DNA of 64,000 bases from an uncultured Verrucomicrobiae bacterium. GTDB lineage: Bacteria > Verrucomicrobiota > Verrucomicrobiia > Limisphaerales > JAFGQR01. The position numbers were made by a program, and so were the translations under genes. The notes beneath the pieces were generated by a model. It did not search any database, was not told where the DNA came from, and saw only the letters and a list, made by a program, of their open reading frames with translations. Location of the stretch: positions 32,001 to 96,000 of the forward strand of contig CAWBHS010000038.1 in NCBI GenBank assembly GCA_963788655.1, written 5' to 3'. Below, one piece after another: positions 1 to 64,000 of the stretch; the stretch's first letter is position 1, and the number at the start of each line of letters is the position of its first letter.

Positions 1-213
1 TACGGCGAAGACATCTTCGTATTGCCCGGCGGCCTGACCCGCGTGGCGTTGAAGCAAGGTTCGCTGGTGGTCAACTCCTCCCAGGGCGGCGGCAGTAAGG
101 ACACCTGGGTGCTGGCCGACCATGCCGCGAGCGGCCAACCAAATCCAAAGGCTGAAATCCGAAATCCGAAAGCAAACCGAAAACCGAATGAAATTCAAAG
201 GCAGCAGATCTGA
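1..213 (+). CDS. C-terminal end of circularly permuted type 2 ATP-grasp protein (5' truncated by window)
   Basis: Frame 1 reads [38 protein letters not shown], the family's C-terminal motif; upstream of an alpha-E gene. Confidence 0.9.
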
Positions 214-330
214 AGTAGCGATCCTTCCAACACGTCACTTCAACCGCTGGGCAGCGGGGAATGGAAGCGCATGGTTCCCGGAACTGGATTTCGGTCCTTT
301 GGTTCTCGGCCTTCATTCCCGTTTATTCCC

Positions 331-1317
331 ATGCTAAGTCGGGTTGCTGAATCAATCTATTGGATGAGCCGTTATGTGGAGCGGGCCGAAAACGTGGCCC
401 GTTTCCTGGAAGTCAATTTCCTGCTGATGCTGGATGCGCCGGACGGGTTCGACCAGCAATGGAAGCCCTTGGTCAACACCACCGGCGATGCCGACGACTT
501 TGCCCAACGCTATGGGAGGGCGCACCAGGAAAACGTCATCCAGTTCCTGACGTTCGACGCCCAGAATCCGAACTCGATCCTGTCGTGTCTGCGGGCCGCG
601 CGCGAAAGTGCGCGTACCGTGCGGGAGATCATTTCCTCGGACATGTGGCTGCAGTTGAACAAGGCCTACATCATGGCGAACCATGCGGCCAATAATCCGC
701 GTACCCTGGCGTCACAACACGATTTTCTAACCGAAGTCAAAATGGCCAGCCACCTGTTTTCCGGGGTGACCAATGCGACCATGACGCACGAGGAAGCCTG
801 GCATTTCTGCCGGTTGGGTCGCATGCTCGAACGGGCCGACAAAACCTCCCGCATCCTGGATGTTAAATACTTCTACCTGCTGCGCAACGTGGACGACGTG
901 GGCACGCCCTTTGATGAGTTGCAATGGGCGGCGGTCCTGCGGTCCGCCAGCGCCCTCGAGATGTACCGCAAGCGGTACGGCCGCATTTCCCCGACCGGCG
1001 TGGTGGATTTTCTCTTGTTGGACCGGTTGTTCCCGCGGGCCATCCAGTATTGCTTGATGGCGGCGCGCGATTCGCTCCACGCCATTTCCGGCACGCCCCT
1101 GGGCGCCTTCCGCTTTCCGCACGAGCGGTTGCTCGGACAGCTTTGTTCGGACCTCTGGTACACGGCGGTGCAGGAAATCATCGACGGCGGGCTGCACGAA
1201 TACGTGGATGAACTCCAAACGCAAATGAACCAAATCGGTGCCGGCATCTTCGATACTTTTTTTGCGCTCAAGAAACCCTCCTCCACCAAGGATCGCTCCA
1301 GCCTGGCGTTGACTTGA
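331..1317 (+). CDS. alpha-E domain protein (DUF403-type)
   Basis: MLSRVAESIYWMSRYVERAEN, LGRMLERADKTSR and FPRAI motifs; ATG at 331. Confidence 0.9.
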   Translation: MLSRVAESIYWMSRYVERAENVARFLEVNFLLMLDAPDGFDQQWKPLVNTTGDADDFAQRYGRAHQENVIQFLTFDAQNPNSILSCLRAARESARTVREIISSDMWLQLNKAYIMANHAANNPRTLASQHDFLTEVKMASHLFSGVTNATMTHEEAWHFCRLGRMLERADKTSRILDVKYFYLLRNVDDVGTPFDELQWAAVLRSASALEMYRKRYGRISPTGVVDFLLLDRLFPRAIQYCLMAARDSLHAISGTPLGAFRFPHERLLGQLCSDLWYTAVQEIIDGGLHEYVDELQTQMNQIGAGIFDTFFALKKPSSTKDRSSLALT

Positions 1318-1497
1318 ACTCCCGGGAAACACTTCGTTCTTGCGCTTGCTCCGGCTCATGGTCTTGATCTCTCGGCGGGCTTGAGCCAGCGTTCGAATAT
1401 GAAACCGAGCAAGCGCAAGAGTTGATATGCGATTGGAGATTATGGTTGCCGCCTGTGGGCTGGTTGAACGGTATCTGAAGTTGATGTCGCACAGATC

Positions 1498-4017
1498 ATG
1501 AATGTTGTGTCGAACCCTGAGGTTGGGAGCGCATCGTCCGGGCTCTTCCACGACTATCTGGCAACGCCCGGTGTCTATGACGAGATGGAAACCGGACCCG
1601 GTTTACCGCGGCCGCACTGGCAGAAATTCCGGGACGCTTTGACTCAGTTTGGCGCGAGTGACATGAACACCCGCTGGAAGGACGCCCGGCGCATGCTCGA
1701 GGAACACGGGGTCACGTACAACGTGTACGCCGACGCCCAGGGCATGGACCGGCCGTGGGAATTTGACTTGGTGCCGCTGCTGATCCCGGCGGCGGAATGG
1801 CGGCAAATCGAGGCGGGGCTGATTCAGCGGGCGCATTTGATGAATACCATCCTGGCGGATTTATACGGTCCGCAACGGTTGCTGCGCGAAGGCCGTTTGC
1901 CACCCGCACTCGTGTACGCCAATCCGGCCTTCCTGCGCGCCTGCCACGGCATCCGGGTTCCGGGCGATGTTTACCTCTTCCGTTACGGTGTGGATCTTGC
2001 CCGCGCGCCGGACGGACAATGGTGGGTGCTGGCGGATCGCACTCAGGCGCCTTCCGGCGCCGGCTACGCGCTGGAGAACCGCTTCGTCATCTCCCGCGTG
2101 CTGCCGGGCCTTTACCGATCCTGTCAGGTGCAACGGCTGGCTACCTTCTTCCAAATGGAACGGGACGCGTTGCGGGGCCTGGCCACGCGCCATCAGGAGA
2201 ATCCGCGAGTGGTACTGCTGACGCCCGGCCCCTACAACGAGACGTACTTCGAACAAGTCTATTTGGCGCGTTACCTGGGATTCACCCTCGTCGAAGGCGC
2301 CGATCTGGCGGTGCGGGACCGGTGTGTGTTCCTGAAGACGCTGGAGGGATTGCAACCGGTGGACGTCATCATCCGGCGGGTGGACGACACGTTTTGTGAT
2401 CCGCTCGAATTGCGGACCGATTCGTTTCTCGGCGTGCCGGGCTTGGTCGATGCCGTGCGGGCCGGAAACGTGGCCGTGGCCAACGCCCTGGGTTCGGGGC
2501 TGGTGGAAACGCCTTCCTTGCCGGCCTTCCTGCCGGGCTTGTGCCGCCACTTGTTGGGCGAAGAACTCAAACTTCCATCGGTGGGCACCTGGTGGTGCGG
2601 CCAGGAGCGTGAATTTCAATATGTGGCCGAACACCTGGACCAGGTGGTGGTCAAACGAGCCTTTGCGTCCTCGTTTGCGGAACCGGTGTTCAGTATAAAA
2701 TTGAAGGCCAGCAAACGCGCCGCGCTGTTGGCCAAATTGCGGGCCTCACCGCTCGAATTTGTCGGCCAGGAACAGGTGGCCCTGTCGCATGCCCCGGTCT
2801 GGACGGGACGCCGGATGGTGTCGCGTCCGGTCGTTTTGCGCGCTTATGTGGCCGCGGTCGGGGATGCTTACGCGGTGCTGCCGGGTGGCCTGGCGCGGGT
2901 GTCCGCCTCGCAACGGGATCCGGTGGTTTCCATGCAGAGCGGCGGCGGTAGCAAGGACACCTGGATTCTGGCCGAAGGACCGGTGCCGATGGTCACGCTG
3001 GTGCCCAGTCTCGCGCAATCCCTCCAATTGGACACCACCGCCGCCGAAGTGCCCAGCCGGGTGGCGGAGAATCTCTATTGGCTGGGCCGTTATGCGGAGC
3101 GTCTGGAAGATACCATGCGCCGGCTGCGGTGTACCATTCGTTACCTGTCCGCCGAAGCCGGTCCGGACGCCACCCCGGAGCGCGCGGCGCTGGTGCGGAT
3201 GCTCGTCTGGCTCGGCCTGCTGCCCGCGCAATTTTGCGAACAAACGCCATTGGCCGAACTCGAAGAGGAAATCATTGCGCTCGTCAATAATGAGGAGCGG
3301 GCCGGCAGCGTACGTTATTTGCTCACCCGGATGCGCCAAATCGCCTTGATTGTCCGTGACCGATTTTCCACGGATTCCTGGCGCATCTTTTTGAAGTTGC
3401 AAACCAGTACCCGGTTGTTGCCCGGCCACGTGCGCTTGCTCGAAGTCCAGGCGCAGCTTAACGCGCTGGTGGTGGATTTGGCCGCGTTCAGCGGCATTGA
3501 AATGGAAAACATGAACCGCGGCCACGGCTGGCGGTTCCTGGACATTGGCCGGCGGTTGGAGCGGGCGCTCGCCATCGCCACCGTGATCCGGGCGGCGCTG
3601 CTCACCGAACCCGGCACCGGCGCGCTGCTGGAACCGCTGTTGATCATCGCCGATAGTGTGATGACGTATCGGCGACGGTTCTTTGCCCAGCCCCAATGGC
3701 CGGCGGTGCTCCTGCTCTTGTTGCTGGAAGAGAAGAATCCGCGCTCCCTCGCGTTCCAGTTGAAGACCCTGGCCGAGCACACCGCCGTGTTGCCCAGTGA
3801 GGCCGGGGCCTTGGGTTTGAGCCGGGAGTTGAAACAGCTTACGACCGCCCAGGAACATCTGCGGCGCATCCGCGTTCAGGACTTGTCGCATCCGCTGGAC
3901 GAGTCCCAGTCCCAACGCCTCGTGGAAACGCTGTTCACGGTGGCTGATGAAATCCGCCGGGTTTCCGACAACTTGGCCGAGCGATACTTTAGCCACACGG
4001 CCGCCCGGGTCAGTTGA
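1498..4017 (+). CDS. circularly permuted ATP-grasp protein fused to alpha-E domain
   Basis: TQAPSGAGYALENR, LTPGPYNETYFEQ, RRVDDTFCDPLEL and GGGSKDTW, followed by PSRVAENLYWLGRYAER. Confidence 0.92.
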   Translation: MNVVSNPEVGSASSGLFHDYLATPGVYDEMETGPGLPRPHWQKFRDALTQFGASDMNTRWKDARRMLEEHGVTYNVYADAQGMDRPWEFDLVPLLIPAAEWRQIEAGLIQRAHLMNTILADLYGPQRLLREGRLPPALVYANPAFLRACHGIRVPGDVYLFRYGVDLARAPDGQWWVLADRTQAPSGAGYALENRFVISRVLPGLYRSCQVQRLATFFQMERDALRGLATRHQENPRVVLLTPGPYNETYFEQVYLARYLGFTLVEGADLAVRDRCVFLKTLEGLQPVDVIIRRVDDTFCDPLELRTDSFLGVPGLVDAVRAGNVAVANALGSGLVETPSLPAFLPGLCRHLLGEELKLPSVGTWWCGQEREFQYVAEHLDQVVVKRAFASSFAEPVFSIKLKASKRAALLAKLRASPLEFVGQEQVALSHAPVWTGRRMVSRPVVLRAYVAAVGDAYAVLPGGLARVSASQRDPVVSMQSGGGSKDTWILAEGPVPMVTLVPSLAQSLQLDTTAAEVPSRVAENLYWLGRYAERLEDTMRRLRCTIRYLSAEAGPDATPERAALVRMLVWLGLLPAQFCEQTPLAELEEEIIALVNNEERAGSVRYLLTRMRQIALIVRDRFSTDSWRIFLKLQTSTRLLPGHVRLLEVQAQLNALVVDLAAFSGIEMENMNRGHGWRFLDIGRRLERALAIATVIRAALLTEPGTGALLEPLLIIADSVMTYRRRFFAQPQWPAVLLLLLLEEKNPRSLAFQLKTLAEHTAVLPSEAGALGLSRELKQLTTAQEHLRRIRVQDLSHPLDESQSQRLVETLFTVADEIRRVSDNLAERYFSHTAARVS

Positions 4018-4032
4018 TTGTCAGATTGGCGT

Positions 4033-4932
4033 ATGCGTTACCAAGTTACCCACCGCACCAGCTACGAGTACGATGACAACGTCACCCTGTCCCAGCACGC
4101 GCTGCGGCTGATTCCCCGCGACCTGCCCCGGCAGCGCCGCTTGCAGCACAATTTCCACTTCACTCCGGAACCGGCCTTGAGCTGGAACCATACGGATTAT
4201 TATGGGAACACGGTCGTTTTCCTGACGCTGGAAAAGGCGCACCGTGGGCTGGAAGTGGTTTCGTTGAGCATGGTGGACGTCGATCCGGTCACTTGGCCGG
4301 AGCCGTCCACCACGCCGCCTTGGGAACAGGTACGGGCTGCTTGCAATGGCCAGGCTGCCACTCCGGAAATTGCGGCCAGCGAATTTGTGTTTGATTCGCC
4401 GCTGCTCCGGCGCTTGCCCCCAGTAGCGGATTACGCCGTTGAATCCTTTGCGCCGGCACGGCCGGTTTTGGAAGCGGTGTTAGAACTGACGCGCCGCATT
4501 CACGGGGATTTTACCTTCGATCCGAAAGCCACCACGGTAGCCACTCCGCTCGACGAAGTGCTGCAATTGCGCCGGGGCGTCTGCCAGGATTTTGCGCACC
4601 TGCAAATTGCCTGTCTGCGCGCGATGGGTGTGCCGGCGCGCTACGTCAGCGGCTACCTGGAAACCCTGCCACCGCCGGGCCAGCCCAAACTGGCCGGCGC
4701 CGACGCTTCCCATGCTTGGTGTTCGTTCTTCTGCCCCGGCTTGGGTTGGATTGACGTGGACCCGACGAACAACCTGCTGCCCTCCGACCGGCATGTCACC
4801 ATCGGCTGGGGACGCGATTACAGCGATGTCAGTCCCATTCGCGGCGTCATCCTGGGGGCCGGTGAACACTCGCTCACTGTGAACGTGGACGTCACGGCGC
4901 TGGAGGACGGAACGCCGGTGACTCAACCATAA
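4033..4932 (+). CDS. transglutaminase family protein with bacterial N-terminal domain
   Basis: YQVTHRTSYEY N-terminus; catalytic motifs GVCQDFAH, ASHAW and DPTN; GRDYSDVSP. Confidence 0.93.
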   Translation: MRYQVTHRTSYEYDDNVTLSQHALRLIPRDLPRQRRLQHNFHFTPEPALSWNHTDYYGNTVVFLTLEKAHRGLEVVSLSMVDVDPVTWPEPSTTPPWEQVRAACNGQAATPEIAASEFVFDSPLLRRLPPVADYAVESFAPARPVLEAVLELTRRIHGDFTFDPKATTVATPLDEVLQLRRGVCQDFAHLQIACLRAMGVPARYVSGYLETLPPPGQPKLAGADASHAWCSFFCPGLGWIDVDPTNNLLPSDRHVTIGWGRDYSDVSPIRGVILGAGEHSLTVNVDVTALEDGTPVTQP

Positions 4933-5036
4933 GCTTCCGTTTGGACTGGCGGGTTGGCCGTAGCGCCAGCGTTTGTCGTGCGCCCGGTTTGTCATTACTT
5001 GCGCGAGGAGAGCGACCGTCCAATGCTCACTCAACC

Positions 5037-5170
5037 GTAGGACAGGCGTCTCGCCTGTCGCTAATCACCGAAGGCCTTCCTCACCCTTTGGTGGCGCTGA
5101 GATCGTTTGAACGACGCAACAAAATCCCATGGATTACTTCCGTCCGCGGCCGGCGGGACGCCTGTCCTAC
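5037..5170. repeat. inverted pair of REP-like palindromes, family A (GTAGGACAGGCGTCTCGCCTGTC)
   Basis: Copy at 5037-5059 and inverted degenerate copy at about 5148-5170, between convergent genes; also at 8154-8176, 8247-8271 and 18968-18990. Confidence 0.8.
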
Positions 5171-5177
5171 TGCGTTG

Positions 5178-6128
5178 TTACGGCGTTGCCAACGCTGACC
5201 GATGCCCGCGGTTTCGGGCTTCTTCGGGAGAGACGCCCTGCTGCCGCAGGTGCCGCAGACTGAGGGCATCATGACGTTTGGCCAGGCGCACGCCGTTATC
5301 ATCTGTAACCAGCGGGCAATGGAAGAACCGCGGCGGTAGCAGTCGTAAAGCCTGATACAACAGGAGTTGCCGGGCGGTGGACAACAAGAGATCCGCTCCG
5401 CGCACCACTTCCGTAATCCGCATCGCGGCATCATCCACCACCACCGCCAATTGATACGCCGGCACCCCATCGTGGCGCCACACAACGAAGTCACCGAAGT
5501 CTTTGCCTGCCGCGAACGCCTGTGGTCCCTGGCAGCCATCGCCAAACCGGATCACTTCGCCGTCTGGAACGCGAAACCGCCAATTGATCCGGGGACGCTC
5601 CCCCATGATTGCTCGCGTGGCCAAGTCGGCAGAACCGGCCAACGTGGTATCAAGAGCGGAATGAATTGCGGCTTGGTCGGTCAACGGTGTCCCCGCTTGC
5701 GGCCGACACGTTCCCGGATAAACCGGTTCTTCCTCGCCCTGGTGCGGAGCCTGTGACGCACGTTGCAGTTCTTTGCGCGAGCAGGTACACGGATAAACCC
5801 AGCCCCCGGCATGCAACTTCACCAACGCGGCAGCGTACAACTCTCGCCGCTCGCTTTGGTGGTAAGGACCGTAAGGACCGCCGCAATCCGGACCCTCCTG
5901 CCACTGGAGACCAAACCACCGCAAGTCTTCCAGCATCGCTTCCGCGAACGTTGCTTTGCTGCGGTCCGGATCCAGATCCTCGTTGCGCAGGATCAACGCG
6001 CCTCCATGCTGTTCAGCCCGTTGCTGCGCGATCCAAAAAGTTTGCGCATGCCCCAAGTGCAAGTAACCCGTCGGCGACGGTGCAAGCCGTCCACGGTAAC
6101 CTTCTGCGTTGGTAGCGGGTTGCGTCAT
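5178..6128 (-). CDS. gluQ: tRNA glutamyl-Q(34) synthetase
   Basis: RLAPSPTGYLHLGH, YPCTCSRKEL, YQLAVVVDD, VVRGADLL and RLAKR; catalytic domain only, no anticodon-binding domain. Confidence 0.9.
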   Translation of the reverse strand: MTQPATNAEGYRGRLAPSPTGYLHLGHAQTFWIAQQRAEQHGGALILRNEDLDPDRSKATFAEAMLEDLRWFGLQWQEGPDCGGPYGPYHQSERRELYAAALVKLHAGGWVYPCTCSRKELQRASQAPHQGEEEPVYPGTCRPQAGTPLTDQAAIHSALDTTLAGSADLATRAIMGERPRINWRFRVPDGEVIRFGDGCQGPQAFAAGKDFGDFVVWRHDGVPAYQLAVVVDDAAMRITEVVRGADLLLSTARQLLLYQALRLLPPRFFHCPLVTDDNGVRLAKRHDALSLRHLRQQGVSPEEARNRGHRSALATP

Positions 6129-6198
6129 CGCCTCCAGCCTAGCCAATCCGCTTTGGTTATGCGAGGGGCGGGACTGGGGTTGCTCGCGGTACGTCGCA

Positions 6199-7044
6199 TC
6201 AAAACACCACGTCGGAATTGGCCGCCAGCCACTCGGTCAAACCCGGCAACCGGAACGGTAGAATTCGTTGAACTTTGGCGCAGTTCAACGAGGTGTCCGG
6301 CGCCCGTTTCGGTCCTTGGTAATCGTGCAGTGACGCGGGCTGTATTTGGAGCTTGAACTGCGGCCAACGCGCGGCGAGCAATCGGCCAATCTGCCACCGC
6401 GAGAGCCGCTCGCTGCCGGCCAAGTGGTACACCCCTGGCTGGCTGGCCGCCACCAGCGCCCAAATCGCTTGCGCCGTCACCACGGCCGGAATGGGGCATC
6501 GGAATTCATCGGTAAACAGCCGCAAGGTTCGCCCCTTCTGCCACGCTTGGCGGAGTTGTTCATTGAAACCCCGATCACCGGTCGTGGAGGTTCCTCCGTT
6601 CAGCGACGTGCGAATGACCGTGTGTTGCGGGTTGGCGAGGACTTTCTGTTCCGCCGCCAGTTTGGTTTCGGCATACACATTGAGCGGATGGGGGCGATCG
6701 TCCTCGTCGTACTCTCCCTGTCGGCCATCAAAAACCAAGTCGGTCGAGAAGAACACGAAGGCCTTATCAATGGCCAAATCCGCCAACAGGGCGGTGACAT
6801 CCACATTCAACACGCGCGCCAGGGCCGGATTCTGTTCACAGGCCACCGTGCGAGTTAGCGCCGCGCAATGAATCACCAAGTCCGGATCGTCCTGTTCGAA
6901 CAAAAGCCGTACCGTCTGATAATCCGTCAAGTCCAACTCCGGGCGCGTCAAACCACGCACCTCCCAGTCGGGGGCATACATCGACGCCGTCCGCACCAGG
7001 TAACTGCCAATCAGGCCGCCCGCGCCGGTGATCCATGCTTTCAT
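6199..7044 (-). CDS. dTDP-4-dehydrorhamnose reductase (RmlD)-like SDR oxidoreductase
   Basis: ITGAGGLIG, HCAA, STDLVFDG and YAETK motifs. Confidence 0.85.
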   Translation of the reverse strand: MKAWITGAGGLIGSYLVRTASMYAPDWEVRGLTRPELDLTDYQTVRLLFEQDDPDLVIHCAALTRTVACEQNPALARVLNVDVTALLADLAIDKAFVFFSTDLVFDGRQGEYDEDDRPHPLNVYAETKLAAEQKVLANPQHTVIRTSLNGGTSTTGDRGFNEQLRQAWQKGRTLRLFTDEFRCPIPAVVTAQAIWALVAASQPGVYHLAGSERLSRWQIGRLLAARWPQFKLQIQPASLHDYQGPKRAPDTSLNCAKVQRILPFRLPGLTEWLAANSDVVF

Positions 7045-7400
7045 TCGTTTTGCGGCCGAAGCTTAAAGGCCAAACCTCGCCCGTCAAGGACAGTGCGAAT
7101 GGGGAGGGTCAGGTGGATTGGACTACTTGAATCGCCGATCGTTCTTGCGCCTCGCCTTAAGGGGGCCGGTTAAGGAGTATTCCCGCATGACCAAAACCCG
7201 TTTTCAAATCGTCAATCCGTTTCGGTCCGAAGATTGTTATTCCCCTGTTTCCGCCTTGGATTTTTGTTCATGGTTGCCGCATTGAATCCGCCCTGGCGGC
7301 AGACACTGACTACGCTATGCACGTCTCCGACGGTTCCGGGGGAGAGTGGAGAACGTAATGATTCAACCCCAAGCTAAAACGCGTTTTTGTTGTACAAACA

Positions 7401-7428
7401 GAAAGGCCGGAACTGATCCGGCCCTTTC
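7401..7428. terminator. GC-rich hairpin, possible intrinsic terminator
   Basis: GAAAGGCCGGA-actga-TCCGGCCCTTTC. Confidence 0.55.
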
Positions 7429-7934
7429 CTGAGAACAAATTTAATTCTTTTTCGATGCGGCGCCGCAGTTTTACGCCTGACTAGTCACACACAGATCTGC
7501 ATTTCTGCATCGCTAACAACGAAGTAAATTTACCAGATGCCTTGTCCCCTGCCAGTCACCAGGTCCTGGGGACGCGCCAATCTGGATGTTTCGCCCACTG
7601 ATGGGGAGAACGGCTTCTGCTCCACGCAAGGCTACGCAGCCTCCCGCCCCTTTGCCGGCGCTCCTGCGGGCGGATTCCCTGGTCCGAAACTCAAGCTCAG
7701 AACCATTCTGATTGCGGCCAAGTTCGGATGGCGGGCGACAATTCAGACGAGCGCCCGGCCAACCCCAGTTGAGTTGGGCGTTGAATTGATTATAGTTAAT
7801 CAGTCGCTCGTGGCGACAGGGATTAAGGGCCGGCTGCCGAAGGACTCATAAAGGTCCGAGCAGTCGGCGCGGGCAAAGTGCGCCAGGGGCGATGGGATTG
7901 TAATTAACCGTTACCAAACGAAAGGAAAGGATCC

Positions 7935-8126
7935 ATGATTCATTTGGAAATCACCTCGGAGGAATACGAACTTCTGCAGCAAGTGCTGAAGGACCAGCTC
8001 ACCAAGCTGGAAATCGAAATCAATCACACCGACCACGGCGATTTCAAGGCCTCGTTGAAGCACCGGCGGGAGGTGCTCACCAAACTGATCGAGCGGGTGG
8101 GCCAAGCCAGTTTGGCAGTTGGGTAG
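7935..8126 (+). CDS. small hypothetical helical protein (63 aa)
   Basis: AAGGA RBS upstream; amphipathic helical sequence. Confidence 0.7.
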   Translation: MIHLEITSEEYELLQQVLKDQLTKLEIEINHTDHGDFKASLKHRREVLTKLIERVGQASLAVG

Positions 8127-8153
8127 CGGGATTGGGCCGCACCCATTTCGCAA

Positions 8154-8271
8154 GTAGGACAGGCGTCTCGCCTGTCCCGAATATCCAAAGACCGTTCCTC
8201 CTCGCGTGATACGCTCCATACCTAATTGAAGGGTGGTTGGCCGTCCGGGACAGCCGGGACAGTTGACCTAC
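8154..8271. repeat. family A REP-like palindrome pair
   Basis: Exact GTAGGACAGGCGTCTCGCCTGTC at 8154-8176 and a degenerate inverted copy at 8247-8271. Confidence 0.75.
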
Positions 8272-9460
8272 CGGCTGAAGCCTTCGGCCATTTACGGGAC
8301 AGTCGTCCAAGGTGCCCGCTGCTGACCCAGAGCGCCAGGGCGCATTTTTCAATGAAATAGAAGTCCGCTGGGCACCACGGCACGTCGATAAAGGTCAAGA
8401 CCGGCTCGGCCGGTAATTGTTCCACCAACACAGCTCCCGCAAACAGTGCGCGCGAAAAGTGCAACGGGTTCGTGTAATTCTCACCCCCAATCAGCCGGTC
8501 ACCAAAAGCCAGATACCACCCATTTCGCTCCTGCCGAAACGCTTGCAAGTAAGCGGCACCACGGCCGTCGGTCCACTTGTGCAGGGCCTGACCAACTTCC
8601 GGAACCAAATCGCAGTAGCGACTCAACCGGAAGTTGTGGAGCCCCTTGGTCGCCAGATTGGAGTGCTCCAGAATCCCCGGATTCACCCGCTCCAGATTCA
8701 CTCGCAGCTCCAACAATTGCCGAGCGCGAGCTTCCGCGTGGCGTTCTGTCGTTTCGTCGCCATTCAGTTTCGCCAGGCGAACCACTCCCAACAACCCCGC
8801 CAAATCACCGTTCAAGGTTTCGGGTTCGCCTTGCTTGAAATCCCGGCGGTTAATATCGAAAACATAATCCTTTGCCAACAGTGGCTTGACGCGGGCTTTG
8901 ATCCGCGGCCAATGCTCGCGGGCAAGCTCCGCGTCCTGGGCATAATGGCACCACGCCCAAAACGCATACACCCCAAACGCACTGGCCGCTTTGCCTTTGC
9001 CCAGACGGCGCAGATTGTCCGGCACGGTGTACGATTCGCGCGGCCGGCCTAGGCGATTGTCCCATCCGTCCACCGCGTAAGGTGGAGCGACGTTCGCTTG
9101 CGCCCGCATGAAGGTTTTCACCCGCTCGCCCGTAGCGTCCGACAAGAACGGCCAGGCCAACGCCAGCGAGTAAAACATTTCGTCAGGATGATTGAAATAG
9201 ACCTCGTAGCCGCTGATCCCGAGCGTGTGGTGAAATGGTCGAAACGGAAAGGCCGCGAGTAATTCTTCGATATGACGTTCGAGTTTGGCGCGGCAACGAA
9301 TGGCTTCGGGAGCGACCGGAGAAGTCCCCAAACGAGGTGTCTGACTAAAAAACTCACTAACATCCTTGTTAGTGAGTTTGGCCGGGTTGGCAGGTGAAAT
9401 CCGGTTAACTTCGCCGACAATATTTTGGCCGCTGGTAAAGTCAATCCCGAAATTGCACAT
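8222..9460 (-). CDS. hypothetical protein, probably exported and alpha-helical (start uncertain)
   Basis: Long ORF; the 5' part of the 536 aa call overlaps a repeat and the upstream gene, so the start is placed near ATG 9460. Confidence 0.65.
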   Translation of the reverse strand: MCNFGIDFTSGQNIVGEVNRISPANPAKLTNKDVSEFFSQTPRLGTSPVAPEAIRCRAKLERHIEELLAAFPFRPFHHTLGISGYEVYFNHPDEMFYSLALAWPFLSDATGERVKTFMRAQANVAPPYAVDGWDNRLGRPRESYTVPDNLRRLGKGKAASAFGVYAFWAWCHYAQDAELAREHWPRIKARVKPLLAKDYVFDINRRDFKQGEPETLNGDLAGLLGVVRLAKLNGDETTERHAEARARQLLELRVNLERVNPGILEHSNLATKGLHNFRLSRYCDLVPEVGQALHKWTDGRGAAYLQAFRQERNGWYLAFGDRLIGGENYTNPLHFSRALFAGAVLVEQLPAEPVLTFIDVPWCPADFYFIEKCALALWVSSGHLGRLSRKWPKASAGRSTVPAVPDGQPPFN

Positions 9461-9559
9461 CAGGCAGCAAATCAGCTCAACCAACAGAGAACAGCCAGCC
9501 AGCCGCCGCGGCCAATTGCGGGTGCGAGACTGAACTGGCCACCGAACACTGCGGACAAC

Positions 9560-9644
9560 GTAGCAGCCGAGGTGACGAGGCTCTGATTTCTTCTGACTGC
9601 GCTGTGACTTGGCGGATGTCAGAGCATCGTCACCTCGGCTGCTA
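9560..9644. repeat. inverted repeat, family D (GTAGCAGCCGAGGTGACGAGGC)
   Basis: 9560-9582 pairs with 9623-9644; related copy at about 18652-18680. Confidence 0.7.
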
Positions 9645-9672
9645 GTAGTTTGGGGATGGTTTCTCGACAATC

Positions 9673-11202
9673 TCATTTGCCCTCCAAACACAACACCTGC
9701 GAACCGACCGGGAAATACACGCGGTTGCCGACGACGGACACAATCGCGCGCGCCGGACCGTGCCATTCGTTGACGATGCCAAACGGTTGCCCCGCCGCGG
9801 CGGCTTTCGCGTAGCCACCTTGATTTTCCCAACCGAAATTGCCTGGACCGTAGAAGCCGCCATAAGTATCGCGCTTGCCGAACAGGTTTGCGGTCAGACC
9901 GGTTTGGAAATCCAGCGAACCGATATAGCCTTGGTGAATCGAGAACAATTTGTTCGGCGAACAGGCCAGCGTTTGCGTTTCGTCACCAATCGTGTTGAAC
10001 GTCATCCAAGGCATATCCTTGCGTCCCGGAGGGCGGCCGGGTTCTTTGGATTTGTAGGCGTGTTCGATCAACTCCACGCGCCCGGTTTCCAAATCCAACT
10101 TGCCCACCCCGGTGAATGGCCGTACCTCGCCGCCGCCATCCCAGACGCCGTAGGCGGACCGGATCAGCACAAACACTTCACCGGTGCGCGGATTGCAGCA
10201 AGGAGGCGTCAGCGGATTGTGCAGGCCGCCCGTGTAGAGGATCGGAGCCATCCATGGCTCCTGTCCGTCCGCGAGGCGAAAGGCGTAGAAGGTTTGTTCC
10301 GACGAGTGGCTTTTCAAGAAGTCCACAATGAAGTCCTGTTCGTGGCGAACGTCTTCGCGGGTGCCGGGAACGTAGCGGGGATCGGGTCCGGTAAAACCAG
10401 TTCGCCGAATAAGCATTTCCTGGTTCTCGCCGAGAATGGTGTGGAAGTCTTTGCCCGGATTCGTGGTCACGATCACCAACCCACGAACAATCACCGGCGC
10501 ATAATCCCGCACACTCAATCCCTCGAGTTTGCGCGACTTCCACAACAGTTTGCCCGTGGACACTTCGAGGCAATAAACGTGCATGTCTTCGGAAGCGAAA
10601 ACCACCCGGGTCCCGTCTTCGCTGATCGAGGCGCTGGTTAGGATGCGGTCGCCCGTGGGAAACGTCCAGGCGGGTCGTCCCTCGCGGGCGTCCAGCGCAT
10701 AAAACAGGCCGTCCCGCGCGCCGAACAAAACCAATCCAGCATACACGACCGGCGAAACCCAAATCCCTTCGCCAGCCGCAAACTTCCAGCGCGATTTGCC
10801 GGTGCTGGTTTCGACGGCGTACAAACTGCGGTCCATCGAGCCAAAGAACACCGTGCCGCCACTAAACATGGCCGAATGCCCAATGGGGCCACCGGTGTTG
10901 AACACCCATTTCTCAGCGCCCGTTGCCGCGTCCCACGCATACAAATTTCCGGCGTATGTGCCCATGAACGCCAAGCCGTCGCCAACGATGACTTCCGCGC
11001 GCGGCCCGGTGAGTTCGTGGTAGAGTTCCTGGCGCCAAACCAGCTTGAGGGGGCCCTGGGGAAACCGGGGATAGAACCCGGAGCGCTGAAGGTCGCCGTG
11101 GAGAGTCGGCCAGGAAGCGCCATCGTTGCGCGAAGGCTCGGCAGCCCAACCGGCCAGAGTGCCCGCCACGACAACGACAAGAATCTCAGCAAACACGCGC
11201 AT
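9673..11202 (-). CDS. secreted PQQ-binding-like beta-propeller protein
   Basis: Signal peptide, WPTLHGDLQRSG and repeated LYAxDAxTGxxxW blades; start at 11202 or 11220. Confidence 0.85.
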   Translation of the reverse strand: MRVFAEILVVVVAGTLAGWAAEPSRNDGASWPTLHGDLQRSGFYPRFPQGPLKLVWRQELYHELTGPRAEVIVGDGLAFMGTYAGNLYAWDAATGAEKWVFNTGGPIGHSAMFSGGTVFFGSMDRSLYAVETSTGKSRWKFAAGEGIWVSPVVYAGLVLFGARDGLFYALDAREGRPAWTFPTGDRILTSASISEDGTRVVFASEDMHVYCLEVSTGKLLWKSRKLEGLSVRDYAPVIVRGLVIVTTNPGKDFHTILGENQEMLIRRTGFTGPDPRYVPGTREDVRHEQDFIVDFLKSHSSEQTFYAFRLADGQEPWMAPILYTGGLHNPLTPPCCNPRTGEVFVLIRSAYGVWDGGGEVRPFTGVGKLDLETGRVELIEHAYKSKEPGRPPGRKDMPWMTFNTIGDETQTLACSPNKLFSIHQGYIGSLDFQTGLTANLFGKRDTYGGFYGPGNFGWENQGGYAKAAAAGQPFGIVNEWHGPARAIVSVVGNRVYFPVGSQVLCLEGK

Positions 11203-11291
11203 GGTGATGGGAAGCATCATAGAAAGACTGGGCGGCAATGCCAGTGCATTTTCGATCGCATTCAGCCCCGCATTTTTCAGGTGGCGAATAG

Positions 11292-11422
11292 GGTGCGTGG
11301 AGCTTGCTCCCGCTTTCGGTTGCTGGCGGGCGCACAACGAATTTTACCCCACGCGAAGGATTTGACGGTCCTTAGCCGCACGAAAGCGCCGGCAAGCCGG
11401 ACGCACTCCAAACGCTGGCGCG
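11292..11422. repeat. family B REP-like inverted pair (GAAAGCGCCGGCAAGCCGGACGCACTCCAAA-like)
   Basis: 11292-11317 and 11381-11422; the same arrangement recurs at 18788-18929. Confidence 0.75.
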
Positions 11423-11531
11423 ACGGGCCGGACGCCAAATCACATCTGACATCCAGCATCTGACCTCGACTAATTCTCCCCTGCCGCTTGCCCACGAGAG
11501 GCGATTGCGCTAAACCTGTTGGCACGGAATC

Positions 11532-12200
11532 ATGCTAAACAAACCGGTATCCAACGAAACTCTGTTGCAACAATTGCGCTGGCGTTACGCGGTCAAGAAA
11601 TTTGACCCGACCAGGAAGATCAGTGCCTTGGACTGGCAAACCCTCGAAGAAGCCTTGGTGCTATCACCCTCCTCGTACGGCTTGCAGCCGTGGAAATTCA
11701 TCGTCGTCACCCGGCCCAAAACCCGGGAAGAACTGCTGCCGGTTTCGTGGAACCAAGCACAGGTGGTGGATTGCTCGCACTTGGTCGTGTTTGCCATTAA
11801 GAAACACTTTGGCCTGAAACAAGTGGACGACTTTGTGCAACGCATGGCGGAAGTGCGCGGCGTGCCCGTGGAGGCCTTGGCCGCGTACCGGGGCTACATC
11901 GTGCAGGACATCATCGAGGGCATTCGCAGTCACCAGGTCAACGCTTGGTCCACGTGCCAGGTCTACATCGCCTTGGGCAATTTCATGACCAGCGCCGCGA
12001 TGCTGGGCATCGACACCTGCCCGATGGAAGGCATCGAGCCGGACAAATACGATCAAATCCTCGGCCTGGCCCGGCGGGATTTGGGCGCGGTGGTCGCTTG
12101 CGCCGCCGGCTACCGGGCCGCCGATGACAAATATGCCACGCTGCCGAAAGTGCGTTTCAAAGCGGAACACGTCATCGAACGCATTCAGCGCGAGGAATAG
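11532..12200 (+). CDS. NAD(P)H-dependent nitroreductase family protein
   Basis: RYAVKKFD, SPSSYGLQPW and GIDTCPMEGI motifs. Confidence 0.93.
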   Translation: MLNKPVSNETLLQQLRWRYAVKKFDPTRKISALDWQTLEEALVLSPSSYGLQPWKFIVVTRPKTREELLPVSWNQAQVVDCSHLVVFAIKKHFGLKQVDDFVQRMAEVRGVPVEALAAYRGYIVQDIIEGIRSHQVNAWSTCQVYIALGNFMTSAAMLGIDTCPMEGIEPDKYDQILGLARRDLGAVVACAAGYRAADDKYATLPKVRFKAEHVIERIQREE

Positions 12201-12306
12201 GATTGCGGATTTCGGGGTTCGATTTTGGTCCAGTCAGAACACGTTTCTTCCGACTTTAGCAAAGCCCTGCTCCATGCCCGCGTTTCCGTTCCCGCTGGTG
12301 CAACAA

Positions 12307-13506
12307 TTACATCTCCCGCAGCGCCGAGGCCACGGGCAACCGCGCGGCCCGGATCGCGGGAAACAAACCGCCCACCAGGCCGATCAGCGCGGCGTAAAGG
12401 ATGCCCTTGAACAGCAAGCCCGGGGTCACAGCAAAGGCAAACGCCACCTGGCTGAAGCTTTGCCAGTTCATCGTCGCCGCGCGAAAACCGTCAAACACCA
12501 AGTAAGCCAATCCCCCTCCAATCCCGCCGCCCAGCAACGCCAGTAGCAGCGATTCCAGCAGCACCGACATCACCACCGGACCGCTGCCAAAGCCCAGCGC
12601 CCGCAGCGTGGCAATCTCTCGCGTGCGCGCGGCGACGGCTGAATACATCGTGTTGAGTGCGCCAAAGACCGCGCCAATTCCCATCAGGCCAGCGATGATG
12701 GTGCCCAATCCGGCAATCAAATTGTAAACCACGCGCGATTGTTCCCAGTAGTATTCGCTCTGCCGGATCACTTTGACGTTCAACCGGGGATCGCTCATCA
12801 GCGCGTCCTTGAATTCAGCGAAGGCCGCCGGCGACCGCAGCCGCACCAGCACGGATTGAAAGCTATTGCCGCGATTGTAGGCGGATTGCAGCACCCGCGC
12901 ATCCGTCCAAATCTCCGATTCGGCCACCCCGCCGTTGGCCGCGAAGATGCCGACCACTCGCCACTCGTTACGGCCGACTTTCAACCGCGCGCCCAGATTC
13001 AATCCGGCAAACTCGTTGGCGGCGCCGCGGCCCACGATGATTTCATTGCGTCCCGGCTCAAAGCGCCGGCCTTCGATAAGCCGCAGGTCATCGCGCACTC
13101 GAAATGCCGCCGGTCCAATGCCGCGCAACGGCACGTTGGCGTCGGTGCCGGAGGAACGCATCGGCAAGTTGATGATGACAAAGAGTTCCGCCGAAGCCAG
13201 CGGTCCTCCCTCCGTCCACTTGACGCCGGGGGCATCGGCGATCAGGCGCGTCTGTTCGCCGGTCAGGAAACTCACCATCTCGCTGTCCGAACCGCTGCGC
13301 ATCACCACCGCCGCATCCGGGGAACCGGAAATGGTGAGCGCCTGCCGGAAACCTTGAGCGATGGACAAGGTGCCCACCAGCACCGCCACGACGCCCGCGA
13401 TGCCAAACGCCGCCGCGGCCGTGGCGCCTTTGCGTTGGGGAATGGTCAACAGACTGAACTTCGTGATCGAAGCCAGTTGCGAAAACCAATGGATCGGGCC
13501 GCTCAT
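12307..13506 (-). CDS. MacB/FtsX-like ABC transporter permease
   Basis: Four-TM MacB architecture; RTREIATLRALGF. Confidence 0.9.
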   Translation of the reverse strand: MSGPIHWFSQLASITKFSLLTIPQRKGATAAAAFGIAGVVAVLVGTLSIAQGFRQALTISGSPDAAVVMRSGSDSEMVSFLTGEQTRLIADAPGVKWTEGGPLASAELFVIINLPMRSSGTDANVPLRGIGPAAFRVRDDLRLIEGRRFEPGRNEIIVGRGAANEFAGLNLGARLKVGRNEWRVVGIFAANGGVAESEIWTDARVLQSAYNRGNSFQSVLVRLRSPAAFAEFKDALMSDPRLNVKVIRQSEYYWEQSRVVYNLIAGLGTIIAGLMGIGAVFGALNTMYSAVAARTREIATLRALGFGSGPVVMSVLLESLLLALLGGGIGGGLAYLVFDGFRAATMNWQSFSQVAFAFAVTPGLLFKGILYAALIGLVGGLFPAIRAARLPVASALREM

Positions 13507-13508
13507 CG

Positions 13509-14663
13509 TCACGCTCTCCGCAAGGCATCCGCAATGCGCAACCGCATGGCTTGCACCGCGGGCATGATGCCGGTCACCAATCCCAGCGTGAGCGCCAGTA
13601 GCAACCCGGTCACTCGGTCCCGCGCGGGAAAATAAAACACCGGCAGCGCGCCGCGCGTGGGATCGCCCGTCGAAATGAACCACCAGGCCAAGCCCAATCC
13701 CAGCGCTCCGCCCAATACAGCGAGCAAACATGATTCGGCCAGCACCAGCGATAGCATTTGCCCGTTGGTGAAGCCCAGCGCCTTGAGCACGCCCAATTCG
13801 CCGGTGCGCTCACGGACGGATTGCGCCATGGTGTTGCCGGCCACGAGCAGAATGGTAAAGAACACCGCGCTCAGAATGGCTTTGATAATCAGCCCAATGT
13901 CGCCCACCTGCCGCGCCCAGCCTTGGAGAAACGCCTTTTCGGTTTCGGTTTTGGTTTCCGCCGAGGAATTGGCGAACTCTTCGTCAATCCGCTTCGCCAC
14001 GTCGGCGGCTTCGGCCGGATCGCGGACGCGCACCATGTACCAACCAACCGTCCCTTTGCCGAACATCCGGGTTTCCTCGAAGTAATCGTAGCGGAAAAAC
14101 AATTGCGTGGTATCCGTGCCTTTCGCCGCGCCATCATAAATGCCCACCAGGTCAAATTCCCAAGTGCGGCCGCCGTCGTTCTTCGTCCAGATTGTCGCCT
14201 GAATGGGAATGCGGTCGCCGACCTTCCAACCGAAGCGCTCGGCGGTTGCCCGTCCCACGATGGCCCCCGTGCGCGTGCGCAGCCAGGCTTCTTTCTGCGC
14301 TTCCGGCAATCGATACTCGGGATACATTTTGAGGAACGGCTCCGGGTTCACCGGGATTTGCGCGAAGAAGTTTTTGGGGTCCTGATAAATGCCGCCAAAC
14401 CAGGTTTCATAGACGGCGCTGGCCACTCCGGGCAAACGCTTGATGCGCGCCAGGTAACTTTCCGGCAGCAATTGCGCCAGGGAAACCCGATGCCGCACAA
14501 ACAAGCGATCCACCCCGGCCACCTCGACGCCGGCATTGAGGCCCACGCGGATGGCCGCCAGGTAACCGAAAAGGATAAACGCCACCACAATCGAAAGCAG
14601 CGTCAACGACGTCCGCAGTTTCTTGCGGCGCAGATTGCTCGCGATGAGGTGAAGAAATTTCAT
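13509..14663 (-). CDS. MacB/FtsX-like ABC transporter permease
   Basis: NLRRKKLRTSLT; ERTGELGVLKALGF. Confidence 0.9.
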   Translation of the reverse strand: MKFLHLIASNLRRKKLRTSLTLLSIVVAFILFGYLAAIRVGLNAGVEVAGVDRLFVRHRVSLAQLLPESYLARIKRLPGVASAVYETWFGGIYQDPKNFFAQIPVNPEPFLKMYPEYRLPEAQKEAWLRTRTGAIVGRATAERFGWKVGDRIPIQATIWTKNDGGRTWEFDLVGIYDGAAKGTDTTQLFFRYDYFEETRMFGKGTVGWYMVRVRDPAEAADVAKRIDEEFANSSAETKTETEKAFLQGWARQVGDIGLIIKAILSAVFFTILLVAGNTMAQSVRERTGELGVLKALGFTNGQMLSLVLAESCLLAVLGGALGLGLAWWFISTGDPTRGALPVFYFPARDRVTGLLLALTLGLVTGIMPAVQAMRLRIADALRRA

Positions 14664-14699
14664 GGAGTAGGGGCAGAAGTGCCGAACATTTTCTGCGCA

Positions 14700-15136
14700 T
14701 GGACTGCCGAATCGACCTTCACGCGGAACGGCCTCGAAGGTCGGAGCGCCATCCCTCTCTGTGGGTCGCGGTCGAAGGTGCTCCCTCTCCCCCGGGGAGA
14801 GGGCTGGGGTGAGGGGGAAGGAACCGTCCTGTTACTCGTGCCGCCGAAAGTCACTCTATCGTCCTCGTGGGGAAATCCCAGGCCAAGGCGCGGTTCGGAC
14901 ATCGCGTTTCCCCTCACCCTGACCCTCTCCCTCAGGGAGAGGGAACAGCCGGAGGTTCCACCGATTGATACCAACGTTCCCTGGGCATAGACCGCCGAAT
15001 CGACCTGCGGCTGGAACCGTCTTGAAGGTCGAAGCAGCATACCTCTGGCATCGGTGCCGAAGGTGCTCCCAATCACCCAAACGCGCCCGCTGGCTTTTCC
15101 CTCTCCCCACAACCGGGAGAGGGTTAGGGTGAGGGG
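14700..15136. repeat. cluster of family C REP-like hairpins (CCCTCACCCTxxCCCTCTCCC) within a degenerate direct repeat
   Basis: Copies at 14781-14817, 14909-14945 and 15097-15136; flanks GCCGAATCGACC and CGAAGGTGCTCCC each occur twice. Confidence 0.75.
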
Positions 15137-15213
15137 TGAGAATAAAGTGCGGCACTCCCCATTCACCACGACCAATCCACCATTCACAATCGCCACGTTA
15201 TCGCTCCTTCTTG

Positions 15214-15927
15214 TTAGTGCGGTGCCTCGGTGACCATCTCGCCCTTGTACAAATGCACTGTCCGCGTCGCCCGCGCCGAGGCGTGCGGATCGTGCGTCAC
15301 CATGATGATGGTTTTCCCGTGCTGCCGGTTCAGTCCCTGGAGCAGATCGAGCACTTCGTCGCCGGATTTGCGGTCCAGGTCGCCGGTCGGTTCGTCGCAG
15401 AGCAGCAGCGTCGGATCGGTGACGATGGCTCGGGCAATTCCGACGCGCTGCTGTTCGCCCCCCGAGAGTTGTTGCGGGTAATGCCGGGTGCGATGGGCCA
15501 GTCCCACGACTGCCAGGGCAATCGCGACGTGCCGTTTACGTTGGGTGCGCGAAAGGCTGGTCAGCAAGAGCGGCAGTTCCACGTTACGTTCCGCCGTAAG
15601 CACCGGCATCAAGTTGTACAGTTGGAAGACAAAACCGATGTGCCGGGCGCGCCACGCCGCCAGCGCGCGGTCGGACAACCGATCAATCCGACGATGGCTG
15701 ACCGCCACCGAACCTTTGCTCGGCCGGTCCAGTCCGCCGATGAGATTGAGCAACGTGCTTTTGCCCGAACCCGAGGGGCCCATCAGCGCGAGGAACTCGC
15801 CCTGGCGTACTTCGAGGTCGATGCCCTCCAATACATGCACCGCTTCCGTCCCGCGGCGGTAATATTTCTCCACCTGCTGGACGGACACGAGCACGCCATT
15901 GCCGGCCTGGACGGTTCCTTCGCTCAT
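15214..15927 (-). CDS. ABC transporter ATP-binding protein (LolD/MacB type)
   Basis: GPSGSGKST, LSGGEQQRV, DEPTG and VTHD motifs; ATG 15927 overlaps the upstream stop. Confidence 0.95.
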   Translation of the reverse strand: MSEGTVQAGNGVLVSVQQVEKYYRRGTEAVHVLEGIDLEVRQGEFLALMGPSGSGKSTLLNLIGGLDRPSKGSVAVSHRRIDRLSDRALAAWRARHIGFVFQLYNLMPVLTAERNVELPLLLTSLSRTQRKRHVAIALAVVGLAHRTRHYPQQLSGGEQQRVGIARAIVTDPTLLLCDEPTGDLDRKSGDEVLDLLQGLNRQHGKTIIMVTHDPHASARATRTVHLYKGEMVTEAPH

Positions 15928-17138
15928 CGGGCCATTTCCCGCACGCGAACGCCATCCCGCAGTTTGTCCTGTCCTTCGACGACCACCAATTCTCCCGCCG
16001 TCAGTCCGGCCACCACCGGGACTTGTTCGTCGCGCTTGGCACCGGTTTCGATCAGACGGCGCGTGGCCTTGCCATCGTTGACCACCCAAACCTGTGAACG
16101 CTCGTCCGTTTCGTCCACGGCGGCCTGGGGCACGACGGGATAACGGTCCTCAGGGTTGGCAGGACCGGCGCGCAGGAAAGCAACTTTAACCGCCATGTCA
16201 GGCAGGATGCGCGGGTCCAATTTCTCAAAACCCACCCGCACTTTGACGGTGGACTTTTGGCGGTCGGCGGTCGGGATAATGGCGATGACTTTGGCTGGAA
16301 TTTTCCAATCCGAATAAGCGTCGAGCGTGGCCTCCACGGGTTGGTCTTCGGACACGCGATTGAGGTAGCTTTCGTTGACATCGACTTCGATTTCGAGCGA
16401 GTTCATGTCCACGATGGTGCCAATGCCAGTGCGGGTGAAGCCGCCCCCGGCGGACACCGGCGAAATCATCTCACCGGGCTGGGCGTTCTTGGTCGTCACA
16501 ATGCCCGTGAACGGTGCCCGAATAACGGTGTCATCCAATTGCTGTTGCCACAGGGCCACCTGACTCTGAGCCACGTCAATGTCCGCGCGTTGCTTTTCCA
16601 ACTGCGCTTTGCGGGAATTTACCTCGGCCTCGGCGCGATCCAGGTCGGACTGGGTTACCACGTCGTTGGTCACGAGCGAACTGATGCGGCGCAGTTCTTT
16701 TTGCGCTTCCTCCAGGCGCACCTGCGTTTCCGTCAGGCTGGCTTTGGTGGACTGCAATTGGGCGCGGGCAAGGTTCAGGCTGGCCTTGATATTGGCATCG
16801 TCCAACCGCGCCAACACGTCGCCTTCCTGCACGCGCATGCCTTCCTCGATCAGCAATTCCGTGACCTTGCCGGTGACTTTCGACGACACCGTGGCTTCGC
16901 GCCGGGCGGTCACGTAACCCGAAGCATTCAGGAGCACCCGTTGCTTGGCCGGATCGGGAGGCTGGACCGCAATCGTGCGCACTTCGACCGCGCGCCCATT
17001 GCGGAACCACCAAAACACGACCGCCGCCACGACCAGCAACAGGACCACAATCCAGCCCCAGCGCGCCTTGGACCGTTCCGGCTCGTCGTCGCCGCGGTCA
17101 ATGCGCAATTCATCCAGGGACGGTTTTTCCGTACTCAT
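15924..17138 (-). CDS. efflux periplasmic adaptor subunit (MacA/HlyD family)
   Basis: N-terminal TM, lipoyl halves, coiled coil, IRAPFTG. Confidence 0.93.
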   Translation of the reverse strand: MSTEKPSLDELRIDRGDDEPERSKARWGWIVVLLLVVAAVVFWWFRNGRAVEVRTIAVQPPDPAKQRVLLNASGYVTARREATVSSKVTGKVTELLIEEGMRVQEGDVLARLDDANIKASLNLARAQLQSTKASLTETQVRLEEAQKELRRISSLVTNDVVTQSDLDRAEAEVNSRKAQLEKQRADIDVAQSQVALWQQQLDDTVIRAPFTGIVTTKNAQPGEMISPVSAGGGFTRTGIGTIVDMNSLEIEVDVNESYLNRVSEDQPVEATLDAYSDWKIPAKVIAIIPTADRQKSTVKVRVGFEKLDPRILPDMAVKVAFLRAGPANPEDRYPVVPQAAVDETDERSQVWVVNDGKATRRLIETGAKRDEQVPVVAGLTAGELVVVEGQDKLRDGVRVREMAR

Positions 17139-17266
17139 AAACCCGCATTGCTATCGGCAAAGCGCCTGGCCGTCAAGATTGCGGGGAAGTTCCGGTTCAG
17201 CCGCTCACCAAATTTCCGCGCTTTTGCGCTGTTCGTTATGCGGGCTTTGCGGCAAACTCTCGGGTT

Positions 17267-18613
17267 ATGAAAACCAATCTAACTCGTCGTTCTTTTCTCA
17301 ATCGCGCCGCCGTATTGGGCGGCGGAATGTTGATTGCCCCCTCCGGCGTCGTCAAAGCCCGGGCCGGACAATCGCCCAACGAAAAGTTGAACATTGCCAT
17401 GATCGGCACCTGGGGCCGGGCGGAAGCCCACTTCGGCGCCGTTTCCGGGGAGAACGTTGCCGCGCTTTGCGACATTAACGAACAACACCTGGCCGGCGCC
17501 GCCAAACGGTTTACCAAGGCCAAGACCTACGTGGACTGGCGCAAATGCCTCGAGCAAAAAGATCTGGATGCCGTCATGTGTTGCACGGCGGATCACACCC
17601 ACGCCTTTGTCGCCAACTGGGCGATGAACCGCGGGCTGCACATTTATTGCGAGAAGCCGCTGGGCAACAGCGTCGAGGAAGTCCGGGTGGTGCGCGCGAA
17701 TTATCTCAAGAACAAAAACAAACTGGCCACGCAGGTCGGCACGCAACGCCACGCGATTGAAAACTTCAACCGCGTGCGGGAGCTGGTGTTGGACGGCGCG
17801 CTGGGCCAATTGGAACGGGTGAGCGCCTGGGGCGACCGCCAGATTCCCAAGCCCGGCTATCTGCCCCCGAAAGGCAATCCGCCCGCGGGTTTCCACTGGG
17901 ATTTGTGGCTCGGGCCTTCGCCCTATCACCATTACAACCCGGAATACTTCTCCGGTGGTTCGGGGATGAACTGCCTGCATTGGAACATGTATTGGGACTT
18001 CGGCAGCGGCCAGGTCGGCGATATGGGCAGTCACACGATGGATTTGGCCTGGAACGCCCTGGACGGCGACCTGCCGACCTCCGCCGAAGCCAAGGGCGAT
18101 CCGTTCAATGCCGATGTCACGCCGGTCAAACTGGAATCGCATTTCGAGATCCCCGCCAATAACTGGCGACCCGGCATCCGCGTCTCCTGGTATCAAGGTG
18201 GCGCCATGCCGGAATCCCCGGCGCCCTACATCAATCTGCACAAGATCGGTCACGGCGCCATGTTCGAGGGCAACAAAGGCATCCTGGTGGCCGATTTTGG
18301 CTCGCGGGTGCTGTATCCGTTGGGCAGCCATGCCGACCTGACGTATTACCAGCCGCGCAAGAAGGAAGATCTGATTCCGGCGATTGGCAGTTTCCAGGGC
18401 CAATGGATCAAGGCCTGCAAAGGTAACCTCCAAACCTCCTGCAACTTTGATTACAGTGGGAAAATGACCGAGATGATGCTGTTGGGATTGGTTGCCTATC
18501 GCGTGGGCAAGAAGATCAATTACGATGGCGCCACCGGCCGCGTGACCAACAGCCCCGAGGCCAACGAATTGCTTCGCCGCGATTACCGGGACGGTTGGAC
18601 GCTTGACGGTTAA
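17267..18613 (+). CDS. Tat-exported Gfo/Idh/MocA family oxidoreductase
   Basis: TRRSFL twin-arginine signal; YCEKPL, WDLWLGP and DMGSH motifs. Confidence 0.92.
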   Translation: MKTNLTRRSFLNRAAVLGGGMLIAPSGVVKARAGQSPNEKLNIAMIGTWGRAEAHFGAVSGENVAALCDINEQHLAGAAKRFTKAKTYVDWRKCLEQKDLDAVMCCTADHTHAFVANWAMNRGLHIYCEKPLGNSVEEVRVVRANYLKNKNKLATQVGTQRHAIENFNRVRELVLDGALGQLERVSAWGDRQIPKPGYLPPKGNPPAGFHWDLWLGPSPYHHYNPEYFSGGSGMNCLHWNMYWDFGSGQVGDMGSHTMDLAWNALDGDLPTSAEAKGDPFNADVTPVKLESHFEIPANNWRPGIRVSWYQGGAMPESPAPYINLHKIGHGAMFEGNKGILVADFGSRVLYPLGSHADLTYYQPRKKEDLIPAIGSFQGQWIKACKGNLQTSCNFDYSGKMTEMMLLGLVAYRVGKKINYDGATGRVTNSPEANELLRRDYRDGWTLDG

Positions 18614-18787
18614 CGCGGCTGATTCGCTCCCCGCACAAAAATCGGACAGCCGGTAACCGCCGACGTAAAGAGGCGGAGCGCGAGCATGATGCGTCGGCTC
18701 CGCCTCGTATTCTGAATAGGTTCCTTTATCCCATCGCTTTCCTTCGCTGGGAGGAAGGAGGGTTCACCGGGCGGAGGTAAGTCGCGC

Positions 18788-18990
18788 CCGCGTTGGGAGT
18801 GCGCCCGGCTTGCCGGCGCTTTTGGTTGGGGAGCGGCGGTCAAATCGTTGCGGGCACGGCCTGCTTCCTAACGCGCGGCGCCTGGCACGAAAGCGGGAGC
18901 AAGCTCCACGCACTCCAAACGCTTCGCGAGGATTGGAAACCACCGACGCGGATTCACATTGGAACATGTAGGACCGGCGCCTCGCCGGTC
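18788..18990. repeat. family B inverted pair plus a family A copy
   Basis: 18788-18823, 18888-18929 and 18968-18990. Confidence 0.75.
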
Positions 18991-19266
18991 GGTCGGTATG
19001 CCTCGCTCCCGCCGGCCGTTAGAGGACGACGCTCGAATGGTCCCCCTCCCCGGCGCCATTCAGAGCAACGGCGCGGCGACGTTGACTGCCTCCGGGGCGG
19101 ACGCGCCCCACGGACCAGAGAGTCCGGACCAGTTCCTCGGGCAGTTCGCGGACTGGATTGCCCTGCCCGTCTCTGCCATCCAGCATCTGGCATCGTTCAA
19201 CTTCCACCGCAATGCTCCCTCCATCACCCGCAGGCATCCATCGGGCGCATAAGGATGAATTAGGCG

Positions 19267-19295
19267 TTGACAATGGTGGCAAGATCGGGTGTTCT
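19267..19295 (+). promoter_or_regulatory. possible cassette promoter (Pc-like)
   Basis: Perfect TTGACA at 19267-19272; only a weak -10 (TGTTCT) at 17 bp spacing. Confidence 0.35.
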
Positions 19296-19316
19296 TGTCC
19301 CTATGAAGACCCAAGG

Positions 19317-19400
19317 TTTTCTGCCTATCACGGTAAACGGCAACTTTTTTCTGCCTAATTCTGTTATTCCACCCGTTGGTACGCCTAAACAGCGTTAGGC
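19317..19400 (+). other. attI-like integron recombination site
   Basis: GCCTAAAC-AGC-GTTAGGC simple site (core 19394-19400) with no attC hairpin; upstream direct repeats TTTTCTGCCTA at 19317 and 19347. Confidence 0.65.
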
Positions 19401-19420
19401 AAAGCAAGGCGCATCAACAA

Positions 19421-19867
19421 ATGGACACCATCGCACTCAGCAAATTCGGCCATTCCGAAGAGGAAGCTGCAATTACGTTCATCATAAACGGACGCGACCT
19501 TATCGACATCATCTTCGACCATGGCGGCGTTGCCCTTGGCCTTCCACTTCAGGTGATTTGCCAAGAGGAACGGTTCACAGTATTCAACGACAGGATTTCT
19601 GTTCGTCCTGAGCGCTTGGCAGTGCTTGCATGTGAGCAGGGTTGGTCAGGTGTCACCGCGGCGACCGCTATGGTAAATTGGTCGGACAGCGCCGTTACTT
19701 GGTCAGAGCTTGCGTCAGCGTGGCGAGGCAAGCCCTCGTCGATTCCGCAGATTGGGCCTTTCGAGTTTGACCGCAAGCAATACGAAGGAGTGATGGCGAC
19801 AGGTCGCGAATTAGCCGAGAGTTGGAGAATGTCACATGGCCTTCAGTCCAGTTCCAAAATTGCCTAA
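19421..19867 (+). CDS. cassette 1 hypothetical protein (148 aa)
   Basis: ATG 19421; TAA lies inside GCCTAAC. Confidence 0.75.
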   Translation: MDTIALSKFGHSEEEAAITFIINGRDLIDIIFDHGGVALGLPLQVICQEERFTVFNDRISVRPERLAVLACEQGWSGVTAATAMVNWSDSAVTWSELASAWRGKPSSIPQIGPFEFDRKQYEGVMATGRELAESWRMSHGLQSSSKIA

Positions 19868-19957
19868 CCAATCGAGTCACCGAATGAGCGGCAAGCACGT
19901 CAGTTTTGAATTTGGAAGGCACCGGGATGCCGCTCATCGGTGCTCTCAGCGTTCGCC
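19862..19957 (+). other. attC site 1
   Basis: GCCTAAC..GAG[T]CACCGA[A]TGAGCGGCA / TGCCGCTCATCGGTGCTC..GTTCGCC. Confidence 0.9.
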
Positions 19958-19963
19958 AGCAGT

Positions 19964-20413
19964 ATGATCGCGCTCGATCTTCAGACGTTTGAGCAAAGCC
20001 GTGAAAGCGGCACCGTGACGGGCGTGATCCACGTTGATTTGGAGTCGGGGGCATTTCCAGAGACGGGCTGGTCAGATTTCCCCGTGATCATTCTCAGTTG
20101 GTGGGCCGAGGCATTGCTCCAGTTGGAGACGCCCACGAGGCGCGAGGTGCTGTGGCGATTCATGGACGGCCCGCACAGTCTGACGCTCACAAAGGTGACG
20201 GGCCTCGTTCCAAGTGGCGCGCTGACATTTGGGCGTGTGGAGAGTGGTGTGCTTGAGGCAGCACAGCGCGTCGTCGCATACTGCGAGCAGCACGAGATGT
20301 TCAGCAAAGATTTGGAGACGCTGCGAGAGAATGTCCAGAGACTCAAGGCGAACCAGACGGTGCAGCGAACGGGAGCCAGCCGTTCGCTCACATTGAAATA
20401 CGACCGTCAGTGA
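19964..20413 (+). CDS. cassette 2 hypothetical protein (149 aa; reads into attC2)
   Basis: ATG 19964 just after the core; FPETGWSDFPVIILSWW motif. Confidence 0.75.
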   Translation: MIALDLQTFEQSRESGTVTGVIHVDLESGAFPETGWSDFPVIILSWWAEALLQLETPTRREVLWRFMDGPHSLTLTKVTGLVPSGALTFGRVESGVLEAAQRVVAYCEQHEMFSKDLETLRENVQRLKANQTVQRTGASRSLTLKYDRQ

Positions 20414-20447
20414 CGGCTGGCTCCCGTCGCTGACCTTTACGTTCTGC
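20347..20447 (+). other. attC site 2
   Basis: GGCGAAC..GGT[G]CAGCGA[A]CGGGAGCCAGCCGT / ACGGCTGGCTCCCGTCGCTGACC..GTTCTGC. Confidence 0.9.
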
Positions 20448-20465
20448 GGAATCACGTGCGAATCC

Positions 20466-21779
20466 ATGCGATACCTTCTGTCCCTAATGCTAATCCTTGC
20501 GGCGAACCATCCCCACTGCGGGGGCGCAACGCCTGACCCATACGACGCGCTGTATGACACCATCATAGTCCGCAAGACGCTCGATGGGGGTGTTGTTGCA
20601 CCAGAACCGGAGTCACCCTTGCTTTGGAGTGATTCAACCTACTTGATCAACAAAGGCGAGCTTACGCGGCTTTTGAATTCACTGGACAGGTTTAACGCGC
20701 TTTCTCGGGAGCAGATCACAGCCTATCCGTCGGTGAAGCGCGCAATTCTACAGCACCACGTCTGGACGGTGTTCGACTGGACGACGAGGCTCAGCGAATC
20801 ATCGCTCGAACCACGGCTTACGCAATCCAAGCTGTTCAGGCTTCAGCAGGGTCTCGCTTCCACGATCAAAAAGCTCGCCCTGTCGGAGACGGAGATTCAT
20901 CGGTTACCCACCTCCATGAAAGTGCCCGCGGATTTCAGTGTTCAAGCACAAGATGGCGAAACCGGCGACGCGTTGAAAACATTGTTTCCACGTGATCTCT
21001 ACAATGAACAAGGCCCATGGGTGTGCCTTGCGAAGCTTGATCATGATGTCCCGGCGATGTTGCACACGGATTCGGTAGGCTCGCGTTCAGCCTTTCTCAT
21101 TTTCTTGAGGCTGCCAGACGGTCGCCAGGAGACTTTGGATTACCTTGATCGACTGGCAGCTTTTCGGTCGCCGTGGGTTCCAGGCAAGCAGGAGCCATTT
21201 GTAAATATAACCCGGCAACCGGTGATGAGGTATCTGGACCTGCACGACAATCCGCTGACTCCTCAGTTTCCTGTTGGAACTCAAGTTGCGCTTGTGCAGC
21301 AGGCATTGCTGATTAGCGACTCAGAGGAGCTTGTTCTAAGTCCGCTTGTGCAGAGCGTTCAATTGCGTGTCTATCTCAACGTCGATATTGATACGAGGCG
21401 GAACAATCAGGCACTCCCGCCGAGTCAGGTCTTCGCGGAGTTTGTCCTGCAGCCGAGAGAGATGATCAAGAGCGGGAACCCCATGAGAGCTGTCGCAGCA
21501 GGGGAGATTCGTTACTCGACCACCTTTGTATCTGGTGATCCAATTGAGCATCCGGGAATATCACACGGTTCCAACGTCCCGCGGTTGGAGAGCTGCACGG
21601 CCTGTCATAGCGCCTCGGGAATTCATTCCTTCAACAGCCGTTTGGAACTCTTTCAGAACAGAAGTCTACTGCCACCCCGTTTCACCGCGACCAGTCCGAA
21701 AGCAATAGGAGATTCCACTGCTAGACTGAAGCGCACGGACGTTTCGTGGGGACTGCTGCGAGGACTGTGGCGCAATTAA
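20466..21779 (+). CDS. cassette 3 secreted protein with C-terminal CxxCH (possible c-type heme) motif
   Basis: Hydrophobic N-terminus; SCTACHS near the C-terminus. Confidence 0.75.
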   Translation: MRYLLSLMLILAANHPHCGGATPDPYDALYDTIIVRKTLDGGVVAPEPESPLLWSDSTYLINKGELTRLLNSLDRFNALSREQITAYPSVKRAILQHHVWTVFDWTTRLSESSLEPRLTQSKLFRLQQGLASTIKKLALSETEIHRLPTSMKVPADFSVQAQDGETGDALKTLFPRDLYNEQGPWVCLAKLDHDVPAMLHTDSVGSRSAFLIFLRLPDGRQETLDYLDRLAAFRSPWVPGKQEPFVNITRQPVMRYLDLHDNPLTPQFPVGTQVALVQQALLISDSEELVLSPLVQSVQLRVYLNVDIDTRRNNQALPPSQVFAEFVLQPREMIKSGNPMRAVAAGEIRYSTTFVSGDPIEHPGISHGSNVPRLESCTACHSASGIHSFNSRLELFQNRSLLPPRFTATSPKAIGDSTARLKRTDVSWGLLRGLWRN

Positions 21780-21794
21780 TACCAAAGTGAAACC

Positions 21795-21866
21795 GAAGAA
21801 CCAATCGTGCGAGCGAGTCCCGACTGCGCTATCGCGCCGTCGGGATCGCTCCACTCGGCGTTCGGC
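21795..21866 (+). other. attC site 3 (short)
   Basis: GAAGAAC..GTG[C]GAGCGA[G]TCCCGAC / GTCGGGATCGCTCCAC..GTTCGGC. Confidence 0.85.
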
Positions 21867-22044
21867 GGCGAATCTATGAGTGTCCTCACGCGCATGTTTG
21901 GCAAGAAGCAGTCCCCAACGCCAAGGATCATTCCGATTTGCGCTGTTCTTCGCCACACACGTCAGCCGGGCTTCTTCCTCCAATCGTTCTGCCGCGACAA
22001 GTTTGCTGGTTTCCATAGGAACTGGGGATACCTGCAATCCCTTA

Positions 22045-23339
22045 GTCGCTGGTAATAAATAAGGGTGGCATGTGCAGGTCGAGTTGGCTATGATGCTCCG
22101 CTATGAGTCATTTGGCGGTGCTCACGCAGAAGTTCAGATCGATTTGGCCACTTCTTGATGAACGAACGCGGCGCATCATGGCGGCGAACGAGGCGATCGG
22201 CCTGGGTTATGGCGGCGTGTCGATCGTTCATCGGGCTTGTGGATTGTCGCGGAAGGCGATTGGCAAGGGAGTCCTCGAAATTCAAACGGGGACATGCCTT
22301 GCGGAAGGGCGCATCCGGCGTGCGGGAGCGGGGCGCAAGACGATCACGGAAACCGATCAGGGTCTGCTGCATGCACTGGAGTAGTTGATTGACTGTGGCA
22401 CGCGCGGTGATCCGGAGTCTCCTTTGCGCTGGATTTGTAAGAGCACGCGGACCATCGCTTTGCAATTGCGCCAGCAGCGGCATCCGATCAGCCATGTGAA
22501 AGTGGCCCAACTCCTCCACGAACAGAACTACAGTCTGCAAAGCAATCGCAAGACCGAGGAAGGCAAGGGTCACCCGGACCGGGATGCGCAGTTCCGCCAT
22601 ATCAACGCGAGTGTTAAAAAATCCTGGCGGCAGGACTGCCGGTTATTTCAGTGGACACCAAGAAGAAAGAACTGATTGGCAACTACGATAATGCCGGTCG
22701 ACAATGGCTGCCTTCCAAACAGCCCATTAAAGTCAGCGGCCATGACTTCCCGAGTCCCGAAGTGCCCCGGGCTTATCCCTATGGCATTTATGACCTGGGA
22801 CGCAATGCCGGCTTTGTGAACATCGGCACCGACCACGACACGGGTGCCTTTGCCGTGGCCTCCATTCGGGGTTGGTGGCGCTTTGAAGGCCGCCATTTGT
22901 ATCCCGCCGCCCGGAAGATTCTCATCACCGCCGACGGCGGTGGCAGCAACGGTTCCCGGCTGCGGCTCTGGAAATGGGAATTGCAACAGTTGGCCGATGA
23001 AACCGGATTGTCGCTTTCCATCTGCCACTTTCCACCCGGCACGAGCAAATGGAACAAGATCGAGCATCGCCTCTTTTCCTTCATCTCCTCGAATTGGCGG
23101 GGTGAGCCGTTGCGGGATTACGAAACCATCGTGAACTTGATTTCCAAGACCACTACGGCCAAGGGATTAAAAGTAACCTGTCGATTGGATCGTCGCAAAT
23201 ATCCCACAGGCCGAAAAGTCTCCAACCAAGAAATGAAGCGGGTGAATGTGAAACGCAATCTGTTCCATGGCGAATGGAACTATGTTATCAAGCCAGGCTC
23301 TCAGAGTCTGAGTTGATACCTTAATTACTTACCGAATAC
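22045..23339 (+). mobile_element. ISAzo13-family insertion sequence (1295 bp)
   Basis: Imperfect terminal IRs GTCGCTGGTAATAAATAAGG / CCTTAATTACTTACCGAATAC; TTA duplicated at 22042-22044 and 23340-23342. Confidence 0.88.
22103..23316 (+). pseudogene. ISAzo13 (Rhodopirellula-type DDE) transposase with an internal TAG and a frameshift
   Basis: LDERTRR, GDPESPLRW, VDTKKKE, ITADGGGSN and PPGTSKWNKIEHRLFS motifs; TAG at 22382-22384; frameshift in the A-run near 22620. Confidence 0.9.
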
Positions 23340-23523
23340 TTAGCGAAGCGGAGATGCGAACTACTGGGTTGCAGGTCGTGCTTGCAGACTTGGAAGATTA
23401 CTCACGGAGAGACAGCGATCAGCGCGTTAACAAAAGGTGGTGCGAGTTTACAGTTGTGACTTCGTTGATCACGACAAAATCCGACCGCTTGAAGAAAAGG
23501 CTTCACGCAAAATTGACCGGTAG

Positions 23524-23661
23524 GCCCAACAAGGTCACTGGAGCGAACAGCCGCCCCGCTTCGCAGTTAGAGAGTCACGGGCTTCGGCGACGCGCTCTGG
23601 TTGTCGAGCGGCACAGGCGTTATCACGGCGGGGCGGCTGTCGCTCAGTTCTGTCGTTGGGC
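23524..23661 (+). other. attC site 4 (long)
   Basis: GCCCAAC..ACT[G]GAGCGA[A]CAGCCGCCCCG / CGGGGCGGCTGTCGCTCAGT..GTTGGGC. Confidence 0.88.
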
Positions 23662-23693
23662 CACAATATCACTCGGACATTCCTAAACAGCAT

Positions 23694-24020
23694 ATGCCAA
23701 TTTGCCCCGAATGCCGCACTGGATACGACGACACATTGCCCGCATGTCCTTCTTGTCACCGACAGAATCCTTCACTGGGGCGGTCATGGTCGATCATTAG
23801 GACCGGCAGGCTTATCGTCGGCCTTGTCGTAATCAATATCGGGATATTTGTCATGACGGCAGCTTGGCTACCACGAAAGAGCAGCTACCGATTCAGCGGT
23901 CCCATTTCTCGATTCATCAATTCCCGGGAACGATGGGATATTCCCTGGGTGGTACTGGTGGGCAGTTCACTCGTTTCCACCGGTGCAGTGTTGGTTCTAC
24001 GGAAGGGACAGAACAGTTGA
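23694..24020 (+). CDS. cassette 5: zinc-ribbon (CxxC..CxxC) two-TM membrane protein
   Basis: MPICPECRTGYDDTLPACPSC followed by two hydrophobic segments. Confidence 0.75.
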   Translation: MPICPECRTGYDDTLPACPSCHRQNPSLGRSWSIIRTGRLIVGLVVINIGIFVMTAAWLPRKSSYRFSGPISRFINSRERWDIPWVVLVGSSLVSTGAVLVLRKGQNS

Positions 24021-24050
24021 GATGAAGAACAAGCCCAACAAGTGCGATGG

Positions 24051-26223
24051 TCGTGCCGAGACAAGCTCGGGACGTTGGAAGAGGGGTGACACCCCTTGAA
24101 ATTCGTCAATATTACCCAGTGGGTGCGTCCGCGGGTGCGGTCCAATCCCACTCGACCAAAGGCTAGCCACCGGGTCGATAGCGGAACCGAAGTGCGATCG
24201 TCAGCAGACGGTGTGCGAAGCAGAGGGAACGCGAGGGCGCAGGCCGCGGAATTGAACCCCGAAAAATGTATCGTGGTGGTCAGAGAATAAGTCCGGGCAA
24301 CCGGAACGAAAGCCGACAGGGTCCATCGCCTGGAAGGCGGCAGTCCTGTCCGCGTCACGGCGAGCGGGCGGGACCCCACCGAGGTCTGAGAGCGGGGCAT
24401 GCGCTTAGAGGGGTAATCCGGGAACTCGGGAGAACCTCCCGTCTCCTTGGGGAAAACCGCCGGAATCAGGGTGACCGGCACCATCAACACCCTGGCGTTG
24501 GCCGTTGGATGCGGACGGTCAACGAGCCGAACCCGGCGCGAGCCGGACGGAACACGAAAGACAGCGCATCAACCCAAGGTACCGGCAGGGAGCCGCAAGC
24601 GAACCGACCGGGAGGGACGAAGGTAGTCGTAGCAACGCATAGTACCGCTGATTCCGAGGCCGCGAGGCCGACGGATCGGACGCGTGGGGAACCGAGGCCC
24701 AAGGGACCCACGATAAACCCCCAGTGGGAGCGGGAAGGCAATGCCGGGCATGACCTCTGGACCAGGGAACTACCGGAGTGACTTCGAGCGCACCAACGGT
24801 ATCCTCGCGACTGGCCCAGATTGCGGAGCAATCAAAGCGGGAGCCGGCGATGGTGTTCACCACGCTGGCTCATCATTTGGACGAGGACTTTCTCACGGAA
24901 GCCTTTCACCAACTGCGGAAAGACGCCGCGGCGGGCATCGATCAGATGACCGTAGCGGGCTACGAGCCGAACTTGCGGGAAAACATCGCCGAGCTGGTGC
25001 AACGGTTGAAGACCCGGAAATACCGGGCGCAACCGGCCCGGCGGGTGATGATTCCCAAGAGTGACGGCAGCCAGCGCGCGCTGGCGATCCTGGTGCTGGA
25101 AGACAAAATCGTGCAACGGGCGGTAGCGAGCCTGCTGGAAGCGATCTACGAACCCCACTTCTATGGGTTCTCGCATGGCTTTCGGCGCGGGCATAGCGCG
25201 CACGAAGCATTGAGTCGTCTGCGGGACCAGTGTCTGAAGCTGGGCACCAATTGGATTATTGATGCCGACATTGCCAAGTTCTTTGATACCATCGCGCCGG
25301 AGCACTTGCGCACCATCCTCCAAAAGCGCGTCAACGACGGCACCATCCTGCGACTGATTGGGATGTGGCTGCACGTGGGCGTGCTGGAGGGAGAGCAAGT
25401 GATTCGGAGCGAACTGGGCACCCCGCAAGGGGGCGTGATCTCGCCTATCCTGGCAAACATTTTCCTACACACGGTGCTGGACGAGTGGTTCGAAACGGTC
25501 GTGCGACCGCGCATGGGCGGGAACTGCTGGCTGGTGCGGTTTGCGGATGATTTTGTCATGGGTTTTGCGATCAAGACCGACGCGGCGAAAGGGTTTCGGG
25601 TCTTGCCGAAGCGGTTCGATCGGTATGGGCTGACGATCCATCCGGTGAAAAGCCGGCTGGTGCAATTCAGCCGGCCGTTCGGGCGGCACGGCAAAGGCCC
25701 GGGGACGTTCACGTTTCTGGGGTTCGACCACTACTGGGGCAAGACCCTGAAGGGTGGCTGGACGATCAAGCGCAAGACCCACGGGAAACGGCTGCGCCGG
25801 TTCCTGAGCGGGATTCACGAGTGGTGCCGCAGGCACCGCCACGACCCCATCGTGGAGCAATACCGGACCTTGAAGGCCAAACTGCGCGGACACTATGAGT
25901 ATTACGGTGTGCGCGGAAACTTCAAGCTGCTGGAAGTTGCCTATGAACACACCGAACGGGTGTGGAAGCGGTGGTTGAGTCGGCGGAGTTCCAAGCACCG
26001 GCTGAACTGGGAGCAATGGATGGTGCGGTGGCAGGCGATCTGCCCGCTGCCGAAACCGAGGATCGTCCATGAGTTTTGAGGGCGGGCAGCAACGCGTCAT
26101 GCGCCCCGGCTGGGAACGGTCGGGGACACCCACCGGGTGGCGGGTACTGAGGAACCGTGTGAGGGAATGCTTCACGCACGGGTCTGTGGGGGGCGTCGGG
26201 GGCAACCCCGGCTCCTACCCGGC
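24051..26223 (+). mobile_element. group II intron (bacterial class E-like), boundaries +/-1 nt
   Basis: RT ORF; domain V at 26152-26184 (GAACCGTGTGAGG..TTCACGCACGGGTC); domain VI ending CCTACCCGGC; EBS1 hairpin GCCGAC-AGG-GTCCATCG-CCT-GGAAGGC. Confidence 0.9.
24778..26079 (+). CDS. ltrA: group II intron reverse transcriptase/maturase (no endonuclease domain)
   Basis: TLAHHLD, IPKSDG, EDKIVQRA, SHGFR, GTPQGGVISPILANIFLH, RFADD, FTFLGF, LRGHYEYYG and PLPKPRIVH motifs. Confidence 0.96.
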   Translation: MTSSAPTVSSRLAQIAEQSKREPAMVFTTLAHHLDEDFLTEAFHQLRKDAAAGIDQMTVAGYEPNLRENIAELVQRLKTRKYRAQPARRVMIPKSDGSQRALAILVLEDKIVQRAVASLLEAIYEPHFYGFSHGFRRGHSAHEALSRLRDQCLKLGTNWIIDADIAKFFDTIAPEHLRTILQKRVNDGTILRLIGMWLHVGVLEGEQVIRSELGTPQGGVISPILANIFLHTVLDEWFETVVRPRMGGNCWLVRFADDFVMGFAIKTDAAKGFRVLPKRFDRYGLTIHPVKSRLVQFSRPFGRHGKGPGTFTFLGFDHYWGKTLKGGWTIKRKTHGKRLRRFLSGIHEWCRRHRHDPIVEQYRTLKAKLRGHYEYYGVRGNFKLLEVAYEHTERVWKRWLSRRSSKHRLNWEQWMVRWQAICPLPKPRIVHEF

Positions 26224-26323
26224 ACCGAATGACGAGGAGCGCGGTCAGCCGCATGTTCCAAGTCGAGCGCCCTTGGCGCGCTCCTCGTCATCGGTCAGCT
26301 TTGCGTTCGGCGGAAGACGGCGT

Positions 26324-26692
26324 ATGGCATTGACGTGCTACACTGGGCCAGAGGCACTCGAATGGCTGAAAGAGAAAGCCGCCGCAAAGGGGTTCGCCTT
26401 GAATCGCTTTGGGAACAAGGACGAAGCGATCTGTTTCGTGGAGCAGCTTTATCGGCTTGGAGCATCCAGAGTATTTGTGCCGGATGACGCGATCCGCGAT
26501 TACGAGAGGCTCCGGCGTGAGATAGGCGGGGCATCTTCCGACTCTCTCGTCGTTGTCTTGCCATCCGAGTCTGCCAAGCGAGAAGCTCTGCTTGAGTTTT
26601 ATCAGCAGGAAGCCAGCAGTGAGGGTTTGGATGACCAGACGCCGGAGCAATCAATAGCCGACGGCCAATACCTTTTTTTCTGGTGGGACTAG
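26324..26692 (+). CDS. cassette 6 hypothetical protein ending in FFWWD (122 aa)
   Basis: ATG 26324 after the GTTCGGC core; stop just before GCCGAAC. Confidence 0.78.
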   Translation: MALTCYTGPEALEWLKEKAAAKGFALNRFGNKDEAICFVEQLYRLGASRVFVPDDAIRDYERLRREIGGASSDSLVVVLPSESAKREALLEFYQQEASSEGLDDQTPEQSIADGQYLFFWWD

Positions 26693-26703
26693 ATGAGAGA
26701 ATC

Positions 26704-26796
26704 GCCGAACAAGCCGGATGCAGTGAACCCCGCGATTGCGCCTTGGTTTCAATCCGGATATCACTGGCGCGGGGTCACTGATCCGGGACGTTCGAC
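26704..26796 (+). other. attC site 6
   Basis: GCCGAAC..GGAT[G]CAGTGA[A]CCCCGCG / CGCGGGGTCACTGATCC..GTTCGAC. Confidence 0.9.
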
Positions 26797-26813
26797 TGGG
26801 AGCCCAACGCTTT

Positions 26814-27369
26814 ATGTCGGTTTACGGCCTTGAGATTCGTTACAATAACAACGCACCACTTCGCTGCTTTTCGCGTGAGCGCGGCGGGGTGAGTGCTCAC
26901 GTGTACACCGTGAAGGGAAACCAGCTCCAACTAGATGTCATGAGAAAGACGGACTTTCGTCGCTTGGAGTACCTCATTGCCTGCCTTGGTCCCCGGAGAC
27001 GTGTTGAGTTTTACGTTTATGAGCCGAGCACGTATAGGGAAACAGAGTATGGGGCGGCTTAGCCGTCTTGCCCGCAAGCCGCTAACACGTCGCAAGACAC
27101 CGAATTTCAGGCTTGGGTTTGATCTTCGTCTTAAGACAGGTGACACCATTCGGACATCTCACCCCAATCGCGGAGGACTCAGTTTTATGCTTGCCAACAT
27201 TCCACTCAACCATGCCAGAGCATTCGTGATGGCTTGGAATCAGTCCGAGCGATGGCATTGGCAGTTACCTGACCTCCACTCGGACGAAGGAGTCGCGTTT
27301 CACATCATCGAGACCGACTGGTGTGATGAGCCGCCCAGCGTCCGATCCGCATCCGACCCACATGACTGA
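26814..27369 (+). pseudogene. cassette 7 gene, apparently frameshifted (or two overlapping ORFs)
   Basis: Removing one C from CCCC at 26991-26994 joins the two frames into one ORF ending just before GTCGAAC. Confidence 0.55.
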
Positions 27370-27371
27370 AT

Positions 27372-27441
27372 GTCGAACAAAGCGATGGACACGAATCCTC
27401 ACTCCGCTGCGCTCCTTGAGGATCGGTCATCGGCGTTCGGC
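27372..27441 (+). other. attC site 7 (short)
   Basis: GTCGAAC AAAGCGATGGACACGAATCCTCA / TGAGGATCGGTCATC GGC GTTCGGC. Confidence 0.82.
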
Positions 27442-27459
27442 GACATGCCGCATGCACTT

Positions 27460-27693
27460 ATGAGCAACGATACCCAGACAAACCACGCGGACACGACCTT
27501 GCTGATCCTCGGCATCGTGTCGTTTTTCCTTTACCCATTCACGGCCATTCCAGGCATCCTCATTGGCAGGCAGCAGACCGGCCTCTCGTCGCGTGGACGG
27601 ACTGGTTACGTGCTTTGCTGGATTTGCATGGGACTTTTCTGCGTCCACTTGCTGATCGTCGGCCTGATGCTCGCGCAGGGGATGGCACGATGA
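27460..27693 (+). CDS. cassette 8 small two-TM membrane protein (DUF4190-like)
   Basis: LILGIVSFFLYPFTAIPGILIG ... GYVLCWI. Confidence 0.7.
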   Translation: MSNDTQTNHADTTLLILGIVSFFLYPFTAIPGILIGRQQTGLSSRGRTGYVLCWICMGLFCVHLLIVGLMLAQGMAR

Positions 27694-27715
27694 GCACGAC
27701 TCTTCAGTCAGGATT

Positions 27716-27837
27716 GCCGAACAAGCGGGTGGAGCCGCCCCGCCGCCCCGCTTGTCCGTTTGACGCTGGGCGGCAATTCGAGAGTGCCTCGTGCGCTCCA
27801 CCGTTCCTGTCGGCGGCGGTCGCTCACCCCGTTGGCC
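27716..27837 (+). other. attC site 8
   Basis: GCCGAAC..GGGT[G]GAGC..CCGCCGCC / GGCGGCGGTCGCTCACCC..GTTGGCC. Confidence 0.78.
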
Positions 27838-27886
27838 TCTGCCGACAACGTCGTAGCAAGTCCGAAAGTCCGAGAGCCCTCGATCA

Positions 27887-28432
27887 ATGAAGAAGCGTAT
27901 GACGACATCCGACAAGTTGGCCCTTTGGGCACTCGTTGTCTCTCTGCTGGCGCTGCTCGGAGTACCAGGCTCTGCGTGGCTTTCGTATCATTATGCTGTC
28001 AAAGTCTTCCGCCTCCAGGAAATTGAAGCCAAAGCAGCGCAATGGTACGATGCAAAAGTGCGACTGGATCATGACTTGACTCTCTATGGTCGCGTAGTGC
28101 GGACGATTGGAGAGACGGAACTCGGGGTCGGCTTCAACACCAGACCAATCCCGGAGCCAGACCGGTTCTTCACCAAGGTGTTTGACACGGGCATTCACGA
28201 TCTCATTCTAAGCGATGTCACTCGGCTAAGAAACCTCGGCTTTGACGTGTTCTTCGAGGCCCAGGACTCCACGGTCAACGAGGCATTGATCATGTTCATT
28301 CTGAAGCAGGACAAATTGACTTCCGCAAAGAGGGCCGAGCTGATCTTCAGGTGTTTTCTAGAGAATGGCGTCCAGGCAAAACTATCCACAATTTCGCGCG
28401 AGGACATTCGCGCTTTCTTGCGGTCACGATGA
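27887..28432 (+). CDS. cassette 9 hypothetical protein with N-terminal TM anchor
   Basis: 181 aa ORF bounded by GTTGGCC and GGCCAAC. Confidence 0.75.
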   Translation: MKKRMTTSDKLALWALVVSLLALLGVPGSAWLSYHYAVKVFRLQEIEAKAAQWYDAKVRLDHDLTLYGRVVRTIGETELGVGFNTRPIPEPDRFFTKVFDTGIHDLILSDVTRLRNLGFDVFFEAQDSTVNEALIMFILKQDKLTSAKRAELIFRCFLENGVQAKLSTISREDIRAFLRSR

Positions 28433-28448
28433 GAGCAACAGAATGATC

Positions 28449-28546
28449 GGCCAACAAGGCGGTCCAGCGAACGGGAGCCAGCCGTTCAGTTCAGACACAA
28501 TTCGACCGTCATCGGCGGCTGGCTCCCGTCGCCGACCTCGTTAGAC
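28449..28546 (+). other. attC site 9 (close relative of attC2)
   Basis: GGCCAAC..GGTCCAGCGAACGGGAGCCAGCCG / CGGCTGGCTCCCGTCGCCGACC TC GTTAGAC. Confidence 0.85.
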
Positions 28547-28574
28547 ACCAAGACCAAATTGAAAGGAACAGCAC

Positions 28575-28880
28575 ATGGGATGGGGCAGAACTTTACTACT
28601 CGGGGACATTGGCAATCGTTTAGATATTGAAGATACCGAACGTGACATCGCCGCTCTCAGGGAAGAGATTGCCGGTGCCTTTCGGAAGGATATGTCGCAG
28701 GATGATATTATCCGCAAGCTGATCGCCGAGAACTCACAGTTGAAACTCTACTTCGCGTCGCTCGTGCGCTTGCTGACTAGAACGGGAACCATTTCCAGAG
28801 AGGATCTCGCCGCGGTCGTCGCTGCCGTCGATGCTGAAGATGGCCAAGTCGATGGACAGTTTACTGGCAAAATTGTCTAA
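28575..28880 (+). CDS. cassette 10 hypothetical coiled-coil protein (101 aa)
   Basis: AAAGGA RBS; TAA lies inside GTCTAAC, the reverse complement of the leading GTTAGAC. Confidence 0.8.
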   Translation: MGWGRTLLLGDIGNRLDIEDTERDIAALREEIAGAFRKDMSQDDIIRKLIAENSQLKLYFASLVRLLTRTGTISREDLAAVVAAVDAEDGQVDGQFTGKIV

Positions 28881-28907
28881 CCAAACGAGTCACCCAAACT
28901 CAGCGGT
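28875..28907 (+). other. truncated attC site 10
   Basis: GTCTAAC CAAACGAGTCACC resembles the start of attC1, then runs into the cheA stop. Confidence 0.65.
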
Positions 28908-31274
28908 TCACGCGGCGCGGGCCAGGGGGGCGGACTTCAGGCGCACCAGGGTGCTGACATCCAGGATCAGCCCGACCCGGCCATCGCCCATGATCGCGGC
29001 CCCGGCGAGGGCGGGGGATTGCTTGAACATGTCGCCCAGGCTTTTGATGACCACCTCCTGCTTGCCGAGCAACTGATCCACCAACAGGCAGCGCCGTTCG
29101 ACGCCGGTTTCGACCAGCAGGATGATGCCTTGGGTGGGATCGGTCTTGGCGGCGGGCACCCCAAAAAAATCATGGAGCCGCAACAGCGGACTGAGCCGGC
29201 CACGGACATTCACCATTTCCAGGCGGTCGTGCAGGGTCGAAATCATCTCCGGGGTAGGGCGGAAGGATTCGCGCACACTGTAGGTGGGCAGGATGAATCG
29301 CTCCGCGCCGACGCCCACAATGAAGCCGTCGATGATGGCCAGCGTCAGCGGCAGGCTGATGGTAAAGGTCGAGCCCCGGCCCGGGGTGGATTGGATGCTG
29401 ATGGTGCCGCGCAGTTTTTCGATGTTTCGCCGCACCACGTCCATGCCCACCCCGCGTCCGGAAATGTCCGTGACTTGTTCCGCGGTCGAAAAGCCCGGCG
29501 CAAAGATCAGATCGAAAACTTCCTTCTCGGCCAATTGTTCATCCGCTCGCACCAGTCCGCGGTCGCGCGCTTTGGCCAGAATACGCGCTTGGTCCAAACC
29601 CGCACCGTCATCCTGAATTTCCACCATGATGCTGCCGCCTTCGTGAAAGGCGCGCAGGAAAATGGTTCCCTGGGGCCGCTTGCCCTGGGCTTCCCGGCGC
29701 GCCGGCGATTCAATCCCGTGATCGACCGAGTTACGGATCATGTGGACCAATGGATCGGTGAGTTCCTCGGTAATGGTGCGGTCCAGTTCGGTTTCTTCGC
29801 CGCTCATTCGCAACTCGACCTGTTTGTCTTGTTTGGCGGCCAGGTCGCGCACCAACCGGTTCATCTTTTGGAACGTCGGCCGGATTGGGACCATGCGCAG
29901 CGACATGGTGACCTTTTGCAATTCGCGCGTAATTCCCGACAATTGGGCCAGGTTGCGGTTCAACCGCTGGCTCTGGAGGGATTTCAACGCGCCATCCTGG
30001 GCCACCATGGATTGGGCGATCACCAATTCGCCCACCAGATCCATCAAGCTGTCGAGCTTGAAAGTGTCCACCTTGACCACCGCGGTTTCGCTCAGGCGCC
30101 GGTTCGTGGCCGGTTTGGCCGTCGCCACCGGGGCCGGGGGAACCGCCGCCGAATCGGCGGCCGGAAGGTCTGGGCTCGCACTGGCCTGGGAGGCGGTAGG
30201 CGCGGCGGGCGCAGCGATGGCCGGCGTGGGCGCGGGTGCCGTCGTCGATGCTTCCGGAGCGGTGATGACGGCTTTTACCCGTGCCACCAGCGCGTTGGTG
30301 GGAATGATGATGGAGTCGGCATGTCCGGCGCCCAGCGCATTTTGGATTTCGGCGATGAACTGTTTCAGGCAATCGGCGCCTTCGAGGATCACGTCAATGA
30401 TGGGCGAGGTGATGCTCAACTTGTGTTGTCGCGCCAGGTCCAGCAACGATTCCAATTCGTGCGCCAGCCGGTTGACCGGAGTCAACCGCAGAAAACCGGA
30501 GCCGCCTTTGAACGTGTGAAAGGCACGAAAGATCGAGTTGAGCGTGTCCGCATCGACGGGATTGTCCTCGAGGACCAAGACGCCCAGCTCAATGTTCTGC
30601 AAATGCTCTTCGGATTCGGTGACAAACTCCCGCAGCAAATCCGCGTCTTGCTCGAGGTCCAATTCCAACGGCAGGTCGGCAATGGTTTCCGTGCGGGGTG
30701 TTTCGGCCGGCGGAGACGCTTCGGCGGCAGCCACGGCACCGGTTGGCAACTCGGCGGGGAGCGGCTCCGCGGCAGATGACAAACCGGGCGCTTCGGGGGC
30801 ATCGACGGATCCGACCGGGGGTGACGAAGACGTTTCGGAGGTGCTTTCGGCGGCCGACCACGCGGCTGGCATTTCCGGCAACGGCTGCTGGCGCTGCCTC
30901 GCGTCGAGCGCGGTTTGCATCCAAACGTTCCATTCGCGTAGCCAGGCCAGTGACGATTCGTCGAACCGGGCGGTGCGTTCGAAAATACCGTCCACCGTCT
31001 GCCGCGCTTTGCCGATGGCCGACGACAATTCGGACGGGAGCGGATTGGTCTGGCTGAATTCCTCGAGCTGCAACAGCAGATTGTTCAACGGCAGCAACCC
31101 GGCGTCCTTGCCTGGCTCGGCGAACATCAGTTCCATCGCCAGTTGGCGCGTCCATTCGGCCCACGGTTCTCCGGGAGCCGGCGGCGGGTTCTCAGCGGGC
31201 ACTTGGTTCTCCACGGGTGGGGGAACTGGCGCGGACGACGACGGTTTCTTTTTTTGCGGACGAGGTTTCTTCAT
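28908..31274 (-). CDS. cheA: chemotaxis histidine kinase
   Basis: IFRAFHTFKGGSG (Hpt), LMDLVGELVI, HMIRNSVDHG, DDGAG, SGRGVGMDVV, C-terminal CheW-like domain. Confidence 0.95.
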   Translation of the reverse strand: MKKPRPQKKKPSSSAPVPPPVENQVPAENPPPAPGEPWAEWTRQLAMELMFAEPGKDAGLLPLNNLLLQLEEFSQTNPLPSELSSAIGKARQTVDGIFERTARFDESSLAWLREWNVWMQTALDARQRQQPLPEMPAAWSAAESTSETSSSPPVGSVDAPEAPGLSSAAEPLPAELPTGAVAAAEASPPAETPRTETIADLPLELDLEQDADLLREFVTESEEHLQNIELGVLVLEDNPVDADTLNSIFRAFHTFKGGSGFLRLTPVNRLAHELESLLDLARQHKLSITSPIIDVILEGADCLKQFIAEIQNALGAGHADSIIIPTNALVARVKAVITAPEASTTAPAPTPAIAAPAAPTASQASASPDLPAADSAAVPPAPVATAKPATNRRLSETAVVKVDTFKLDSLMDLVGELVIAQSMVAQDGALKSLQSQRLNRNLAQLSGITRELQKVTMSLRMVPIRPTFQKMNRLVRDLAAKQDKQVELRMSGEETELDRTITEELTDPLVHMIRNSVDHGIESPARREAQGKRPQGTIFLRAFHEGGSIMVEIQDDGAGLDQARILAKARDRGLVRADEQLAEKEVFDLIFAPGFSTAEQVTDISGRGVGMDVVRRNIEKLRGTISIQSTPGRGSTFTISLPLTLAIIDGFIVGVGAERFILPTYSVRESFRPTPEMISTLHDRLEMVNVRGRLSPLLRLHDFFGVPAAKTDPTQGIILLVETGVERRCLLVDQLLGKQEVVIKSLGDMFKQSPALAGAAIMGDGRVGLILDVSTLVRLKSAPLARAA

Positions 31275-31277
31275 GAC

Positions 31278-32207
31278 TCAGAATCCAAAGCTTAATACCA
31301 GAGAGCGGACCACCAGGGTCCAGCCATCGACCAACACAAACAGCAGCAGTTTGAGCGGGAGCGAGATGGTCATCGGCGGCATCATCATCATGCCCATGCT
31401 CATCAGCACGGTGGCGACGACGAGGTCGATGAGAATGAAGGGTACGAACAACAGGAAGCCCATTTGGAAGGCCGTCCGCAATTCGCTGATGATGAAACCG
31501 GGGATGACGACTTTGAGCGGCAACTGCTCGGGCGGTTTGGGCCCTTCCTTGGCCAGCGCCACGAACAGCTCGACGTCCTTCGCCCGCGCCTGCCGCAACA
31601 TGAAGGCGCGGATGTGACCGGAGGCCTTGGCCAGCGCCTCCTGGCCGGAGATCTGTTTGGCCTGGTACGGGGCGATGGCGTCCGTGCTGATCTTTTCCCA
31701 GACCGGTTGCATGACGAAGAAGGTGAGGAAGAGCGAGAGGCCCACAATGATTTGATTGGCCGGAGTGCCCTGCAACGACAAGGCCGTGCGCACGAAGGAG
31801 AGCACAATCACCGTTCGGGTAAAACTGGTCATCAGCAGGATGATCGCGGGCGCCAGGCTCAGCAGCGTGATCAAGAAGAGGATCTTGACCGCCATGTCCA
31901 CGTCCTGCGGCTGGTTGCTGGCTTCCATCCCGAGATTGAACTTGAACGGGGCAATGGAAAATGCGTTCGTCGAAACGGCGCCTGGGCCCGATCCTCCCGC
32001 CGCCGCCGCCCGTCCGGTTGTGGTCGCCGTGAACAGGAGGGTCAACACCAACAGCAAGAGAAACCACCGTCCTCCCAAGCGCGGGATTTGCGGGCCGAAA
32101 CCAGATTGGTCCAAAGGCGCCGGCTCAAGGGAAGACGCTACGGAACAGCAGCGCTCCCCGCCCAACGGCCTTCGGACATTGCAAGTTGGAATCAACCGCA
32201 TTTTCAT
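31278..32207 (-). CDS. fliP: flagellar export gate protein
   Basis: MTSFTR, ISELRTAFQMGF and SMGMMMMPPMTISLPLKLLLFVLVDGW; ATG overlaps the fliO stop. Confidence 0.95.
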   Translation of the reverse strand: MKMRLIPTCNVRRPLGGERCCSVASSLEPAPLDQSGFGPQIPRLGGRWFLLLLVLTLLFTATTTGRAAAAGGSGPGAVSTNAFSIAPFKFNLGMEASNQPQDVDMAVKILFLITLLSLAPAIILLMTSFTRTVIVLSFVRTALSLQGTPANQIIVGLSLFLTFFVMQPVWEKISTDAIAPYQAKQISGQEALAKASGHIRAFMLRQARAKDVELFVALAKEGPKPPEQLPLKVVIPGFIISELRTAFQMGFLLFVPFILIDLVVATVLMSMGMMMMPPMTISLPLKLLLFVLVDGWTLVVRSLVLSFGF

Positions 32208-32830
32208 CCCTGACTTTGTTTGCCGGAGGCCAGGGCCTGTTTGAGGGTTTGTCCGAAATTGGGCAGTGGTTCCACATCCTCTCCCGCCTCGGCCGACGGC
32301 AACGGCGTGAGCAGGCGCACCCCGTTGGGCGATGACGCCACCAACAACCGTTCGCGTTCGTAGGCCACCACATACAACGCCGTACGTTGGCCGAGCGGTT
32401 TGACCTCGAGAATATTCAGCTTGGGTGCGCGCCCGCGATAGACGGTCAACCGCTGCCAGTGTTTGAAACACCAAACCCCCAAAAGAAACAGTGCCACCAC
32501 CAACGCCAGCGCGCCAAGCACCCGCAGTAACGACATACTTGCGTTGGGCAAATCCAGATGCGCGGGAACCGGCGGCGAATTGGTCAGTTGCCCGAAGCAC
32601 GGGCTGGAGCCAAAGCCACCCAGCGCCAGAAGCGCGAGGAAAAGCCGGAAACTCCAGGACCACAAACCGGCGGCGCTCCGTTCCGGCATCCGGCATTCGG
32701 CATCCGGCATCCGGCATCCACTCCGCTCCGTTCCAACATTCGAGGTCCAACGTCCAAAGCAGCGCGTGCGACGCGCGGTCGTCGCTCCGGTCCGACGTTG
32801 AAGGCTCGAAGTTGGAAAAGGGAAGCTCAT
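32204..32830 (-). CDS. fliO: flagellar biosynthesis protein (start uncertain)
   Basis: TM followed by LNILEVKPLGQRTALYVV..LLVASS; position between fliN and fliP. Confidence 0.8.
   Translation of the reverse strand: MSFPFPTSSLQRRTGATTARRTRCFGRWTSNVGTERSGCRMPDAECRMPERSAAGLWSWSFRLFLALLALGGFGSSPCFGQLTNSPPVPAHLDLPNASMSLLRVLGALALVVALFLLGVWCFKHWQRLTVYRGRAPKLNILEVKPLGQRTALYVVAYERERLLVASSPNGVRLLTPLPSAEAGEDVEPLPNFGQTLKQALASGKQSQG
32682..32719. repeat. heptamer tandem repeat (CCGGCAT)n
   Basis: tccggcatccggcattcggcatccggcatccggcatcc. Confidence 0.85.
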
Positions 32831-32846
32831 GGGGCCATCCGTGGCT

Positions 32847-33122
32847 TTAAGCGGCTTTGCCAATAATCTCCGTTACTTTGATGCCGAAGCGATCCTCCAC
32901 GACGACCACTTCGCCGCGCGCCACGAGCTTTTGATTTACATACAGGTCCACGGGAGCTTCCGCGGCCTGGTCCAGCGGTACCACCGAGCCCGCGCCCAAT
33001 TGCAGCACGTCCCGCATCGGCAATTGGCACGAGCCCAATTCGACCGAAACTTTTACCGGAATGTCCATGAGGACTTCGTAATTCGGCGTGGGGGCGGTAG
33101 GATTGTGATCAGGAGTTTCCAT
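32847..33122 (-). CDS. fliN: flagellar motor switch protein
   Basis: DIPVKVSVELG..ARGEVVVVEDRFGIKVT. Confidence 0.95.
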   Translation of the reverse strand: METPDHNPTAPTPNYEVLMDIPVKVSVELGSCQLPMRDVLQLGAGSVVPLDQAAEAPVDLYVNQKLVARGEVVVVEDRFGIKVTEIIGKAA

Positions 33123-33127
33123 TCAGA

Positions 33128-34153
33128 CTAAAGAACACCGGTCAATTCGATGGCCCAGACTTGGTCGCGGGTGCCCAACCGGCCGTAAAACTTGGGAATT
33201 TGTCCGACGCAAACGCGCACCTGATTGGCTTGTTGCGGGGCCACTTGCAGCACGTCGCCCACCCGCAAGTGGGCCAGTTCGCGCGCCGTGATTTCCAAAT
33301 CCGTAAGGGCCGCGTTCAACGGCACCGGTACTTCATCCAACCGGGCCGACCAGCGCGCGGGCGCGGGGCAGGCCGGCGCCGACTCCGGAGGTTTGACGGG
33401 CAAGCCGGCGTTGAGCTGGCCCAGGAGCGGCTCGAGCATTCCGCTGGGCAGGCCGAGTTTCAATTCCCCCGCGGTTTCGTTCAGTTGCAGCTCGAAGGTC
33501 GCCTGCAACATGTGGGTCGAAGGATCGGACCATTGCAGGAAGCGGGGATTACTTTCGTGCGACACGATCCGCGGTTGCGCGTCGGGCTGGTGGGTGACTT
33601 CCTGGCACCACTCCTTCAGCACGAGTTGCGCGACGAGGTCCAAAATCTCGATCTCGATTTCAGTAAATTCACGTTCCAGATTGGCAGGTTGCCCGGGACC
33701 GCCCAACAGACGGTCCACCAGGGCCAGACCCAGGGTCGGCGGAAGGTCCAGCAGGCCCATCCCGTTGAGTGTCTCGATGCGGAACAAGGTCAAGTGTGTT
33801 CGCGGCGCCAGCCGGTCAATGACTCGCCGGTAAGGGACCGTCTGCAAATCCACCAGGCGCGCGCCGAATTCCAGCCGCAGATAAATGGAAAGTCGCGTCA
33901 TCAGCGAGCGGACAAACTCCTCGTGCCGCTGCCGCAGTTGCCGCAACTCCGGGCTGGTGAGAAATGATGGCGGCCGAAAATCATAGCGCCGCACCGGGGC
34001 GGGCGCCACCACCGGCGCCGGCGCGGTCGGTCCCGGCCCGGCCGCCGCGGAAGTGGCGGGGGGCTGGTCCTGGGCCACTTGGGAAAGCAACGACTCCACT
34101 TCGTCCTGGGATAGGACTTGCTGGGGCTCGTTGGCCTGGGGGTCAGACGCCAT
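33128..34153 (-). CDS. fliM: flagellar motor switch protein
   Basis: VLSQDEVESLL CheY-binding motif, YDFR, VDRLLGG and REFTEIE. Confidence 0.93.
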   Translation of the reverse strand: MASDPQANEPQQVLSQDEVESLLSQVAQDQPPATSAAAGPGPTAPAPVVAPAPVRRYDFRPPSFLTSPELRQLRQRHEEFVRSLMTRLSIYLRLEFGARLVDLQTVPYRRVIDRLAPRTHLTLFRIETLNGMGLLDLPPTLGLALVDRLLGGPGQPANLEREFTEIEIEILDLVAQLVLKEWCQEVTHQPDAQPRIVSHESNPRFLQWSDPSTHMLQATFELQLNETAGELKLGLPSGMLEPLLGQLNAGLPVKPPESAPACPAPARWSARLDEVPVPLNAALTDLEITARELAHLRVGDVLQVAPQQANQVRVCVGQIPKFYGRLGTRDQVWAIELTGVL

Positions 34154-34165
34154 AGCGGATACTGC

Positions 34166-34750
34166 CTATTGGATTGCGAATTCGGTGAAGTAAATTTCCT
34201 GGACCGCCCCGCTGCCCAGCACCGCGTTGAACTGGGAAATCAATTCGGTGCGGATCAAGTTGCGGGCTTCAGGTTTTTCCAAATCCGTAATGGTCTTGGT
34301 GGCCAGGATGCTGGACGCCAAGTCGCGCAATTGATCGCTGTCGTCTTCGACGCGCGCCTTGAAGTCATTCCCACTGCCGACCAGGGTGAAACTGGCCAAC
34401 AGCATGCGCGAACCCAGGCTACCGGCCACATTCACAATCAGCTTCGACAACGGCACTTTGACCCGCGGGCCGCCGGCGGCCGCGGCGTGACCGGACTCGG
34501 CGCCATGCCCGGCAGCGCTACTGGAGCTTCCGTGCCCTTCAGTAGCGCTGCTGGCATGGGCTCCGCCGGTTTCGCGAGCCTCCACCGCTGCGCCGCCCAG
34601 TGCTTTTTCCATCCGTGGCACCAGAACGAACAGCGTCATGGCGTAGGCCAGCGCCGGCATGAGCAAGAACGTGATGATCAACGGCAGCCAGGCTTTCAAG
34701 CCACCCGCGGCTGCCGATGGTTCTGTAGTTTCTTTGGGATTGTCAGCCAT
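34166..34750 (-). CDS. fliL: flagellar basal-body-associated protein
   Basis: N-terminal TM; C-terminal IYFTEFAIQ. Confidence 0.92.
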   Translation of the reverse strand: MADNPKETTEPSAAAGGLKAWLPLIITFLLMPALAYAMTLFVLVPRMEKALGGAAVEARETGGAHASSATEGHGSSSSAAGHGAESGHAAAAGGPRVKVPLSKLIVNVAGSLGSRMLLASFTLVGSGNDFKARVEDDSDQLRDLASSILATKTITDLEKPEARNLIRTELISQFNAVLGSGAVQEIYFTEFAIQ

Positions 34751-34764
34751 GGTCAGGAGCAGAA

Positions 34765-35631
34765 TTACCGTTTGAGATTCACGAGTTCCTGGAGCATTTC
34801 ATCACTGGTGGTGATGATCCGGGCGCTGGCCTGAAAAGCACGTTGCGTGGTGATCATGCCGGAGAACTCGTTGGCCAGATCCACGTTGGACAATTCCAGC
34901 GCGCCCGATTCGATGCGGCCCAGGCCGTACGAGCCTGGCGGGGCCGGCTGCGGTGCGGAAGCCCCGCCCAGCGGACCAGCACTCCCGATGCCGGAGTACA
35001 GGTTCAATCCTTCCTTGATCAACGCCTGGGGATCGCTGAAGCGCTGGAGCAAAATCTGGCCGCGATCGTATTCCGATCCATCGGTTAACCGCACTTTGAC
35101 CCGCCCCAGATTGTCGAGGCTGAACGAGACGTACTCCGCGTCGGGATCGAGGTCCGCGGGCCGATCCACCGCGTCCACTTGGATGTCACCGATCGTGCTC
35201 AGGCTGCTGTCCGAGTACCCCTGCACTCGTAAGCCCGTGATGGTGATCAAGTAATTGTTGGCGTCCAGGCGGAAATCTCCGGCCCGGGTGACAAATTGCG
35301 CACTGGTGACCGGATCGCGCACCACAAAGAAACCATCGCCCGAGATGGCCAGGTCGGTGGTCACCCCGGTGCGGGCCAGGCCGCCCTGGGTGTATTGGTT
35401 GTTGATGGCGGCGGTGAGCACCCCGGAGCCAATCTGAATGGCCGAGGTGCCGCTCGACGTGCCGTCCGCGCTGGTCGAACCGCGCAAGGTTTGGCTGAAC
35501 GAATCGGCAAAGTTCACGCGGCCGGATTTGAAGCCCGTCGTGTTCACGTTGGCGATGTTGTTACTGATGACATCCATGCGTTGCTGGAACTGCTGGATGC
35601 CGCTGATACCCGTGCTGAGAGAACGAATCAT
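34765..35631 (-). CDS. flgE: flagellar hook protein (short form)
   Basis: SNNIANVNTTGFK, TDLAISGDGFF, TRAGDF and LELSNVDLANEF; follows flgD. Confidence 0.85.
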   Translation of the reverse strand: MIRSLSTGISGIQQFQQRMDVISNNIANVNTTGFKSGRVNFADSFSQTLRGSTSADGTSSGTSAIQIGSGVLTAAINNQYTQGGLARTGVTTDLAISGDGFFVVRDPVTSAQFVTRAGDFRLDANNYLITITGLRVQGYSDSSLSTIGDIQVDAVDRPADLDPDAEYVSFSLDNLGRVKVRLTDGSEYDRGQILLQRFSDPQALIKEGLNLYSGIGSAGPLGGASAPQPAPPGSYGLGRIESGALELSNVDLANEFSGMITTQRAFQASARIITTSDEMLQELVNLKR

Positions 35632-35645
35632 ATAAGGCAGTGAGT

Positions 35646-36050
35646 TTAGGTGGTGGCGGCCGGCTCGACCGAGCGCAGAGTGCTCAAGTCGTACGACTCG
35701 CCGTTGACAATGATTGCGGGCGTCCCTGCCTCGATTTGAATGGCGCTGACCGTCCCCCGGACCAGCTCCCCGTCAGTATCCTCAAGCTCAACGATGCGCC
35801 CCAGCACCTCGTTGGCCCGTAAATTGGCAATGTCCTTTTGCATGCTCTTGGACTGTTCCAAAGTGGAGAATTGAGCCATTTGCGAAATGAATTCCGTGTC
35901 CTTCATTGGGTTGAGCGGATCCTGGTTGCTCAACTGCGCGACGACCAAATCCAGGAAATCTTGCTGGTCCAACGTGCGCGTGGGAATTCGGTTGGGATCA
36001 GGCTCGGCGGTGTTCACCGAAGACGAACTGACAGGAGCAATGGCGGACAT
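35646..36050 (-). CDS. flgD: hook capping protein
   Basis: FLDLVVAQLSNQDPLNPM..QMAQFSTLEQ. Confidence 0.93.
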   Translation of the reverse strand: MSAIAPVSSSSVNTAEPDPNRIPTRTLDQQDFLDLVVAQLSNQDPLNPMKDTEFISQMAQFSTLEQSKSMQKDIANLRANEVLGRIVELEDTDGELVRGTVSAIQIEAGTPAIIVNGESYDLSTLRSVEPAATT

Positions 36051-36059
36051 AACAATGAA

Positions 36060-37868
36060 CTAAGCCCAGCTCTCCCAGTGGCGACGGCCACCGGCGGTGA
36101 ACCGGGCGGGTTGCGGTTGAGCGGAACGAGTCAGCTTCGGGTTACGCGGAGATTGGGAGACGGGTTCCGGCATTGGCTGGCGCCGGGTCTGGTCCTGGTC
36201 CGGCGCCTGGCGGAAGCCGTCGGAGAACGATTGGTGCGACAAATTGGTCGGGGTGAAATCCTGCAAAGTCCCCAGGCGAATCCCCTGGAGCGCCAGCGTC
36301 TGCTGCAATTGCCCCCATTGCGTGGTCCAACCCGCGCAATCTCCGCGCCGGCATTGCGCGTCCACTTCGATCCCGCCGGCGCGAACGTGTACCAGCACGG
36401 ACAACTCGGTTTCACGGTCGGGCTTGATGACGACCGTTACCGCGTCCGTGTTGCTCCGCTTCAATTCGACGATGCCTTGCATCAGTTTCTGTTGCACGTG
36501 CGCGAGCCGCGCCTCCGCGGATGGCACCGGGCTGCTGTCGGCTTCGCTCTGGAGGATTTCCGATCCCCGGCCGGCCACATCCGCGACGTAGATGCCTTCG
36601 GAGATTTGAATGGGCGCATACAACCGTTCCGGCGCCGCTTGACTTGTCGCGGTCACCGTGGAGGCGGATTTGGCACTATCTGCCGGCACCGCTCCGTTCC
36701 TTGCCGGGTTCGGCACCGTTTTCTCCGAACGGGGTTCGGAACGCATCATTTCTTCCGTGGTTTTCATCAACTGGGCAGTTTGAGCACTGGCTGTGCCATC
36801 GGGACGAGGCGGACTTGGCCGGTGGGCCGACGACATCGCGCCGGCCACCGAATTAGCGGAAATTGCCTCAGCGGGTACCGACCGGTTTGAACCGGGGCGT
36901 TCCTTCGTTCCAGAATTGGTTTCAACCGCTTTCCGTGCGGTGGGGTACACGTTTCTTTGCGCCGCTGATTCGGCACCATCGCGCTGATCCGATTTCGGTT
37001 CCGCCTTCGTCGCGGGTGTTTCGCGATTGGTCACCGAACGAAGGATTGTGGGTGGCGTGGAGATTGGGGATTGACCGCGCGCCTCCGAATCCGCGGTAGC
37101 GCCGGACTCTGGCGTGCTGGGGCCGGCGGCTCTGGATGGTTTTTCGGAAGTCACGGCCGAACGCGCCTCAAGTAATGGAGTCTTGGCCGGAACGCGATCC
37201 GATTCCTTCGCCCTCGATTTTCCGTCCTCGCTCGCGCCCGAGGGTGGTTCGGTTAAATCCTCTTCGGGAACCGCCATGCCGGGACCTCCTGCCCTTGAAA
37301 CGTCATTCGGCGGAACCGCTGCCGGCGCCATTACCGGGAGCGGTATGGCCGCAAACATGACTGCCTCCTGCTCGCCGGCTGACGGTTCGGATTGCCGCCT
37401 AGTTGGCGCATTAACGTCATTTGTTTCCGGGTCACGATCCCGGATCGAGCCGGGCTGCGTTTTCGCTGTCCGCGTCCGGATCCAGTTTCGCTCCGTTGGT
37501 TCGATAGTCTCCGTGCCGGCTTCGTTCGGAGTTCCGCCTTCGGGCGGTACCGCGTCTGAATCTTTTGCCGGTCGAGCATTGTGCTCAATGTGTTTCCGCT
37601 TGGACATCGTTCCCAATCCGCTCTCCTGTTCTCCTGGGGCGGCATCTCCAGGGGATTCCGGGCGATTGAGTTTCGCCGGAATCGTCCCCCGGTTTGAGCC
37701 CGGAGGATTTTCACGACGCGGCTTCCCCGCCAGCGCCTGATGCATTTCGGCGCTGAAGGACCGGCCGTTCTGGTGGGACTCGCGGGCGGATGGCGGTTCC
37801 ACCGTCGCACCGTCGGTGGGCGAGGTGCGCCGAGTTGCGAGCACGTTCAAAGTGGGGCTGGACATCAT
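36060..37868 (-). CDS. fliK: hook-length control protein
   Basis: Long low-complexity P/A/S/T region plus a C-terminal T3S4-like domain; upstream of flgD. Confidence 0.7.
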   Translation of the reverse strand: MMSSPTLNVLATRRTSPTDGATVEPPSARESHQNGRSFSAEMHQALAGKPRRENPPGSNRGTIPAKLNRPESPGDAAPGEQESGLGTMSKRKHIEHNARPAKDSDAVPPEGGTPNEAGTETIEPTERNWIRTRTAKTQPGSIRDRDPETNDVNAPTRRQSEPSAGEQEAVMFAAIPLPVMAPAAVPPNDVSRAGGPGMAVPEEDLTEPPSGASEDGKSRAKESDRVPAKTPLLEARSAVTSEKPSRAAGPSTPESGATADSEARGQSPISTPPTILRSVTNRETPATKAEPKSDQRDGAESAAQRNVYPTARKAVETNSGTKERPGSNRSVPAEAISANSVAGAMSSAHRPSPPRPDGTASAQTAQLMKTTEEMMRSEPRSEKTVPNPARNGAVPADSAKSASTVTATSQAAPERLYAPIQISEGIYVADVAGRGSEILQSEADSSPVPSAEARLAHVQQKLMQGIVELKRSNTDAVTVVIKPDRETELSVLVHVRAGGIEVDAQCRRGDCAGWTTQWGQLQQTLALQGIRLGTLQDFTPTNLSHQSFSDGFRQAPDQDQTRRQPMPEPVSQSPRNPKLTRSAQPQPARFTAGGRRHWESWA

Positions 37869-38461
37869 GGTTTTGTCGTGGAATTGCGAAACAAAGCCGT
37901 GCGCATACGTTCGGTAATATCAGCCACGCGTTTGGTTTCGGCGTCGCCGAGTTGGGCCATGCTCTCCAGCAAGGCCGCCGCTTCCTTGTCCTTCATGAAC
38001 ACCAGAATCTTCACCACTTCGTCGTCGTCCATTTCCTTGAAGATGCCGGCGGCGCCTTCCGGGGACATCGCCGAGTAGGTCTTGGCCAGGCGGCGCAAGT
38101 TGCTTTCTTCCTCTTCTTTGACGCGCACGAAATTGCGGTCGAACTGCATTTGCATGCGATGCACCGCCTGGGTGACGACGTTCAATTCCGCCCGTTCGGC
38201 GGCGAGGCGGGCGGCCAGTTCATCCAGTTGCTGCTTGCGCTCGGCCAGTCCGGCTTTTTCCTGCTTGAGGTCGGTGACCAACCGGGCCACTTCGGGATTG
38301 AAGAAGTCCCACGACGGAACCGGCGCGTTGGGTGTAATCGGGCCGGCCATGGTGCGGGAGTGAACGATTTTCGACGGACTCAGCATGAGCAGCGTCACCA
38401 TTCCGTAGAGCACGGAACCGATCAGGGCCAGAAACCATCCGGATTGGAGCAGGCGGGTCAT
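37865..38461 (-). CDS. MotE/FlbB/YlxF-like flagellar protein
   Basis: TM, coiled coil, LAKTYSAMSPEGAAGI; between fliJ and fliK. Confidence 0.75.
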   Translation of the reverse strand: MTRLLQSGWFLALIGSVLYGMVTLLMLSPSKIVHSRTMAGPITPNAPVPSWDFFNPEVARLVTDLKQEKAGLAERKQQLDELAARLAAERAELNVVTQAVHRMQMQFDRNFVRVKEEEESNLRRLAKTYSAMSPEGAAGIFKEMDDDEVVKILVFMKDKEAAALLESMAQLGDAETKRVADITERMRTALFRNSTTKP

Positions 38462-38462
38462 G

Positions 38463-38939
38463 TCAATTCCACAAAGGTTCGCGGGTTAAATGGAGGAGGG
38501 TGAACAAGGTGTTGCGCCGGCTGGCCAGTTCGTCCAATTGTTTCTGTTCGTGCCGGCGGCGCTGCCGGTGATAGTGGCGCTTCTGGCTTTCGATCAATTT
38601 GTCCACCACCGTGCGCGCCTGCCGGGCGGCCAACAGATGCGTAAACGCGCATCGGGCGTTGTTCCGCGCAACATTCAAGGCGTGTTCACTGGCCCGCCGC
38701 CGCCGCTCGACCGTTTGGCAATACGCCTGCAGGTGCGCCAATTTCTCAGCCGCGCCGCCCGCTTCGAGCAACTGGTGCAGTTCCACCCAGCATTCCACCA
38801 ATTCCTGTTGCACCCCATCGAGCTTGGTCCGGGCCTGTTCCTGGGCCTGTAAGGTCCGGCCGTATTCCTGCAGGGCTTCTTGTTCCTGCCGTTCGCGCAG
38901 CGTACGCAAAGCTTGAAGTGATGATTTGAAAGCTTTCAT
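38463..38939 (-). CDS. fliJ: flagellar export protein
   Basis: MKAFKSSLQALRTLRE...EQKQLDELA; downstream of fliI. Confidence 0.85.
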   Translation of the reverse strand: MKAFKSSLQALRTLRERQEQEALQEYGRTLQAQEQARTKLDGVQQELVECWVELHQLLEAGGAAEKLAHLQAYCQTVERRRRASEHALNVARNNARCAFTHLLAARQARTVVDKLIESQKRHYHRQRRRHEQKQLDELASRRNTLFTLLHLTREPLWN

Positions 38940-38958
38940 AGGTCAGGCAAAAAGACGT

Positions 38959-40336
38959 TCATTTTGAATGGGCCGAGGGTTTGGGTGGCGGTGCCGGCGG
39001 CGGCTGCATGGCCGTGGCCAGTAATTCCCAACTGTTGGCCGCCGGCAGCCCTTGTTCGACTGGTTGTCGCAAAAATGTCTCGAGCGTTTGCTGCCAAAAG
39101 ATGGCTTGGTCGATGGCCGGATTGCTCCCCGCCGGATAAGCGCCCGATGTTGATCAAATCCTGGTTCTTCCGATAAATCGCCAACGCTTCGCGGGCGGCG
39201 GAAACGAGTGCCAGTTGCTCGGGATTCCACAGATCGCGGTCCAAACGGCTCACGCTGGCCAACACGTCAATCGCCGGATAATGATTTTGCGTGGCCAACT
39301 CACGCGTCAAGACGATGTGCCCGTCGAGGATCGAGCGGACCGAATCGGCGATCGGATCATTCATGTCGTCCGCTTCAACGAGCACGGTGAACAGACCGGT
39401 AATGGTGCCCGCGCGCCGGTGCCGGCGCGCTCCAGCAATTGCGGCAACAAGGAGAACACGGACGGCGTGTAACCGCGCGTGGCCGGCGGTTCGCCAATCG
39501 CCAGCCCAATCTCGCGTTGGGCCATCGCAAAGCGCGTCACCGAATCCATCATCAGCAGCACGTTCTGCCCTTCGTCGCGGAAATGCTCCGCGATGGCCAT
39601 CGCCAGGAACGCGCCTTTCAACCGCGCCAACGCCGGTTCATTCGACGTGGCCACCACCACCACCGATTTTCGGCGGCCGGCTTCATCCAGATCCTTTTCC
39701 AGAAACTCGCGCACTTCCCGGCCGCGTTCGCCGATGAGCGCAATCACGTTCACGTCCGCCTCGGCCTGGCTGGCCATCATGCCCAGCAAGGTGGACTTGC
39801 CGACGCCGCTGCCGGCAAAAATGCCCAACCGTTGACCGCGCCCGCAGGGCAGGAACGTGTCGATGGCTTTGATGCCGGTGTGAAAAACGTCGCGGATGCG
39901 CTGGCGTTTGAGCGGGTGCGGCGGCGCCAGGTGCAACGAGGCGCGGCGTTCCGTCACCAACGGCCCGAGGTCGTCAAGCGGATGGCCCAAGCCGTCGATC
40001 ACGCGGCCTTTCAAGGCGTCGCCCACCGGCACCCGCAGCGGCCCATCCGACGGCGATGACTTCACTGCCCGGGTGAATTCCGTGCAATTCGCCCAATGGC
40101 ATCAGCAGCAGATGATGATTTCGAAACCCCACCACTTCGGCCAGCATCGATTCACTGTGGCAGGCGGATTCGATGCGGCAGACTTCGCCCACGGCCGCCA
40201 GCGGTCCTTCCGACTCGATGACCAGCCCGGTCAATTGCACGACCCGGCCGCGGTTCTCGAGCGTGCGCGCGGTGCGGGCTCGTTGGAGCAGGTGCTCCAG
40301 GCGTTGGGCGGAATCTTGGGTGGGCAACACGATCAT
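38959..40336 (-). pseudogene. fliI: flagellar ATPase with three single-base frameshifts (real or assembly error)
   Basis: GIFAGSGVGKST, GERGREVREF, DSVTRFA, GEPP and SILDGHI motifs spread over several frames; shifts near 40045, 39410 and 39145. Confidence 0.9.
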
Positions 40337-40923
40337 GCGACGAGGGATTTCTTCAGCATTTCCATTTTCGTCTCCCGCTGGCCGTCGATCACCCCAAAGC
40401 GGGTGCGGACCAGACAGCCGCCGCGGGTCACTTCCGTCGCCGGATGAAAGTAGATGGGCTGGGTGCCGGGCCGGGGCTCCAGCAGATCGGCATTCGCGCG
40501 GCGCAAGAGTTCGAGGTCATCCGGGTGCAGATAGATATTGAACTCGGTATTTTCCTCGACCTGGGCCATTGCTTCGCGCACGGCAGCCACCACCACCTCG
40601 GCGTCAATCGGCAAGCCGGCCACCAGTTTTTGCGCCACCTCGAGGGCCAGCGCTGTGACGGTTTGCTCCGTTTCGCGGATCACTTGCGGCACGGTGTCGC
40701 GAAGCGATTGGAGGACGCCGTTCTGGAGTTCAACCAGTTCGCCGCGTTGCTGCATGAGCTGTTCGCTGAGCGCTTGTTCGCCCTCCTGAAGTCCCCGTTC
40801 GTAGGCGGCCTGTTCCCGGCGCGCCAGCGCTTGCTCGGTGAGTTCAGCGGGGGTGGGCGGCGCGGCCAATCGGACGGCGCGCAGCGGCGCGGGCAACCGG
40901 ATTTTGAGCGACGTGACGTTCAT
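40333..40923 (-). CDS. fliH: flagellar assembly protein
   Basis: AYERGLQEG, YLHPDD and GGCLVRT motifs. Confidence 0.9.
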   Translation of the reverse strand: MNVTSLKIRLPAPLRAVRLAAPPTPAELTEQALARREQAAYERGLQEGEQALSEQLMQQRGELVELQNGVLQSLRDTVPQVIRETEQTVTALALEVAQKLVAGLPIDAEVVVAAVREAMAQVEENTEFNIYLHPDDLELLRRANADLLEPRPGTQPIYFHPATEVTRGGCLVRTRFGVIDGQRETKMEMLKKSLVA

Positions 40924-41963
40924 GCGGCAGCGGCCAATTCCTGCGGCGATTCCAGATCGATCTCGCCTTCATTTTCGAGGCGCCGGACCACTTCCACGAT
41001 CCGCAATTGGGCGGCCTCGATCTCCTTCAACTTAACCGAGGCCATGAAGGTCATTTCTTCGTTGACCGTTTCGGCGGCCCGCTTGGAAATCGCGGTGAAC
41101 AATCGGGTCTTGAGCGCTTCGTCGGCTTTCTTGAGCGCCAGCGCCAAGTCGCGCATATCGACTTCGCGCATGACTTTTTGGAGCGCGGCGGTTTCCAAGC
41201 GGGTCAGGTCGGCGAAGGTGAACATCTTCTGGCGGATGGCCTGCCCCAATTCGGCATTGCGTTCCTCCAACGCGGTCAAAATGGTTTTGCTCAAGCTCTT
41301 GTTGAGCGTGTTCAGCAGCGTGGCGGCCGCCTTGACGCCTCCGGTTTGGTTGATGCCGCGCGTGGTCTTGCCGCTCAGCCGGCGTTGCAAGACGGCGGCC
41401 AGTCGTTCCACCACGTCCACCGGGGTCGGCTCGAGCGTCGCCAACCGCTCGATCACTTGGTCGCGCAACTCGGGCCGCATGAAGCAGAGCATTTCCGACG
41501 CTTTGTCGGGCCGCAGGTAGCTGGTCACCAGCGCAATCGTCTGAATGTGCTCGTCCTTGATCAGGTTGAAGAGCGGGCGGACTTCCATGTCGGCGATGCG
41601 TTGCGCCGCCGGATTGTTGGAACCCGGGGTCACCCGGGTGAGAATGTCGCTGGCTTTGTGGGAACCGACCGCCTTCTCGAGCGCGCTTTGGGCGAACTCC
41701 ATGCCGCCGTGCAACGTGGTGCCGGCGGCCACGGCGAGCGACGACATTTCCCCCATGATTTGCGTCCGCAATTCCTGGGTGATCGACGGCATCCGCGCCA
41801 TCTCCGCCGAGACCGCATCCAATTCGGACGTGCCGAGCGACTTCAACACCTGCGCTGCGCTTTCCGGGCCGAGGATGATCAGCAAGGCCGCCAGTTTTTG
41901 AATCTTGGACATCTTGGAAATGTCCAGCGTCGTTTCGGTGGTGGGGTCGGCATAGCTGGTCAT
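40920..41963 (-). CDS. fliG: flagellar motor switch protein
   Basis: KLAALLIILG, EHIQTIAL, MFTFADL, LALALK and ISKRAA motifs. Confidence 0.95.
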   Translation of the reverse strand: MTSYADPTTETTLDISKMSKIQKLAALLIILGPESAAQVLKSLGTSELDAVSAEMARMPSITQELRTQIMGEMSSLAVAAGTTLHGGMEFAQSALEKAVGSHKASDILTRVTPGSNNPAAQRIADMEVRPLFNLIKDEHIQTIALVTSYLRPDKASEMLCFMRPELRDQVIERLATLEPTPVDVVERLAAVLQRRLSGKTTRGINQTGGVKAAATLLNTLNKSLSKTILTALEERNAELGQAIRQKMFTFADLTRLETAALQKVMREVDMRDLALALKKADEALKTRLFTAISKRAAETVNEEMTFMASVKLKEIEAAQLRIVEVVRRLENEGEIDLESPQELAAAA

Positions 41964-41979
41964 AGGCGCAACACGTCAA

Positions 41980-43637
41980 TCAGTTTTTCGAGGACGATCC
42001 GCCGGCCAACCAGTTCTGAATGGCCTGGGTAAAGTTCTCCGGGTTTTCATGCACCAACCGGTTCATCACTTCCGGCGTCACCACGCCGGGGGGAGATTTC
42101 GGCGCCGGTTGCCGCCGGGTGTTCCGTGGCCGTCGCCGTTGCCGCCAGCCGGACGGAGGCCGCCGCCGTTTCCGTTGTCAAACCCACCGGCATACTCATC
42201 GAGGTGCAGGCCCACGGGAATGTTCTCCGCGGGGGTGCGTTTGAGTAATCGCCAGAAAATAAACAACACGCCGAGCGCCAGTCCCAGGTAGATGTAATTC
42301 TGCATTTGGTCCCACCAGAATTGCTTGTTGCCTTGGTTGCCGAATTCCTTGGCCACCTCGGCAAAGGGTTCACTGAACGGCATCTCCTCGAGGGTGATCT
42401 GGTCGCCGGGGGTGCCATTGGCATCGGCTTGAATGCCCAGCGCGTGCTGGACGATGCGTTGGAGTTTCTGCAATTCCTCGGGCGGGCGCGGCACCATTTT
42501 GCGATCCGCGCCGGTGCCTTCAAACCGGGCGGCCACGAAGACGGCGGCGGTCAACCGTTTCACGCCGCCGGCGATCTTCGTCAGACTGCTGGTGGTTTTA
42601 TCGATCTCGTATTGGGTGTCGGTGACCTTCTTCTTGGTCTTGGTGGCGTTGACCGGACTGGCGCTCACATAATTGGTTTCAAAGCCCAGGTTGGCGGCAA
42701 TGCCCGGCGCGCCCCCGCCACTGGCGGCGTTGCTGGAATCGATGGTTTCGTCGGTCGTCGTGGTGGACCGCTCGACCTGGCCGTCGGGATTGAATTTCTC
42801 CTGGGTTTCCGTCGAGGTTTCGGTGTTGATTTCCGCCGACACGCGCACGACCGCCTGGCCCGGGCCCAGCACCGCTTCCAACATGCTCTCCGCTTTGTGC
42901 GAAAAGTATTGTTCCAAGTCACGCCGCGCCTTGAGCTGGCTGGCGGTCAGGCCGAAGAGGGAATTGTCATCACTGTTTTCCGAAAGGACCGTGCCACGGT
43001 TATCGACTACGGTGACCTGGCCGGGCGGCAGGCCCTCGACGGAATTGGCCACCAGAAACCGGATGGAATTGACCGCTGCCGGCGAGATGCTGCCGCCGCG
43101 GGTGCGAACGAAAACCGCGGCGGTCGTCTTCTTTTGGTTGTCCACCAGCAAGCGATTCTCCGGCATGACAATCATCACGCGCGCGGCCTCCACTTCGTCC
43201 AGTTGGGCGATGGTGCGCGCCAGTTCGCCCTGGATGGCGCGGACGTAATTGGCCCGTTGCACGAAATCCGAAATGCCGAAATTGGGTTTGTCGAAAATCT
43301 CGAAACCGACGCCGTCGCCGCGGGGGATGCCGCGGGAGGCCAGTTGCATGCGGGCCTGGTGAATCTGGTCGCTCGGCACATAAATGGCGCTGCCCGCCTG
43401 CCCCAGTTTGTAGGGAATCTTGGCTTCGTCGAGATAGGCCACCACTTTGGCACCCTCGGCATCATCCAAACGGCCATAGAGGAGACCGTAATCGACGCGG
43501 GCGGACCAAAACGCCAGACTGAGCAGGGCGATCAACACCACCCCGGCGGCCAGCACCACGCTGATGCGTTGGTTTAAACCCAGTTGTTTCCAGATTCCCA
43601 GAAGTTGCTGACCGAGTTTTACGACGTTTCGGTTCAT
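41980..43637 (-). CDS. fliF: MS-ring protein; C-terminal tail in a shifted frame
   Basis: GFEIFD, QGELARTI and VDNRG motifs; tail GVVTPEVMNRLVHENPENFTQAIQNWL continues in another frame after about 42100. Confidence 0.9.
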
Positions 43638-43676
43638 GCCCTAAATCATGTCTGCCTTCAGCGAATCCATCCTGGG

Positions 43677-44045
43677 TTATACCTGCATGCGCATCACTTC
43701 CTGGTACGCTTCCAATAGTTTGTTCCGCACCTCGACCATGAGTTGGAAGGAAACGCTGGCTTCTTCCATCGCGATCATGGCCTGGTGCAACGAGACATTC
43801 TGGCCGCCGAGCACCCCCGCCACCGCATCGCCCGCGACGGCTTGTTTGGCGTTGACCTCGCCCACCAAGCGTCCCAGCAGCGATCCAAACGAAGGCGCAG
43901 CTTTTTCGGTGGGGGTAAGGCCCGCCGGCGCCAGCGACTCCAATTCCGCCGGCGAAATCACTCCCGGCCCCGACGGGCCGACGGGCGGGCGCAGGGACCG
44001 CAATTCGGGCACCACCGAGGGTTGGATTGCCGATAAGGGGCTCAT
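43677..44045 (-). CDS. fliE: hook-basal body protein
   Basis: LHQAMIAMEEASVSFQLMVEVRNKLLEAYQEVMRMQV. Confidence 0.95.
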   Translation of the reverse strand: MSPLSAIQPSVVPELRSLRPPVGPSGPGVISPAELESLAPAGLTPTEKAAPSFGSLLGRLVGEVNAKQAVAGDAVAGVLGGQNVSLHQAMIAMEEASVSFQLMVEVRNKLLEAYQEVMRMQV

Positions 44046-44060
44046 TCAGCATGGGGGAGG

Positions 44061-44492
44061 TTATCCGCGTTTCCCGATGGACAGTTCCTGCATGGCCAAC
44101 GCGCGGGCATTCTTGACCACCGCCAGGTTGGCTTCAAACGCCCGCGAGGCGCTGATCATATCGACCATCTCTTCGAACATGTTGATGTTCGGCATCGCCA
44201 CCATCCCCCGGGCGTCGGCATCCGGATGGCCGGGATCGTGAACCAACTTGGGCGGGCGGGGATCTTTGGCAATCTGGCTGACGCGGAGGCTGGGAAAGGA
44301 CGTGCCGGCATCCGGTCCCAGATGCTGTTGGAGCACGGTTTCAAACACGACCTGCTGCCGTTGATACGGTTTGCCATCCAAGCCGCGGGTCGTATTGACG
44401 TTGGCGATGTTCTGGCCGATCACGTCCATGCGGATGCGTTCGGCGGCGAGGGCCGAGGTCGTGCTTTGAATTCCGGGGAGCAGGTCAATCAT
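44061..44492 (-). CDS. flgC: basal-body rod protein
   Basis: NIANVNTT, DPGHPDA, PNIN and ASRAFEAN motifs. Confidence 0.95.
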   Translation of the reverse strand: MIDLLPGIQSTTSALAAERIRMDVIGQNIANVNTTRGLDGKPYQRQQVVFETVLQQHLGPDAGTSFPSLRVSQIAKDPRPPKLVHDPGHPDADARGMVAMPNINMFEEMVDMISASRAFEANLAVVKNARALAMQELSIGKRG

Positions 44493-44503
44493 AAATCAAA
44501 GCG

Positions 44504-44887
44504 TCAATTGGGTCGGCCGGTGATGGCCATGCGCAGGCGCAGCAGGTTGCCGGAGATCAGTTGGGTTTCGAGCGCGTGCGCCACCATGTTTTTGTTCAGT
44601 TCGCCCATCTCGGCTTCGAGCTCGACCGTGTTGCCGTCGAGCTTGCGGGAGATGGCCTGGTTATCGATGGCCAATTGGGGTTGGATCGACGCAATCTGAC
44701 TGGAGCTTTTGAGGGCCAGTGCCTGGCGCAGTTCATCTTTGAAGGACGGCGCCACGTCCATCCGTTTGTAGTTGGGCGTTTCGACGTTGGCCAAATTGCT
44801 CGCAATGGCCTCGTGGCGGAGCACCGTGGCATCCATCAGCTTTTTGGCCGCCACATAGTTTGGCTGGTTAAAGAGTGCGCTAATCAT
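44504..44887 (-). CDS. flgB: basal-body rod protein
   Basis: ASNLANVETPNYK and DGNTVELE; ATG 44887. Confidence 0.93.
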   Translation of the reverse strand: MISALFNQPNYVAAKKLMDATVLRHEAIASNLANVETPNYKRMDVAPSFKDELRQALALKSSSQIASIQPQLAIDNQAISRKLDGNTVELEAEMGELNKNMVAHALETQLISGNLLRLRMAITGRPN

Positions 44888-44907
44888 AAACCTACGTCGG
44901 GTCTTCA

Positions 44908-44923
44908 AGCAGCCGATATGCCA
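44908..44923 (-). promoter_or_regulatory. sigma54 (-24/-12) promoter of the flagellar operon
   Basis: Minus strand TGGCATATCGGCTGCT has correct GG-N10-GC spacing, about 20 nt upstream of flgB. Confidence 0.7.
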
Positions 44924-45187
44924 GTAGGCAGAAAGCAGCAGAACCAAGGCATTTCGCGCCGGGCCACTGAGCGTGGAGGAAAATGTTACCGGTTGAATGC
45001 CAACCTCTAGGCAAGGTTGGGAAAGGAAACGCGTCCTCGGATATGATCGGGCTTCGCCGCCGCGGTGGCTGTCCGAAAAATGGACAGTGTCTCAAGACAC
45101 GCGACAGATACGGGATGCTGGCGGCTGGATGTCGCGTGTCGAATTCCGATGGGTGATTGAAACCGGTTGCTTCAGCGGTAACAAAAC

Positions 45188-47660
45188 TTACCATCCCACG
45201 AGGAAGCTGAGGTACGTGTGGTTGTTCAAATTGGTGAGCTCGTCCACGTCATCATCCGCGTCCAAATAGACGTTCAAACAAATGCTGGCCTTCCGGCAAG
45301 CCTTGCGGGTAAATCCGGTATTCCAAGTCCGACCAACCCGGCCCTTTGGACGTGATATCCAAGGGCCAGGGACTTCCCCCATCAAGCAACAGAACATCGC
45401 GAAAACCGCCGGTGTCGGCACTTCCATAATTGCCCACGCCCCAATACACCTCAAAGGGCTGACCGGGCTGGACCCAGGTCATGGGCTGGGCGTTCCATTG
45501 CATCCAGATGCTGGTGGTGAAGCCCAGGTCCGGCTTGTTTTGTGGGGGAGGATCGTCGGGCGGCGTTGGCTGCGGACGCGGATCCGGCACCACGATCTCC
45601 ACAATCGGCGAGTCGGCCACGTATTGCTCGTAATTTGAGGTCGGCACATCCCAGTTGGACGCTCGCATCACGAAACGCCAAGTGCCGAGTTGGTTTTCCG
45701 GATGAACCGAAAATCCCTGGACGAAGTCCCCTTCCACCCAACCCCCATTGAGCTGACTCGATCCCCCGGCCGTGGTGTTGTAATTGATACCCGGATCCGT
45801 CGGACTTTGGACGTGCAAATTGTAGTATGCTTCGCAATCGGCGTTGTCCTTCCACTTGTAATGAAAGGTGACGTGTTTGCTGAGGGTCGTTCCGTTCCAC
45901 GTCGGAGCTTCTGTGAGGGTGACTTCCAGATCCGGCGGAGTCATGGAACCGGAAGTCCGGGTCCAAAGCTTCCAATCATCATCCGGTTCCCAGGGATTGG
46001 TCGCCCAGGATATGACCTTTCCCAACGTTTCCCCGTTCTCGTTCCAAGCCCGGATGCGGTAAAGGTACTCTGTGCAGGAGGATAAACCGGTGTCGAGGTA
46101 TTCGATCCAGCCCGCCACATAACCACCGGGAAAGCCGGCGACTTGGGTCCAGTTATTTTCCCAGCTTTCCTTGCGCTCCAGCACGTAGGCATCGGCGTCC
46201 AACGGAAAGTGCCATTTCAGGCCGATCGAGGTCTGGTCCCGGGTGGTGGGCTGGAATTGAATCCAGGGACTGGGCGGACAATCACTGGGATAACAACCCG
46301 TCGTGAGCAATCCCGCCGTGGTGCCACAGAGTTCGGCGGGATCGGAAAGCGTCTCCCCGTAGGTATTCCAGGCCCGCAGGCGATAACAATACTCGGTATC
46401 GGGCTGGAGCCCGGTATCGCTGTACCGGATCCATCCGTTTACATAACCGGTGCCAAAGGTCGCAATGGTGGTCCACCCGTGGTTGGCCGTGTGACGTTCC
46501 AAGACGTAACCGTCGGCATTCACCGGATATTTCCACATTAAATCGAAGGAAGTTTGTCCGGTTTGAAAACCGTCGAACTGCAATCCGTATGCGGGAGAAG
46601 GAGGGAACTTGCCACTGGCCGAATCGACGACACACGCTTCGGTAGAACCGCTGTTGAGGACGACCATATCGCCGTTGTCCCGCACGCCCAGGACCGAGGC
46701 TTGTAACAGATAATAACCCGGTTTGATGGAGTCTCGGATTTCCAGGGGGATTTGCAGTTGCGTGTCTCCCGCGGGTAACAAGGCGTGACCCCTGATGCCT
46801 TCCTTCCTGGCTAGACGAACATTTTGTGGCTGGGCGATTGGCCGCAACAAAGGCGGCGCTTCATAGGCAACCACCTCGACAAAAACATCCTCCTGCACAG
46901 TGCGCCGTTCCACGGAAACCTGGAGCGTATTGATCAGGCTGCCCACGGCGGAACGGCCGGGCATCAGCGGTTGAAAGACGGCAATTTGATTGACCCGAAT
47001 TTCAAAGTCATTGATCAGCACCAAGCAGGCGTCCGTACTCCCGCCGTCTCCGTTGATGACTTTTACATAGAAGCACTTGGGGCCATGTTCTACGGTGCTC
47101 GCCGTAGCGCGGCGCGTGGTAAATATGGCGGAGAGTTCGGACAGCCATTCTGGCTCGATCCGCACCTCGATCAGGCCGGATTGAACCTGCTGCGGCCGGA
47201 GATCCATTTGGAGCGGCTTAACTCCCGGATGGAGCAACCGGACGATGGCATTGTCCTGAAATCCTTGGCCATAAATTCGCAGGAGGGGTGCCTCATCCTC
47301 CAAATCAATCTCGCGGGGCTCCAGCGCATCCACATAAAGACCGGTGGCCAGGCGACCGGGTCGCGGGTTGGGGCGCAATTGGAAGTATTCCTCCGAGTGC
47401 AACACCGGACGGTTCAAGAGCCGGCGTCCGTCCGCGGCCACGAGCGGATCGCCGGCCACCCGTTGCCAACGAACGGGCGGTTTCAGTGAAGAAGTTGAAT
47501 ACAGTCCATAATCGCCGGTCCAGCGCAGGACGGCCGTTGCATCATTTTCCGCAGCGTCCCGGCCAACCCTGACCGACAGTCCGGGTTGCGACCATGCGGA
47601 CGAACAAGGGAACAATCCGATTAGCGATGTTGTGACTACCGTTAAGCACATTGAATTCAT
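45188..47660 (-). CDS. secreted fibronectin type III / CARDB domain protein (1-nt frameshift near the 3' end)
   Basis: Signal peptide; two YxDTGLxxxTEYxYRxRAWNxxG FN3 repeats; PDL..V.N.G....F CARDB; tail NVYLDADDDVDELTNLNN in a shifted frame near 45275. Confidence 0.8.
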
Positions 47661-48047
47661 AATCGTTGACCATGATTTGGATTTCACTGGGGCCCTGGGC
47701 CACGCGGTGGAGGCGCATTCCCGTCTCATTACCTACAGAAGATTTAACGGGGGGACTCTTACACTAAAACATTCACCTCCTGCCACGGTTTGATGAGCCG
47801 CTCCTGGTGCAGCTTGATCCGAGCAGCATGGCCCAGCCACTTGATAATGGCGGTCCATGCGCGGAATTGGCGCGAAGCCCGCTGACTAACCGGCACGGCA
47901 TCGGTGCCCCCCATTGCTCGCGTGAACGAAGGCGTCTGCGCTCCGTGGCTGGCTTCGAATTATCCTTTCCATCAATCCGGCCGGGGACTAGTGTCCCAAC
48001 ACTTTCTAAAACCAATTCGTGAACATCTAAGTTTAACAGGAGCTGCT

Positions 48048-49280
48048 ATGAAAAATGCAAACCGAACAATGGTGGTAATTTCAAGTTGTGTGTTGCTGAT
48101 GAGCGCCGGCGCCGGCCTCGCCCAGGACTGGCCGCAATGGCGCGGCGCCAATCGGAACGCCGCGGCGCCCGATTTCAAGGCCCCGGCAAATTGGCCTCAA
48201 GAGTTGGCGCAACAATGGAAGGTCGAGGTTGGCCAGGGCGATGCCACGCCGGCTCTGGTGGGTAACAAGCTGTATGTATTCGCGCGGCAGGATGGAAAGG
48301 AAGTCACCCTTTGCCTCAATGCTGAAACCGGCCAGCAGTTGTGGAGCGAAGGCTACGACGCCCAGGGCGCCACCGGTCCGGCTGCGCGGCAGCATTCCGG
48401 CCCGCGGAGTTCACCGGCCGTGGCTGAGGGCAAGGTGGTGACCTTCGGTGTGCGCGGCACCCTTTCCTGCCTGGAGGCCGCCACCGGAAAGAAGCTGTGG
48501 CGCAAGGACGATTTTGCGGACAAATGGCCTCGTTTCTTTACCGCGTCGTCACCGATCATTGTGAACGGCTTGTGCATCGCGCAAGTAGGCGCGGGCAATC
48601 AAGGAGGCATCATCGCCTACGATCTGGCCAGCGGTAACCACGAGTGGGAGTGGACCGAAGACGGCCCGGGCTACGCTTCCCCGGTGCTCCTGACCGTGAA
48701 TGGCACCGCGATGGTTGTCACCTTGACGGAGAAGAAGATCGTGGGCTTGGGGGTGGCCGATGGCAAACTCTTGTGGGATGCGGATTTCACTCCCCAAGGC
48801 CGGGCCTACAACGCCGCGACGCCGATTGTCGAGGGGCAAACGATCATTTACACCGGCGCGGGGCGGGGAACCAAAGCGGTGAAGATTGTGAAAGAGGGCG
48901 ATGCCTTCACCGCCAAAGAACTCTGGAGCAACCCGCAGGAATCCGTCCAATTCAACACCCCGGTGCTGCACGATGGTCGGTTGTACGGTCTCTCCCAAAA
49001 CAACGACATTTTTTGCATCGACGCACAAGACGGCAAGTCGGCTTGGACGTACTCCTTGGGCGGCCGAGGCGGATTTGGCTCGATCGTGAGTGCTGGGTCG
49101 GTGTTGATGGCCCTCACCCCCCAAGCCGAGTTGCTCGTCTTTCAGCCCAGTGACAAGGAATACAAAGAACTGGCCAAATACAAAGTGGCTGATTCGGAAA
49201 CGTATGCCTACCCCGTGCCGTCCGGGAACCGGATCTATGTGAAAGACCAGAACTCTGTCATCCTCTGGCAGGTCAAGTAA
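48048..49280 (+). CDS. secreted PQQ-binding-like beta-propeller protein
   Basis: AQDWPQWRG, GPRSSP and GYASP motifs; RBS AGGAG. Confidence 0.9.
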   Translation: MKNANRTMVVISSCVLLMSAGAGLAQDWPQWRGANRNAAAPDFKAPANWPQELAQQWKVEVGQGDATPALVGNKLYVFARQDGKEVTLCLNAETGQQLWSEGYDAQGATGPAARQHSGPRSSPAVAEGKVVTFGVRGTLSCLEAATGKKLWRKDDFADKWPRFFTASSPIIVNGLCIAQVGAGNQGGIIAYDLASGNHEWEWTEDGPGYASPVLLTVNGTAMVVTLTEKKIVGLGVADGKLLWDADFTPQGRAYNAATPIVEGQTIIYTGAGRGTKAVKIVKEGDAFTAKELWSNPQESVQFNTPVLHDGRLYGLSQNNDIFCIDAQDGKSAWTYSLGGRGGFGSIVSAGSVLMALTPQAELLVFQPSDKEYKELAKYKVADSETYAYPVPSGNRIYVKDQNSVILWQVK

Positions 49281-49477
49281 ACCCGCCGCTTCAAGGCGGC
49301 TCTCCGTGAGTAATTGAACGGCGTCTTGTTTGTCTCGGGTCGTTTCTGACAAACGGGGCGTGTTTGTGCGAGTGGAAGGACGCTAATTGCGGTAATCGGT
49401 CAGACAATAGCCATTGACTTTGGTCGCTGATTTCCGGCAAGGAATGCGCGCAAATACTGATCACCTGATCCGCAACC

Positions 49478-50134
49478 ATGAACACGCAACGCCTTTCATT
49501 CATTCTGCTGAACACCGTTTTCTTATCCGCCACGCTTTTGCTGGCGGCCGATCCCGGGCTTAAACCGGTTTCGCTGCCAACGCCCCATCAAACTGGAGGC
49601 AAGCCGTTGATGCAGTCCTTGCAGGAACGCCAATCCCTCCGCGAGTTCAGCACCAACGCCTTGCCACCGCAAGTGCTGTCGGATTTGCTCTGGGCCGGAT
49701 TTGGCATCAATCGGCCGGCGATCGACCATCGCACCGCGCCCTCGGCGATGAATTCGCAGGAGGTTGATTTGTACGTGGCCACGGCCGACGGCGTTTATGT
49801 TTACGACGCCAAAGCCCACCGGTTGATGCCCGTCGTGTCCGGTGATTTTCGTTCTCAGACGGGCGGGCAGGCTTTTGTGAAAGACGCGCCAGTGACAATA
49901 CTTTTTGTGGCCGACCTGACGCGGTTGGCCAAAGCTCGTCCGGAAGACAAGGCCGCCTACGCTGCCATCGACACCGGTTGTATTGTCCAGAACGTTTACC
50001 TCTTCTGCGCCTCGGAAGGTCTGGCGACGGTGGTGCATGAACTCAACCGCGGCCCTTTGCCCAAAACGTTGAAGTTGCGGCCCGATCAGAAAATCATCAT
50101 CGCCCAATCGGTGGGCTATCCCAAACCAGATTGA
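49478..50134 (+). CDS. nitroreductase/SagB-like FMN-binding protein with signal peptide
   Basis: RQSLREF, LLWAGFG, RTAPSAMN and QNVYLFCASEGL motifs. Confidence 0.88.
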   Translation: MNTQRLSFILLNTVFLSATLLLAADPGLKPVSLPTPHQTGGKPLMQSLQERQSLREFSTNALPPQVLSDLLWAGFGINRPAIDHRTAPSAMNSQEVDLYVATADGVYVYDAKAHRLMPVVSGDFRSQTGGQAFVKDAPVTILFVADLTRLAKARPEDKAAYAAIDTGCIVQNVYLFCASEGLATVVHELNRGPLPKTLKLRPDQKIIIAQSVGYPKPD

Positions 50135-50357
50135 GCCGCAACGATTCACTTGGGACGGGGAGCGCGCCCGCCCCGGGCGCCGTGGTTGGCGCCTCGCCAA
50201 CCACTTGCGAATTACCGAGGGGCTCACGATTCATTGACTTCGCAGTCTCCGGGCCAACCAGCGAGAGCACTGGTTTGAAATTGATCCGAACGGGGGAACG
50301 TTAGCCGCGGTCCGACTCAGAGAATCCGAAGGTTGAAAAGCGGTTGTGCCATCCCCA

Positions 50358-51821
50358 TTACGCGGCCAGCGGACGCGCGTGAGTGGACGGTTGTTCCGCG
50401 GTTGCGTTGCCCTCGTCGGCTGCTTCGCGGGTACGGTGATGGTGCCGGCGAATTACCAGCCAGGCTGGCGCCCCCCAAAGCATTCCGATTAGGACCGCAA
50501 CGTAAAGTTGGATGGAGGCCACTTGCAGCGGAAAATCCACCAGCGCGTGCAACAGAACCCCCGCGATTGCAGTCACCATGCCGAAGTGCAACGCGCGTTT
50601 CCGCAAGCTCAAGTCCTCGCGCAGCTTGTGGAACTGTCGCCATGAGGTGATGACTCCGCCCAGCAACACCACCGCCCACGCCAGGCCGCCGAGATAGCCC
50701 CATTCAATCAGCGTTTGCAGGTAATCTTCGTGCGCGTAAAACCAGACGCCGGCCAGCGTGTCGCCCAGGTAATTCGTGTAATAGGGGAACATCGTGGAAA
50801 AGGTCCCGGGACCGAAGCCCCACCAACCGGCTTCCGGCAACATGCGCCAACAGACGCCGGCCGCGAGCCAGCGCGGATTGTCGGCGGTGATCAGCTCCGT
50901 AAAATGGCTCCAACGCCGCAGGCTGTTTTCGAGACCGGCGAAGAAGGCGACCCCCATGGTTAGCAAGACCAACAAGCCCAGCGTCACCACCGCCGCGCCT
51001 GGACTGATGCCTTCGATCCGTTCCCGCCACACTTGTTTTACCAGCCACACCGACCAGACTCCGAGCAAGGCCACCGCCAGCATGGCGGAGGCGCGCGAGG
51101 TGTTCACAAACAAGCCGGCCAAACACAAGATGCCGGCGGCGCCCCAGAGATATTTCCGTCGTGTCTGGCCCACCGTTTCAAACGTCCCCACCAGCAGGCC
51201 GGCGATCAATGGCCAGATCAGATTGAGGTACGCGCCGGCGTTCGCATGATAACGGTAGGTGGCAAAAAACGTTTTCCCTAAATTGGCCTTCAACCAGAAG
51301 ATGGACGATGCGTCCGTGAACCGTTGGGCCAGTCCCAGGATTACCAACGAGACGCCCGTGCCGGCCATGGTCCACAGCAGGCGCCGGCGCCATTCGGACC
51401 GGCGCACCAGGTCGCACGTGAAGCAGAGGATTCCCAGCAGCAATCCCGCCTGGATGACGGCGGGAAGGGAAAACGCTTGGTGGTAGGAACCCGGCGCCGC
51501 ATCGACAAGCGGTGCCAGACCGAAGCGTTGGGCGTAATCGAATCCCAAAACCGTTTGGGGCGCCGGCGCATAATCGAACTTGGCGTTGAGAATCATCCAA
51601 GCCCCCTGGGCCAGCAGCCAGACCGCAGTTCCCACCAGCAGCCGGGGCACGGCGGGCCACGAGCGCCGCAGGAGACAAGTCACGAGCCAGGCGGCGAGGA
51701 TGACCGCCAGCAACAGGTTCAGAACTTCAACCGCCCACGGACGCGTTGAGCCATAGGCCCACGGAGCAAACACCAGGGCCAACAACAGCAGCCATCGAGG
51801 AACACTGTTCACGCAAGTCAT
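50358..51821 (-). CDS. O-antigen ligase/polymerase (Wzy_C) family membrane protein
   Basis: Many TMs; SRA, GFGPGTF, AHEDYLQ and HALVDFPL motifs. Confidence 0.88.
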   Translation of the reverse strand: MTCVNSVPRWLLLLALVFAPWAYGSTRPWAVEVLNLLLAVILAAWLVTCLLRRSWPAVPRLLVGTAVWLLAQGAWMILNAKFDYAPAPQTVLGFDYAQRFGLAPLVDAAPGSYHQAFSLPAVIQAGLLLGILCFTCDLVRRSEWRRRLLWTMAGTGVSLVILGLAQRFTDASSIFWLKANLGKTFFATYRYHANAGAYLNLIWPLIAGLLVGTFETVGQTRRKYLWGAAGILCLAGLFVNTSRASAMLAVALLGVWSVWLVKQVWRERIEGISPGAAVVTLGLLVLLTMGVAFFAGLENSLRRWSHFTELITADNPRWLAAGVCWRMLPEAGWWGFGPGTFSTMFPYYTNYLGDTLAGVWFYAHEDYLQTLIEWGYLGGLAWAVVLLGGVITSWRQFHKLREDLSLRKRALHFGMVTAIAGVLLHALVDFPLQVASIQLYVAVLIGMLWGAPAWLVIRRHHHRTREAADEGNATAEQPSTHARPLAA

Positions 51822-51851
51822 CCATGACGCGGCAGGCCACCGGAACGGCGA

Positions 51852-53999
51852 TCAGGCCGCCGCTTTCTTTTTCTCGCCGTAGTATTTACCGTGGTAGGAA
51901 TAATCGTAGTACGAATCGTAGTAACCGTAACCCATGCTGCGCCGCCGGGGCATCATGTTCAAAATGACGCCGGCCAACGGGGCACCCGCTTCCTTGAGAA
52001 TTTGCACGGCCCGGCGCACGGAATTGCGCGGAGTCTTGCGCGTTCGCACAACGAGACACAGGGTCTGAATACGATTTAAAATCAGCAGCGTGTCACTGAC
52101 GGCGTGCAGCGGCGGCGAATCCACAATCACCCGGTCAAATTGCAGCAGCGCTTCATCGATGAGGCCGTCGATGCCGTTCTTCGCCAGCAACTCCGCCGGA
52201 TTAGGGGTGTCGGTGCCGGCCGGGATGTAGAAGAAATTGTCGATGTCGGTGGCGTGAACCACTTCGGCAAATTCCTTTTGGGCCGTGAGGTAATCCGTCA
52301 TACCGAAATTGCGCTTGTTATTGGCCAGCAGCGTCTTTTCGACCATGGGCCGGCGCAAGTCGCAATCGATGATCAACGTGCGCAGTCCCTGCTGGGCCAG
52401 GCTGATGCTGTAATTGATTGAGCAAAAGGTTTTGCCTTCCGCCGGCACGGCACTGGTGAAGAGGAAGGTGCGTCGGTCTTCCTTGCGTCCAAGCATGGAC
52501 AGGGCGGTGCGCAACGTCCGGAACGATTCGGCCTCGCTCGATTGAGCGTCATCGGCATTGATCAGTTTGCGCTGATTTGCCACCACCCCGGAGAACCGGG
52601 GGATCGTGCTCAAGACCGACAGGTTGAGATACTCTTCGGTTTGATCGACGGTCTTCAGGGTCAAATCCAGGAAGTTCAGCAACAGGGCCAGCATGATGCC
52701 GGTCGCCAGGCCGCCGAACAATCCCAGGATGGCGATCTTGATTTTTTGCGGCTTGATCGGCCGCTCGGGGACGACGGCCGGTTGCACGACGCGAACCCGG
52801 TTGGGTTTGATGTTCTTGGCGATCGACGTTTCCTTGATTCGGTTCAGCACCGATTGGTAGAGCGCCTTGTTGGACTCGACTTCGCGTTCGAGCACTCGGT
52901 AACGAATGGCCTTTTTATTGAGCGCCAGCGCGGCGGTTTCCTGCACGCGACGTTCTTTTTCCAGGGCGTGCTCGGCCAGTTTGGCGCTTTCGTAGGTGGC
53001 CCGCACCGAGTCGGCGACACTCAGCACGGCATTGGTCAGTGCTTCGCGGCGGGACTGAAGCTGGCTGACGGCCTGGATATACTTGGGATGTTTCGCGCGA
53101 TAGCGTTGGCTCAGGTTGGCAAACTCCGATTCCAAACGGCCAATATCCTTGCGGATGTCCGCCACGTTCTGGTCATTGGCGACGACGGCGACGCCGAGCA
53201 GGGCGTCCACGGAATTGGTGTATTGCTGAATCTGCTCGTAGGCCGCTTCGGACACGATCCGCTGCGACTTGGCGTCGGTGGCTTTGAGGCTGAGGTCTTT
53301 CAGGCTCTGCACCACCACGTTCTGCCGGTCTTCCAGTGACACGGACTGCATTTCCTCTTTGTAGCCTTGCAATGCCATTTCCGCGGCTTCGAGCTTGTCC
53401 TTCAAATCCCGGGCTTCACCCAGCAGAAAGTCGTTCGCGATCTGTGAGGCGAAGGAGTTTTGTTCGTTGTTTTGCTGCAGGTACTGTTCGACCAGCGAGC
53501 GACCCACCACTTCGGTGATTTCGGGGTCCGTGTGTTCGACTTTGATGTCAATCAGTCGCGTGCCTTTGCGGAGCTTGACATCGACCATCGTCGCCAGTTT
53601 GGAAACCAGTCCCTCATGGCTGACGGTCTGACCGGGCTCCGGTTTGAAGAAACGAGGATTCTTGGCGAGGTTGTTACTTCGCAACACGCGATCCAACAAG
53701 GCGCGGCTTTGCAGCGTTTGTTCCACGGTGCGCAGAAACTCCTGGCTCTGCAGGTCCTCGGATTGCACCTGTTGAATGTTGATGACCTTTTGCTCCTCCT
53801 GCTCCACTTGGAGCACCACTTTGGAGGAGTAAATTCTCGGCGCGCGGTACAAGTATGCGGCGGTGAGAATACCGAAGGTCAGTAAGCACAGGCCGATGAG
53901 CCAGCTCTTTTCGCGCAAGGTGCAATACAGCGCGCGGAAATCGACATTGTTGGCATTGGCAGCATCCACGCTGCCGCGATGGGGGGCATTGGCGGGCAT
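51852..53999 (-). CDS. wzc: polysaccharide co-polymerase / tyrosine autokinase
   Basis: Two TMs, coiled coil, ESFRTLRT, Walker A PAEGKT, DCDLRRP, Tyr-rich C-terminal tail. Confidence 0.93.
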   Translation of the reverse strand: MPANAPHRGSVDAANANNVDFRALYCTLREKSWLIGLCLLTFGILTAAYLYRAPRIYSSKVVLQVEQEEQKVINIQQVQSEDLQSQEFLRTVEQTLQSRALLDRVLRSNNLAKNPRFFKPEPGQTVSHEGLVSKLATMVDVKLRKGTRLIDIKVEHTDPEITEVVGRSLVEQYLQQNNEQNSFASQIANDFLLGEARDLKDKLEAAEMALQGYKEEMQSVSLEDRQNVVVQSLKDLSLKATDAKSQRIVSEAAYEQIQQYTNSVDALLGVAVVANDQNVADIRKDIGRLESEFANLSQRYRAKHPKYIQAVSQLQSRREALTNAVLSVADSVRATYESAKLAEHALEKERRVQETAALALNKKAIRYRVLEREVESNKALYQSVLNRIKETSIAKNIKPNRVRVVQPAVVPERPIKPQKIKIAILGLFGGLATGIMLALLLNFLDLTLKTVDQTEEYLNLSVLSTIPRFSGVVANQRKLINADDAQSSEAESFRTLRTALSMLGRKEDRRTFLFTSAVPAEGKTFCSINYSISLAQQGLRTLIIDCDLRRPMVEKTLLANNKRNFGMTDYLTAQKEFAEVVHATDIDNFFYIPAGTDTPNPAELLAKNGIDGLIDEALLQFDRVIVDSPPLHAVSDTLLILNRIQTLCLVVRTRKTPRNSVRRAVQILKEAGAPLAGVILNMMPRRRSMGYGYYDSYYDYSYHGKYYGEKKKAAA

Positions 54000-54002
54000 A
54001 GG

Positions 54003-54629
54003 TTAAAAAATCCTTTCGTCAACCGTGATCGTGTCATCGGGCTGGATCTCAAACGACTGGGTCCTGGCTTTGGCCAGAGCTTTGCCATCGGCGTTGATAC
54101 TGATCTTCCGTCCGCCGAAGGAGCGGGTAATCGTAATCCGGCCGGGATTGGCCAACCGGGTATAGCCGCCAGCCATGGCGATCGCCTCAAGCAGGGTGAT
54201 CGATTCCTCGTTGGGAATTTCGTAGGATCCCGGTTTTTGAACCTGGCCCAGCACGGTAAACCGCCGTTTGACGTATTCCACCACCGTGAGTGAGATTTGC
54301 GGATTGACCAGATAATCCTTGTCCAGCAAATCCCGGATCAATTTGGCAGCCTGGTCCACTGTCTTGCCGCCGATCTTCACGCCCCCGATCAGGGGAAACG
54401 TCGCGGTGCCGTCCCGGGAAATCCGCATCCGGGTTTCCATGTCGTCCTCCTGAAAGACTTTCAGCAGAACCACATCATTGGGGGACAGGATGTAACTTTG
54501 TGCTGGGGAAGACGCCGGGGTCGTTGGCGGCGCGGCCGGCGCGTCAGCCGCCAACGTGTGGCCCGCACCGAGCCCCACGACGGCCAGCGTTAAACAGAAA
54601 ATGGGATATATCCTTATAGTGACTTTCAT
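54003..54629 (-). CDS. wza: polysaccharide export protein (short OPX: PES + SLBB)
   Basis: DGTATFPLIG, VLGQVQKPGSY and LLEAIAMAGG motifs. Confidence 0.88.
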   Translation of the reverse strand: MKVTIRIYPIFCLTLAVVGLGAGHTLAADAPAAPPTTPASSPAQSYILSPNDVVLLKVFQEDDMETRMRISRDGTATFPLIGGVKIGGKTVDQAAKLIRDLLDKDYLVNPQISLTVVEYVKRRFTVLGQVQKPGSYEIPNEESITLLEAIAMAGGYTRLANPGRITITRSFGGRKISINADGKALAKARTQSFEIQPDDTITVDERIF

Positions 54630-54852
54630 GATCGATCCTTCGGGAACAGCCTGCACTCATTTTGCTTTTGCCTTGAACGGTTCGCGAACCGACTTCCCGG
54701 GCCACGCCCGGCAGGTTTTTTTGGGCAACTCATCTACCGGGCGGCGGCCGCAACCGGAGGAGCCCAGTCGAAGGTTGGGATAACCTCGTTCCATCCTGCG
54801 CTCGCCGTCCATGCCGCTGCCACTGTGTTGGTTCGCAACCGTTTGCTGACGG

Positions 54853-55401
54853 TTAGTTCGGGGAAATGACGTTACCGGCAATATTGGCCGGATTAGGCTC
54901 CGTACGGAATGGTGTTGGCAGCGTATAGACCTGGCTGGGCAGGGTGGGATTGCTGCGCTTCGCCGCGCTTTTCCCAGTCGAAGACGGCGCTCCCGCCACG
55001 GCGATCTTGTCGGTCTGGGGAAGAATATCGAGGCCAACGATCTCAAAATTGCCGGCCACATTGCGGCGGGCGATCAGGCTGATGGTTTGTCCGGGAGCCA
55101 GGGCGGTCAGCGGAACCTCTTCACCGTTGACGCGCACGGTAATCTGCCGGCTGATTTTGAACACAAACACCCGGCCCTTGATTTCCACGGTGATGGCCTT
55201 TTTGACCTTGTCCATGGCCACCACTTTGCCCGTCAGCGCGGACGAAGCGGGCTGCGCGGCGGTCGTTGGCGTTGGACGGGCCGGCGGCGGGACCGGGGCG
55301 GGTTGCGGGGCAGGCTCGGCCGCGGTCAGGAGGCTTGCCCCGAGGGCCAGACTGCTCGTCAGACTGCACAAGAGTAGTTTGCGTAACGATTTCATTTTCA
55401 T
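54853..55401 (-). CDS. secreted hypothetical protein with Pro-rich linker and small beta-barrel-like domain
   Basis: Signal peptide; TGKVVAMD..ITV..LAPGQTI. Confidence 0.7.
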   Translation of the reverse strand: MKMKSLRKLLLCSLTSSLALGASLLTAAEPAPQPAPVPPPARPTPTTAAQPASSALTGKVVAMDKVKKAITVEIKGRVFVFKISRQITVRVNGEEVPLTALAPGQTISLIARRNVAGNFEIVGLDILPQTDKIAVAGAPSSTGKSAAKRSNPTLPSQVYTLPTPFRTEPNPANIAGNVISPN

Positions 55402-55977
55402 TATGGCTTTGGTTCAGCGGATGGGCCGGGGCCACCCGACGTTCAGCCGATTGATCCAGTTCAATTTCATCAAGTTGATCGCGTCACCCATGCTCACCAG
55501 CCGACCCAGCGAGCGGGTGTCCCGACATAATGAGGCTTGTAAAGCAAGCTGCGGGCCGAACCTGTTTTCTTGGCAGCGGTTTTTGACCAAAAGAAAGAAG
55601 CCCCTTCCTCGATATTGGCGTTGCCGGTAATTATGAGGGCAATCGACCGAGGCAAAAACCAATAATCCACTGCGGAACGTCAGTTCCCAAGTCGTCGTTG
55701 TTCGTTGCCGCACTGTCTTGGATGAAGGCATTTTTTTCCACCGTCGCCCATGAGCGTGGAGGCTGCCAATTCATGGGGCAAAACCTCGTTGAATACAAAG
55801 TCATGATGCGCGGCCATGCTGGCCAACGCAGCCGGAATGAGCCGGCGGAGCGAGTATGATTCCCGTATTCCTGGTGTTTGGTTTTCAGTTCCGCAGTAAC
55901 GCCGCCGCTATCGCGCCCCCAACAAATTTTGGTTCGGGGGCGACATCGCCGCTCGTCGCCGTTAAACTGCCTTTCTG

Positions 55978-58900
55978 ATGACCAACAGGCGTTCAAGAAA
56001 ACGAAAGGTTGTGTGGACTCTAGCAGTCCTGCTGCTGCTTTTCGTGGCGGTTCTGGCGCTGTTGCCGGTTTGGTTTCCCTGGGTGGCGCGGCCCCTGGCC
56101 CGGCGAGCGGGCGTCGTTTGGAAGTCCTACGAAGCGCAGGGATACACGCGCGCACTTGTCCACGGCGTCGAAGGTCAATTCGGCAGCGTGAGGATTGCCG
56201 CCGACGACCTGCAGTTGTTCCTGCCGAACCGCTGGCTGTGGCGCCATTTTTTCGGTGGCCAGGAAACCGCTCCGTACGTGGCCGCGGCCAATTGGCGATT
56301 GGCAGTTGTTCCCCGCAAGCATCGAACCAGCTCCCGCACCAATTCGGTGGGCGCCATTCTGGATCAGATCAGTCACCTGGCACCGACGCTGCGCCGTTGG
56401 CTCCCGGAAGCCCGGCTGACGAATGGCATCGTGTTGCTCCCGGGGCAAACCCTGCTGGTGCCGCAGGCATCCTTGCGGGACGGTCGATTGACGATTACGG
56501 CGACCGCCACCAATTACCACCAAACGCTGATGCTTCACGGCGACCTGACTGATCCGAACCAATTAGGGCTGACCGTCGAGCTCGAGCCCCTGGGAGTGAA
56601 TGCTGATCTTCGGCTGCGCAGTTCCGCTGCACAGTGGGCTCTCGATGGCGACGCAACGTGGCACCGCAATCGCGTCGAGCTGACGGCGCAGTTTGGTCAC
56701 GACGGCCTGTTGCCGGAAGTGGCCAACGTGCAGGCCGACCGTATCCGCCTGCCGGCAGAACTGGTTAAGCTTGAGGGGTATCAAGATCTCACTGGATCGT
56801 TCGCCGTGAATTGGGCTACCAATCATTATACCTTTTCGATTCAAGCCAACGCGGCTCCGAAAGTAACCAACGCGCTGGCTGCTCCACCCGTCGCGCTTTC
56901 GATTCGGGGCCACGGCAACACTAATGCGGTGACGATGGAACAGTTCAAGGTCACCACCCCGTTTGGCGAGGCTGAACTGGCTTCCGCGACCGGCCTGAAC
57001 GTTCCCCGCGGCGGCTTAACCCAGCCAGCGGAACTGAAGCTGACGCTCGATCTCGGCGCCCTAGAGCTGACCAATTTCACCGGTCACATCACCGGCCTGG
57101 TGCGGCTGGAGCCCCACGGCACGAATCTGCCCCTGGCCCGCTTCAACGTCACCGGAAGCGATCTGACCGCGGCCAAATTTTCCGCGCAACAAATGGCGGT
57201 GGTGGGGCGGCTTAGCTGGCCGCTGCTAGTGCTGGAACAGGGCGAGATTCAGTTCGATACGAATTCAGTTCTTTCCACCACCGCCCAATTGGATCTGAAG
57301 ACGCGCACTGTGACCAAGGGTCAGTGGCGCTTTGCCGGGGGCTATTTGCGCCGGTTTTTGCCGACCAACCTCGCTTACTCAACGTTGCAGGCAACCGGAC
57401 AATTCAGCGGCCTCCTCACCCAGCCGGCCCATTCCGGCGCAGTAACCATAACCGGCCTGACTATACCCGTCGTGCAACCCGGTGATCTGCACCTGAACTG
57501 GCGCGGCGAATACCTCGACTTGGAACAAGCCGAGGTTGTGCTCCAAGCGAATACCAACCGGTTACGCGCCGGTGGGGCCATTCGCGTGAGTTTGACGAAC
57601 CAAGTTCGGATCGACCTCGCGTTAAAGACGCTCGATTGGCAGCAGGGTGAAGAGACGATTTACCACTTGGATCATCCGGCCTCGTTCTTGGTCCGGCAGA
57701 ACCCGCAATCGCCAACTGAGTCGGCCTGGGACATTCAGGTGGACGATTTGCAGTGGTTGGGCACCGGCAGGGAAATCACCCTGTCGGCGCAAACTGAATG
57801 GCCTTCGCGGGGAAACATCAGTGCCCTGATTGAGCAATTGGACCCAGATCGTTTCGCGGGTTTGCTGCAAGTTCCGTTGACGCACTCGCTCGTTGAATCG
57901 CTGGCTTTGAAAGCCAATTGGGATTCCGGCCCCATGAACCTTGAGCTGAATCTGACGGGCCGGGTGCCAGGCCCGGAAACCTCGCCGGTGGACGTTGTCG
58001 CCCGCCTTCAGTGCGACGCCAACGGATTGAACGTGCAAACCCTCCGGCTCAAAGCCGACTCCATTCCGACCTTTTCCGTGACCGGTCGGATACCCTTGCT
58101 CATCACGCCCGCCCGCCCCGAGCAATTGATCCGGTTCAGCCAGGAAATCCCGTTTGACCTCCAGGCGCGGACAGCCCCGACGGCGAATCTATCCCGCACG
58201 TTGAACGAGCTGGGCAAATTCACGTTGGTCCGGCCGAAGCTGGAGCTGGACCTGACCGGCAATGCCACTGACCTCAAAGGCGCCTTGCACCTCCAACTGG
58301 CCCGGGCGACCTGGACCCGACCCACCAACGCGGTGCCGGTTCCGCCGCTCGAACAAGTGAAACTCGACGCCCGGCTGGAACCAGACCGTCTCGAGTTGAG
58401 TCTTCTTTCGTTGCGCCTGCAAGGGCAGGAAGTGACGGCCTCCGGCGAATGGCCCTTGGGCGCCGGCGGTTGGGCGGAGTGCTTGAATCAGAAGAAGCTG
58501 CCGGACTGGAAACAGGCGCAAGGCCGATTGAAGATCGCCAATGCGGACCTGGGGCCGCTCACGGAACTGTTCACGGGCAAACTGATTTCCCAGGGCCAAT
58601 TGCAGGTCGAGGTGGCGCTGGAAACCGGCGGCCTGATTACCGGCCAGGTGCGGATCACCAATGCCGTGACGGCGCCCCTGCCAACGCTGGGCCCCGTGCG
58701 CCAACTCGATGCCACCGTAACGCTCAGCAACCGCACCGCCACCTTGGAAAGTCTGACCGGTCAGATTGCCGGCACGCCGATCTCGGTCAGTGGTCAGGTC
58801 GATCTGGCGAATTTTCAGCAACCGAAGTTCTCGGGTTCCCTGCGCGCCACCAATCTGCCAGTCGTGCGCAAACCGGGTATCATCCTCCGCACCGACCTGG

Positions 58901-59703
58901 ATTTGCACCTGGCCAGCGATGAAAGCCAACCGCCGAAGTTGTCGGGACAGGTCACGTTGCGCGACAGTCTGTTGCTCCAGAGCCTGGAGATGCTGGCTCC
59001 CCGCGCTGATTCGGGTTCCGCGCGGCGCTTTCCTTATTTCAAAGTGGAAGCTGAACCGTTGGCCACGTGGGGCTTGGATGTGACCGTTACCGGCGACAAG
59101 TTCATCCGCGTTCGCACACCGCTGTTCGTGGGCGTCGCCTCGGCGGACTTTCATGTGCAAGGGACGCTGGGCGATCCACAGGCGCTGGGCGAGGCGCGAA
59201 TCAATTCGGGCCGGGTCACATTTCCCTTCGGCCCCTTGAACGTGGATAGTGGCTTCGTGACGGTGAACAGCGACGCCCCGCATCGGCCCCGGCTGGCGAT
59301 TACGGCGTCCGGCCAGCGTTACGGTTACGAGATCAAAATGGACGTTAGCGGTTTGGCGGACGCGCCCCAAATCCTCCTGACCTCTTCGCCGCCGTTGAGC
59401 TCCGGACAGATTTTGTTGCTGTTGACCGCCGGCGAGTTGCCCAGCGATTCCGCGTATTTTTCCCAACAGCAACGGGCGCAAACGCTGGCCGTGTTCGTCG
59501 GCAAGGATTTGTTGTCCCGCATCCTGGGCAGCGAATCGGCCGAAGAACGGCTGACGATCAATTCGGGTGAACGCATTTCGGAAAGTGGCCGATCCACGTA
59601 CGTCATCGAATACCGGCTCACGGACGACTGGTCGCTGGTGGGCGAATACGACCGGTTTGACACGCTGAACGCGATCGTGAAGTGGAGGTTTTACTCAAAG
59701 TGA
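55978..59703 (+). CDS. tamB: translocation and assembly module TamB-like protein
   Basis: 1241 aa, N-terminal anchor, beta-rich; C-terminal DUF490-like region (SSPPLS..ILLLL, EYRLTDDW). Confidence 0.85.
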   Translation: MTNRRSRKRKVVWTLAVLLLLFVAVLALLPVWFPWVARPLARRAGVVWKSYEAQGYTRALVHGVEGQFGSVRIAADDLQLFLPNRWLWRHFFGGQETAPYVAAANWRLAVVPRKHRTSSRTNSVGAILDQISHLAPTLRRWLPEARLTNGIVLLPGQTLLVPQASLRDGRLTITATATNYHQTLMLHGDLTDPNQLGLTVELEPLGVNADLRLRSSAAQWALDGDATWHRNRVELTAQFGHDGLLPEVANVQADRIRLPAELVKLEGYQDLTGSFAVNWATNHYTFSIQANAAPKVTNALAAPPVALSIRGHGNTNAVTMEQFKVTTPFGEAELASATGLNVPRGGLTQPAELKLTLDLGALELTNFTGHITGLVRLEPHGTNLPLARFNVTGSDLTAAKFSAQQMAVVGRLSWPLLVLEQGEIQFDTNSVLSTTAQLDLKTRTVTKGQWRFAGGYLRRFLPTNLAYSTLQATGQFSGLLTQPAHSGAVTITGLTIPVVQPGDLHLNWRGEYLDLEQAEVVLQANTNRLRAGGAIRVSLTNQVRIDLALKTLDWQQGEETIYHLDHPASFLVRQNPQSPTESAWDIQVDDLQWLGTGREITLSAQTEWPSRGNISALIEQLDPDRFAGLLQVPLTHSLVESLALKANWDSGPMNLELNLTGRVPGPETSPVDVVARLQCDANGLNVQTLRLKADSIPTFSVTGRIPLLITPARPEQLIRFSQEIPFDLQARTAPTANLSRTLNELGKFTLVRPKLELDLTGNATDLKGALHLQLARATWTRPTNAVPVPPLEQVKLDARLEPDRLELSLLSLRLQGQEVTASGEWPLGAGGWAECLNQKKLPDWKQAQGRLKIANADLGPLTELFTGKLISQGQLQVEVALETGGLITGQVRITNAVTAPLPTLGPVRQLDATVTLSNRTATLESLTGQIAGTPISVSGQVDLANFQQPKFSGSLRATNLPVVRKPGIILRTDLDLHLASDESQPPKLSGQVTLRDSLLLQSLEMLAPRADSGSARRFPYFKVEAEPLATWGLDVTVTGDKFIRVRTPLFVGVASADFHVQGTLGDPQALGEARINSGRVTFPFGPLNVDSGFVTVNSDAPHRPRLAITASGQRYGYEIKMDVSGLADAPQILLTSSPPLSSGQILLLLTAGELPSDSAYFSQQQRAQTLAVFVGKDLLSRILGSESAEERLTINSGERISESGRSTYVIEYRLTDDWSLVGEYDRFDTLNAIVKWRFYSK

Positions 59704-61835
59704 GTCGGGGACGTTTAGTTGCGTGGAGTCGGTTGGGTTTCCGGTGGGGCCTGGTGCTGCTGCTGTTGCTGGGGACCGGGCTGCCGGCATGGGGCGAGGC
59801 GGACAAAACCAACCGCGCCAAAATCAAAATTTCGGGGTTCGGCTTTCTGGGCAATTTGGAACTGAAGAAGCAACTGCGCCTGATGCAAAAGGATCGCAAA
59901 CCGCCGGTCCTGTACCGCGCCAGCCAGATTGAGGACGCCGTGCTGATCCTGTTGTCCAAGCTCAAGGGGGAAGGTTATCTGGCTCCGACCATTGCCGCCG
60001 AACTCACCTTGACCAACGACCTGGTGCAATCCTATTCGTGGACCAAGGACTTCGACACGTTTCTGCCGCCGGAACTGCTGGCGAAAAAGGTCGTGCTGCG
60101 GGCGCATCACGGCGTTCGCTACTATTATGAACAGCTCGACATAAATGGGCTGCACGCCCTTCCGGTGTCAGCGGCCAAGGAATTCTTCGTGGCCAGTGAC
60201 GCCTTGCTGCGTTTGAAGAGTATGCGGGTGTTCACACCGGACTTGCGGGAAGCCTCGCTCAATCGTTTGCGCGCCGCGCTGAACCGCCGCGGTTATATCA
60301 ATGCCACCGTCACCGCCCAATCCCGACTCAACCCGACCAATGGCGCCGTGCGGGTGACGGTGGACGTTACCGAAAACAAGCCGACCTTGGTTCATACCGT
60401 CGCCGTGGCGGTAGTATCGCCAAGCAACGCCATTCCGCAATGGCGCACCAATCGGTTCACCGAGACGCCACTGTCCGGATGGTGGCGGGAGGATTTTGCG
60501 CAAAGCCTGCTGACGAATCAATATGACCGCGGCTTCCCCGATGCCAACGTTGAGCTGACGGTGTTGCGGCGGGAAACCAATGCCGCGACCATCCAGGCCG
60601 ACTTGTCCGCCCGCGTGAACACCGGCACGAACATCACCCTGGGTGGGGTCCATTTCGAGGGCCAAAAGCGCACGCACATGTCGGTGCTCCGTCGTTTCAC
60701 CCGGCTGACTCCGGGTGAGCCGTTGAACCGGATCGAAATCGAGCGCGGGCGGGAACGGTTGGCGCGGCTCGGCATCTTCGAGTCGGTGCGATTGAAATAC
60801 AACGTGGTCGATCCGCACACGCGGAACGCGGTTTATGAATTGAAGGAAGGTAAGTTCTTCGACAGCCGGCTGCTGCTGAGCTACGGCAGTTACGACACGT
60901 TGGGCGGGGGCATCGAATTGACCTACCGCAACGTGTTCGGGTTGGCGCATCAGGCCAGTTTGCGCGCCCGCCAGACCTTCAAATCCACGCTGGCTGACTT
61001 CCGCTACACCCTGCCCGAGGTGCTGCGCCAGAAGGCCGACGTGTTCTTCTCCGGCACGCTGCTGTTGCGCCAGGAAATTACCTTCGATCGCAAGGAATAC
61101 GGCGGCGGCGTGGGGGTGCATCGGTACTGGCCGCGGGCGCGCACCGACACCAGCGTACGCTACGACTACCAGTTTCTGAACGCCCAATCCGGCGGATTGG
61201 CTGTCGGTCAGGTAACCCGTTATGAAGCAACGCAAGCGGCAGCCATCGTGTTTGAGTTCAAGCACGATCGTCGAAACAGTCCGCTCCGCCCCGAACGCGG
61301 CTACATGGTCTTCGGCAACCTCGAGTTTGCCTCGGACAAACTGGGCGGCCAAGTCAGCTACCAGCGGTTTTTGCTGGGCGGGTCCACGCATTGGGACCTG
61401 GGCGGCGGACGAATCATCCATCTCGGCGCCGTCCATGGGCTCACTTATACATGGGATGGCTCGCCGGACGAGCTGCCCTTCAACAAACGGTTCTTCCCCG
61501 GCGGCGACAATTCGGTGCGCGGCTATCAGCACGGTGCCGCCGCGCCCCGCAATGCGAACGGGGAAATCATTGGCGCCGAGACGTTCCTCCAAGGCAATGC
61601 GGAGTTTGAACAATTCCTGACCCAGACGATTTCCGTGGTCGCGTTTATGGATGCGGTGGGTTTTGCCCAAAGTCGGGATCATTATCCCTGCGATACCGCC
61701 CTGTATTCCGCCGGCGGGGGCTTGCGCTGGCACACGGTGATCGGACCCGTGCGATTGGAATACGGCTACAACCTCAATCCGCGCCCCCAAGATCCCAGCG
61801 GGACGTTGCACTTCTCGTTCGGGTTTCCGTTCTGA
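59700..61835 (+). CDS. tamA: Omp85 family outer-membrane protein (TamA/BamA-like)
   Basis: POTRA-like repeats; RFFPGGDNSVRGY; GPVRLEYG; terminal FSFGFPF. Confidence 0.88.
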   Translation: MSRGRLVAWSRLGFRWGLVLLLLLGTGLPAWGEADKTNRAKIKISGFGFLGNLELKKQLRLMQKDRKPPVLYRASQIEDAVLILLSKLKGEGYLAPTIAAELTLTNDLVQSYSWTKDFDTFLPPELLAKKVVLRAHHGVRYYYEQLDINGLHALPVSAAKEFFVASDALLRLKSMRVFTPDLREASLNRLRAALNRRGYINATVTAQSRLNPTNGAVRVTVDVTENKPTLVHTVAVAVVSPSNAIPQWRTNRFTETPLSGWWREDFAQSLLTNQYDRGFPDANVELTVLRRETNAATIQADLSARVNTGTNITLGGVHFEGQKRTHMSVLRRFTRLTPGEPLNRIEIERGRERLARLGIFESVRLKYNVVDPHTRNAVYELKEGKFFDSRLLLSYGSYDTLGGGIELTYRNVFGLAHQASLRARQTFKSTLADFRYTLPEVLRQKADVFFSGTLLLRQEITFDRKEYGGGVGVHRYWPRARTDTSVRYDYQFLNAQSGGLAVGQVTRYEATQAAAIVFEFKHDRRNSPLRPERGYMVFGNLEFASDKLGGQVSYQRFLLGGSTHWDLGGGRIIHLGAVHGLTYTWDGSPDELPFNKRFFPGGDNSVRGYQHGAAAPRNANGEIIGAETFLQGNAEFEQFLTQTISVVAFMDAVGFAQSRDHYPCDTALYSAGGGLRWHTVIGPVRLEYGYNLNPRPQDPSGTLHFSFGFPF

Positions 61836-61907
61836 CTGCGGTCGGTTGGATACGCGGTCAAATCAACTTGCCCGCAGGTTGGGTTGGCCGTTACGTTGTG
61901 TGCCATT

Positions 61908-64000
61908 ATGCGTTTAGTGTCAGTGCTGATACTGGTTTGTTTGTTAACCGCCTGTAAATCACCGGACTCCTCGACCACCTCGAAGACCTCCGGTCCGCCC
62001 TCGCTCGCCACGCTCCAAAAGAAGGCCCGCCAGTTCCAGGCGGTCATCGCGGTGCCGGAATTCAAAACGACACCTGCCGGGGTGCGCCAGTCGGTATCCA
62101 ATACGATCGCCCGCGCCAACGCGGCGTTGGATCTCATCGGCCAACGTGATCACGGGAAAGTCACGTTTGCGAACACGATTCGTGCCCTGGATGACATCGC
62201 GTTCGACGCGGGCCGGATGGGTAACCAGTTGGACCTGGTCAAGGAAACCAGCACCAACGCCGCCATTCGCGAGGCGGCCACCGACGCGATCAAGGTTTTT
62301 CAGGAATGGGCCGTGGGATTGGACTACCGCGAGGACGTTTATACGGCGGTTCAGGCGTTTGCCGACACCCAGCCCCCGCTCACCGGCGAGGACGCCAAGT
62401 TGTTGACGGAAACGTTGCGCGACTATAAGCGCGCCGGTCTGGGCTTGCCCAAAGCGCAGCGGGACGAAGTCGAAAAGATACGCAAGGAACTGTCCCAGTT
62501 GACCACGGATTTCTCCAGTAACGTCACCAAGGCCCGCCAACCGGTGCGGTTCACGCGGGCCGAACTGGCGGGTGTGCCGGATAGCTTCTTGGAACTGCCC
62601 GGCATCAAAACCGGTGACGACGAATACACGGTCATGGCGAATGTCACGTTTCATTTTATCACCGTGATGGAGAACGCGAAGAACGAGGAGACACGCAGGA
62701 AACTACTGCTGGCGCGGTTGACCCTGGCCCGAAACGCGAATGTGCCGCTGCTCCAACAGATTCTCGAACTGCGCCAACGAGTGGCCGCCAAACTCGGGTA
62801 CGCTTCCTGGGCGGATTACAAGACCGAGCCGAAGATGGCCAAGAACGCCGCTACGGCGCGCGAGTTCTGCGAGAATTTGGTGGTTGGATTGCAGCCGAAG
62901 TTCGACCAGGAGCTGAAGGAGTTTGCCGCGTTGAAGGCGAAGGAAACCGACAATCCCAATGCCAAAATCGAATTCTGGGATTGGCGCTATTACAGCAACC
63001 TCTTGAAGAAGGAGAAGTATTCGGTCGATGCCGAACAACTGCGGGTGTACTTTCCGTATGACAAGGTGTTGACGGGCATGTTCCGCATTTACCAGCACAT
63101 CTTCGGGCTAACCTTCGAGCGCCTCGAACCGCCGTACAAGTGGTGTGATGATCTGCAGCTCTATGCCGTGTTGGACACCCAAACCGGCGAGCCGCTCGGC
63201 CTGTTTTATCTCGATATGTTTCCCCGCGAGGGCAAATACAATCACTTCGCCCAGTTCGGCCTCATCGAAGGCAAGCGGCTGCCGAGCGGCCTGTACCAAC
63301 GGCCCACGGTGGCGTTGGTCTGCAATTTCCCTACCCCGCAAGCGAACCAGCCGTCGCTGATGACGCACGACGACGTCGAGACGTTGTTCCACGAATTTGG
63401 CCACGCGCTGCACTCGATTCTCACGCGCGCCAATTACGTGCGCTTCTCCGGCACCAGCGTGCCGCGCGATTTCGTGGAAGCACCGTCCCAGATGCTCGAG
63501 AACTGGGTTTGGGACAAACAGGTGCTGGACAGCTTCGCCGCGGACTACCGCGATCCCACGAAGAAGATTCCCGAAACAATCATCAACCAGCTCAAGGCCG
63601 CAAAGCTGGCTACCATCGGCACGTTCTACCGGCGGCAAATGGCCCTGGCCCTGATCGATCTGGCGTTGCACTCCCAGATCAAATCCGGCGTGAGCGCGGT
63701 CAAGTTGTCGAACAAGATTTTCGGCGACGTTTTTCTGCCGGTGCCGCGCGGGACGACGTTTGTGGCCTACTTCAATCATCTGATGCACTACGACGCCGCC
63801 TATTATGGCTACGGTTGGGCCGATGCCATCGCCGCGGATATGGCCACCGTGTTTGAACAATCGCCCAAGGGCTACGAAGACGAAACCATCGGACGCCGGT
63901 TGCGCGACGAGATTTACGCGCCCGGCGATTCTCGCGACGTGAACGTGTCCATCGAAAAGTTTCTGGGACGGCCACGGTCGCTCAAACCGTTTTTCAAGAG
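61908..64000 (+). CDS. M3 family (thimet/oligopeptidase A-like) metallopeptidase, lipoprotein; 3' truncated by window
   Basis: MRLVSVLILVCLLTAC lipobox; YLDMFPREGK, FHEFGHALH, DFVEAPSQMLENW and YDAAYYGYGW motifs; open to the window end. Confidence 0.93.
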   Translation, partial: MRLVSVLILVCLLTACKSPDSSTTSKTSGPPSLATLQKKARQFQAVIAVPEFKTTPAGVRQSVSNTIARANAALDLIGQRDHGKVTFANTIRALDDIAFDAGRMGNQLDLVKETSTNAAIREAATDAIKVFQEWAVGLDYREDVYTAVQAFADTQPPLTGEDAKLLTETLRDYKRAGLGLPKAQRDEVEKIRKELSQLTTDFSSNVTKARQPVRFTRAELAGVPDSFLELPGIKTGDDEYTVMANVTFHFITVMENAKNEETRRKLLLARLTLARNANVPLLQQILELRQRVAAKLGYASWADYKTEPKMAKNAATAREFCENLVVGLQPKFDQELKEFAALKAKETDNPNAKIEFWDWRYYSNLLKKEKYSVDAEQLRVYFPYDKVLTGMFRIYQHIFGLTFERLEPPYKWCDDLQLYAVLDTQTGEPLGLFYLDMFPREGKYNHFAQFGLIEGKRLPSGLYQRPTVALVCNFPTPQANQPSLMTHDDVETLFHEFGHALHSILTRANYVRFSGTSVPRDFVEAPSQMLENWVWDKQVLDSFAADYRDPTKKIPETIINQLKAAKLATIGTFYRRQMALALIDLALHSQIKSGVSAVKLSNKIFGDVFLPVPRGTTFVAYFNHLMHYDAAYYGYGWADAIAADMATVFEQSPKGYEDETIGRRLRDEIYAPGDSRDVNVSIEKFLGRPRSLKPFFK

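Follow-up and report, generated by a model that had tools for sequence, protein, structure and literature searches.

Among the group II introns at integron attC sites, the IIC-attC introns (S.ma.I2, Kl.pn.I3 and their relatives) are described as a monophyletic sub-lineage that is En-less and inserts site-specifically in attC (PMC3001079; PMC4424553). These class C introns lie on the bottom strand, opposite to the direction of cassette transcription (PMC3001079), and use the folded attC as their upstream stem-loop (PMC7923331). A 2015 review of group II introns, in its account of the lineages, attributes homing to all of them but class C, places a smaller fraction of IIC introns at attC motifs and assigns attC targeting to class C alone (PMC4424553). 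Later work, in its survey of cassette arrays, notes only non-IIC introns or fragments near cassettes (PMC7923331). Among these, Sonbol & Siam 2021 reported class E fragments inside an attC cluster; the fragments had no 5′ ends, and the account given there derives no target rule from them (PMC7923331). The same source describes UHB.I2, a CL1/IIB1 intron of a soda-lake cassette array, as non-IIC, co-oriented with the cassettes and having the ends UUGCG..GU (PMC7923331). Two further introns serve here as references: S.me.I4, called class E in PMC5894124, and RmInt1 of Sinorhizobium meliloti (class D), the model for retrohoming with replication-fork primers (PMC5894124; PMC4424553).

A group II intron inside an attC-like site

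We analysed a 64,000-nt stretch of DNA from an uncultured Verrucomicrobiae bacterium (hereafter, the window). A complete group II intron of 2173 nt, recognised by Rfam and protein family matches, occupies positions 24051–26223 of the + strand and is the only copy within the window. Its boundaries were set by the flanks of its relatives and by an intact paralogous site at 23524–23661. The close relatives have TCGYGCC...CTACCCGGC in common and diverge outside those ends, and the joined flanks of one of them, L001, are identical to the intact window site 23524–23661 at every base on either side of the junction (CACTGG|AGCGAACAGCCGCCCCGC). Two other placements were rejected. The GTGCG at 24042, which the earlier note had considered as an alternative junction, is ruled out because the homology of the relatives begins at T24051, position 24050 being either g or c. 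A junction at GTGCC 24053 with ...GGCAC 26225 is ruled out as well, as the joined site would mismatch the intact paralogue and IBS1 would no longer be adjacent to the splice site.

Removal of the intron joins 24033–24050 to 26224–26311 and yields an attC-like hairpin, all on the + strand. The R′′ box GCCCAAC (24033–24039) fits RYYYAAC, and six of its seven positions pair with R′ in the joined site. It is followed by an 11-nt spacer that leads to the main stem (24040–24050), of which the last 6 nt, CGATGG (24045–24050), form IBS1, the end of the 5′ exon, pairing with EBS1 at 6/6 positions. The 3′ part of the split site (26224–26311) consists of the L′′ arm ACCGA[A]TGACGAGGAGCGCG (26224–26243; bulged A at 26228/9), a loop, the L′ arm CGCGCTCCTCGTCATCGGTC (26277–26296) that pairs with this L′′ arm, a spacer, and R′ GTTCGGC (26305–26311), which is the right end of the site. 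The two arms contain a perfect inverted repeat of 15 nt. Folded as DNA, the joined site gives ∼20 bp with one bulged A (−28.4 kcal/mol), and the sequence joined at 24050|26224 passes a rule-based attC detector. Hence, the earlier claim that an attC is rebuilt upon removing 24051–26223 held. The extrahelical G that the earlier note had placed beside the cut is a predicted feature of the related type of site (23524–23661 and L001), whereas in the occupied site itself its presence depends on the fold.

Including the occupied one, the window holds seven attC-like sites, all in the same orientation and on one strand, from 19.8 to 28.5 kb. The six intact ones are at 19862–19957, 20347–20447, 21795–21866 (one stem mismatch), 23524–23661 (the type of the sites occupied in L001 and L002, and our empty-site comparison), 26704–26796 and 28449–28546, the last clear site ahead of chemotaxis/flagellar genes. 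All six were returned on the + strand by a detector that was written for this analysis and is narrow and tailored to this site family; it found nothing on the − strand or in 20 shuffled versions of the window. Apart from one transposase fragment, the small ORFs between the sites lack Pfam matches. The intron, all the attC-like sites and the cassette ORFs are on the + strand; thus, as had been noted earlier, the intron is co-oriented with the cassettes, on the top strand. The numbering of the cassettes adjoining the intron as 5 and 6 depends on where the counting of the array starts. GC skew gave no readable direction of replication in the window.

We did not find an integron integrase or attI next to the array, and none of the 66 window ORFs matched Phage_integrase. 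Among 27 ORFs in the flanks of L004–L007 and L019 no integrase was found; one 867-aa protein of L005 gave a weak Phage_integrase match. From its sequence, and as far as the window shows, the array would be a CALIN, that is, an attC array without an integrase, which is a recognised category according to PMC7923331. Because no integrase was found, we use the designation attC on the grounds of sequence and structure only. It could be argued that these repeats are some other palindromic family and that the intron simply homes into a repeated sequence. The missing IntI in the window and in the flanks examined, the C instead of R at R′ position 4 in several of the sites, and the fact that the detector was built on this very family would all fit such a view. 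However, the sites have RYYYAAC...GTTRRRY-type ends, form imperfect palindromes of 70–140 nt, carry bulges on the R′′/L′′ arm only and all point the same way; in the array, each comes after small ORFs that have no Pfam match, the same site types occur across phyla as expected for exchanged cassettes, and CALINs are a recognised category despite their lack of an integrase. We therefore consider it very unlikely that the repeats are anything but attC sites.

Class of the intron-encoded RT and insertion sites of its relatives

The intron encodes an RT/maturase of 433 aa (24778–26079, + strand) that has FADD, lacks a D/En domain and ends shortly after the X domain. RVT_1 matched residues 92–316 (1e-31), GIIM gave a weak match at 340–412, and TIGR04416 scored 323 bits against a cut-off of 300. 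The protein is 46% identical to the RT of S.me.I4, in comparison with 30–34% for the class D, g1 and g3 references. The phmmer scores were 276 bits to the 318-aa fragment of S.me.I4 versus 124–146 bits for D, g1 and g3, and 114–158 bits to the solved IIC-type RTs; the last comparison bears on class C indirectly, since its comparators are PDB chains only. In an RT tree that contains a single, fragmentary class E reference and no rows for C, g2, ML and CL, the window RT and this class E reference fall in one clade with a support of 98/97, and class D is the sister group. The RNA of domain I (D1) is in agreement: RF02005 is matched by the window intron, by all relatives tested and by S.me.I4 (145 bits), whereas the class D references match RF01999 and g3 matches RF02003.

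As judged from these comparisons, which include one fragmentary E reference, both RT and D1 appear to group with class E and not with D, g1, g3 or the solved IIC RTs. This supports the earlier assignment of the RT as class E-like, without an endonuclease domain and not of class C. The use of FADD as a sign of class E had to be given up, because both FADD and YADD occur within the clade described below; the g2 group is also said to carry FADD (PMC3552965).

We compared ten close relatives, 68–86% identical at the amino acid level, from Verrucomicrobiota and Acidobacteriota MAGs; thousands of similar proteins exist. Among these ten, attC-type flanks were observed in eight cases (window counted), and the sites are split 10–11 nt after R′′. 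All five complete insertions (window, L001, L002, L003 and L007) rebuild hairpins with R′′/R′ when the flanks are joined, which bears out the proposal that homologues would interrupt attC sites at the same place. IBS1 is at the same position as in the window in L001, L002, L003, L007 and L019; L019 retains the 5′ half of an attC, L006 and L009 retain the 3′ half, and further intact attC-like sites are present on the same strand in L006, L007 and L009. In two members of the clade, L004 and L005, the 3′ flank is not clearly recognisable as attC and the 5′ flank is off the contig.

The attC-flanked clade was monophyletic with a support of 100/100. Its outgroups L010, L012, L021, L031, L047, L052 and L073 reside in non-attC sites, and so do the more distant relatives (41–52%). 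Further intact attC-like sites, of the kind seen in L006, L007 and L009, were absent from 76 of the 80 loci, L037 being the only match outside the close clade.

Pairing of the intron RNA with its target and integrity of the ribozyme

The match to RF02005 (group-II-D1D4-6) covers the domain I core at 24142–24394 (+ strand) with 74 bits against a gathering score of 49. It is 253–255 nt long in the clade and in L010 versus 221–241 nt in the other relatives. According to the cmscan alignment, an extra D1 hairpin of 33 nt (24279–24311, + strand), located just 5′ of the EBS1 stem, is an insertion relative to RF02005. The EBS1 hairpin itself (24318–24331, + strand) has the stem AGG (24318–20)/CCU (24329–31; CCT in DNA) and the loop GTCCATCG (RNA GUCCAUCG; 24321–24328), in which 24323–24328 constitute EBS1. 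In a blind scan of all columns of the 740-nt D1 alignment against all exon offsets, the loop 24323–24328 was the only match. The IBS1/EBS1 pairs are CGAUGG/CCAUCG in the window, CACUGG/CCAGUG in L001, L002 and L019, CGCUGC/GCAGUG in L003 and GGCUCC/GGAGCU in L007, so that EBS1 varies together with the subtype of the attC among the relatives. The pairing was retained at 30 of 30 base pairs (5 introns, 4 IBS1 types), which is the covariation between homologues that the earlier note had proposed to test. That note had described a 7-nt complement, GCGATGG at 24044–24050 with CCATCGC at 24323–24329. Both sequences are indeed at these positions, and six of the pairs (CGAUGG/CCAUCG) are conserved, but the seventh, G24044–C24329, is lost in the relatives. 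When the resident EBS1 was compared with the seven attC-like sites of the window, it matched 6/6 at the occupied site only, and 3–5/6 at the others.

Of the two loop bases 5′ of EBS1 that could face positions +1 and +2 of the 3′ exon, the +1 pair (U:A) holds and the +2 pair is found in only 2/5. U24322 could thus pair with the +1 A; this U:A pair is uninformative because the U is invariant (7/7 sequences). We did not detect an EBS2 in D1 when searching for pairings, present in at least four of the five introns, of at least 5 nt at a fixed offset or of at least 6 nt anywhere in the 18 nt that precede IBS1. With no EBS2 detected, the pairings found account for a minor part of the target recognition.

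IIC introns likewise are not known to have an EBS2, and in this respect, as well as in being inserted in attC, the window intron resembles them. Its membership of the known IIC-attC lineage would nevertheless have practically no chance of being correct. Its RT and D1 group with class E, the solved IIC-type RTs score 114–158 bits only, its EBS1 is 6 nt long, the hairpin lies 3′ of the insertion point and not 5′, and it lies on the top strand and reads in the direction of the cassettes, whereas IIC-attC introns are found on the bottom strand and run against them (PMC3001079).

The distribution of the clade could also reflect hitch-hiking, in which one ancient insertion in an attC was spread by cassette exchange and vertical descent in the absence of any real attC specificity. 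The window and L009 have the same attC subtype, and the 3′ flank of L009 aligns with the split attC over its whole 3′ part, up to 26312 (89% over 25926–26312, the 3′ end of the intron included), which fits the inheritance of one event; L001 and L002 also have a subtype in common. However, these two are located behind different upstream cassettes, and at least five attC subtypes and four IBS1 sequences are occupied, each of the latter with a changed, matching EBS1. The different cassettes upstream of L001 and L002 together with the five subtypes point to several separate insertions. Moreover, the introns keep a fixed position with respect to R′′ and the bulged A in surroundings of differing sequence. 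Hitch-hiking alone is thus highly improbable. The class E-like RT, the monophyly of the attC-flanked clade and the covariation of EBS1 instead support, at the level of sequence, what had been proposed earlier, namely an attC-homing lineage that would have arisen independently.

The ends and the catalytic core of this lineage are unusual. The intron starts with the non-canonical UCGUG (24051–24055, + strand) and ends with GGC; these ends are conserved in the clade and depart from the group II consensus 5′-GUGYG...AY-3′ given in PMC7923331. TCGYG is kept in 6/6 relatives in which the 5′ end is present, and L010 has TCACG. In the distant relatives, a GTGCG start directly abuts IBS1; the 5′ end of S.me.I4 was looked for and not recognised. 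At the other end, the RF00029 (DV–DVI) match terminates exactly at 26223 with 37.6 bits, just below the gathering score of 40. Domain V (26152–26185, + strand) reads GAACCG...CGGGUC, with ‘AAC’ in place of the AGC of the relatives; it is covered by the RF00029 alignment, and a comparison of nine sequences shows compensatory changes. Domain VI (26184–26223, + strand) has a bulged A26217, 7 nt from the 3′ end, and ends in ...CCCGGC. Of the 26 pairs predicted for DV/DVI in the nine sequences, 8 have double changes; the DVI stem is maintained through such double changes, and 9/9 sequences have an unpaired A in column 86. The AGC catalytic triad of DV, as it is named in a figure legend of PMC7923331, is replaced in all nine clade sequences, which have GAACCG. 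GAGCCG is found in the distant relatives and in S.me.I4, as far as their DV is in view, and the class D intron RmInt1 has GAGCGG; the printed stretch of L012 contains no such DV motif.

The odd ends, the ‘AAC’ of DV and the RF00029 score below gathering mean that catalytic competence is not assured. The window copy, or even the whole clade, might therefore be a dead relic that neither splices nor moves, the more so as an IS interrupts L006 and the RT of L009 has an internal deletion. We regard this as unlikely. The replacements of GUGYG...AY and AGC are conserved over copies that are 68–86% identical and have intact ORFs of 431–441 aa, the DV/DVI helices are kept by double changes (8/26 pairs), and the thousands of close homologues on ∼2-kb contigs are what would be expected for repeated active elements. 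L010 has the same odd ends, and EBS1 has been retuned to new sites, which indicates mobility after these ends arose.

Proposed mode of retrohoming and comparison with described introns

From the above results, the locus is most probably a full-length mobile group II intron of the En-less class E type, with a IIB-like RNA, belonging to a sub-lineage that retrohomes into attC. The insertion point is 10–11 nt past R′′, at the foot of the L′′/L′ stem, with the conserved bulged A 5 nt further on. We propose that the RNP would reverse-splice into the top strand of attC, where the exact position would be set by the EBS1/IBS1 pairing and the U:A pair at +1. As no EBS2 was found, the remaining specificity may come from protein or structure contacts to R′′, to the CGA[A] motif and to the hairpin. 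Since there is no endonuclease, priming of the cDNA might be provided by the replication fork, the pathway reported for En-less introns (PMC4424553).

Once inserted, the intron would part R′′ from L′′–L′–R′ by 2.2 kb, and the bottom-strand hairpin could not form the R box. With the R box lost for as long as the intron is in place, the two adjoining cassettes would be mobile only as one unit that carries the intron. Being co-oriented, the intron could be spliced out of any transcript of the array.

The data support an attC-homing lineage that is inserted on the top strand in the same direction as the cassettes and has the unusual ends UCGUG...GGC and ‘AAC’ in DV; its activity and its effects on the cassettes we infer. 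A wider reading that joins all these elements is possible, and we offer it tentatively. A widespread environmental lineage derived from class E might have specialised anew on the attC top strand in its folded, non-recombinogenic form, with the weakly paired spacer and L′′ foot read by a retunable 6-nt EBS1 and the features of the hairpin read by protein or structure. Its core would have been rewired (a 5′ end that reads as GUGCC preceded by two additional bases, UC; a 3′ end in ...GGC; and A.G pairing for the G.A or G.U of the DV triad), and the intron would serve as a reversible lock, fusing the cassettes next to it and riding on cassette exchange between phyla.

The occurrence of class E-type relatives at the same spot of attC in other bacteria suggests that integron sites have been targeted at least twice independently. 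These results support a second, unrelated lineage at the same recombination site, on the other strand, at another position and with an EBS1 of normal length. The two lineages would have converged on a structured DNA site as their target, and the EBS1/attC pairs constitute a natural series for studying how En-less introns choose structured single-stranded targets. It also suggests a route by which cassettes could be fused or frozen in the environmental arrays of Verrucomicrobiota and Acidobacteriota, and that introns may spread along with cassettes. The departures from GUGYG...AY and AGC, being conserved, are relevant to the question of which elements a ribozyme core cannot do without.

In comparison with the described systems, the window intron is like the IIC-attC introns in being En-less, located within attC and devoid of a detectable EBS2. 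Unlike them, it is class E-like, on the top strand, co-oriented with the cassettes, equipped with a 6-nt EBS1, and enters 5′ of the main stem, 10–11 nt after R′′. With UHB.I2 it shares the non-IIC character, the co-orientation with cassettes and non-consensus ends; UHB.I2, however, is of another RT class, is located just downstream of an attC and not inside it, and has relatives with poorly conserved exons, as described in PMC7923331. RmInt1 is also an En-less intron with an RT/maturase, but it is 30% identical, matches RF01999 and not RF02005, and homes into an IS element rather than attC. With the class E intron S.me.I4, to whose RT its own is closest, it shares the RF02005-type D1 and the lack of an En domain. 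From the other class E-type relatives, which have GUGCG and AGC, the clade is set apart by its UCGUG...GGC ends and the ‘AAC’ of DV. In contrast to the class E fragments of Sonbol & Siam, the copies described here are complete, have a defined insertion point and EBS1 covariation, and form a dedicated clade.

The intron and the attC-like site that it splits

We observed from Rfam and protein family matches that positions 24051-26223 (+) are a group II intron. RF02005 (group-II-D1D4-6) matches 24142-24394 (+) and scores 74 bits (gathering score, 49); RF00029 (domains V and VI, DV-DVI) matches 26150-26223 (+) at 37.6 bits, slightly below its gathering score of 40, the last matched base being 26223. 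Across nine related sequences, 8 of the 26 predicted pairs of the DV/DVI helices are changed on both sides (compensatory), and an unpaired A (A26217), 7 nt from the intron 3′ end, is present in all nine. The 433-aa intron-encoded ORF (24778-26079, +) matches RVT_1 (1e-31) and, weakly, GIIM, exceeds the cut-off of NCBIfam TIGR04416 ('group II intron RT/maturase'; 323 bits vs 300), and leaves no space for a D/En domain, as the earlier note had held. No second intron copy was found in the window.

The intron lies, co-oriented with the cassettes, in an array of small + strand ORFs at ~19.8-28.5 kb, which have no Pfam match except for one transposase fragment. Between these ORFs stand imperfect palindromes, 72-138 nt long, which start with RYYYAAC and finish with GTT-type heptamers. 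A rule-based detector (R″, a 9-12 nt spacer and a stem whose left arm has one bulged base; then a 5-12 nt spacer and an R′ complementing R″ at no fewer than 5/7 positions) returned six intact attC-like sites, all on the + strand, at 19862-19957, 20347-20447, 21795-21866, 23524-23661, 26704-26796 and 28449-28546; it returned none on the - strand of the window or in 20 shuffles of it. Taking out 24051-26223 restores an attC-like site, as had been proposed: the joined 24033-24050 and 26224-26311 pass the detector and are predicted to fold, at -28.4 kcal/mol, into a hairpin whose 20-bp stem has one bulged A. A Phage_integrase domain was absent from all 66 window ORFs scanned; within the limits of the window, the array is of the CALIN type (clustered attC sites, no integrase).

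Between two attC-like sites inside the array, an N-terminally truncated DDE_Tnp_ISAZ013 transposase is located at 22651-23316 (profile 94-308 of 308). An imperfect inverted repeat of 33 nt, bounded by GTTGGGA...TCCAAAC, lies directly upstream of the first cassettes (18790-18922); it and a 48-nt hairpin, GCCTAAT...GTTAGGC (19353-19400), which fails the detector, may mark the array start. R″-like starts, GCCGAAC... and TGTCTAAC..., occur without a clean partner arm at 27716-27800 and 28876-28910; these are possible attC sites, degenerate or truncated, at the array end. Elsewhere in the window, the flagellar ATPase FliI (-, 38936-40065) is split into the overlapping ORFs 39361-40065 and 38936-39385, because of a frameshift or an error in sequencing. 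For BamA, the best relative with a name comes from a Verrucomicrobia MAG and is 62% identical.

Class E-type RT and RNA of the intron and its relatives

A scan of a genome collection gave 597 matching stretches; 266 of them were confirmed to be relatives, and the best 80 of these 266 loci were used. Ten of the 80 are close (L001-L009 and L019): amino acid identity to the window RT is 85-86% for L001, L002 and L009, 68-73% for L003-L007 and L019, and 60% for L008, a fragment with the ORF alone.

We built a quick tree of 65 rows (59 loci, the window and five references), leaving out 21 of 81 proteins that were <380 aa or identical across the last 300 residues, and a careful tree of 29 hand-chosen rows. 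The references were g3 Ni.ha.I1 and g1 Sr.me.I2 (coordinates from PMC3552965 Table S2), the class D introns RmInt1 and one from Bacillus pseudofirmus (PMC3552965 Table S1), and, for class E, the disrupted S.me.I4 on pRmeGR4b, located via an excerpt of PMC5894124 and the plasmid annotation; class C, g2, ML and CL sequences were left out.

In the careful tree, the clade of the seven window-like RTs has 100/100 support and is joined next by L008 (99/97) and then by L010 and L011 (100/99). All 23 loci of this tree group with the class E reference (98/97), and class D plus L071 is sister to that larger clade. Over residues 27-392, the window RT shares 46% identity with S.me.I4, compared with 30-34% for the other references, and in phmmer it scored 276 bits to the 318-aa class E fragment and 146, 138, 128 and 124 bits to the others. 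Among solved RTs, it scored 158 bits to 7uim, which we take to be a IIC RNP, 118 to LtrA, 114 to GsI-IIC and 100 to 6me0. S.me.I4 (145 bits) and each of the eight relatives tested match RF02005; the two class D references match RF01999, g3 matches RF02003, and g1 matches none of the three. These RNA family matches agree with the RT-based grouping. The RT is therefore class E-like, as suggested before, on the 46% identity, the 98/97 clade and the RF02005 match common to both, with a single, fragmentary class E reference. The FADD motif, also taken earlier as a class indicator, does not serve as one, as the clade holds both FADD and YADD; an excerpt of PMC3552965 has FADD marking g2.

The clade has peculiarities of its own. 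Its DV reads GAACCG...CGGGUC. Of 14 sequences further away, the 12 of class E type in which the DV could be seen, S.me.I4 included, read GAGCCG...CGG(A/U)UC; the other two are an L012 stretch without such a motif and RmInt1 (class D) with GAGCGG. As the clade reads GAACCG against the distant GAGCCG, the middle triad base is A, and it stands opposite G or A in all nine clade sequences. The purine-purine triad pair looks flipped, from G.A to A.G. A 33-nt hairpin in domain I (D1; 24279-24311), just ahead of the EBS1 stem, is an insertion relative to RF02005. The retention of the odd features in copies with intact ORFs, and an EBS1 retuned after they arose, argue that the introns may be active. 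We also noted that the clade and its outgroup L010 have 5′-UC(G/A)(U/C)G and ...GGC/GGA-3′ ends and the DV 'AAC' (window 24051-24055, 26221-26223 and 26152-26185), and that GUGCG, ...GAC-type ends and AGC occur instead in S.me.I4 and the distant class-E-type relatives whose DV could be seen.

Intron ends, insertion sites and EBS1/IBS1 pairing

The intron starts with TCGYGCCGAG in all six relatives having a 5′ end and finishes with CTACCCGGC in all nine having a 3′ end; beyond these ends the sequences diverge, and the base preceding the initial T is g or c. The joined L001 flanks read GGCTAAC-AAGATCACTGG/AGCGAACAGCCGCCCCGC (slash, junction); the corresponding sequence of the intact site at 23524-23661 in the window is GCCCAAC-AAGGTCACTGG AGCGAACAGCCGCCCCGC. 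Because this paralogous empty site matches the joined flanks, the inserted segment is exactly TCGTG...CCCGGC, and therefore the intron ends are UCGUG...GGC. The consensus quoted in a passage of PMC7923331 is GUGYG...AY.

With the intron removed, the flanks of each of the five complete insertions (window, L001, L002, L003, L007) form a hairpin with R″/R′ ends, split at a common position: the junction is 10-11 nt past R″, 5-6 nt ahead of the conserved bulged A, and at, or 1 nt beyond, the predicted bulged G. L019 retains a 5′ attC half (GGCTAAC-N11), and L006 and L009 retain 3′ halves; the L009 3′ flank aligns with the window to 26312 (89% over 25926-26312, intron 3′ end included). L004 and L005 begin within the intron and have 3′ flanks that are not clearly attC. 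Evidence of attC is thus present in 8 of 10, the window counted, and unclear in these two. Two or three further intact sites each, on the same strand as the intron, occur in L006, L007 and L009. Across the best 80 of 266 loci, the detector was positive for these three and the distant L037 and negative for the other 76. The differing upstream sequences of L001 and L002, together with the five site subtypes, require several independent insertions. In L037 (42% aa, long branch, Verrucomicrobiales MAG), a signal-peptide ORF lies downstream, followed by an attC-like site at 6969-7099. In L006 (3705-4976), the 5′ part of the intron is interrupted by an ISL3-family transposase gene, and in L009 the RT lacks ~540 nt internally, at about position 615-625.

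For pairing in D1, the first 740 nt of seven introns were aligned, and all alignment columns were scanned against all 5′ exon offsets, pairing being required in each of the five introns whose exon is known (window, L001, L003, L007, L019). The sole result was the loop 24323-24328 with the final six 5′ exon bases, with 30/30 pairs. The IBS1/EBS1 pairs are CGAUGG/CCAUCG in the window, CACUGG/CCAGUG in L001 and L019 (and L002 by inspection), CGCUGC/GCAGUG in L003 and GGCUCC/GGAGCU in L007, the last two with one G.U each; each of the four exon sequences thus has an altered loop that matches it. The complementarity of EBS1 to the attC 5′ flank thus extends to covariation over four exon types, and the earlier observation of an intron inside an attC with a matching EBS1 is confirmed overall. 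The resident EBS1 matches 6/6 only at the occupied attC and 3-5/6 at the six intact window sites. A U directly 5′ of EBS1 is unchanged in 7/7 sequences, and the 3′ exon begins with A in 9/10; this would fit a delta- or EBS3-type pair, though it is uninformative. A search of D1 against the 5′ exons found no EBS2.

Outside the clade, multi-copy families at 41-49% aa have introns of ~1940 nt and unrelated flanks; these introns start with GTGCG immediately after an IBS1 matching their own EBS1 loop (L031, L047). L010 (52% aa) has an odd TCACG start in common with the clade and an EBS1, CUUAAU, complementing exon AUUAAG, and it is inserted 3′ of an AT-rich inverted repeat (60-180), not in an attC. 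A class-E-type intron with 43% identity is present five times in one MAG (L031, L032, L034, L035, L038; ~4440-4475 each), each copy antisense against GGAGA-N5-7-ATG of a different gene, with an IBS1, UUCUCC, that complements the Shine-Dalgarno sequence. ORFs of 153-283 aa begin with the ATG of this motif in four of the five; in L035 the nearest ATG, the only one tried, yields 2 aa. This family looks like one homing to ribosome-binding sites from the strand opposite to them. In one Terriglobia MAG, most of eight copies (L047, L049-L051, L055-L058) lie directly 3′ of related GC-rich hairpins, the L058 flank appearing unlike the others. Insertion beside hairpins is usually described for class C.

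Proposed consequences and comparison with known introns

Recombination at attC uses the folded bottom strand and requires R″/R′ and L″/L′ pairing, so the split attC should be disabled; the 2.2-kb insert between R″ and L″ would also tie the two adjoining cassettes together. Being co-oriented, the intron could be removed from the array transcript. We speculate that the intron attack may be on the folded top strand in the lagging-strand template, as the array orientation rule would favour; GC skew in the window gave no information on replication direction. For En-less introns, excerpts of PMC4424553 and PMC5894124 describe reverse splicing into DNA with replication-fork primers.

A full-text literature search found no report of class E or another non-IIC lineage homing into attC. 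In an excerpt of PMC4424553, three target specificities are known (homing sites, terminators and attC sites), with homing in every lineage except class C, and a smaller share of the IIC introns inserting at attC. Passages of PMC7923331 describe a CL1 intron co-oriented with cassettes directly past an attC, a CALIN holding two 5′-truncated class E fragments, and a single unusual IIC intron in the attC top strand. The earlier interpretation, an attC-homing element of a non-class C lineage, is supported by the RT and RNA class, the flanks and the EBS1/IBS1 rule. Group II introns homing to attC were already known; the data add a class E-type lineage to them. IIC-attC introns insert in the bottom strand, opposite to the cassettes (excerpt of PMC3001079), whereas the window intron is class E-type and differs from them in strand, insertion position and recognition element.
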